Assembly: GCF_016432865.1 (NCBI RefSeq)
Contig: NC_067401.1
Location: 110,856,001 to 110,920,000, forward strand
Direction: 5' to 3'
Length of the DNA: 64,000 nucleotides
Origin: Antechinus flavipes
Lineage: Eukaryota
Every line of letters begins with the position of its first letter. Positions within the stretch are counted from its first letter, which is position 1. The translations under genes were made by a program, and so were the position numbers. Under the pieces are notes generated by a model. That model saw only the letters and a list, made by a program, of their open reading frames with translations, had not been told where the DNA came from and searched no databases. Shown piece after piece: positions 1-64,000 of this stretch.

Positions 1-2104
1 ACCCCAGAGACTCTACTAAAAAGTTATTAGAAATAATCCACACCTTCAGCAAAGTTGCAGGATACAAAATAAACCCACATAAGTCATCAGCATTCTTATA
101 TATCACTAACAAAACCCAACAGTTAGAGTTACAAGAAGAAATTCCATTTAAAGTAACTACTGATTATATAAAATATTTAGGAATCTATCTGCCAAGGGAA
201 AATCAGAAACTTTATGAGCAAAACTACAAAACACTTTCCACACAAATTAAGTCTGATCTAACCAACTGGAAAAATATTAAATGCTCTTGGATTGGGCAAG
301 CAAATATAATAAAAATGACAATACTACCTAAACTAATCTATTTATTTAGCGCTATACTAAAACTCCCAAAAAACTACTTTGATGACCTAGAAAAAATAAC
401 AATAAAGTTCATATGGAAAAACAAAAGGTCAAGAATTTCAAGGGAATTAATGAAAAAAAAATCAAATGAAGGTGGCCTAGCTGTACCAGATCTAAAATTA
501 CATTGTAAAGCAGCAGTTACTAAAACCATCTAGTATTGGCTAAGAAATAGACTAGTTGATCAATGGAATAGGTTAGGTTCAAAGGACAAAACAGCAAATA
601 ACTTTAATAATATTGTGTTTGACAACCCTAAAGACCCCAGTTTTGGGAATAAGAATGCATTATTTGACAAAAATTGCTGGGAAAATTGGAAATTAGTATG
701 GCAGAAACTAGGCATTGATCCACATTTAACACCGTACACCAAGATAAGGTCAAAATGGGTTCATGACCTAGGCATAAAGAATGAGATTATAAATAAATTG
801 GAAGAGCATAGGATAGTTTACCTCTCAGACTTGTGGAAGAGGGAGGAATTTATGACCTAAGAAGAACTAGAGATCACTATTGACCACAAAATAGAAAATT
901 TTGATTATATCAAATTGAAAAGTTTTTGTATAAACAAAACAAATGCAGACAAGATTAGAAGGGAAACAATAAACTAGGAAAACATTTTTGCAGTCAAAGG
1001 TTCTGATAAAGGCCTCATTTCCAAAATATATAGAGAATTGACTCTAATTTATAAGAAATCAAATCATTCTCCAGTTGATAAATGGTCAAAGGATATGAAC
1101 AGACAATTCTCAGATGAAGAAATTGAAACTATTTATAGACATATGAAAATATGCTCCAAATCATTATTAATCAGAGAAATGCAAATTAAGACAACTCTGA
1201 GATACCACTACACACCTGTCAGATTGGCTAGAGTGACAGGGAAAGATAATGCAGAATGTTGGAGGGGATGTGGGAAAACAGGGACACTGATACATTGTTG
1301 GTGGAATTGTGAACACATCCAGCCATTCTGGAGAGCAATTTAGAACTATCCTCAAAAAGTTATCAAACTGTGCATACCTTTTGATCAAGCAGTGTTTCTA
1401 CTGAGCTTATACCCCAAAGAGATACTAAAGAAGGGAAAGGGACCTGTATGTGCCAAAATGTTTGTGGCAGCCCTGTTTGTAGTGTCTAGAAGCTGGAAAA
1501 TGAATGGATGCCCATCAATTGGAGAATGGTTGAGTAAATTGTGGTATATGAATGTTATAGAATATTATTGTTCTGTAAGGAATGACCAGCAGGATGAATA
1601 CAGAGAGGACTGGCGAGACTTACTGATGCTGAGTGAAATGAGCAGAACCAGGAGATCATTATATATCTCAACAACGATACTGTTTGAGGATGTATTCTGA
1701 GGGAAGTGGATCTCTTCGATAAAGAGAGTTAATTCAGTTTCAAATGATCAAGGATGGACAAAAGCAGCTACATCCAAAGAAATAACACTGGGAAATGAAT
1801 ATATACTGCTTGCATTTTTGTTTTTCTTCCCAGGTTATTTATACCTTCTGAATCCAATTCTCCCTGTGCAACAAGAAAACTGTTCGGTTCTGCACACATA
1901 TATTGTATCTAGGATATACTGTAACCTATTCAACATGTAAAGGACTGTTTGCCATCTGGGGGAGGAGGTGGAGGGAGGGAGGGGAAAAATCAGAACAGAA
2001 GTGAGTGCAAGGGATAATGCTGTAAAAAATTACCTTGGCATGGGTTCTGTCAATAAAAAGTTATTTAAAGAATAATTAAAAAAAAAGAATGTAAAAAAAA
2101 AAAA
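1..2104 (+). mobile_element. LINE-1 3' portion (ORF2 RT C-terminal half, Cys-rich C-terminus, 3'UTR, poly-A tail); truncated by window start
   Basis: One frame from 3 to 1700 gives L1 ORF2 motifs (KVAGYKIN, IKYLGI, KMTILPKLIY, CWRGCGKTGTLIHCWW), interrupted by stops at 531, 858, 975 and 1341. AATAAA at 2052-2057, then an A-rich tail. Confidence 0.95.
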
Positions 2105-2169
2105 GAAAGAAAACTATCTTTACATGTAATTGGAAAAATAAAATACTATTGAAAAGAAAAAAAAATGTT

Positions 2170-3850
2170 GAAAACGCTTTTCAATCCAGCTTCCAACCTT
2201 ACTATTCAACTAAAATAGATCTTTCCAAAGGTATTAATGATTCTCAGATCTCATCTTTCTTGACTTCTCTCCAGTCTTTGACACTATTGATCACTCTCTT
2301 CCTAATACTCTCTTCTTTCTAGGTCCTAGTGATATACTTGATGAAGGCCCGAACCTCTAAAATTACTTGAAGGACAAATTCTCTTTGAATCCTCTCTCTG
2401 TAAAAGACCCCATCCCAGGGAAACAGAACAAATAGCTTCTTTCTGTTATCTAGGTGGGGCTGGTTGAGTTTGGAGCTGGAGATACCAATCATATTGAATT
2501 GAAGAGAACATCCATTCAATTCTAAGATTATCTATTCTGAGTCCAGCTCAAACTCCACCCACTAGCCCCCACTAGCTCCTTGGGCTGGTAGCCAAAGGCT
2601 TCTATTATAAAAGAGCCAATTTTAAACTTATTTTTCAAAGAGGAGCTAATATGCCATGCCAAGGAAACTCTCTCTTCCTGGCATAGCAGCCTCTGCCCGC
2701 TGAAATAATATTCTCTTTCAGCATTACCCTCTTTTTATCTCCCTCACCTATTTCCCTAAGGAGACTATATCTTTCTGCCAGGATTTCTCTACTAGAAACT
2801 TTACTTCTCTGCCAGGACTCTTCCACTAAAGAATTTAGCCTTTCTATTTATGCATAGCAAAGGCTGACTTCTAAATGCCTATAATAAACTTCTTTTTATC
2901 AGTCTAGCTTTTTGGGTTCCTAAATTCCTTTACAAAGGATCTCTGCACCGTTAGAAGGGAGTTCCTACAACTCCCTACCTTGTGGGGAATCCTAAGGGGA
3001 TTCAGGGGAGCCAAACCTCTTTATTTGGTTCCCTGAACCCTGAATCTGCCACTAACCTCATCATCTAACTTCCTGACCACCAAGAACCCTAATCTCATCA
3101 TTTGGTTCCCTAACCGGGAACCCTGAAATCTAGAGCTCATCAAACTATCTTCTGGTTCTTCTCCTACTCTCCTGTATTAGAAGTCATGTTATTAAACATA
3201 GGTATCCTGGGTTTTGTCCTGGGCCCCCTTTACTTCTTCTTCTCCATCTCATCAGCTCCCATGGAGTCAGTTATCATCTCTATCCTAATGATTCTTATGC
3301 CAACTTATTCAGTACTAATCTCTCTCTTGATCTCCTGATTTTCTGATCTTGACCTCTCCAATTGCCTATTGAACATCTAGAACTGGATTATGACAGACAT
3401 CTTAAACTCAACAAGTCCAAAACTGAACTCATCTTTTCCCCCAAATCCTTCCTTTTTCTTAACTTCTATTACTATCAAGGGTACCAGCATTCTCCCCATC
3501 ATGCAGACTCAAAACATAGATGTTATTCTGGGTTCTTTTTTCTCTTTTTCCATCTCGCCCTCCTCCTCCCCCCCCCCCCCCCCCCGCCAATATCTAGCCA
3601 GTTATCAAGTCTTGTCTATTCCAACTTCCTTTTTTCCTCTGATACTGCCACTGCCTTGATCACCTCATGCCTATATTATTGCAACAGCTTACTGATTAAT
3701 CAGCTTGCATCAAATCTCTGCTCATTTCACTCCATCCTCCACTCAGCTGTCCAACTAATCTTCCAAAAGTACAGGTCTGACCATGTCAACCCCCTATTTA
3801 ACAAACTGTGGCACCTCTTTGTCATCTTCAAAATCAAATTTATTGTTCAG
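2170..3850 (+). mobile_element. Ancient LINE-2 fragment, split by the LTR at 2339-3142
   Basis: ORF 3362-3886 contains degenerate L2 ORF2 motifs (HLKLNKSKTELIF, LYYCNSLL, RSDHVNPL). L2-like text resumes on both sides of the LTR. Confidence 0.75.
2339..3142 (+). mobile_element. ERV1-like LTR, family copy 1
   Basis: TGATGA...TCATCA termini; 4-bp TSD with one mismatch (TACT 2335-2338 / AACT 3143-3146); TATAAAA 2606-2612; AATAAA 2883-2888; similar to elements at 27145, 62248 and about 63434. Confidence 0.85.
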
Positions 3851-3884
3851 TTATGTCCCCATTTAGGGTTTTGTTGGCAGAGAT

Positions 3885-4030
3885 AATGGAATGGTTTGCC
3901 ATTTTCTCCTCCAGCTTATTTTATAGATATGGAAACTGAGGCAAACAGAAGTAAGTGACTTGTTCAGGGTTCCATGGTTAATAAGGGCCTGGGGTCAAAT
4001 TTGAATTCATATCTTCCTGATTTCAAGTCT
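3885..4030 (-). mobile_element. CORE-SINE (MIR/Mar-like) fragment
   Basis: GGAAACTGAGGC...AAGTGACTTG...TTTGAA core, reverse orientation; boundaries approximate. Confidence 0.6.
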
Positions 4031-4255
4031 AAGGCTCTATCCTGAGTGTTTAAAGTACTTAAAAGTCCTTCATGATGTGATACCTTCCCCACCCACTTTC
4101 AACCTTTCCAGTCTTTTTATACTTAATAATCCTTCTCTCAACATATTCAGCAATCTAATGACATTGGTCTCCTTGCTCTTCCTGGAACAAAACACTTCAT
4201 CACCCATGTGGAACTTTCTCCCTCATCATTTCTACCTCCTAATTTCCTCCAGCAA

Positions 4256-4703
4256 TGCCAAGAAACTGAGGCAGATAGAGATTAGAGAAGAATTTAATAT
4301 TTTATTTGAAAGGGAGAGATTTACTGGGACTAAATGGATCCATGGTTTGGTCCCAGGGCTGAATGAGACTATCATCTCCAAGAATCCAGCCACGAATTTC
4401 AGATACGAGATTTTTTTATAGGATAACAAGAATGATGACATAATGGGGGAGGTACCTGAGATGGGGATGATCTAATGGGGGAAGCACCTGGAAGGGATGA
4501 CCTAATGGGGGGAGGCACCTAGGATGACATAATGGAGGGAGGTACTGGAGAGCTTCCTGATATTCTAATGAAGTCTAAGATATAAGACCTTTATCCTATC
4601 AAACATTAAGAGGGAATGAGTATAGCCTGAGGTCTTGGGGCAAAGTAACTGAGGTAGGACAATTAGGGAAACTGGGTCAGAATATTAAAAGGGAACTGTG
4701 GCA
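4256..4703 (-). mobile_element. Solo LTR (second family) with internal tandem repeat
   Basis: TGCCA...TGGCA termini; minus-strand TATAAAA (4414-4420) and AATAAA (4301-4306); four imperfect ~27-30 bp repeats at 4434-4548; TSD only degenerate (CAGCAA/CAACAC). Confidence 0.7.
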
Positions 4704-5281
4704 CAACACTCCTAGTTTGGCTTCTTCCAAGCCCCAAATATCTTCTGCAAAAAAAAAAAAAAAATTTCCCCAACCTTCCTTAATCTTCATATCTTCTCTT
4801 AAAGGCCATTCCCACATCTTCTTATATATAGTTATTTGAATCTCCCACTTAAGACTGTGAGCTCCTTGAGAGCAATCTTTGCCTTTCTTTGTATCCAAAG
4901 CTCCAAGCACAAAGTTTAACAAATAGCTCTTAATAAATACTTATTGACTGACAATATCTGAGTAGGTATATTAGCTGACATAAAGTAGTTTCAAGTGAAG
5001 TATTTCAAACATATTATACCACTTGATCAGCTCAATGAAGCATTCATTATCAATGTTTTACAGATGAAGAAACTGAGGATCAGAAAGGTGAAGTTATTTG
5101 GCCATTGTTGTGGCTTGTGTCAGAAGCAGAGTTTAAAACTAGTTCTGCCTAGTTCTGAGTCCAGTATTCTTTCTATTATGCTAAGCTGTCTAACAACGAA
5201 GGGTGGGAACCAGTCAAAGAAAGAGGCTAGAGAAAGAAAAGTGGGGGGACTGTCCAACAAGAGGATGGGGGAAGATCAGTT

Positions 5282-5321
5282 GGGTGTGCCCCTTTTCTTC
5301 TCTCTGGCTCCTTCAGATAAG
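5282..5321 (+). promoter_or_regulatory. PKLR: PKLR erythroid (R) promoter: CACCC box, PKR-RE1-like CTCTG, GATA site
   Basis: GGGTGTG 5282-5288, CTCTG 5302-5306, AGATAAG 5315-5321, about 80 nt upstream of the R-exon ATG. Confidence 0.8.
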
Positions 5322-5395
5322 AGGGGCAGGCACCCTCCCCTGTGTTTCTTTTTCTCCATTCTCCATGTGGCTTGAAGGACCCACCATTTGGAGCC

Positions 5396-8300
5396 ATGTC
5401 ATTAGAAGGCCTTGCTCCTGGAATATTAGGGCCATGGACCTCTAAGCACCAACAGGACTTGATGACTTCCTTCCTCTTAGGGGCCCCAGGAGGTAAGGAT
5501 AGGGGAAAAATCCCCTTTAGATATTGTTCAATTAAACTGTATTGGACAAAGGAGGAAACAGTCCAAGAGGAGAAAGTGAGACAAGTACACTTGTCTCACT
5601 ATCTAACTGACATTGTCACTTGAAAAGGATCAGTGCACATTTTGCATGATAATTTCCATCTGTACAGTGCTGGGTTTTTTAGAAAGAGCTTTATATAAAC
5701 TGTTCCAATGGATATTCATATGAGTTCTATAAAGTGGAAAGATTATTATTATCATTCTGTTTACAAATGAGGGAACTAAGGGGAACAGATGAGGCAACTT
5801 TGGTATACTTTAGGAACATTTTTGAGTAAACAGACCTGGGTTTGAATCTACTTACTTCTCCTGTGGCCTTTATCTTTCTGGGACTGTTTTTTTATCTATA
5901 AAATGAAGGAGTTGGGTTCTTCTAGTTGTAATATTCTATGATCTTATCAGTATTTGTAGTGACTTGCTCAGGACTTGGACCCAGGTTTTCTGGTGCCCAG
6001 TGCTCTGCAGCTTGTTTACATTCATACATTAATTGCCCAGGAATAGATTATTCCCAGTCCTCAGAACTCCCCTTGAAATGTCCTTCCCTCCTCTCAAGGT
6101 CTGCAGGTTAGACTATGGGGAACCTGCAAGCACGGGAAGCTCCCGTGGCAGCTGAACTCTGCCCCGTGTCATGAAAGACTCAGTGAATTGTGGGGCAGTG
6201 AGGACAAAGAATCTGGTAATACTTTAACCAGCCATTCAGAGGCTTGCCCAGATCAGAGCAACACCAGGGTGATTAGCAGCAGACACACAGACGCTGAACA
6301 TGTCTAACAGCATGGAGGGTAGGCTCTGGCGAGAAATGGAGGGCTTGGAGGAAAAGGAAGAGAGGGTCCTGAGAACTCATTCTCAGAATGGGAAACCTTA
6401 GAGACTGAAGGAGCTGGGAGAAAGAAGGAAGATAATTAAGGGAGTTTAATATACTGAGAAGCAAGGAGGTCGGGGTGGTTGGAAGATAAGAGTATGGGGA
6501 TTGTATACACACAAATGTCCTTCAGCGATTTAAATCCCTGTGTATGAGAATGAGGGGGCTGAAAATGGAATAAGAGCTAACACTGGTAAAGGAATAGAGG
6601 GACCAGGATTTGAGCAGGGAGAAATCTAGGAATGAAAGAAGGGAACTTAGGGAGAGGATTGAGTTCTAGGTTATTGATTAATATCTACTGTAATCACTCT
6701 ACTTTCTCCCTTTCCAGGACCAGCCGGCTACCTTCGAAGGGCTAGTGTGGCCCATTTAACCCAGGAACTAGGTGCTGCCTTTTTCCAGAAGCAACAGCTC
6801 CCAGCAGCCATGGCAGATACCTTTCTGGAGCATCTCTGCTTACTGGATATTGACTCAGAACCAGTGGCTGCCCGAAGTACCAGCATCATAGCCACCATAG
6901 GTAACTAACAATAATTGATAAACATTTATTAAGCACCAACTCTATGCCAGGCAATGTGCTAATGCTGGAGATTAAAACAAAAGAGGCAAAAGATATTCTC
7001 TGCCTTCAAAAACCCTCAATCTAATGGCAAAGCTCACTCTTTACAGTGATAGCGAGTCAGAAAAAAAGCATTTTTTTGCACAATTCTCATTTAAGAATGA
7101 TAGCATCTTTGTGAGCTGGGGTGGTAGGAAGGAGCAACTATTTTCACTTGACTAAAGCTGAGACTCAGAGGAATCAATGGACTTTGCTCATTATAAGTCA
7201 ACACCAGAGGCAGACTTAGAACCCATGTCTCTAGTGTTCTATTTTTTCCCAAATGCCTCCCATTCCAACTCTATCATCACATACCCTTATTTCTCATCTT
7301 TCCCTTTACCAGTCTCAAATCCCACATCATCAAAGTCAAGTCCCACGTCATTGTCAATATCATCCCATATTGGTATCACTCTACCTGGATCCCCTCATCA
7401 AATCTAAGGACATCCATTCCTGCTCCACATTTTCCAACATTATATATGACAACATCATTCTCTGGCTCCAGATATAATTAAATCTCACATCCTCTAGCAT
7501 TGCTCACTTTCCAGATATTTTCTTTCAATGATATGGGGGAGGACTGAAGTGATAGAATGTGAGATTTTTGAGAGGTTAAATTGAATCTTTTTGATTGTGA
7601 AGGGAAGAAGGGGGAAGGAAGCATCTCTCTGCAATAGAGATGTCTAACCTAGAAGAAGAGAGGAAGTTTCTTTGAGTTAGGAAAAGAGGGGCGTATTTGA
7701 ATAATAAAAGAGGAATTCTTTGAGTAGAAGAAACAATTAACAAACATTTAACAAATGCCTACTATGTGTCAGACACTGTGTTAAATTTTAAAGACATAAG
7801 AGGGTAAAAATCATTCCCTACTTTTTTACACTCTAACGGAGGAGACAATATGCAAATTCCTATGCACATAAAAAATATGTAGAGGAGTAAATAAGAATTA
7901 ATCTAAGAAAGAAGACACCAGTATTAAAAGGGAGAGGAAAGCTTTATTGCAGAAAATAGCATTTTACCTGAGACTTAAAGGAAATCGGGGAAGCCAAGAA
8001 ATAAAGGAAGGAGAACATTCCAGGCAGGGAAGACAGTCAATGAAAATACATGGAGTCTGGAGATGAAGGGTCATGTATGAAGTACATCAGGTAAGTCAAT
8101 GTTACTGGATTGGATAGTACATGGAGGAGAGTAAAGTGTAAGAAGATGGGAAGGTAAAAAGGAGCCTGGATTTTAAAGTCCAAAGAGATGATTTTATATT
8201 TGCTCTTGAAGGTAGTAGGAGGGCAATAGAGTTGAATGAGTTGCGGTGGGGTGGGGAATGATATGGCTAGAGCTGTACTTTTAGCAAGATCTTTATTTAT

Positions 8301-11300
8301 TTTTTGAGGCACTTGGGGTTGTGATTTGCCCAGGATCATACTAGTGTCTGAATCCCGATTTGAATTTGGATCTTTCTGACTGTACCACCTAGCTGCCCTG
8401 GAAAGATCAATTTGACATCTGAGTAGAATATGAAATGGAATGGTGAAAAGACTTGAGGGAGGGAAACTAACCAATCACATCTCAGTAATCAAGCATTTAT
8501 TACTCACTTTCTATGTACCAAGCTCTGTGCTAAGTACTGTGGACACAATGAAAGGCAAAAGCAAACGAGCAAACAAAAAATTCTAATCCCTACTCTCTGA
8601 CAGCTGGGTTAATGGGAAGACAAAATGCAAACAATTATGTATAATCAAGATATGTGCAGAATAAATTACAGCTAATCAATAGAGAGAAGATACTAATATT
8701 AAGGGGAATGCGGAAAATTTCTTGTAGAAGATGAGATTTTAAATGGGATTTGAAGAACGATGAGTGAGAAAATTTCAGGCAATGAAAATATATGGAGTTG
8801 GATGATGGAGTGTCTTGTTTTAAAAAAAAATCAGTTCATGTAAATCTTTACAGGCCTAAAAAAATTACTTAATTTAATTTAATTAAAAAAAAACAGAAAG
8901 GAAGTCATAATCACTATATTGAAGGATATTCAGATGGGGAGAAAGGGAGGAGGAAGAAAGTTTAAGAAAACTAAAAGGTAAGAGGGCAAGGTTATGAAGG
9001 ATTTTAAAAGATAAACAAAGAAGATTATATTTAAAACTGAAGATAACAGGGAATCACCAGACTTTATTGAAAAAGATGATATGGTCATATCTGCACTTTA
9101 TGAAGATAAAGTTGTGTTGAGGATGGAATGAAGTTGATAGAGATTTAGGGCACGGAAATACCAGAAGGATATTTCAATAGTCCAGAAATGGGGTGAGAAT
9201 GGTTGCAGTGTCAGAGTGGAGTAGAGGTACGTTGGAGAGACATTACAAATGTAGAATCAGTACAACTTGGCAACAGATTAGAAATAGGATTGAGGGTAAG
9301 GAATAAAGGATGACCCTTAGGTTATACCTTGTGTGACTGGGAAGAGAATTCTGCCTAAGAATAGGGATATTAAGAAGAGAAAAAGGCTTGGGGAGATAGT
9401 TCAGTTTTGAACAGGCTGAGTTTAAGATGTCTATGATAAGTGATTTTGAGATGTATAATAGGCAATTGGAAATGTAAGGTCAGAAGTTAGGGCTAGATAA
9501 GTAAATCTGGGAATTATCAGCAGAGCAATAACTCTGTGGAAGTTGATGAGATCACCAAATGAAATAAAATAAAGGAAGAAGAAAAAGGGGCCTGGGATAG
9601 AGCCTTGAGAGACATCCCAGGTTTAATGTGACCTTGACCTAAGGTGTGGGCTGGATGTGTCTCTAGCAAGAGAGTCTGAGAAAGAGTAGTTAGACAAATA
9701 GAATCAAGAGGAAAAGTCACAAATCTTAGAGAGAAGCAAAGAGGATTTGGGAAAGAAAATGACAGTATTGAAAGGGACCTCAGAGGCCATGTAGTTTAAT
9801 ATGTCCCTTAAAAAACCCCACTAAAATGACAAATATTCATCCAGTCTTTGCTTAAATACTTTTAAGGAAGGAGAAATCATTATCTTCCAAGGCAGCCAAT
9901 TTCATTTTTAGATAACCATATAATGAAGTTTTTCATTCTCACTTCTACTTTTAATCCTTTCTGAACAAGAAGAAATCTAATCTATCTTCAATCTGGTACC
10001 CTTCATCAATTTAAAAACAACTTTCATGTACCCCATCCCTCAGAGTCTTTTCTTCTCCAAACTAACCATCCTCATGTCCTTCACCCAATCCTCATAGAGA
10101 GAGAAGGGGGAAGCAGTTAGGTGGTAAAGTAGACAGAACCTTGGGCCTGGAGTTAAGAAGACCGGAGTTAAAATTCTGCCTCAGAAATTTACTAGCACTG
10201 TGATCCTTGGGCAAGTTGATTAATTTGTCTGCCTCGTTTCTCCATCTCAAAAAGGGGATAATAACAATACCTACCTTGCAGAATTGTTTTGAAGATCAAC
10301 TGATTTGTACAATATGTGCCACTCACATAGTAAGTGCTATTTAAATGTTAGCTATTATTATTTGTAGTCATAATCTTAAGACCTTTCACCATCCTGTTTC
10401 CACTCCTCTGGATGCTCTGCAGCTATCAATGCCCTTCCTAAAATGTGGTACTCAGAACTAAAGACAGCATTTTAGAACCAGCCTGACCAGGATGGAGCAC
10501 AATAGGGCTCCTTCTGTATCCTGTGCTTCTGTTCTTGGTGATCAATACCCCAATGTTTGCTAACAATAGTATCTTCAGATTTTGCCAGGAAAGGAAGTAA
10601 AGCTCATTTGCTTAGAAATTTCACATTCTATTCTCCTCCCTCAAAAAAAAAAAAATCAAGTTGCTTCCCATTCTACATTTTGTAACATCTCTCCCACTTG
10701 CACTTGTTCTCCTCTGACTGCCCCTGTTCTGGTGCAGGTCCTCATCACTCCACACCTGGACTATTGGATTATTTTTCTGGTTGATCTCCCTGTTTTATGC
10801 TTTTACCAACCCCATTCCTGCCATCTTTCTCTCTTCCTCCATTTCTTCCACATATCACTGACAGTGAATGGTATTGCAGTCATGTGCACGAAATCCTTTC
10901 AAGAATTGGAATTCATCTAGGACAACTGGACAGACTCTTATCTGGGAAAGCAGAGGGGGTCTGTGGAGCGAGAGAAAAGGCATCTTTTAATCAGAGAAGA
11001 GTTTTTCAGACACAGTGTGTCTCTCTAAAGAGGTTATTGTTCTCTTGTATCTGACTCTTCAGTGACCCCATCTGGAATTTCCTCAGCAAAGATACTGAAG
11101 TGATTTGCCATTTCCTTCTCTAACTCATTTTACAGACGAGGAAACCGAGGCACACAAGGTTAAGTGCCTTGCCTAGATCACATAGCTAGTAAGCTCTGAA
11201 GCAGAATTTGAACTCAGGTCCTCCTGAATCCAGGGCAGGTGCTCTTGTCCACTGTGGTCACCTAGCTGGATATTGCTTCTCTTCTTCAGCCTTAAGAATT

Positions 11301-14300
11301 AGTTGAAGGAAACAAGGATGGTTAGTCCTGAGAAGAAAAGATTTAGTACTAAACTGTTCAGTAACTAAATGAGAAAGACATGCACAAGTGGGATACGCTT
11401 CCTGAGTTGGGAGGAGGGGAGAGGGCAGGGAGGGATGGATGACCACTTGGGGCTTTTTCTCCTCAATTATCAATCGTCCTAGATAGTTCCAGGAATTTCC
11501 TCCAACACGGAGATATTGTGATTCTGTCTTTTTGCTCACAGGCCCGGCATCTCGCTCTGTGGAACGGCTGAGGGAGATGATCAAAGCAGGGATGAACATT
11601 GCCAGGCTCAATTTTTCCCATGGCTCCCACGAGGTGCAGTGAGGGATGGGAGACATTGCTGCAGGAGCTGGGGGGAATTCTACCCGAGGGGTTTGGAGCA
11701 GAGCCTGGAGAGTTCATAAACTTATGGCCCGAGAGCCCTATCTTGATCCCTTTCTTCCCCGTCCCTCTCCCCAGTACCACGCTGAATCCATAGCCAACGT
11801 AAGAGAAGCTGTCGAGAGCTTCGCCGGCTCTTCCTTCAGCTACCGGCCTGTGGCCATAGCGCTGGACACCAAGGGGCCTGAGATCCGCACCGGGATCCTC
11901 CAGGGGGTGAGGCCCTGGGCAGTGAGAGAGCAGAGCGCTCCGGGAGGAACTAGGGCGGTTGGAACAAAGAAAGGAAGGGCGGGTACAGTCAGAGAGGGTA
12001 GAGCTGGCAAGAAGGGTGTGGGCAGGGCCAAATCGATCTAGGGTAGGGCCAATAACTTGGAATGGGGCTGAGGATTGGATGAGACTAGAGGAATGTGACC
12101 CAGAGATTACAGTACTTGGGATAGCTGAAACTACGTACCGGGAAGAATCGGATAAAGAGAAACCTGAGATGTGTGGGCGGGGACGTAATCAATAAGGGAT
12201 AGATAGACTTTAACAGGAAAGTATAGAAAGATATTCTCCAATGACCCGTACTATAAGAGCTCCTACCGAGAAGAAAGAAAGAAGAGTCCAGGATAAATTA
12301 TGGCTGGACACCAAGCCCCCGAATCCCAGCCCTATTCTTACTTCCCAATCCCTTCCCTAGGGCGCGGAGTCTGAAGTGGAGCTAGTGAAGGGTTCCCAGG
12401 TCCGGATTACAGTGGACCCGGCATTCCGGACTCGGGGGAATGCAAGCACTGTGTGGGTGGACTATCCCAATATAGTCCGAGTAGTGCCAGAGGGAGGCAG
12501 GATCTACATCGACGACGGTCTTATATCTCTGGTGGTTAAACATAAAGGTGAGCGAACTCGAGGTAGCCCCTAGCCTTACCGCCCCAATTCAGGCCACACC
12601 CCCTCGTCCTCGGACTTGCCGGCCGGATTTCCCCTTGTCGCCTCCCAACCATCGCTCCCCCTCCCAATCAGTTCCTCCCCGAGAATTTGTTCCTCCCCCA
12701 ACCCTTCCACCCAGCACCAAGGTATAATCTCAGGCCACACGCCTTCCTTTCAACCACGCCCCTTCAAACCCCACGGAATTGCCCCAAATGGCCTCTGTCT
12801 TAACTGGCTTCTGGAATTCCACAGAGCCAGAGGGGTTGCTGACTGAGGTGGAGAACGGCGGGATCCTGGGAAGCAGGAAGGGGGTGAACTTGCCCGGTGC
12901 AGAAGTGGATCTGCCGGGCTTGTCGGAGCAGGATGTGCTGGATCTGCGCTTCGGGGTGGAGCAAGGAGTGGACATCATCTTCGCATCCTTTATCCGAAAG
13001 GCCCAAGACGTGATCGCGGTACGAGAAGCGCTGGGTCCTCAGGGACAGAGCATCAAGATCATCAGCAAAATCGAGAACCACGAGGGCGTTGAGAAGTGAG
13101 GCTTCCAGCCCCTCGCCTTTTTTATCCCGCCCCCACCTCCAGCTCCCCGATTCCCCTTCTAGTGTGAATTGAACTGAACTGAAAAGCTCCCAACCCTCCC
13201 TTTCCCTGACTCTTTCCTCTGCTGTGCCCCGTCTTGGGCCCAAATTTCCCAGGTTTGATGAGATCCTGGAAGTGAGCGACGGCATCATGGTGGCAAGGGG
13301 TGACCTGGGCATCGAGATCCCCGCTGAGAAAGTCTTCTTGGCGCAGAAGATGATGATCGGACGCTGCAACTTGGCAGGCAAACCGGTTGTCTGTGCCACA
13401 CAGGTCTGCAAGAGAGCAGGGGTGCCGTAGGGATTGTGGGTGACTCTCCTGCTGTCACAGGGGATGGGGCGTCTCAGGGTCAGGAGATGGGAAAACAAGC
13501 CCGTGGAGTCCGCAGGAATGCCCGGGCTGGAAAGGGTGGGAAGGGAAGCATTAACCCTTGAGTCTTACTGAACGGCGCTTCCAGATGCTGGAAAGCATGA
13601 TCACCAAGGCCCGACCGACCCGAGCAGAAACAAGCGACGTGGCCAATGCCGTACTGGACGGAGCTGACTGTATCATGTTGTCTGGGGAGACGGCCAAAGG
13701 GAATTACCCTGTCGAGGCTGTGAAGATGCAACATGCGGTATGGGGCTGATGGGGAATATGGAATGTTCCTGCGGTCCAGAGATCGGGGCCATTCAGGCCA
13801 GATATCAGGACCTGAGCCTGACCCCCTGGTACTTTCAGATTGCTCGGGAGGCAGAGGCTGCTGTCTATCACCGGCAACTCTTTGAAGAACTTCGTAGGGC
13901 AGCTCCCCTAAGCCGGGACCCTACCGAGGTCACTGCCATTGGTGCTGTGGAGGCTTCCTTCAAGTGCTGCGCTGCTGCTATAATTGTGCTGACAACATCT
14001 GGCCGGTGAGAGACCGCCTGGCTACCCAGGGAGGTGGGGAAATAGACATTAGGGACAGAGAGGCTGGCTGAACATCTAAAGGCACAGAGAGTAGGGCAAA
14101 AGCACTGGAATTAATGATATGGAAAAGACCTAATACCAATGCCCAATATTTGTAAAGGGCTTTAGTTTTAGTTAGTTTGTTTGTCTTCAAAATATTTTCA
14201 TAGCCATTACCCTATGTGATTCTTACAGCACTGATTGTAGGATGTATAGAATGAGGAAATGAAGCTTGAAGAGATCAACACAGAGAGTCAGTGGCAGAGA

Positions 14301-15597
14301 CTGGATCAGAAATCAGATCTCCTGGTTCACAGTAAGTTCCACTCCTGATCCACTGAGCTACATACTCTGTCACCCTCAGCTCGGCACAACTCCTGTCTCG
14401 TTACCGTCCCCGGGCTGCTGTCATCGCGGTCACCCGTTCTGCTCAGACTGCCCGCCAGGTCCATCTGTGTCGTGGTGTTTTTCCTTTGCTCTACCGTGAC
14501 CCTCCTCAACCTGTCTGGACTGATGATGTCGACCACCGTGTCCAATTTGGCATTGAAAGTGGTGAGGCTTCCATGGCTCTTCCCAAGTTTCTGCTTCCCT
14601 CACCCAAGACAACCTCCTCTCTCCCTAGTGCCTTCCAGGCATTTGTTTCCATAGCAACTCTCCAATACCATTCTTCCACTACACCCAACTCCTCTCATCC
14701 CCTGAGACTTTTTATTAGGGTTCCTTTGTATAACAAGCCACCTAGCCTAGTTGATATGAAAGCATGTGATAAAGGGACTGATTTATTTTCTTCTCTTAAA
14801 TCTGGGGGAAGAGCTAGTGCATAATGTCATCACCTTGCATTGTTGGGGAGATTTTGTTATTGCCAAGACCAGGTAGAAGGAACTGCACACTATCTTAGAG
14901 ACTAATCATCAATAATTTAATGGTCAGGTAATCTGATTGAGGGGACAACGTAAGGTTATTGCTATATAGGTGACTGCTGTATACCAGTGATATAGCTATA
15001 ACAGAAATTATTCGTGCTAAGAAGTTGGCAAGCATACTTAAATTTATATTTATTGTAAGAGGCAAGCAAATCCTGTTAGAGTCCTCTAAATGTTTCTTTC
15101 CAGGAACAGAGCCCTGTTCACTCCTTAGCTGTTGTTCTGTTTAGGAAGGCAACAGTTGGGAGAAGTAGCCTTTAGCTACAAGGTCTAAAAACCACCTATG
15201 ACAGCTCACATTGCAGCAATGTCAGTTTGTTACCTCATCCAAGTCATCCCCACCTCCCACCCCCATCTTCTGTCAACAAAGACAACACAAGTGGGATTGA
15301 GACAGACTATTAGGGTAACAATGCTTCCTTCCAAACTTGTCATGCTCCCTGGCATCCAGTGAAACACTATAATACTATAGATCTCTGGGGATTGGTAGGC
15401 TGAGGAGTTGGGAGGGACTGAGAATTAATTTTATAACTCAGGTTATCCAAGGTATTATTTCACATCCCCATCCCCTTCTTCTCTACCCAGGGAAGCTCCG
15501 TGGTTTCCTTCGAGTCGGGGACCTGGTGATTGTGGTGACAGGCTGGCGACCTGGCTCAGGTTATACAAACATCATGAGGGTGCTAAGTGTATCTTGA
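5396..15597 (+). CDS. PKLR: Pyruvate kinase, erythrocyte R isoform (573 aa)
   Basis: join(5396-5492,6718-6900,11542-11633,11775-11906,12361-12547,12825-13095,13253-13403,13585-13737,13839-14005,14380-14561,15491-15597) = 1722 nt, all introns GT-AG. Motifs: [61 protein letters not shown]. Confidence 0.97.
6131..6229 (+). promoter_or_regulatory. PKLR: PKLR liver (L) promoter: ChoRE, HNF4 DR1 and HNF1 sites
   Basis: CACGGG-AAGCT-CCCGTG 6131-6147; TGAACTCTGCCCC 6153-6165; GGTAATACTTTAACC 6215-6229. Same order as the rat L4/L3/L1 boxes. Confidence 0.88.
6312..15597 (+). CDS. PKLR: Pyruvate kinase, liver L isoform (543 aa), alternative first exon
   Basis: Micro coding exon ATGGAGG 6312-6318 followed by GTAGGC splices to 6718, giving [13 protein letters not shown]; remaining exons shared with the R form (1632 nt). 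Confidence 0.93.
7700..9750 (-). mobile_element. Degenerate L2/MIR mosaic in the long PKLR intron
   Basis: Purine-rich reverse-complement L2-like text (AAACATTTA..AAATGCCTACTATGTG; GAGATGT..ATAGGCAATTGGA); boundaries approximate. Confidence 0.5.
9790..10560 (-). mobile_element. CR1/L3 fragment interrupted by a MIR (about 10105-10370)
   Basis: CATCCAGTCTTTGCTTAAATACT..TCCAAGGCAGCC and GGTACTCAGAACT..ACAGCATT resemble CR1/L3; MIR head and core lie between them. Confidence 0.55.
11010..11270 (-). mobile_element. Marsupial CORE-SINE (Mar1/Mon-like)
   Basis: GCAAAGATACTGAAGTGATTTGCCATTTCCTTCTC..CATTTTACAGACGAGGAAACCGAGG..TTTGAACTCAGG pattern. Confidence 0.6.
11540..14060. other. Intragenic CpG-rich domain over the middle PKLR exons
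   Basis: Frequent CG dinucleotides in exons and short introns, in contrast to the CpG-poor 6900-11500 intron; judged by eye. Confidence 0.6.
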
Positions 15598-15864
15598 GGC
15601 TCTATGTTCCCATAAATCATATACCTGTACCTGAGTCCTCAAGACCATGTTCCAAAATAGATGAATTCCCCCACCCAATATCACATCCCTTTATATAGAC
15701 CTTCTCCCAACTGTAAGAGATAACTCCTCCATTTGCTACCCACCTGCAGAAATTTCATCCCTTTGTAGTTCTCAGGGACCACAGTCCCTTTTCTAGCTCT
15801 TAGGTCCTGTCCCTGGGGGCCCTTCTCTGTCACCAGATTTCATAGTTCCTGGAAGCTTACATTC

Positions 15865-15870
15865 AATAAA
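15865..15870 (+). terminator. PKLR: PKLR polyadenylation signal
   Basis: AATAAA about 270 nt after the stop codon. Confidence 0.75.
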
Positions 15871-16519
15871 CTGTCATCCTCAATTGTGTCTGTACATGCC
15901 TGAATCCAATCCCCATCCAACCCTGGATCCTAAAATGCCCTAAGCCATTGGTCTCAGCTCAGCTGAGTCCAGAATCCCTCTACCTACCCAATAATGGGGG
16001 AATAAAAGAGATGATATAGAGGAGAGAGCATCACATGTTCAGGGAATCCCTGGATTCCTTACATAGAAAAAGTAATGCCTTTTTCTCAGAAGGTTCAAAT
16101 CTTGCACCCTCATTCATTAACTCATTAGTTGCTGCCAAGATGCAAACAATTGGACTCATAGAATCACAAGGTACAGAGCTGGAAAGGAGCTTAAAACTGA
16201 TCTAGTCCTGATTCTAAGGCTTAGAGAGGCAATCTAAATATCAAGTGGGAGAGTCAAGTTTTGAAACCAGCTCCTCTGATCCCAGAAGTAGCATTACTTT
16301 TATGACACCACACAGATTTCTAGGAAATCATCATCCAAAGTCATAGCCAACTTCCTTGCCCATCTGGTCTGTTGTTCCCCAGACAATGCTCACCCTCTAC
16401 TGCTTCAGTGCCCACTCTATCATTTGCCTTTTTCCCCAATCTAGTGTTCATATGCCTACTCTAAAGCCCATTGCTGTACCCCATGCATACCAGGAAACAA
16501 AAAGAACATATTTTTCTTT

Positions 16520-16536
16520 TATATATATATATATAT
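16520..16536. repeat. (TA)n microsatellite
   Basis: Direct reading. Confidence 0.8.
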
Positions 16537-17782
16537 TTAACTATCTGTAAACAAACATTTAAAAAAACAATAAAATAATTCATCCACATACATACACACA
16601 CCAAAAATCCCAGAGCCCAGAGCTTGGCAGGGGAGCTGTATGCCAGAATTCTGGCTATTGTTCTTCCTATGCTAATGCTATTATGGAGGGGAAGACAGGA
16701 ATGGAGGGGGAAGTTGGGGGGCTTCCTGTATCCCTGAGAAGGCAGAGGTGCTGGCTGGTTCTGCCCCTCCCCTACCCTGTTCCCTTCTTTCCCCCACTTC
16801 GTAGCTTAGATTCTCACTCTTTCCCCACTTTCTCACAGCATAGGAAAAAAAAAAGACACCTAAAAATAAAAACTGCTCTGCGCCTAACCCTGGTAGCCCT
16901 TCCCTCCCCCTGGGATGGATGGATGGGGAACTGAAGTCTTAGTATTGCTGATGGAGCCAGACAAGGACCACAGAGCTGGCATGAAGAGGGAGTGGATCCC
17001 CCACTTTCTTTCCCACTCCCCCTGAGAGGACGATATATAAATAAATCACTAATTACCTAAGGATTCAGCTGCTGATCCCCAAAGGGGCTCCTAGGCTGGC
17101 ACATTCATTAGGGAGGGGCTGGACATCCCCCTTCCCTAGGGGCACAACTGGTTAGGAGCACAAGGGGGGGAGAAGGGGGAAGAGATGTGGCTCTTTGTTC
17201 ACAAGAAGCTTTTTCTAAAACAAAGATAGGATTGAGGAAAGCTGGCAAGAGATGCCCATTTGGGCAAGAGGTGTCTATTCATTGAGAGGGCCGTAGACGG
17301 GTAAGTGCCTACAAGTGGCAGTGAGGAGAGCAGGTGGATGCCCACACAAGGGGCATGAGGCCTGTGGTTTGGCAGTGATGGGGAACAGGAAGGTAGCCAC
17401 GCTGGGCCGTGAGGGGACTCTGCCCTCAAAGGGCTCACGAGCAGAGGAATGCAGGAGCTGGCAGAAGAGAAGACATCTTTCTACTTGGCAGGGATGAGGA
17501 TATGAAGATCCTCGCGCCTCGTTGAATGGGGAAGGGGGAAGGAAAGAGTGTCTGTCTGGGGAGGTCTGATGGCCAGGGGAAGGCTCTAGCATGGGCGTGG
17601 AGATGCTTCTGTTTGGCAGAGATGGAGGTGTAGTGGCCGGAGGAGGCCAAACTAAGGGTCACACAGACTTCCAGTGTGATGGAGACAGCCATGGAATGTG
17701 ATGCTTTGTCTGTGGTACCCACAGATGCCAAAGCAGTCGCGCCTGCTCTTCTGAGAATCAGGGTGAGACGCAGCCAGGAGTC

Positions 17783-25564
<7,782 letters not shown>

Positions 25565-26369
25565 GGTGGCAGTCCCCCCCTTTCCCCTTCACAACCTCGG
25601 CCTCCCGGCCCCCAAAGAAGCCATGGCGACCCCGCCCCCGCCCCCGCAGCTCCGGGAGCCAGAGCTGAGCCCTAGCCTAACCGGAGCCGGAGCCGGCGGC
25701 GCAGCCCCGCGGGCTAGGAGCGGAGGCGGCGGGGCGGGCGGCAGCACCCAGCTGCCGGCGCTTGGGGCGGAGGGGGTGTGTGTGACGGGCGGGAAGAGGG
25801 GCGGAGACGGGGCCGGCCTGCAGAGAGGAGCGACGCCCCCAGGCGGGAGCTGAAGGGAGCGGGAGGCGGGACGAGTTCAGCGATCCAGTAGAGAAGGAGG
25901 GCCGGGTCTCAGCATCCTTGGGCTGAGTGGGGCGGGCTCCAGCGCTGAGCGGGAGAGCCTTGGAAGAACAGAATAAAGTGTGTCCCGCCAGAAAGCCAGG
26001 GAGGTGTGGGGAGCTGTCCGGAGCCCAGAGTTCTGGAGTGTGGCGTACGCTGGCCCAGCCGGGACAGAAAAGGGAGACTGTTGGGGGTGGAGTGAGGGGA
26101 GCGGGTAGCCTGCCCTCCGTCTGCAACTGCAGCCAATGTCCTGAAACCCGACCTCAGATTAACGCCCCATTTACAGTGGGTCTTCTGCTCGTGATCTTTC
26201 AGCTTCCCCTTGGGACTCATCCTACCACCCATAACCCCAAATTCCTCACTCCCGCCACCGACTAGCTGCTTTGCCTACTACTCTACTTCTTGATCCGAGG
26301 CTTTTTTGGTTATTTTGCTAGTAATCCCGGAGCCCTCTCAGCTTCTGGTTGTCCTCTATCCATGAACTT

Positions 26370-26575
26370 ACATGATTTAGTGGCTAGAGTTGACCTTGGA
26401 ATCAAGTTCAAATTCTGCCTCAGGCACTTACTGCGTAATGCAGCGCAAGTCACAACCTCCCAGTCTCAGTTTCCTCATCTGTAAAATGGAGATTGAAATA
26501 GCACTTTTTAAAAGTTAAAAAACTGCCTCAGAGTTGAAGATCAAATGAAACATTTGCCAACCTTAAAGCAGATAT
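26370..26575 (+). mobile_element. MIR-type SINE
   Basis: AGTTCAAATTCTGCCTCAG..CTCAGTTTCCTCATCTGTAAAATGG core. Confidence 0.7.
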
Positions 26576-27144
26576 CAGCTATTATCCCCAGCTCCTTTCT
26601 TTTTGTCCATAACCTTCCCATCCTTCTCCTATGCCTCCATGTAGCTTTGTTTCCTTTTATCCTAACACTAGACCTGCTCTTTAACCCTATGCTCTCCTGC
26701 CCATTACAAATCCTCTTTTTAATGATTCATCACCCTATCCCCAAGTGCTCTGGGGCTTCTTTAAGTCCCATTCTGTATCTAATCTTGCACTGGAAATAGA
26801 GGTCCTGGTTTTGAATCCTGGCTCTCCCACTTGCAACTTGTGTGAAAAAAGCAAGTAATTTCCCCTTTGTTGGTCTCAGTTTCTCCATTCTAAAAATAAT
26901 AGGGTTGGACCAAGGACCTTTTCTGTTCTAAATCTGATCAATTTCTGAGCACTTTACCTCTTCCCTTTTCACTAAAACAATCCTCAGCTCACCTCATTAA
27001 ATTTCATCTTTATCTCTTCCAAATGATGATTAATCTCAGCTCTCTCTCTGATGTCTCCTCAAGTCCTTCTATCCTATCCTTCATACTCTTATAAAAAAAA
27101 TTACGAGTCAACACTAACATTTCAATATCCCCAAAATTACATAT

Positions 27145-27970
27145 CGATGAGGCTTAGGTTTTGGGGTTCCCTTCTGTCGGGGAACCAAATGATGAGATCT
27201 AGATTTAGGGAACCAAAATGAGGTTAGGGTTCCTGGTGGTCAGGGAGTTAAATAATGAAGTCTAGTGGCAGGTTTGGGGTTCAGTGAACCAAATGGAGAG
27301 GTTTGGCTCCCCTACACCCCTTAGGATTTGGGACAAGGGTAAGCAGTTTTGGAGAACCTCCTTTTTGGTGGTGCAGAGATTCTCTGTAAAGGAATTTACA
27401 AACCCGAAAACCTAGATTGATAAAAGAAGTTTATTATTGGCATTGGGAAGTCAGTCTTTCCTCTGCATGAACAGAAAGGCTGACTTCCTTAGTAGCAAGA
27501 TCCCAACAGAAAGTAAAGTAGTGGAGGAATCCTGGCAGAGAAGTAAAGTTTCTAGTAGAAAGATCCTGACAGAGAGGCATACAATCTTGTTAGGGTAATA
27601 GATGAAGATAAAGAGAGAATAACATTCTCTCTAGTCTAATAGGCAGAAGTTTCCTTGTCATAGCATGGCATGGCATGTTAGGACTTCTGCAAAGAAGTGA
27701 GTTCCAAGTTGCAGTTTTTATAAGGAAATCTGAGACAGAAGTTTCAATTGAATGAGATTTTCTCAATGCTGTCACTGCACCCAGGCCAAGATGAGACCAC
27801 TTGCTGGGAGTAGTTGAGCCAACAACAGGGGGTAGAAAATCTTGGAACTGAATGCTTCAACTAGTCCCACTAAGATAACAGAATATTTCCCTCAGGCAGG
27901 GTCCCACAGACACAAGGTTCAAAGAGAATCTCTCCTTCAAGGAGTTTTAGAGAGTTTTGGGGTCCCTTCA
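27145..27970 (-). mobile_element. ERV1-like LTR, family copy 2
   Basis: Exact 4-bp TSD ATAT (27141-27144 / 27971-27974); minus strand begins TGAAGGGACC and ends CCTCATCG; TATAAAA 27716-27722 and AATAAA 27430-27435 on minus; homologous to 2339-3142. Confidence 0.88.
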
Positions 27971-28027
27971 ATATGAACCTATGAGTTTCTATGACATAGT
28001 ATGAGTTTTGAAAATATAGGTAATACT

Positions 28028-29365
28028 TAACACCATATACCAAGATAAGATCAAAATGGGTCTGTGATTTAGGCATAAAGAATGAGATCATAAATAAATT
28101 AGAGGAACATACCTCTCAGACTTGTGGAGGAGGAAGAAATTTGTGACCAAAGAAGAACTAGAGATCATCATTGATCACAAAATAGAAAATTTTTATTATA
28201 TCAAATTAAAAGGCCTTTCTACAAACAAAACTAATGCAGACAAGATTAGAAGGGAAGCAACAAACTGAGAAACCATTTTTACAGTTAAAGGCCTTTATCA
28301 CTAAAGGCCTCATTTCCAAAATATATAGAAAATTGACTCTACAAGAATCAAGCCATTGTCCAATCGATAAATGGTCAAAGGATATGAATAGACAATTTTC
28401 AGATGATGAAAGGATATGAAAGAGTGTCCCAAATCACTATTGATCAGAGAAATGCAAATTAAGACAACTCTGAGATACCACTACATACTTATCAGATTGG
28501 CTAAGATGATAGGAAAAAATAATGATGAATGTTGGAGAAGCAGGAAAATTGGGACATTGATGCATTGTTGGTGAGGTTGTGAATGAATCCAATCATTCTG
28601 GAGAGCAATTTGGAATTATGCTCAAAAAGTTATCAAACTGTGCAGACAACTTTGATCCAGCAGTGCTACTACTAGGCTTATATTCCAAAGAAATACTAAA
28701 GAAGGGAAAGGGACCTGTATATATCAAAATGTTTGTGGCGGCCTGTTTGTAGTGGCTAGAAACTGGAAAATGAATGGATGCCCATCAATTGGAGAATGGT
28801 TGGGTAAATTGTGGTATATGAATGTTATGGAATATTATTGTTCTGTAAGAAATAACCAGCAGGATAAATATAGAGAGGCTTGGAGAGACTTACATGAACT
28901 GATGCTAAGTGAAATGAGCAGAACCAGGAGATCATTATATACTTCAACAATACTATATGAGGATGTATTCTGATGGAAGTGGATTTCTTTGACAAAGAGA
29001 AGATCTAATTCAGTTCCACTTGATCAATGATAGACAGAAGCAGCTATACCCAAAGAAAAAACACTGGAAAATGATTGTAAACTATTTGCATTCTTGTTTT
29101 TCTTCCTAGGTTATTTTAATCTTCTGAATCCAATTCTTCCTGTGCAACAAGAGAACTGTTCAGTTCTGCACATATATATTGTATCTAGGATATACTATAA
29201 CATATTTAACATGTATAAGACTGCTTGCCATCTAGGGGAGGGGATGGATGGAAGGGAAAGTCGGAACAGAAGTGAGTGCAAAGGATAATGTAAAAAAAAT
29301 TACCCAGGCATATGTTCTGTCAATAAAAAGTTACAATTTTTAAAAAAGACATTAAAAAATAAAAT
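28028..29365 (+). mobile_element. 5'-truncated LINE-1, same subfamily as 1-2104
   Basis: ORF2 C-terminus ending EDVF*, matching 3'UTR and A-rich tail; 17-bp TSD with one mismatch (AAAATATAGGTAATACT 28011-28027 / AAAATATAGGTACTACT 29366-29382). Confidence 0.93.
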
Positions 29366-30268
29366 AAAATATAGGTACTACTCCTATCTCATGCTGTTTG
29401 TATTCCATGTTTAATTCTTCCTACCCCCAGTTCCATTTCCAACTTTTTTCAGTTTTTCCTCCAGTTCTATTTTTTATGTGAGCCTTCATTCATCAGTTGC
29501 CCAATCCTTCTAACTACCCTCCCCTGTGCTTTTCTGACTGATGGTGGAGAGTTTGACCCCCATTGTTTCTCAATGATACTTTCAGCTCCCAAATCTGCCA
29601 TTTCATCCTTTCTCTTGATCCTCCCTCCTCTGTGCTTTGAGACTGAAAATGTTTTTCAGCAGCTAAAAGATCTAGAGGATTGGACTATAAGAATTCAGGC
29701 TGCGTCTGAAAGCCACTTACAGAACACTTATTGAATGTCCAGCACTCTTCTAGAAATGACCTTACAGGCCAGTGGACACTGCACACACATGTGAGAGTAA
29801 TCAGGATTGATGGGATTGGAGAGAGATGAATCTCTGCTTTTTTGGAGGACTAGGGAGATTTTCCAATGCCTGGTGTTCACTCTTGAGGAGGAGAAAATCA
29901 GTCCTTCTCACACAATGGGTCAATTAGTCAGCGAATAAACAACTATAATAAATACTGTGTTCCAGGCACTGAGCTAAGCACTGGGATAGAGTAAAAAGGC
30001 AGTTCTTGCCCTCAAGGAGTTTGAAAATCTAATGGAAGAGACAACCAGCAAATAATTATGCATCAACAAACTATATAAAGGATAAATAGGAAGTAAATAA
30101 CCGAAGAAAGACTTTAGAATTGAGGAGTTCAGAAAGGCTTCCAGTAGAAATTACAATTTTAAGTGAGATTTAAAAGGAAATCAAGAAATAGGCAGATAGA
30201 ATACCACAGATTCTCTTCTAGGAGAGTCCTGGATCCATTACAGAAATAGATGAAAGTAAGGACTCCTG

Positions 30269-30867
30269 TGTAATGTTCTCTAAAATGTAATCTTCTCTGG
30301 GAGTAGGTTTCTCTGGGGGCTTCTGGGAGCAGCCTTCATTTCAGTTCAGTTCAGTAATCACCCCAAATGCAGCTAGGTATTAAAGTCCAAATCCTCCACT
30401 GTCTCTTTCCAAGTTTTATCTCCTTTCCTGCGGCCCTGTTAGCTTTCTTAGAGGTCTTCTGTAGTCTTGGTTCCAAGAGCTTGAGCTCTGGCTTTTGAAT
30501 CTCCTGGACTCCCAGGGGTTTATGCTTCAGCCTCCATCCACAACAAAGGTGGAAGATGGAATGAATCTGTCTCAGCCTCAGAGAGCTTGTCCTTTCTGGC
30601 CCTGAGAGCTCCCCCTTATATGCCCCACACTGAGTATACACCAATCATTATATCACTAGGAAACCAATTTTTGTTGTAGGATTAAATCAATGCTAAACTA
30701 GATTTAACCATTGTCTCCTCAATTCCACTAAGTACCTTGTTTCAAGTTCTGGCCTGTAACATCTGGTAAGATTAAATCAATCATACTGAACCATGCTAAA
30801 TTAGATAACTATTGTCTCTATCAATTCCACTGACTTAGCACCTTGTTTCAAGTTCTGGCCCATAACA
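30269..30867 (-). mobile_element. Solo LTR (third family, ERVK-like 6-bp TSD)
   Basis: TG...CA termini; exact TSD CTCCTG (30263-30268 / 30868-30873); CCAAT 30641-30645 and minus-strand CATATAAG 30615-30622; duplicated terminal ~100 bp. Confidence 0.88.
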
Positions 30868-30879
30868 CTCCTGGAAGTC

Positions 30880-30903
30880 TTTTTTTTTTTTTTTTTTTTT
30901 TTT
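30880..30903. repeat. Poly-T tract
   Basis: Direct reading. Confidence 0.8.
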
Positions 30904-30939
30904 TAAAGTTAGTGCTGAGTGCTGGAGTAGAAGGCAAAA

Positions 30940-32620
30940 ATTAGTGTTTAATTTTCTTTGTCTTCATCCTACCTGGTTTAGGTATCAATACCATACCTGT
31001 GTCAGAAAAGGAGTTTGGTAGGAGTCCTTTCCCTATTTTATCAAATAGTTTATATAGTATTGGAGTTAACTGTTCTTTAAAGGTTTGGTAGATTTCACAT
31101 GTAACTCCATCTGGTCCTGGAGATTTTTTCTTAGGGAGTTGATTAATAGCTCGTTCTATTTCTTTTTCTAAAATGGGACTATTTAAGTAATTTATTTTCT
31201 CTTCTGTTAATCTGGGCAATCTATATTTTTGTAGGTATTCCTCCATTTCACTTAGGTTATCAAAATTATTGACATAAAATTGAGCAAAATAACTCCTAAT
31301 TATTGCTCTAATTTCCTCTTCGTTGATGGAAAGTTCCCACTTCTCATTTTTGAGACTGATAATTTGATTTTTCGCTTTCCTTTTTCTAATCAAATTAACC
31401 AAAGGGTTTATCATTTTGTTGGGTTTTTTATAAAAGCAATTTAGTTTTATTTATTAATTCAATAGATTTTTTTACTTTCAATTTTATTAATCTCTCCTTT
31501 TATTTTTAGAATTTTAAGTTTGGCTGTGCATACCCCTTGACCCAGCAGTGTCAAGAAGCAGTGGCTTCTATCCCAAAGAGATCTTAAAGGAGGGAAAGGG
31601 ACCCAGACGTGCAAATATATTTGTGGCGGCCCTTTTGTGTAGTGGCAAGAAACTGGAAACTGAGTGGATGAATATCAATTGGAGAATGGCTGAATAAGTT
31701 ATGATATATGAATGTTATGGAATATTATTGTTCTGTTAGAAACGACCAACAGGATGATTTCAGGGAGGCCTGGAGAGACTTCCATGAACTGATGTTAAGT
31801 GAAGTGAGCAGAACCAGGAGATCATTGTACATGCAACAACAAGATTATGTAATCATCAATTCTGATGGACATGACTCTCTTCAACAATGAGATGATTCAA
31901 ATCAGTTTCGATTGTTCAGTGATGAAGAGAACCACATACAACAGAGAGAGGACTATGAGAACTGAGTATGGACCCCATTCACTCTTTCTATTGATGATTG
32001 CTTGCATTTTGTTTTCTTCCTCAGGTTTTTTCCCCCTCTTGATCCGATTTTTCTTGTGCAGCAAGATAACTACATAAATATGTATACATATATTGGATTT
32101 AACATATATTTTAACATATTTAACATGTATTTTGGACTATCTGACATCTAGGGGAGGGAGGGGGGGAAGGAAGGAAAAATTTGGAACAGAAAGTTTCGCA
32201 AGGGTCAATGTTGAAAATTACCTATGCATGTTTTGTAAATAAAACGCTTTAATAAAATTTTAAAAGAGAGACAATTGGTAAGCTTGAAAAAAAAATTCCA
32301 AGTTTGGTATTTGATTGGAGGTTTTGAATTTGTTCTTTTTCCAGCTTTTTTAGTTATTTTATTCAAGTAAGCATTTAGAAAGATAAAATTTCCCCTTATT
32401 ACCACTTTGGCTGCATCCCACAAATTTTGATATGTTGTCTCATTACTGTCATTCTCTTGGATGAAATTATTGTGTCTATGATTTGCTGTTTCACCCATTC
32501 ATTCTTTAGGATGAGATTGTTTAGTTTCTAACTAATTTTTGGTCTATTTTCCCCTGGCCTTCTCTTGAACGTAATTTTTATTGCATCATGATCTGAAAAA
32601 AATGCATTTACTATTTCTGT
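30940..32620 (-). mobile_element. Older LINE-1 ORF2 fragment (endonuclease end to RT start), split by a nested L1
   Basis: Minus-strand ORFs give [18 protein letters not shown] (32308-32620) and [28 protein letters not shown] (30941-31414). Confidence 0.88.
31524..32299 (+). mobile_element. Nested 5'-truncated LINE-1 3' end (different subfamily)
   Basis: NVMEYYCSVRND..REAWRD ORF2 end, 3'UTR and A-tail; TSD AAGTTTGG (31516-31523 / 32300-32307) at a TT/AA site. Confidence 0.88.
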
Positions 32621-32934
32621 CGGAAAGGTGAAAATTAAATCTCTGCCTTTATAATGTTTACATTCTAATGTGAGACACAAGATGGAGATAACTGTGTTTT
32701 TTACAATATATAACAATGAAAATTAAAAACAATTTTAGAAAAAAGGCATGAGGATGGGAAATTCCAGCAAAAGATTTCTTTGCAGAAGATGAAATTTGAG
32801 CGGAGTCTTGAAGCAACCCTGGGATATTACATGGAGATAATAAGGGAGAGCATTCTACCAATGTGGAACAAGCTGGTGAAAAGACATGGAAGTTGAACAT
32901 GGGGTGATTCTGGAAGCAGTCTGATTCACAAGCT

Positions 32935-33165
32935 TGCAATGGCTTGTAGAGCAGCTAGTTGGCACAGAGAATAGAAGACTGAACCAAGAACTGGGAAGAT
33001 ATAAATTCAAATCCAGGTAGAGACCCTTACCAGCTATGAGACCCTAGACAAGTCACTTAATTTGATTCAGTATTCTCATCTCTAAAATGAGTGCAATAAC
33101 AGCATCTACAAGGATTGCAAGGAGCCAATGAGATAATTGTCAAATGTTCAGTATAGTGCCATAGT
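32935..33165 (+). mobile_element. MIR-type SINE
   Basis: CAAGTCACTTAA..TTCTCATCTCTAAAATG core; boundaries approximate. Confidence 0.6.
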
Positions 33166-34399
33166 TCAGTATGCCCTGCTGGGCAGCTAAACCGTTAAAA
33201 ACACACACAAAAACAAACCCAGGCTAAGATTATGGGCAGACGGATGAGAGAGTGGGCCTGGCTTCCCATTGATCTTTGTATACCTTACAGAACCTCTCAC
33301 TTCCCTTTTATATTATTTTTTCCCCTTTTATTTTTTTAAGGTACCTTTAATTTGTAAATAAAATAAACATGTAAAAAATTGTTTCAGTGATAGAAGTGTC
33401 TGCCTCTGAGTTGGGTTATATTCTCTAAAATCTGGAAAACATAAAAGGAGCAATAACATAGTGAAAGCACTAGACTTGGAGTCGGAAAAACTGAGTTTAA
33501 CTTCTGCCTTTGCAGAATCTCTGGGATTCTTCATCAGTAAAAGAGGACTAACAATACTTCGGACTACTTACCTCACATTAGGGTTGCTGTGAGGATCAAA
33601 TGAAATAATGTTATATCAAATAATTCTACATAAATTTAAGTTAGTATTATATAACTATGCTGCTCCAAGTAGTGATCAAGCATTTGCTTGGAACAGTGCT
33701 CCTAGCACCCATTAAGGGTCAAATAACTATCTAGCTGAATTGAATAAGGAGCATCAGCACGTGCATTCAACCTTCTCTATTTCGTTCCACTATGAAATGT
33801 TTGTGGTACTCATGGAATGCTCATGACGTTGCATTTCCAAGCCCCCATTTGTAGTCCAAGACTGAAATCCTGAGATAAAGGGGGAAAATGAAATTTGGTA
33901 GATCTGCCCGATCCTGCACCGCTTACGTTTAAGCTATCCGGAGGGACTGGGGTGTGTATGTGTGAAGGGTATGGTTAGATACTAACAAAGCCCAAGACAC
34001 AGTCACACGCGGGAGTAGGGGAGGAATAGAGGGGGGCGCTGCTGCTCTTTCCCTGAAGATTTTGAGCTTGGGGGGAGAGGGGGGGGAGAAGACACCCATT
34101 TCCACTTTGAAAGCGAGGAGTCCGTCATTATTTGAGTTTCAGCACGGTAACTGGGCAAAGGCGGGGCACTGATTGCCCTACAGCTCAGCATTTTCTCTCC
34201 ATCCGCAGCTGATCAGGCGACCGAAGGATCTCAAAGCACTTCCTAGGACCGACTCAAGCCCCAGGCCAGAGGATAAGGTTTCGGGACAGGCGGGGCAGTA
34301 GCGAGGGAAAGAAAAAACGTAGGAGAGATGTGGCTGACGCCTTGCCGGAACACCCGGACGCCCTCCAGCACGTTCTCCATTGGCCCTTCCATCAGTCTC

Positions 34400-34898
34400 A
34401 AAAAGCCATTTCCTCTCCCAACTCCTCGCCGCCTTCCTCGACGGACAAGTTCCCGCGAGTAAACGTGAAGACGACGGCGACGTGCGCGACCCCGACGGGA
34501 GGAGTCGGAGGGAGCTGGGAAAGGACGCAGGACGTGCGTGCGTGCTCGCTCGCGGCGGCGGCGGCGGCGGCGGAGTGGAGCGGCCGGAGCCGGAGCCGGG
34601 GCCGGGGGCCGGAGCCGGAGCCGTGGCCGGGGCCAGGCCCGGGGTGGGAGGCGAGCTGCGGGCGGCGTGGAGGCGATAGATCCCAGGGGGCGGGAGAGGG
34701 CCGGGCGCAAGCGGAACCGAGCGCAGCGGGGCCCGGGGCCGGGTTCGGTGGGTCCGAGGCCCCAGGTTGCGTGGGGCGGGCGGGAGGGAGGAGCCGCAGA
34801 CCGTCGCCGCGGGGGGTGGGGGGCCGGTCTCCGGCCGCAGCGCCGCCGCCATCACGGACTTCCTGTGGGACAAGCGCACGGGCCTCGCAGCCAGAACG
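34400..34898 (+). other. CLK2: CLK2 exon 1 (AUG-free leader); 5' end approximate
   Basis: Ends ...GCAGCCAGAACG|GTGAGC donor at 34898/34899; exon 2 starts directly with ATG at 37231. Confidence 0.8.
34553..34573 (+). repeat. (CGG)7 repeat in the CLK2 5' leader
   Basis: Direct reading; followed by GGAGCC/GGGGCC hexamer repeats. Confidence 0.85.
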
Positions 34899-37230
34899 GT
34901 GAGCGCGCGGCCTGGCGGGCCACGGGGGCGCGCGGCAAGATGGCGGGCGCGGGGGCGCGCGCCGCGGGGAGGACCGGAGACTGAGGGCGCCGGCCCCAAA
35001 GGGGACCTGGGGTCGCGGCCGTGCGAGAGGGCGAGAGGCCGTTGCTAGTTGTTGAAGGAGGCAGTGGTTTTGAGAAAAGGAAGGATGTGGGAGGGGGCTG
35101 GCCCTGTCCTCTAAGAATCCGGAAGGTATGGGGAAGGGGGGAAGGGGCCGAAGTGACCAGGGGTCAGGGACCGAGGTGTGTCGAGTAGTTTCGTGGACCG
35201 AACACGTTAGGAGGAGATCGGCTGGGGCTCCGAAACCACAGGCTGCTGGTTCACCTCGGTAGCTTCTTGGGCCATGATTGCTTGAGCAACTAGGAAAAAA
35301 GAAGAGACTTACAAGTTTGTCGTACAAGAGGTTTCCCTAGAAGTTTATGATAACGGAGGTGCAGACTTGGAACATGGTTGCTGGAGCAAATGGAGGGGGG
35401 AGGGGGAGAGACATAGAAGTTGGCGGTGTGGTAGGTTTCCTTAAGAGTAGCTTAAAGGAAGATGCTCCGTAGGAAACATCTAGGTGCAGGTGAGGTTCTA
35501 GAACTAGATTGAAATGCCAAGAGCATTTTCAGTGCTTGGAAATTGTAAGGTTTTTATAGGTTTAAGATTACAAAAGCATGCTGTGAGTACATTGTCTCAG
35601 TTTATTAGTTATAACTTTAAGAAGTAAGGTAAATATTCTTAATTTACAGATGAGGAAGAAGTAACTAGTATCTTGAGAAATTGTTGTTTTTAGTGTGTTT
35701 CCTTTTGTTCTTTACTCGCGGACCAGGAGTCTAGCCAAATATTGGTCTCCTCACTTAGGAGTTGGGAGTGAGGAAGAGATTCGGAATGTGACCCAGATGT
35801 CTGAGTAGTGTACTGGAACTCTTACCACATGGAATCTTCTACTCCTGAAACCCTCCCTTTTCCTTGTTTGTATGCACATACAAATACAAATGCACATACA
35901 ACCCTTTCCAATCTCAATCACCTAAGATTACTGTTTCCCTCAGAAAGTTTCCCACAATTGGCTTGTGGGGAAGAAGGAGAAAAAGGATTAGTGTTCTTCC
36001 TCCTCCTTCCTACCCCTCCACAGCAGTTGGAGAGTAGTCAGTTTTATCCAAGTGCTGATATCAATTTAAAAACCAGCCATTCTTCATACCTTCTGAATAT
36101 GAGAGGGCAACAGTATTGGAAAGCAGATTCCAGCTAGAGGCTCTCTAAAGAAAACATTGTAAGGGAGATTGGGGGTGGGAAGGACCACTCCAAGATGATA
36201 CTTACTTTTTTATTCTGTACAATTACCTGCATCCTGCCAAGTGTTCTAGGGGGTTAGTAGAGTATTGGCAAAGGGAATTAGATATAAAATTAAGATTCTT
36301 GTCTTTAATATATTTACAGGCTAGATGAAGAAACAGTATGAACACAAAGTGGCATTAGATCATATAAGCAATACACTTTGAAGGCTTGCTATATATTCCA
36401 TAAGCAAAAATAGCTTAACACAGATCTGTTCTGTGTTGTATCCCATCCAAAGATGAACCATAGAAAGGTCCCATGATAACAGTCTTGCCAATTATAATCT
36501 CACAATCTTTCAGCCACTATCCAACAGTTGTTTACTTTAAATCTCTATTATGTGTAAATCATTGTGGTAGATGTATGGAGAGGAATAAAGAATATAGAGA
36601 CTTTTCTTCTGTGAAAAATATAGTCAAGGAAGGGAATAGGACACAAACAGTTATTACAAGATAACATACGTGTATGCAAAACTTCAAAGTGTTAAGTTGG
36701 GAATGACTGAGGAAAAGTTCATGAAGAAGGAAATGTTTTAAGGTTGGCTTTATATGATAGAATTTCAGTAGATGGGTGGGAGAACCACTCCAGTTAAGAT
36801 ACCTTACAGTTCTGGGACATCGATCCCTAGAATTGTAGTAGCGAATGGAACAGTAGAAGGAACTGAGGATATCATTCCAGGGAAAAAGAACAGTGAGAGC
36901 AAAAGCAAGGATAATAGATCCAAAAGACCATATTTTATATGTGTTTCAGCGATGAAAGCATATAATGCTAAGGAAAGTCAAGGTAGAAGAGTAATTTAGG
37001 TAGGATTATTTATGAAAATCTTGTAATTTTGAGCTAGATTGGAAAGGAGGAAAGGATATCACTAGTGAGATGGAGTGAGATGCACAAAGGCAGGAATATG
37101 TTGTAGTTGATAAAGGAGGTCATATAAGAAGCTGATTATTCAACACCACAGGTCTTTGTAGGAGAGACATAAAGATCAGTGTTGATCATGAAACCCTGTC
37201 TCCCTCACTTGTCTCCTCCTCTTCTCTCAG

Positions 37231-40150
37231 ATGCCTCACCCCCGAAGATACCGTTCTTCAGAGCGGGGCAGCCGGGGCAGCTACCATGAACACTACCGCA
37301 GTCGAAAACATAAGCGTAGGAGAAGCCGTTCTTGGTCCAGCAGCAGTGACCGGACTCGGCGGCGCCGGCGAGAAGACAGCTATCATGTCCGTTCTAGGAG
37401 GTGAGGAGCTAGGAAGTCATTAGGGAACTCAGAGTAGGAAAAAAAAATGTCAACAGAAATGCATGATTGCAAAATTGGAATAATTTTGTAAATTTTGCAA
37501 CTGTTATAGTATCAACAATATTTATTAAATGCCCATTCTAAATAGGAGTTGATAGTGATGAAGAACATTAGAATATTGTTGAGGTTCTTGTTTACAATGT
37601 ATTAGTAGTTTAGTCAGTGAGGCAGAACACACATAAAGTGACCAAAGATTAGTAAGATATAAGATAGGTCTGTGAGAGTGCTGGTGTTGTGGATAATGAG
37701 TGGAATTCAGGAAAATTGTCTAAAAAGAGGTCAATGCCTCTTAAAGAAGGGGATAAAAAGAGATCAAGTTGGTTTTGTTTTGTGCTGTATTTTGAGGAGG
37801 TGGGTGGTGCTTATATGTATGTGGGGCTGTTTTCTTTGGGTATTTTATCTCACTCTCTCAGGGGTTGGGCTCCTGAGATAACTAGGAGAAGATAGCTATT
37901 TCCTAGTAGAGCTTCCTTTTTTTTCCCCTAAGCTAATAGAAACTGGAGAAGAGAAGGAGAATGAGTTTATGTTGTTTGATTTCATATGGTATGGCAGTGT
38001 CTAATTGTACAAGAATGGGAAAGAAGCCTTTCCTAAATCAAAAAGGTTTAATCTTTAGGACTTCTTTCTGTCCTTTCAGCTATGATGAGCACTCTTCTGA
38101 CAGGCGGGCTTATGACCGACGATACTGTGGCAGCTACAGGCGTGACTACAGTCGGGACCGAGGGGAACCTTACTACGAAGCTGAGTATCGACATTCCTAT
38201 GAGTACCACCGGGATGACAGCTATCGTAGTCAGCGCAGTAGCCGTAGGAAACACAGGCGGCGAAGACGACATAGCCGGACATTCAGCCATTCATCTTCGG
38301 TGAGTACTCAACATCATCTCTTCTCTCCCCATTCTTCAAGACTCTTAGGATTCTGGGTAAGTAGGAAATGACCTGCTCTCATCTATGCTACGGGGTGTGA
38401 ATACTGTGGTGGGCACTAGACCAGTCCTCCTCTTCTGAACCTCTCTGGCTCTTAAAGGACACCAGGACATTAGAACTTGGATTATGTGGACACTATGCCT
38501 GTATGCTTACTAAGTGCCCTCCTTGGCGTATTATACCTGCTGTTCTTAGGAAGATCAGCTCTGTTCTAAACGCTTTGATTGCCTTTTATTATCTAGTAAT
38601 AATAGTTAATTTTAAACTGAGGCTTTGCTTGGGATATGCCTCTCTCCCTCAGGCTCTGGGCTCTGTACCCATTTCTGTGGGGGTAACTGGTGGGGGGTAG
38701 GGTAAATCTCTGCCCCATGGAGGAGACATTGTTGTCTGTCATGGGACTGTGGTGACTATAGCAACTAAACCACTTCTTTGCTCTGCCCCATCCCTCCTCC
38801 TGACCCCACTTTGGATTTGGGGACCTGGGATTGTACGTCGCTCTCTCTTCTGTCCCCAATCCACCTTATTACATCTGACGTATTACCTTCCGCTGTCCCC
38901 CATCATCGTCTGTCCCCCTTGGCTGGGCGCCTGTGACCGGTGGCCCCTCTACCATTCACCCCGCCTCCCTTCGGCCCCCGCTCCGACACCTGGCTCGCTC
39001 CTACCCCCCACCGTCCCCTGACAGCAGCACAGCAGCCGGAGAGCCAAGAGTGTGGAGGACGACGCTGAGGGTCACCTCATCTACCACGTCGGGGACTGGC
39101 TACAAGAGCGATGTACAAGCCAAATCGTAACAATCCTATAGCTTGTAATGGTCCTATAAACATCTTAATCTCCCCTATGCCAACCCAAGTCACTGCCTCT
39201 TCTGTCTCTTCTCTGTGATGTTTGTCATATGGGTGGTTTGAGTTGTTATTATAAATTGATCCCTATAGCCCACTTCCAGTTCTTCTGACCCTGGGTTTAG
39301 GTGGTGGGAATCAGTCAGGGGTCTCCTCCCATGACTTATCTGTCTCCCCTTTCTGTCATCTCCTACCCCCAGGTCAGTATGCTCATCTTCTACCAATTAA
39401 ACTTACCCTGCCTTTTCTCTCCTTCCCTCTCCCCCCAATCCCATTCTGTACCATTTCAGATGAGATTGTGAGCACTCTAGGAGAAGGGACCTTTGGCCGA
39501 GTTGTACAGTGTGTGGATCATCGAAGGTATGAACTCCTCTTTCTTAACCCTTTTTGTCCCCCCGGATAACCCCAGAAATAGAGGGATGGATCATATCTAG
39601 GGCACACTTTGCTTATTTCTAAATCTCTTAGACAATCTCATAGATTCTGGAGTGTTCTTTAGTACCCACCAACAGTTTTTCCTGCCATCTTGCAGGGGTG
39701 GAGCTCGGGTTGCCCTAAAGATCATTAAGAATGTGGAAAAGTACAAGGAGGCAGCACGACTGGAAATCAATGTTCTGGAGAAGATCAACGAAAAGGACCC
39801 AGACAATAAGAAGTAAGCAGGGCAGGAAAGGAAAGCCTGAGTTTCCATCCTCCTTACACAGCAGAGACACCCAGGATTTGGGGGGCACTTGGAAAACAGG
39901 AAGAAACAAGGGGATATAAGTCTTCTTCTTGTTGTTGTCATTTTTCTATTTATCTCCAATAATATCATGCTAAATTTCATTTTTAAAAATTTAATAAGCT
40001 CTTAATTTTAGATGGTAATAGAGCTTTTTGTAATGACATAATCCTTGATATCTGGAGTATATGATCTCAAAAAGATGCAGTTTATATGGATACTTTGCAT
40101 AAGACATACTGGCAGTAGAAAAGCATTAAGCCAAAATATGAAATAGAAGA

Positions 40151-40181
<31 letters not shown>

Positions 40182-43100
40182 CTCGTGCTCGCGCTTGTTG
40201 CATGTACACATACACATATTCTAGATAGAAGAATATAACAACAAGCATTTAATTTGCACTTAGCTCATGCCAGGTGTATGTTAGCTTTAGTGACATGTAG
40301 TTTTGTTGGTATGGATGCCTTCGCTGATGCCTGAGGCTCAGATTATGACTTGCCCATGATCACAAAGCTGGTAAGTATCACAGTCAGTCTTTAAACCTTG
40401 GTCTTCCTGACTCTGGCTCTCTCTTTTATAATATAAGCTTCTTTGTGTGTGTGCATGTGCACATATATGGGTAGACATGTAAATGAATTGGAGGTGTGTA
40501 TGCATACATATAACAAACATTGGTTAAGGGTGAGTGCATTTTAGCAATGAGGCCGGGAAAAAATACATGCTAGTCGCAGAAGCCGGAGAATAATATATTT
40601 GTAGTGCATGGGATAGAAGACAACCAAGTAAGTGAAGATAGCCTAGGACATAGAATGGACACATGCTCTGGATCTAAGTCTCCTCTTAGGTGGCATCTAA
40701 GACTCTATCCATCCCTGCATCTGTTTTCTCTGATCAATCCAGGAAGACTTCATAAGGGAAACAGAATCTCCAGAGCTATTTAGTGATGGAAGAAAACTAG
40801 CTTGATGATTTTCCAGCATCATGTGCAAAAGAGCTCCTGAGTGCAGTCATGTTGTTGGCCACAGGCTAGGCAGGGCCCCTGACCAGCCCTGAATCTGCTG
40901 ACCTTGTCCTGCCATGTGAGCCCACCCTGCCACCGCTGCAGGCGGAGGAGGAGCAGGCAGAGGGGGTTCACTGCTCTCCCCTTCCCTCTCTCCTCAGCCT
41001 GTGTGTCCAGATGTTTGACTGGTTTGACTACCATGGCCACATGTGTATCTCCTTCGAGCTCCTGGGCCTCAGCACTTTCGACTTCCTCAAAGACAACAAC
41101 TACCTGCCCTACCCCATCCACCAAGTGCGCCACATGGCATTCCAGCTGTGTCAGGCCGTCAAGTGTGAGTGGGGCGGGCAGAGGCGGGCTCAGGGCAGTG
41201 CCCCCTCCCTAGGGGACCTCTTCAGGCTCAGCTTCACGCTCGTGAAGCCCTTGAGCACCGAACTCTTGACTAAAATCTGCAGTTCTTGCTTTCAATGTTA
41301 CCTTGACATCCTCTTCTTCTGACTTAACTCCTTGGCTGATGTTACTACCACCGTCTCTCTTTACTGTCACTCTACATTCAGCCCATCTGGAGCTGGAAGA
41401 CAAGGCCTTTGAAACCAAAACACTTTAATTATTGCTTTCCAACTCTCTTTCCAGGGAAGGTACAAGCCAGACATCCAGTGTTTAGATAGGGCCGTTTGGC
41501 CTAGGCTAGGAGCTGCATTCATCAGAGGGGGTTGATGTCCACCCTCAGCAACAACACGGGGAACAGAGACTAGTTGAGTTGACCTAGTGTTCAGGATAGG
41601 GAATCTGGACAGCTTCATGGTTCTTCTTGAGTCAGATCTTAATAGGGCAACTTCATGAATTGCTTTGAAGTATGGGAGATTTCTGTAGCATCAGATGCCT
41701 CCTTGTATCTGGGTCAGTACAAAAGATTTTTCCGAAGCCAGATACATGGTTTCAAGATCATTCTGTTTTTTATAACCTATCACAGTTTCCCCTCCTTTGG
41801 CACTGAGAATTGAATGTATCCATTTCTCTGTAGACCTTGTAGATGATTATCAGCCGTGAGTCAGAAAGGTTCTTGGTGCAGTCAGTTAATTGGCTGGATA
41901 ATAGGGAGTACTCCTGAACGGTTCCTAGATACAACCTCCTCTGTTCTGATCCCACCTATTGGACTAGGCTGGGATGCTTCAGCCCTGACCTTGCTTAGGA
42001 CTTGGCTTGACCCCACCCTCTCCCCTGCAGTCCTCCATGACAACAAGCTGACACATACGGACCTCAAGCCAGAAAACATCCTGTTTGTGAATTCGGATTA
42101 TGAACTCACCTACAACCTGGAGAAGGTGAGAGGGCTAGAGCCTGCCCCCTTGGCAAAGGGGTAGGGGCAGCTGTGCCACTTCCAATTGTTCCCTTGCTTC
42201 CTGTCCTTTCACCTTTATGTCTCCCACATCTTCTCCTTTCTCCCTGCCTCCACTTCAGTTCCCACTAAGACCAAGAATACCAGAATAGAACGAAAGGAAG
42301 AAAATCAGCTTAAATTGCAAGAGAATTTGAGAAAAACTAAGAAGTACTTTTCAGTTGGGAGGTTTTTTTTTTTTTAATTCTGTCAACTGTTACATTAATG
42401 ATGTTGATTCCACATTTCTGTAGTTCTGGCTAAACTTACGTTCCAGTCTGCTCTTTCTCTTCCTTCAGATAGTCTGTTAGGCTATTGAGTTCAGCTAGTT
42501 TGCATACCCAGAGAAAAACCACCAAAGAGAAAAGCTGAGTGGGGATCAAAGGGGGATAGCACTGGCCTTCTTCCCCTGACTCTAGCCATCATTCATATAT
42601 ACGCAAAGGTGTATATACATATATGCTCACATTCTTATTTAGATAAACAAGTGCTACACATTGAGAAATATTCTGCGATATATGTAGACTCAGATTGGCA
42701 GATAATCATTCTTGATTCTCAACTGGCCTCCACTTCTGAAAGTACTTAGCTGAGGTAGATGTGGAGGCTGGGAAGCAAGAAGTGTCTCTGGCTGGTGAAG
42801 GAGTGGGCGGGAGGCAAAAGTGGCACACATCCTCAAGAATTCTTTGTGAGAATGAATGCTTCAGTGCTTGAAGCACAAGGCCAAGTCATAGCTATGCCAA
42901 AAGCTGAAATTAAGTCTCTGCTTGTCTTTATTCTAGAAACGGGATGAACGGAGTGTGAAGAATACAGCAGTGCGGGTAGTGGATTTTGGCAGTGCCACTT
43001 TTGACCACGAACACCATAGCACCATTGTCTCCACTCGACATTACCGAGCTCCAGAGGTCATCTTGGGTAAGGGAGAGTAAGATCATCTGGGGTGGGGTGG

Positions 43101-44691
43101 AATGAGGGTGGGGCCACCTGGGGCCTCACAGCACCATCTCCCCCTCCCCCCCTCCCATCCCCACACCCAGAGCTCGGCTGGACTCAGCCCTGTGACGTGT
43201 GGAGCATCGGCTGCATCATCTTCGAGTACTACGTTGGCTTCACCTTGTTCCAGGTGAGGGGGAAAGGGCGCCTTGCATCACCCCCTGGTACCTACTTAAC
43301 CTTTCACCTTCTGAGAGTCCACCTGCCTGCTTTCCCAACCCATCATTCCTTCCCATCTCTGCCATTCAGAAGCTTTTCTGTCTCCTTAGCAGTTAATCTA
43401 TCATTCCCCCTGCCCCATGGACCATTTATCTCTTCATTTCCTCAGACTCATGACAACCGAGAACACTTGGCCATGATGGAGAGGATCCTGGGGCCCATTC
43501 CCTCTCGAATGATCAGAAAAACCAGGTAGGTGAGAGCCCAGCTTGGGTGAAGCCTTAATACTCATTCTCTTCCTCTGAGAAGTGGGATTTCCTGAGAAGT
43601 GGGTACATTTTCTCATCAGTCTTCTTTATACTTTTCATGGCCAGCCAAGGCCTAGGGATATAATAATAAAACTGATGTTTTTATAGTGCTTTAAGACTTT
43701 TAAAGTGCATTACATACATTTTCTCATTTTCTCATAACTCTGTGGAGTATTATCTCCTTTATAGATGGGGGGAAATGGAGATCAGAAAAGTCAATTAACT
43801 TGCTCACGGTTACAGAAAATCATATGTCATGTGTAGATTTCAAAGCCAGGTACTTAACCTGGCCCCCAAAACCAGCATTCTTTCTACTTAATGATGCTGA
43901 GATCGAGGTGGGGGAGTTCTCCTTATGAATGTGAACCCCTTGAATCCCCTAAACCCCCACCTCCAACAGGAAGCAGAAGTATTTTTACCGGGGTCGACTG
44001 GATTGGGATGAGAACACATCGGCTGGCCGTTATGTGCGAGAGAATTGCAAACCTCTGCGGGTGAGCAGGGTTGGGGACGGTGGAGTTTCAGACTGGTTTT
44101 AAATCTGGGGACTAGTAAAGGGGTTGGAAGGAATTGAAGGAAAAGTGTGATTAATGGGGGACAGAACGGAAAGACTGAAAACAGTGGTTAAGAAAAATGT
44201 CAGTCAGAGGTCAAGGCAGCATCCTGGATACCTAAGGAACAAATGCCATCTCTAACTGTAGGAAACATCAAATAGAAGACATAAGGAAAATTGGTTTCAT
44301 GTATCAAGGATGAGTGTCCTTGGGTACATTGAGCTGTGAAATCAAAGGAGTGTGTTGGGAGGTACATAAGATGGCTTATGGGCTACTGGTCTGGGGTAGA
44401 TACTCTTCAGAACTCAAAATCCAGCCTAAACAATCAAATCTGCCCACCATGGAGGGTCCCATCTCCCTGGGCAGCCCAGCTCACCCTTTTCCTGCCCTCC
44501 ACCAGCGATACCTGACATCAGAGGCAGATGAACACCACCAGCTATTTGACCTGATTGAGAGCATGCTAGAATATGAACCTGCCAAGCGACTGACCCTGGG
44601 CGAAGCCCTTCAACATCCTTTCTTTGCCCGCCTTAGGGCTGAACCTCCAAGCGCTAAGGTGTGGGACTCCAGTCGGGATATCAGCCGGTGA
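37231..44691 (+). CDS. CLK2: CDC-like (LAMMER) dual-specificity kinase 2 (497 aa)
   Basis: join(37231-37400,38080-38299,39025-39112,39460-39526,39696-39812,40998-41164,42031-42125,42937-43066,43171-43253,43446-43525,43970-44060,44506-44691) = 1494 nt. RS-rich N-terminus, [29 protein letters not shown]-terminal SRDISR. Confidence 0.97.
40152..40178. repeat. (TG)n microsatellite
   Basis: Direct reading in CLK2 intron 6. Confidence 0.85.
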
Positions 44692-45024
44692 CAACTGGGC
44701 CTGGGGCCCCTGGTTGCCTCTTCCGGCAATGAGTGGCCAATCTGGGACACTGGTGCTTTTTTATACAAAAGAATGGAGCAGGAGTAACTTCCCTCACCCT
44801 CCTCCTGGCTCCTTTGTAAACCTGTGAATATGTGAGATAGTGTAAATACAGCAGAGCTCTCTGGCCTTTATTCTCTTCCCTCTTTGAAGCCCTGTATATA
44901 AAGCTGTCCCTTCAACACCCTCTCGGGCCTTCATTTGCTCTTTCCAGCAGTGCTGGAGAGGGCGTGAGGTGGTGAGGTAGTACCTACCCTATGTTTTATA
45001 AGGAATTTTGTACAGTCTTTGTGA

Positions 45025-45030
45025 AATAAA
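45025..45030 (+). terminator. CLK2: CLK2 polyadenylation signal
   Basis: AATAAA about 335 nt after the stop, preceded by TGTA motifs. Confidence 0.8.
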
Positions 45031-45869
45031 ATATGATGTGCTTCAACTGACCCATCTGAAATTTGGAGTTCGGGAAGATGAGTTGGGTATTGAAAGAACA
45101 ATTGAGCATTTTCCAGATGGGGTCAAATCTGTCATTCCCACCTTATGAGTTTCCTATGGGGAAAATAACCGGATGGCTTTTGAGTGCTCTGAAAGGGGGC
45201 ACTACTGCCAGATCTCGAGGAACCCAATAGCGTGGCTAGGAAGCTGCCGGCGCTGGAGCGGGGCGGAAACCCCGGGAGCTGAGGCGGGGCCGCGGGCTGA
45301 GCGGGCCCTGCCGTATCTTAGTTGGACGTACCTAGGTTAGTGGAGATGAGGTGAAAAGCCACTGGTGCCTGGAAATTCCAGATCGCAGGGCGGGGGAGGG
45401 GGGAGAGGGGTGCTTGCGGTTACGTGGTAAGCAATGGGATCCGGCCCGAGGGGAAAGTGCCGGAGGACATAGGGCGACAGGGTTTCCCACAACACATGGG
45501 GCCAGAACTTGAGCGTTAATGGCGCAGTGCCTACCGGGAGGCGTAGTTCTTCAGCGAGAGTCACATGAGGAAGGGGGCGGTACCCAGAGTCCGGACTAGG
45601 ACAGACCAATAATTATCTTTTACTTCCGCTTTGGGTTTCGGCGCATGCGTGGTCGTCCCCTGTTGCAGGGATCCCCTAGATTCTTCCGGTCCTCACGGCC
45701 AATCAGAGCTCTTGGGAAGCGGGGCGGGCCGACAGGGACGAGGCCCCGCGAGCCGCTGCCGCCGCCGCCGCGGAAGAGGCGGTGGAGGGAAGGAGGAGGA
45801 GGAGCAGGAGAAGGCTGAGCTGAGGCCGAGGCCGAGGCTGAAGCCGAAGCCGAGGCCAGACCTTCCGAC

Positions 45870-51049
<5,180 letters not shown>

Positions 51050-51381
51050 AGTTCTCCTCACCTACTTTTTCCCTCCCCGGCTGGACACCCCAACCTTGGC
51101 TCTGGATGAAGCTGGCTCTACTCCCCTTAAATCCCCTTAAATCTCTCCTAGGATCGATTTTAGGGAAGGACGGATACTTTTATTCGTTGTCTCTTCTCCT
51201 TTACCTGTGGCCGTGAGAACTGGCTGCCCAAGAGGGTGAGGGGAACCCAGGGGTGCTGCTCCCAGTCCCAACCACTGCCCAACTCGGCCCCCTTCCCCAG
51301 GCCTCTCTGTGCTGCTGTTCCCCCCTTCCTTGGGAGCCCCGCTTCCCTTTGCTGTGCCAAGGCTAATGCTTCAGTTATTTA

Positions 51382-51387
51382 AATAAA
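51382..51387 (+). terminator. SCAMP3: SCAMP3 polyadenylation signal
   Basis: AATAAA about 333 nt after the stop. Confidence 0.75.
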
Positions 51388-52543
51388 GGAAAGTCGAGCT
51401 TGGAGCCGCGCCTCCGCGTCTTCGTGGGGAACCTTGGGGAAAAGGGGTTTGGGGCCAACGGGGACTGGGCCCCAGAAGCAGCGCTGCCCGCGGGGAGGAG
51501 GGGCCTGGGGGAGAAGCCGCGGCTGCCCGGAACCAGCTCTTTGCCTGGGGGAGAGCTAGAGTAGGGTGGGGCAGGATGAACTCGGGAGATAAATGCGAGG
51601 ATAAGTGGGAGGTCGGGAGTGAATGGCTCCGGCTGGGATGGGCTACTCAGAGCCAGAGTGGGGGGGAGGGGACGGGGAGGGCGTAGAGCCCGCTCCGCCC
51701 CCTCCTCCCCACTTTAGTGGTTCCAGGACCCGACTACAGCTCCCAGCCTGCTCCGCGCTGCTCCTTTTCACTCCACCCCTCCTCTCCATCCCCCATTCCC
51801 TCCCCCCAACCCCGTTGCCTCCCGCTTGGACCTGCTGCAGCCAGGATCCCGGGGAGCCGAGCTGGGCTGGCCGCCCGGGGAGCCGGCCCTGCAGCGGAGC
51901 CATACCCCACCGAGAAGCCCGGACGGCTAAGGGACAGCCCACCTGGGCCTCCGGACCCACCGGTCCGCCTGCCCTCCCCCGCCCGCAGGCATCCTCCCGC
52001 ACGCCGCTGCATCTCCTGTCCCATCCCAGCCCCTCCCTCCCGCCCCCCCACTCCTCCATCCCCACCCCAGGCCCCAGACTCTTTTCTGGAACCCATCCGC
52101 TGCCTAGCATCCGAGAGCCTACCTCCGTCTTCCCTGGGGGAATCTGGCCCCTCCCTGCTCCCCTCCCCCACCCCACATCCCTAGGGCGATGAAATGAACC
52201 GGTGCCCCCCCTCCCTCCGAGCCGCCCCCGGGCACTGTGCCCACCCCCTGCCTGCTGTGGGGAGAGAGCCTCCCGCTGCCCCAACGTGACCTCCGTCCCT
52301 GGGGGACAGGCGGATTCCCCCCTCCCCACCCCAGTCTCTTCAAGTGCCCTCTGACATCCTTCCAGCTGGAACGTTTGGGCCATGCACCCTGGGACCCAGG
52401 CAGGGGGGGCGTTCTGGGGCTAGGGGGTGAGGGGTGGGGGGGCAAGAGGAGAGAAGAAGGGAGTGGCCCTTGGGTTTCACTGAGATGCCCTCGGGTGCCA
52501 GGGGGGCACTGCAACAGAGGCAGGCGCCGCGGGGGTGGGCACA

Positions 52544-57734
<5,191 letters not shown>

Positions 57735-58101
57735 GCCCGACCCCACTTGCTGACTTCCACCTGGCTCTGACCTGGGTTCTGGGCCGCCCCGACACCCATC
57801 CGGCCCGCGTGAACACGGCCACGAGCTACCGGCTGGCATTGGACCAGCTTCTGTCACCGCCTCCTTGCACCAGTTGGCAGGAAAAAAATCTGCTGAACCC
57901 CCCGACCGATGTCCCTCTCCTTCCTGCTCTGGGTGGGGTGGGGGGAACGTTCCTTGCTGCTCATCCTTTCCCTCCCTCTCCACCCAGGAGAGCTTTGCTC
58001 ATGCACTGCATGGGGCTATGGGGCGTTGGGGGGAGGCTGCCTGGGGCTGTGCCCGCTTACAGCTGATACACGATGTGCGGGTGTTGGATGGAGGAAGAAC
58101 C

Positions 58102-58107
58102 AATAAA
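58102..58107 (+). terminator. ENTREP3: ENTREP3 polyadenylation signal
   Basis: AATAAA about 370 nt after the stop. Confidence 0.7.
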
Positions 58108-58899
58108 TTCTTCTCCTCCCCCAAGACTGTTATTGCACTCTGTCCCTTCTCACAGACTGGGCTCACATTAGGAACAAAGGCCAGGTGGGCGCTCTTTGAT
58201 TCCAAGTCCGGGAGGAGCTTTGAGGCTTCCGGAAGGCGGGGAAGCATGGGGTTGGGGAAAGGGAATACAGCCTCAGCGGTGGAATCATGAAGGCATTTTT
58301 ATAGCGCTTTCTGGACAAATACATTTTATCCCCACAACTCTGGGGGAAGGGGAGGCAAAATTACTATTATCGTCCCCATTTTCCGCTGGGAATCAGTCCA
58401 TGAGGCTCCACTGGAATGTCTTCCTAAGCCCACTGGACCATGGAGCTGCCCCTCCTGGAAGGCTGGCTGAGGTGCGCCCTCAGAAGCAGGGGCTGGGGGA
58501 GGGCGCGGCTGTGGCTGGAAACAGCCTTCTCTGTAGCATCGTGAATAATTCATGTTCATAACAGCCCGGTTGCTATCAGCTCCAGAGAACGGGAGACTGG
58601 GGAGGTGGGAAACGGGCTACAATCTGCGAATCAAACACAAGGGATGGGGACTTGGGAAGAAAGGGCTCGGGGTAGTGATTCCGGCATAGACCAGCCAGGG
58701 TTTGTCTCAGTTGGACACGTGGTTTTCCCTTCAGAGGTGCAAACAATGGGGCTATGGGGAGATTTAAGATTTAATGGGGGACCTGGGCAGGCTCCAAAGC
58801 TCTACTGTGATACTATGAGCAAGACACACTCACACTCAGTTTTCCCGCCTATAAAATAAAGCTCAAACTAAACATGCACTTCCAGGGTTGCCGCAGGGC

Positions 58900-60450
58900 T
58901 CGTGGGGGAGGAATGGGAGGAGGAGAGGGCACCAAGAACAGGCTCAACTCTCCTAGGACTTCGGAATTCTTTCCTCGGGTGTGGATATGTGAATACGCGT
59001 GCGCCCTAACCGGCCAATCTGGCTGAGGCTGGCCAGCAAGGTCTCTCGGTCATCCGAGGGGGCCAATGAGGGAGCGAAAGAGCCTTCTCCCCCTCCTCTT
59101 CAGCCTTCTTCCCTCCCAGGGGGTCCCCACCCCTCCACCCGGACGTTTCGCCCCTTCCAGCTTTCTGCGTCTTTGTTTCCTGGGCAGATTGTCCATCAAA
59201 GGCCGGGGCGGACCCCCTTCTCGTCCTGGCTCTCCTCCCTTCCCACACACTTTTTGCACCGTAAAGGAGTTTTCCTTCCTTCTTCCTCCTGGTGGGGCTG
59301 CTGCTTTGTTATGCAGCGTCCGGGCTCCGGCACTTTGATTCATAAATTTTTCCTCCGCTTTTGAGCACCCCGACTTTGATTTCTTGCTTTGGGCGGCCAC
59401 GGGACATAGGGAAAGAGCGCTGCATTGGGAGGCAGCGGGACGAAATGAGTTGCCCAGGCTCCAAGTCTGTTCCAGGCTGGCCATTCGGGGGTCCTGCCCT
59501 GAGGTGGGGGGCGGCGGCGGTACAGCTGGGATCCCTCGGCTCTCACCGATCGCCTCGTTCTCCGGAAGCGGGGGGGTTTTCTGACTCATGACCACTCTCC
59601 GAGATGCCAAGCAGGACAGAGGCTGCCGTGGTTCGCCCCCACGCCCGCCCCCTTTCAGCTGTTGCCGAAGCCCTCCGGCGCTGGGCTGCGGTTTTATTTT
59701 CTGTGGAAGCCCAGGTGCGGATAAACAGCTGCGCCTCCGGGATGCTGCAGCTGCTGCTGGGCGTGGTCGGTCCCAGGGATCCTTTCAGCCCGCACTTGAC
59801 CGGTGACCCACCCTACTGGGTGCCTTGGGAGTCCAAAGAATCAGAACCACAGATGTAGGGACTTTAAGGTCAAATGCCCCACCCCGCCCCCACACTTTTC
59901 AGATGAGAAAGCCAAATAAATACCCACAGTTTATAAATGTTAGTTATTACCGAATGCCTCGCCGGGGTTCCCGTAGTCAGTGACTGCTTGAGCCGCGACT
60001 ACAACCTGAGGCTCTAAACAACCACTTCGGGGTCCTTTACTGCCTCTTAGAAGAGGTTCTTTTGTTTATGACACGTTTATTAGCTTTGCCCGGGATGTAC
60101 AGGAGGAGGGAGAAGCGCGCGGTGGGAGCCGTGCAGGCAGGAAGACTGGAGGACCCGGGCCGGCGCAGGAGATTGAGCACCCGACGCCGAGTCAGAAGGA
60201 CGCGAGTTCGAATGCGGACTCGGGCACCGCATTGTTAGCGGAGATTCTGGCCTAGTCCCTTAACCCGGACTGTCTTCCCCTGATTCAAATTCTGCTTCAG
60301 ACACTTCCTCGATATAGGAAGTCACTTAACCCTATTTAAAACGCCTCAGTTTCCTCACCTGTAAACTTCAACTGGGCTCAGGAAGAGTTGGACGCGACTG
60401 ATAACGACTGAATAACTAGAACCACAAAACCTTCTCGGGGTCTTTTGTGA
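58900..60450. promoter_or_regulatory. CpG-island promoter of the next gene (probably GBA1, by synteny only)
   Basis: CCAAT 59014-59018 and 59063-59067, GC box, CCGGAAG 59562-59568, TGACTCA 59582-59588, candidate donor CAG|GTGCGG at 59714; no recognisable coding exon. Confidence 0.6.
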
Positions 60451-60699
60451 GGATCAAAATATAAAGCATTGGTGTTATAGAAGCGCTATGAGAAGCCAGA
60501 GAAAATTCACTGCCTGGGAGTTAACCTCACCCTACTTCTGCCACCCTTTAAAGAACTTAGAATTTTATTCTGAATCTTTAAAAAATCATTTAATAGACAT
60601 AAATGTAAAGTTTTAAATCCATTTCAGAGATGCAAAACTAGAACGTACCTGACAGCTTCTGCTTGAAGAAACTTCAGAGGAGGAACCCCCCACCTTTCA

Positions 60700-60830
60700 A
60701 GGAAACTAAGTCTTAGGCAGCTAGATGACACAGTGGATAAAGCAGAAGACTTGAGTTCAAATCTAACCTCAGACACTTACTAGCTATGTGACCCTGGAAA
60801 GTCACTTAATCCCAATTATCTTAAACACAC
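60700..60830 (+). mobile_element. CORE-SINE (MIR/WSINE-like)
   Basis: GGCAGCTAG..GAGTTCAAATC..CTAGCTATGTGACCCTGG..AAGTCACTTAA. Confidence 0.65.
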
Positions 60831-61239
60831 ACACAATGAAAAGGCTGGACCAAATGACCTACAGGGCTCCTTCCCACTTTGTCTATGATTCTATGACTTG
60901 CCCAAATGATGAAATGTTTAATATGACAGTGAGTCATGAATCTAAATCTCCTGATACCAGCCTAAGTGCTCTTTCCAATAGAAACCACCTTCACATACAA
61001 CTTTAAAGTTAATAAATACTTGTCCTAAAAAGAAATCTGTAGGCTAGGTAATGCAGATTATTATATTTTAATCCTATTTTATTTTATTAATTCCAAATTC
61101 TCTCCCTTTTTCCTTCTTCTCCTCCTCTTCCACCTGCTGATATGGCAAGAAAAGGAAAACAAACTTCTATATTAGCCTTGTTAAGAAAAAGAAAAGAATA
61201 GAAGAAAATACACTTCACAGGCTGATTTCTGAAAAGCCT

Positions 61240-61760
61240 AGAAAGACTTACAAGAACTGATGGTGATTGAAGCACGCAGAACCAAGAAAATATTGTATAC
61301 AGTAACATGATTATATGATAATCAACTGTGATGAATTTGGCCCTTCTCAACAACGGAGTGATTCAAGGCAATTCCAATAGATTTAGGATGAAAAATGCCA
61401 TCTGAAATCGGAGAGAGAACTATGGAGACTGAAAATGGAACAAAGGATAGTATTTTTGCCTCTTTGTTGTTTGCTTGTTTCTTTCTTTTGGTCTGATATT
61501 TCTTGTGTAATATAGCAAATATGGAAATATTTGAAAAGAATAGTACATATTTAACTTGTGTCAAATTGTTTGCTGTTCTGGGGAGAAGGCAAGTAAGGGA
61601 GGGAGAGAGAGAAATTTGGAATGCAAAGTCTTACAAAAGTCAATGTTGAAAACTATCTTTACGTGTATTTGGAAAAACAAAATACTATTTAAAAATGAAT
61701 GTCGAAAACTATCCCTATATGTATTTGAAAAAATAAAATGCTATTGAAAATTAAATAAAC
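61240..61760 (+). mobile_element. Old marsupial L1 3'UTR fragment
   Basis: AGAACCAAGA..TTGTATACAGTAACA..CAAGGCAATTCC..AAACTATCTTTAC pattern, ending A-rich. Confidence 0.55.
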
Positions 61761-62049
61761 AAAGAAAAGAAAAAGAAAATACAATTCAGTAGACTTTCAT
61801 TTACAGATGAGGAAACTCAGACACAAAAAGGATGATGCACAGGGCTACAAAGCTGATAATTGTCAGAACTGAAAGGTGAAGTCATCACTTCTGAGTACAA
61901 GACCAATTCACTCTTTGCATTACACAATGGTGGCACCCATATACTGCCCTCTGTCTCCAGAAACGTCATTCTTAAGAACAAGAATGAATGAGATGATGAA
62001 AAATGCTCTCCACCTCCAGAGAGAATTGATGAACTCAGAATCCAGATTG

Positions 62050-63430
62050 AAGCATACTTTTTTTTTTTTACTTTCTTTCCTTTTTTTATTGTAGTAAATT
62101 TATTTTTAATGCACATTGTTTTATGAATCATGAAAAATCAGAGCAAAAGGGAAGACATAAATGGGAGATATAAAACAAAAAAGAAAAAAGAAATAAACAT
62201 AGCATGTATTGATTTATATTCGGTCATCATAGTTCTTTTTCTGGATGTGACAAGGGGAGCCCCGAAATTCTCATTCTCTCTCTCAGACTTTGGGGGGAAA
62301 GCTTGGGAAACTCCCTCAGAGAAGTTCTCCTTTGAGAGACCCACCCCACGGAATCAAAATAAAATGGTTTCATTCTGTTATCTGGGTGGGACTAGTTGAG
62401 TCCAGGACCACTCCTACTTAGCAGGAGCTGGAGATTGAGATTTCTATCCAACTCTATTGAGTTGAAGATTAGTCCAGAGATACATTCAATTCCAAGATTC
62501 TCTATTCTGATCCCAGCTCAAACTTCTCCCAGCCCCCACCAACAGCTGTCCATAAAATAAGATTCCTTCAGCTCAATCCCTTGCAGAGAGCCTAATCATG
62601 CCAAAGAATCTCTCTCTCCCCTTCTACTCACTGAAAAAACATTACTCCGTCTTTAATTCTCTTACCTATTTCCCTAACAGGACCCTATCTACCTCTCTGT
62701 TGGGATTTCTCTGCTAGATTTTTCCTTCTCTGTCAGGACCTGCCATTAAGAAAGTCAGCCCTCTAGCAAAAGCTGATTTCCCAGTGCCAATAAACTCCTT
62801 TAGCCAGTTTAACTTTTCCGGTTCGTACATTCATTTACAAAGAACCTGCACTGACCAGAAGGGGTTCCCACAACTCCTTGCCTTGCACTGAACCTTATCA
62901 TTTGGTTCCCTGACTGGGAATCGAGGGGAGCCAAACCTCATCAGATGCAGATGGCATTTTCTGACTAAAGTCTATTGGGATTATTTTGATTCACTGAACC
63001 ACTGAGAAGAACCAAGTCTTTCATAGTTGATCATCGCACATTCTTGTTGTTATTGTGTATGATGCATTCCTGGTTCTCTTTGGTTTCCCTCAGCATCAGT
63101 TCATGTTAATCTTTCCAGGCTTTTCTAAAATCAGCTTGTTCATCATTTTTTATAGTACAATAATATTCCATTACTTTCATATACCAACTTTCTTTCTTTT
63201 TCTTGTTGGGTATATGTTCTTTTAAAACAAAGCTAATATGAAAATATGGTTTGCATGACTTCACACGTATAATACATTTCATATTGCTTGCTTTCTCAGG
63301 GGGTTTTGGGATAAACAGAGGGAGGAAGAGAATTTGAAATTCGAAATTTTTAAAAAAATGAATGTTTAAAAAATTTACACATAATTAGGAAATAGTTAAT
63401 ACTATAAATAAAAATTACATTTAAAAAAAT
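62050..63430 (-). mobile_element. Old L1 3'UTR-like fragment, split by the LTR at 62248-62943
   Basis: ATAGTTCTTTTTCTGGATG | CAGATGGCATTTTC continuity across the LTR TSD. Confidence 0.5.
62248..62943 (+). mobile_element. ERV1-like LTR, family copy 3
   Basis: TGA...TCA termini; exact TSD GATG (62244-62247 / 62944-62947); AATAAA 62789-62794; internal PBS-Glu 62903-62924. Confidence 0.9.
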
Positions 63431-63433
63431 GAA

Positions 63434-64000
63434 TGAAAGAACTCATCCCCAGCTAACACTCCAATCAAGTCAACCAGCTTTATTGAGCAGGTGGGCCAAA
63501 AAGCTACATATAGATATTATAATGCTAAAAGTAGACTTTGTCATCACCACTGGGAAACGGTGTTGAAATGGGTTGTAGTTCCTTTAAGTATTTCCTATTG
63601 ATCTGTGATTCATTTCAGATTCTCAGCCCCTCCTGGCTGAGGCATATCCTTCCCAGACAAGTTGTCTTTCCAGGATGCCAGAGCCTTTGATTCAATTACA
63701 AATCCTGGTCAAAAAGCATCCCTTTGAATTCCAATATGAGATCCAGGCTCTCCCAGCCCGCATTAGGACACTCAATATAAAAGAACCAAACTAAAATCCT
63801 CTCTTTGCAGAGGTTCCAAACATGCCAGCTATGCCATGCTTGGGATGCCAAGGGCCTCTCTCCACTGAAATATTCTCTTCCAGTGTTATCCTCTCTTTAT
63901 CCTTGCCTATTTCCCTAACCAGATTTTATGCTTCTCTGTCAGGATTTCTAACCTTACTTCCAATCCCCATAATAACTAGGTTTTCGGGTCTGTAAATTCT
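63434..64000 (+). mobile_element. Related LTR, family copy 4; runs off the window end, 5' boundary uncertain
   Basis: ATATAAAAGAACC 63775 onward and ATGCCA/CTGAAATATTCTCTT/CCTATTTCCCTAA blocks match copies 1 and 3. Confidence 0.6.

Follow-up and report, generated by a model that had tools for sequence, protein, structure and literature searches.

Can an LTR come to contain its own primer site, and is this a trait of a family or an accident at one locus? Ordinarily the primer-binding site (PBS) is not part of the LTR, and solo LTRs lack it, as a passage of a preprint states (bioRxiv 10.64898/2026.01.22.698655). In the window, that is, the whole 64-kb stretch of DNA analysed here, we found a solo LTR with intact flanking repeats that carries a PBS for tRNA-Glu close to its right end.

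A tRNA-Glu primer site inside a solo LTR

The element (copy 3) is a solo LTR of 696 bp on the plus strand, located at 62248-62943 and flanked by identical 4-bp repeats. Its features are:

62244-62247, plus strand: left TSD, GATG
62248-62943, plus strand: copy 3, with one internal PBS; family left ends fall at 62248 and right ends at 62943
62789-62794, plus strand: poly(A) signal hexamer, aligned in all three copies
62894-62900, plus strand: first att-like heptamer, end of the short LTR form (contig ends with unrelated flanks)
62901-62902, plus strand: TT between the first att and the PBS
62903-62924, plus strand: captured tRNA-Glu PBS, a 22-mer with a 21/22 match in the comparison with the tRNA-Glu 3' end
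62925-62936, plus strand: 12-nt spacer, predicted to pair with TT-PBS and common to copies 1 and 2
62937-62943, plus strand: terminal att, end of the long LTR form (contig ends with unrelated flanks)
62944-62947, plus strand: right TSD, GATG, identical to the left one

Copy 3 is inserted inside an L1 3' end, and an L1 paralogue at 61380-61440 is continuous across the insertion point. This empty site, demonstrated for copy 3 alone, fixes the boundaries of copy 3 independently of the TSD. The initial annotation had placed the element at 62248-62943 with an exact GATG TSD; the two 4-bp repeats and the L1 paralogue bear this out, and all coordinates hold. The element has the features of an LTR, with TG...CA ends and a terminal inverted repeat, a TSD and membership in a dispersed multicopy family with common ends. 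Copies 1, 2 and 3 all start with TGA; copies 1 and 3 end with TCA, and the last base of copy 2 is altered. The sequence 3' of the hexamer at 62789-62794 presumably represents R/U5. The two att-like ends of copy 3 are 43 nt apart, and the last ten letters of the two 43-mers agree in nine positions. With 62903-62924 located within a TSD-bounded element, copy 3 breaks the rule that the PBS is outside the LTR and absent from solo LTRs. Several groups of class I ERVs have a 4-bp TSD and a tRNA-Glu primer, and this combination is suggestive of a class I (gamma-like) ERV.

Extent and identity of the primer match

The 18-nt PBS pattern gave two matches at up to three mismatches where 0.14 were expected, a number reached by 1 of 100 shuffles. 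The 20-nt att-TT-PBS module gave five matches at up to four mismatches (mean 0.05 and maximum 1 in 100 shuffles), all of them within the three complete LTR copies. According to our own count, the 22-mer of copy 3 pairs with tRNA positions 76 to 55 and ends one base before position 54; copies 1 and 2 lack the extension to 22 nt seen in copy 3. For HIV-1, HIV-2, SIV and FIV, primer complementarity likewise stops a single base short of tRNA position 54, the second RT stop, as described in a section of PMC8599865. The match in copy 3 thus ends at the lentiviral-type limit, which makes it the mark of a genuine primer site and not a novelty. A match running past 18 nt had been called unusual in the initial annotation, a view that falls, since 22 nt is the known lentiviral extent (PMC8599865, in part). 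A read-through into the tRNA as a special event was dropped as unnecessary for the same reason, this extent being reported for lentiviruses (section of PMC8599865). In these viruses the 22-nt complementarity concerns tRNA-Lys3 and a working PBS, whereas here it concerns tRNA-Glu and an LTR-internal copy (PMC8599865, in part).

The first 19 nt of the cytosolic tRNA-Glu primer given in an excerpt of bioRxiv 10.1101/797472 are identical to the PBS match. A part of PMC9404705 (retracted) gives this 3' end for both the CTC and the TTC tRNA-Glu. Of the original assignment to tRNA-Glu(CTC), the tRNA-Glu part stands with 21/22 matching positions, while CTC is not separable from TTC (PMC9404705, retracted, in part).

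A tRNA gene, a tRNA pseudogene and a tRNA-derived SINE were considered and rejected, since in the 64-kb window ARAGORN found no tRNA genes and no Rfam family matched at the gathering score. Tandem Repeats Finder reported the modules in none of its 30 rows. Viral contigs had no matches to two module patterns, and metagenome contigs had none to the module. The 19-nt tail was met at six metagenome loci, all of which were attributed to chance, being matches of 19-26 nt in contigs with a GC content of 52-67%.

Long and short LTR forms coexist in the family

Words of the element occur in 20 sequencing runs, of which four (X1, X2, X8 and X13; four organisms and four studies) were used with all their contigs; those among X10-X20 with shares below 0.2 were, X13 excepted, left aside. 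At 80% likeness, 2799, 2085, 2755 and 2622 contigs, respectively, were aligned to the element, counts that are not locus counts and come from runs that share ancestry, X1 being possibly the source of the window itself. The evidence was taken from the best 24 of 1523 loose-end rows, 15 of 83 joints, 40 of 278 other-letter rows and 32 of 10409 pieces, and short alignments in the wrong register may be present in part of it.

Among the loose ends listed, 67, 52, 66 and 63 contigs (X1, X2, X8, X13) end at 62943, the end of the long form, and 44, 38, 32 and 35 contigs end at 62900, the end of the short form. Over the four runs this amounts to 248 contigs against 149, the share of the long end being 0.58-0.67 per run. 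The sequences beyond both positions agree with each other at 0.38-0.40 only, with a median length of 255, and are thus unrelated flanks. The left end of the family at 62248 was seen in 16 and 20 of the contigs listed for X2 and X8. Both right ends have accordingly been used for integration many times, the long and the short LTR form coexist in all four runs, and the internal PBS is a trait of the replicating family.

Dozens of different flanks at one and the same end exclude a locus-specific deletion as the source of the long form. We therefore consider it extremely improbable that copy 3 is a single provirus that lost its interior after integration through a deletion from the start of the leader to the end of the 3' LTR. 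Its att, TT and PBS follow each other as in a 5' LTR and its final ten letters are repeated, as such a deletion would leave them; however, the same end is found with unrelated flanks in 52-67 contigs per run, and two other TSD-bounded copies share the spacer and carry further modules. Locus-specific deletions had been named at the outset as the finding that would overturn the proposal, and the contigs ending at the second att speak against them.

Several further observations describe the two forms. At position 62896 the letter of the terminal att makes up most of the family depth (7714.5 of 8323.8 in X1, a depth that is not a copy number), showing that both att ends are the same heptamer. Among the best 32 of 10409 pieces, pieces 8, 24 and 32 cover 62789-62943, i.e., the U5 core, the inner PBS and the terminal att, with 21-25 differences; possibly they represent one orthologous locus. 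Piece 5 in X1 corresponds to the window with no differences, so that piece 8 is a paralogue that has the long end. The 2230 nt of piece 22 stop at 62900, making it a copy of the short form. Contigs break within the repeat, and no whole provirus was met among the pieces listed. The depth of the bin containing the PBS is 0.56-0.75 of that of the preceding bin, which, read as depth and not as copy number, is compatible with two forms; the RNA rows carry no information on expression.

The 43-nt unit was also found in tandem, as a joint from 62934 to 62897 with five letters between, in one contig each of X1 and X2 among the joints listed. With 33 letters on its shorter side, this joint may stem from one orthologous locus, from a provirus or from a further internal module. 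In addition, 25, 23 and 22 contigs of X1, X8 and X13 (among the rows listed) have loose ends before 62901 that agree with each other at 0.64-0.74. Read by eye, these ends agree with 62930-62943 over 14 letters, two letters off the expected register. The first att of this U5 variant therefore shares the 14-letter context of the terminal att, which is a mark of tandem duplication.

In the U3 part, at 62380-62490, many joints of family contigs skip 36-104 nt, indicating that subfamilies differ by U3 indels as well.

Serial primer-like sites in related copies

The window contains three relatives of copy 3:

2339-3142, plus strand: copy 1, related solo LTR, 804 bp, TSD 3/4
3026, 3066 and 3103, plus strand: internal PBS-like sites of copy 1, behind att-like ends at 3023, 3063 and 3100
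2996-3041, plus strand: predicted hairpin in copy 1 formed by the spacer and the next PBS-like site, with the att-like end in the loop
27145-27970, minus strand: copy 2, related solo LTR, 826 bp, TSD 4/4, terminal dinucleotide altered
27291, 27250, 27215 and 27187, minus strand: starts of the internal PBS-like sites of copy 2, each behind an att-like end
63608-64000, plus strand: copy 4, further relative with its left end not fixed; the window ends before the module region

Identity with copy 3 is 80% for copy 1 (605 aligned columns) and 76% for copy 2, and copies 1 and 2 share 82%. The part of the LTR that begins with the poly(A) signal measures 260 nt in copy 1, 291 nt in copy 2 and 155 nt in copy 3. 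The att-like ends are spaced at 40, 37 and 42 nt in copy 1 and at 41, 35, 28 and 45 nt in copy 2.

The modules common to copies 1 and 2 form a block with 94 of 106 positions identical. The first PBS-like site breaks off after 11 nt in both copies, and the second has three substitutions and a short insertion that are identical in both; the most distal site of each copy has kept both ends of the PBS. Since these lesions are shared by independent insertions, the upstream sites decayed in the replicating lineage, before insertion. The third site of copy 2 equals the third site of copy 1 minus 14 nt and is followed by one extra module.

Positions 62916-62939 of copy 3 match the stretch before the first full module in copy 1 (21/24) and in copy 2 (19/24), and alignment of the copies shows that 17-18 nt are missing before this first full module. 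The spacer match and the gap together suggest that copies 1 and 2 probably hold a remnant of the copy-3 module besides their three and four recognisable sites. In a global alignment the copy-3 module fits the first full module of copy 1 equally well, leaving the module homology ambiguous. In the window, a higher number of modules is not linked to a younger look, copy 1 having a TSD of 3/4 and copy 2 an altered end.

In their second PBS-like site (3066-3069; 27247-27250), copies 1 and 2 share adjacent changes of the G-to-A type, which could be due to deaminase editing in the replicating lineage; a preprint is said to deal with marsupial APOBEC5. Copies 1 and 2 each lie at most a few hundred bases from one of the L1 3' fragments at 726-2086, 28027-29362 and 31524-32269, which are 72-83% alike.

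Proposed capture by duplication and its alternatives

The primer site in use sets the U5 end, minus-strand synthesis starts at the PBS, and each cycle renews the PBS in use by copying it from the tRNA. An outline of reverse transcription with the minus-strand start at the PBS is also given in part of PMC8599865. We think it likely that the U5 end was duplicated together with the PBS, that priming moved to the downstream site, that the captured site decayed and that these events were repeated. A slip of RT on its template would duplicate the U5 end, att, TT, PBS and the first bases of the leader. Downstream priming would then copy the upstream att and PBS into both LTRs, with the integrase cutting the new att; the spacer, which is predicted to pair with the upstream PBS, may favour the use of the downstream one. 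No longer recopied from the tRNA, the unused PBS would decay. Priming from the inner PBS could bring back the short LTR as long as this site is intact; its breakage would fix the longer U5 and act as the pawl of a ratchet. If the lineage leading to copies 1 and 2 went through the cycle repeatedly, this would yield their three and four recognisable sites, a step that these copies show in part.

With 32-44 contigs per run, ends at the first att are abundant as well. The two forms thus occur side by side, and an intact inner PBS should allow the step to be undone; the short form could represent the ancestor, a revertant or both. The initial annotation had proposed a capture of the PBS into U5 and a ratchet that lengthens U5. 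A replicating LTR form with an internal PBS and serial modules with shared lesions in relatives are borne out; the duplication step and its direction we infer, and the persistence of the short form speaks against a one-way course before the captured site has decayed.

The ambiguous module homology leaves some room for recombination between subfamilies, a route that we regard as unlikely. RT would have switched from a short-form genome, just behind the PBS, onto a U5 end plus PBS of the copy-1/2 type; downstream priming would proceed as in the duplication model, with a borrowed spacer, and a copy-3-like form would not be the source of copies 1 and 2. Such an origin would suit a spacer that is common to copies 1 and 2 (21/24 and 19/24) and is an arm of a hairpin there (z -3.61), as a native U5 end could be. 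The match in copy 1, however, extends back into the PBS 3' end of copy 3, as a remnant would, and the 14-letter att context is found already in a U5 variant of the short form, which makes a donor unnecessary.

The opposite direction, or no direction at all, would follow if a multi-module U5 was ancestral and gave rise to the shorter forms through deletion or through the use of inner sites for priming. By an established mechanism, a single cycle primed from an intact inner PBS would give a shorter LTR; all four runs contain both the short and the long form, and copies 1 and 2 do not look younger than copy 3. Yet the modules had to be gained first, copy 2 equals copy 1 plus one module, and the upstream sites with shared lesions and the distal site with both PBS ends form a gradient as left by distal addition; we give this reading little credence.

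Predicted structures and likeness to the left LTR end

The hairpin of copy 1 at 2996-3041 has a predicted energy of -24.7 kcal/mol (z -3.61), which was reached by none of 200 shuffles. The equivalent hairpin in copy 2 is weaker (z -1.70, 14 of 200 shuffles). When the whole 3' region was folded and compared with 100 shuffles, z was -4.83 for copy 1, -2.60 for copy 2 and -0.63 for copy 3. The 3' region of copy 3 folds no better than shuffles (z -0.64 and -0.51), and its spacer and TT-PBS form a predicted duplex of -16.9 kcal/mol, an energy that stands without a shuffle control.

Retroviral leaders can form a stem with U5. In copies 1 and 2, the last spacer shows complementarity to the part of U5 just after the poly(A) signal (8/3000 and 9/3000 shuffles), and this complementarity would fit an origin of the spacers from the leader. 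A U5-leader stem was also sought for copy 3, where the last 36 nt are without complementarity to U5 (2246/3000 shuffles).

We then compared the left 30 nt of each LTR with its last 36 nt; there were three uncorrected comparisons per copy, and the stretches are rich in purines and C runs. In copy 2 (minus strand), the left end of the LTR (27955-27970) and the last spacer (27155-27175) agree in 16 of 17 positions with one gap (7/3000 shuffles), and none of 565 other windows was as good. Copy 3 has a weak match of 9 nt between 62253-62261 at its left end and 62924-62932 (87/3000 shuffles; none of 571 other windows as good), and in copy 1 the left end and the last spacer show no likeness (860/3000 shuffles). 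This likeness falls outside what the duplication model explains.

It would be expected if each module were a circle-junction-like or mis-transfer product, in which plus-strand strong-stop DNA with the tRNA copy at its end jumps to the left end of the LTR and then returns to the U5 end. The likeness in copies 2 (7/3000) and 3 (87/3000) and the 22-nt length, which corresponds to the second RT stop, agree with such a product. We nevertheless judge it to be very unlikely: the likeness is missing in copy 1 (860/3000), each module would require two jumps, the compared stretches are rich in purines and C runs with three uncorrected comparisons per copy, and a 22-nt primer site is ordinary in lentiviral genomes (PMC8599865, in part). 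Duplication, recombination and the jump to the left end have a common core, namely the capture of a PBS into the U5 of a replicating family.

Comparison with known elements

HERV-E is a class I (gamma-like) ERV primed by tRNA-Glu. Solo LTRs of such class I elements and the family described here are alike in their TG...CA ends, short inverted repeats, 4-bp TSD, poly(A) signal and order of att, TT and PBS; in contrast to them, the present family has the PBS inside U5, one to four times. In LTR12/ERV9, tandem repeats in U3 or U5 vary the length of the LTR. To our knowledge these units contain neither att nor PBS and do not move the LTR end; both systems thus vary in length by short tandem units, whereas here the units contain att and PBS and shift the end of the LTR. 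Voronin and Pathak reportedly engineered MLV and HIV-1 vectors with two PBSs, both of which can prime, a step that the duplication model requires. Those vectors are laboratory constructs, while the present case is natural: a family whose att was duplicated, which multiplied in the germ line and in which this apparently happened several times; the family would be the natural counterpart of the two-PBS vectors.

The ends of an LTR are usually taken as set by one PBS and one att. Here the U5 end has been moved: at least one such shift occurred in a form that went on to spread, and probably there were several. Ordered fossil primer sites with shared lesions provide a built-in record of the order of subfamilies, and they show how primer sites and U5-PBS hairpins drift once they are out of use. 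For annotation, a PBS beside an att is no proof of a 5' LTR or of a truncated provirus.

The survey of dasyurid ERVs in PMC11334065 estimates 64,546 solo LTRs in the Tasmanian devil (section of PMC11334065). Its clades and the present family, for which the initial annotation named a marsupial host, are both marsupial ERVs with many solo LTRs (PMC11334065, in part). Solo LTRs were excluded from that survey, and the words 'PBS', 'tRNA' and 'primer' are absent from its main text (PMC11334065). In a limited literature search that covered few subscription papers, we found no description of serial primer sites inside an LTR; one paper met there deals with mutant tRNAs redirected to other sites. The internal-PBS structure may already be contained within a curated Dfam or Repbase entry.

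3' tRNA fragments of 18 and 22 nt act via the PBS, according to a part of PMC7472051. Solo LTRs are thought to escape control by tRNA fragments since they lack a PBS (passage of bioRxiv 10.64898/2026.01.22.698655). Solo LTRs with an internal PBS would possibly stay targets of 3' tRNA fragments. A wider reading, which we hold tentatively and rate at a little under an even chance, combines these points: a cycle of capture and decay would have swallowed the primer site up to five times, short and long LTRs would be outputs of one genome with two primer sites, and many solo LTRs would consequently retain, unlike solo LTRs elsewhere, a tRNA-Glu target open to tRNA fragments or PBS-binding repressors.

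Other features of the window

Exons of an HCN-type cyclic-nucleotide-gated channel are located at 18580-25588 on the minus strand, where 3 of 20 scanned frames had Pfam matches (Ion_trans_N, E 3e-21; Ion_trans, 3.5e-15; cNMP_binding, 2e-4, under the cut-off). On the same strand, copy 2 is found upstream of the exons and is probably intronic if the GC-rich repeat region near 34550-34960 is the putative exon 1. A GC-rich minisatellite with nested periods of 7, 15 and 22 nt is present at 53549-53881.
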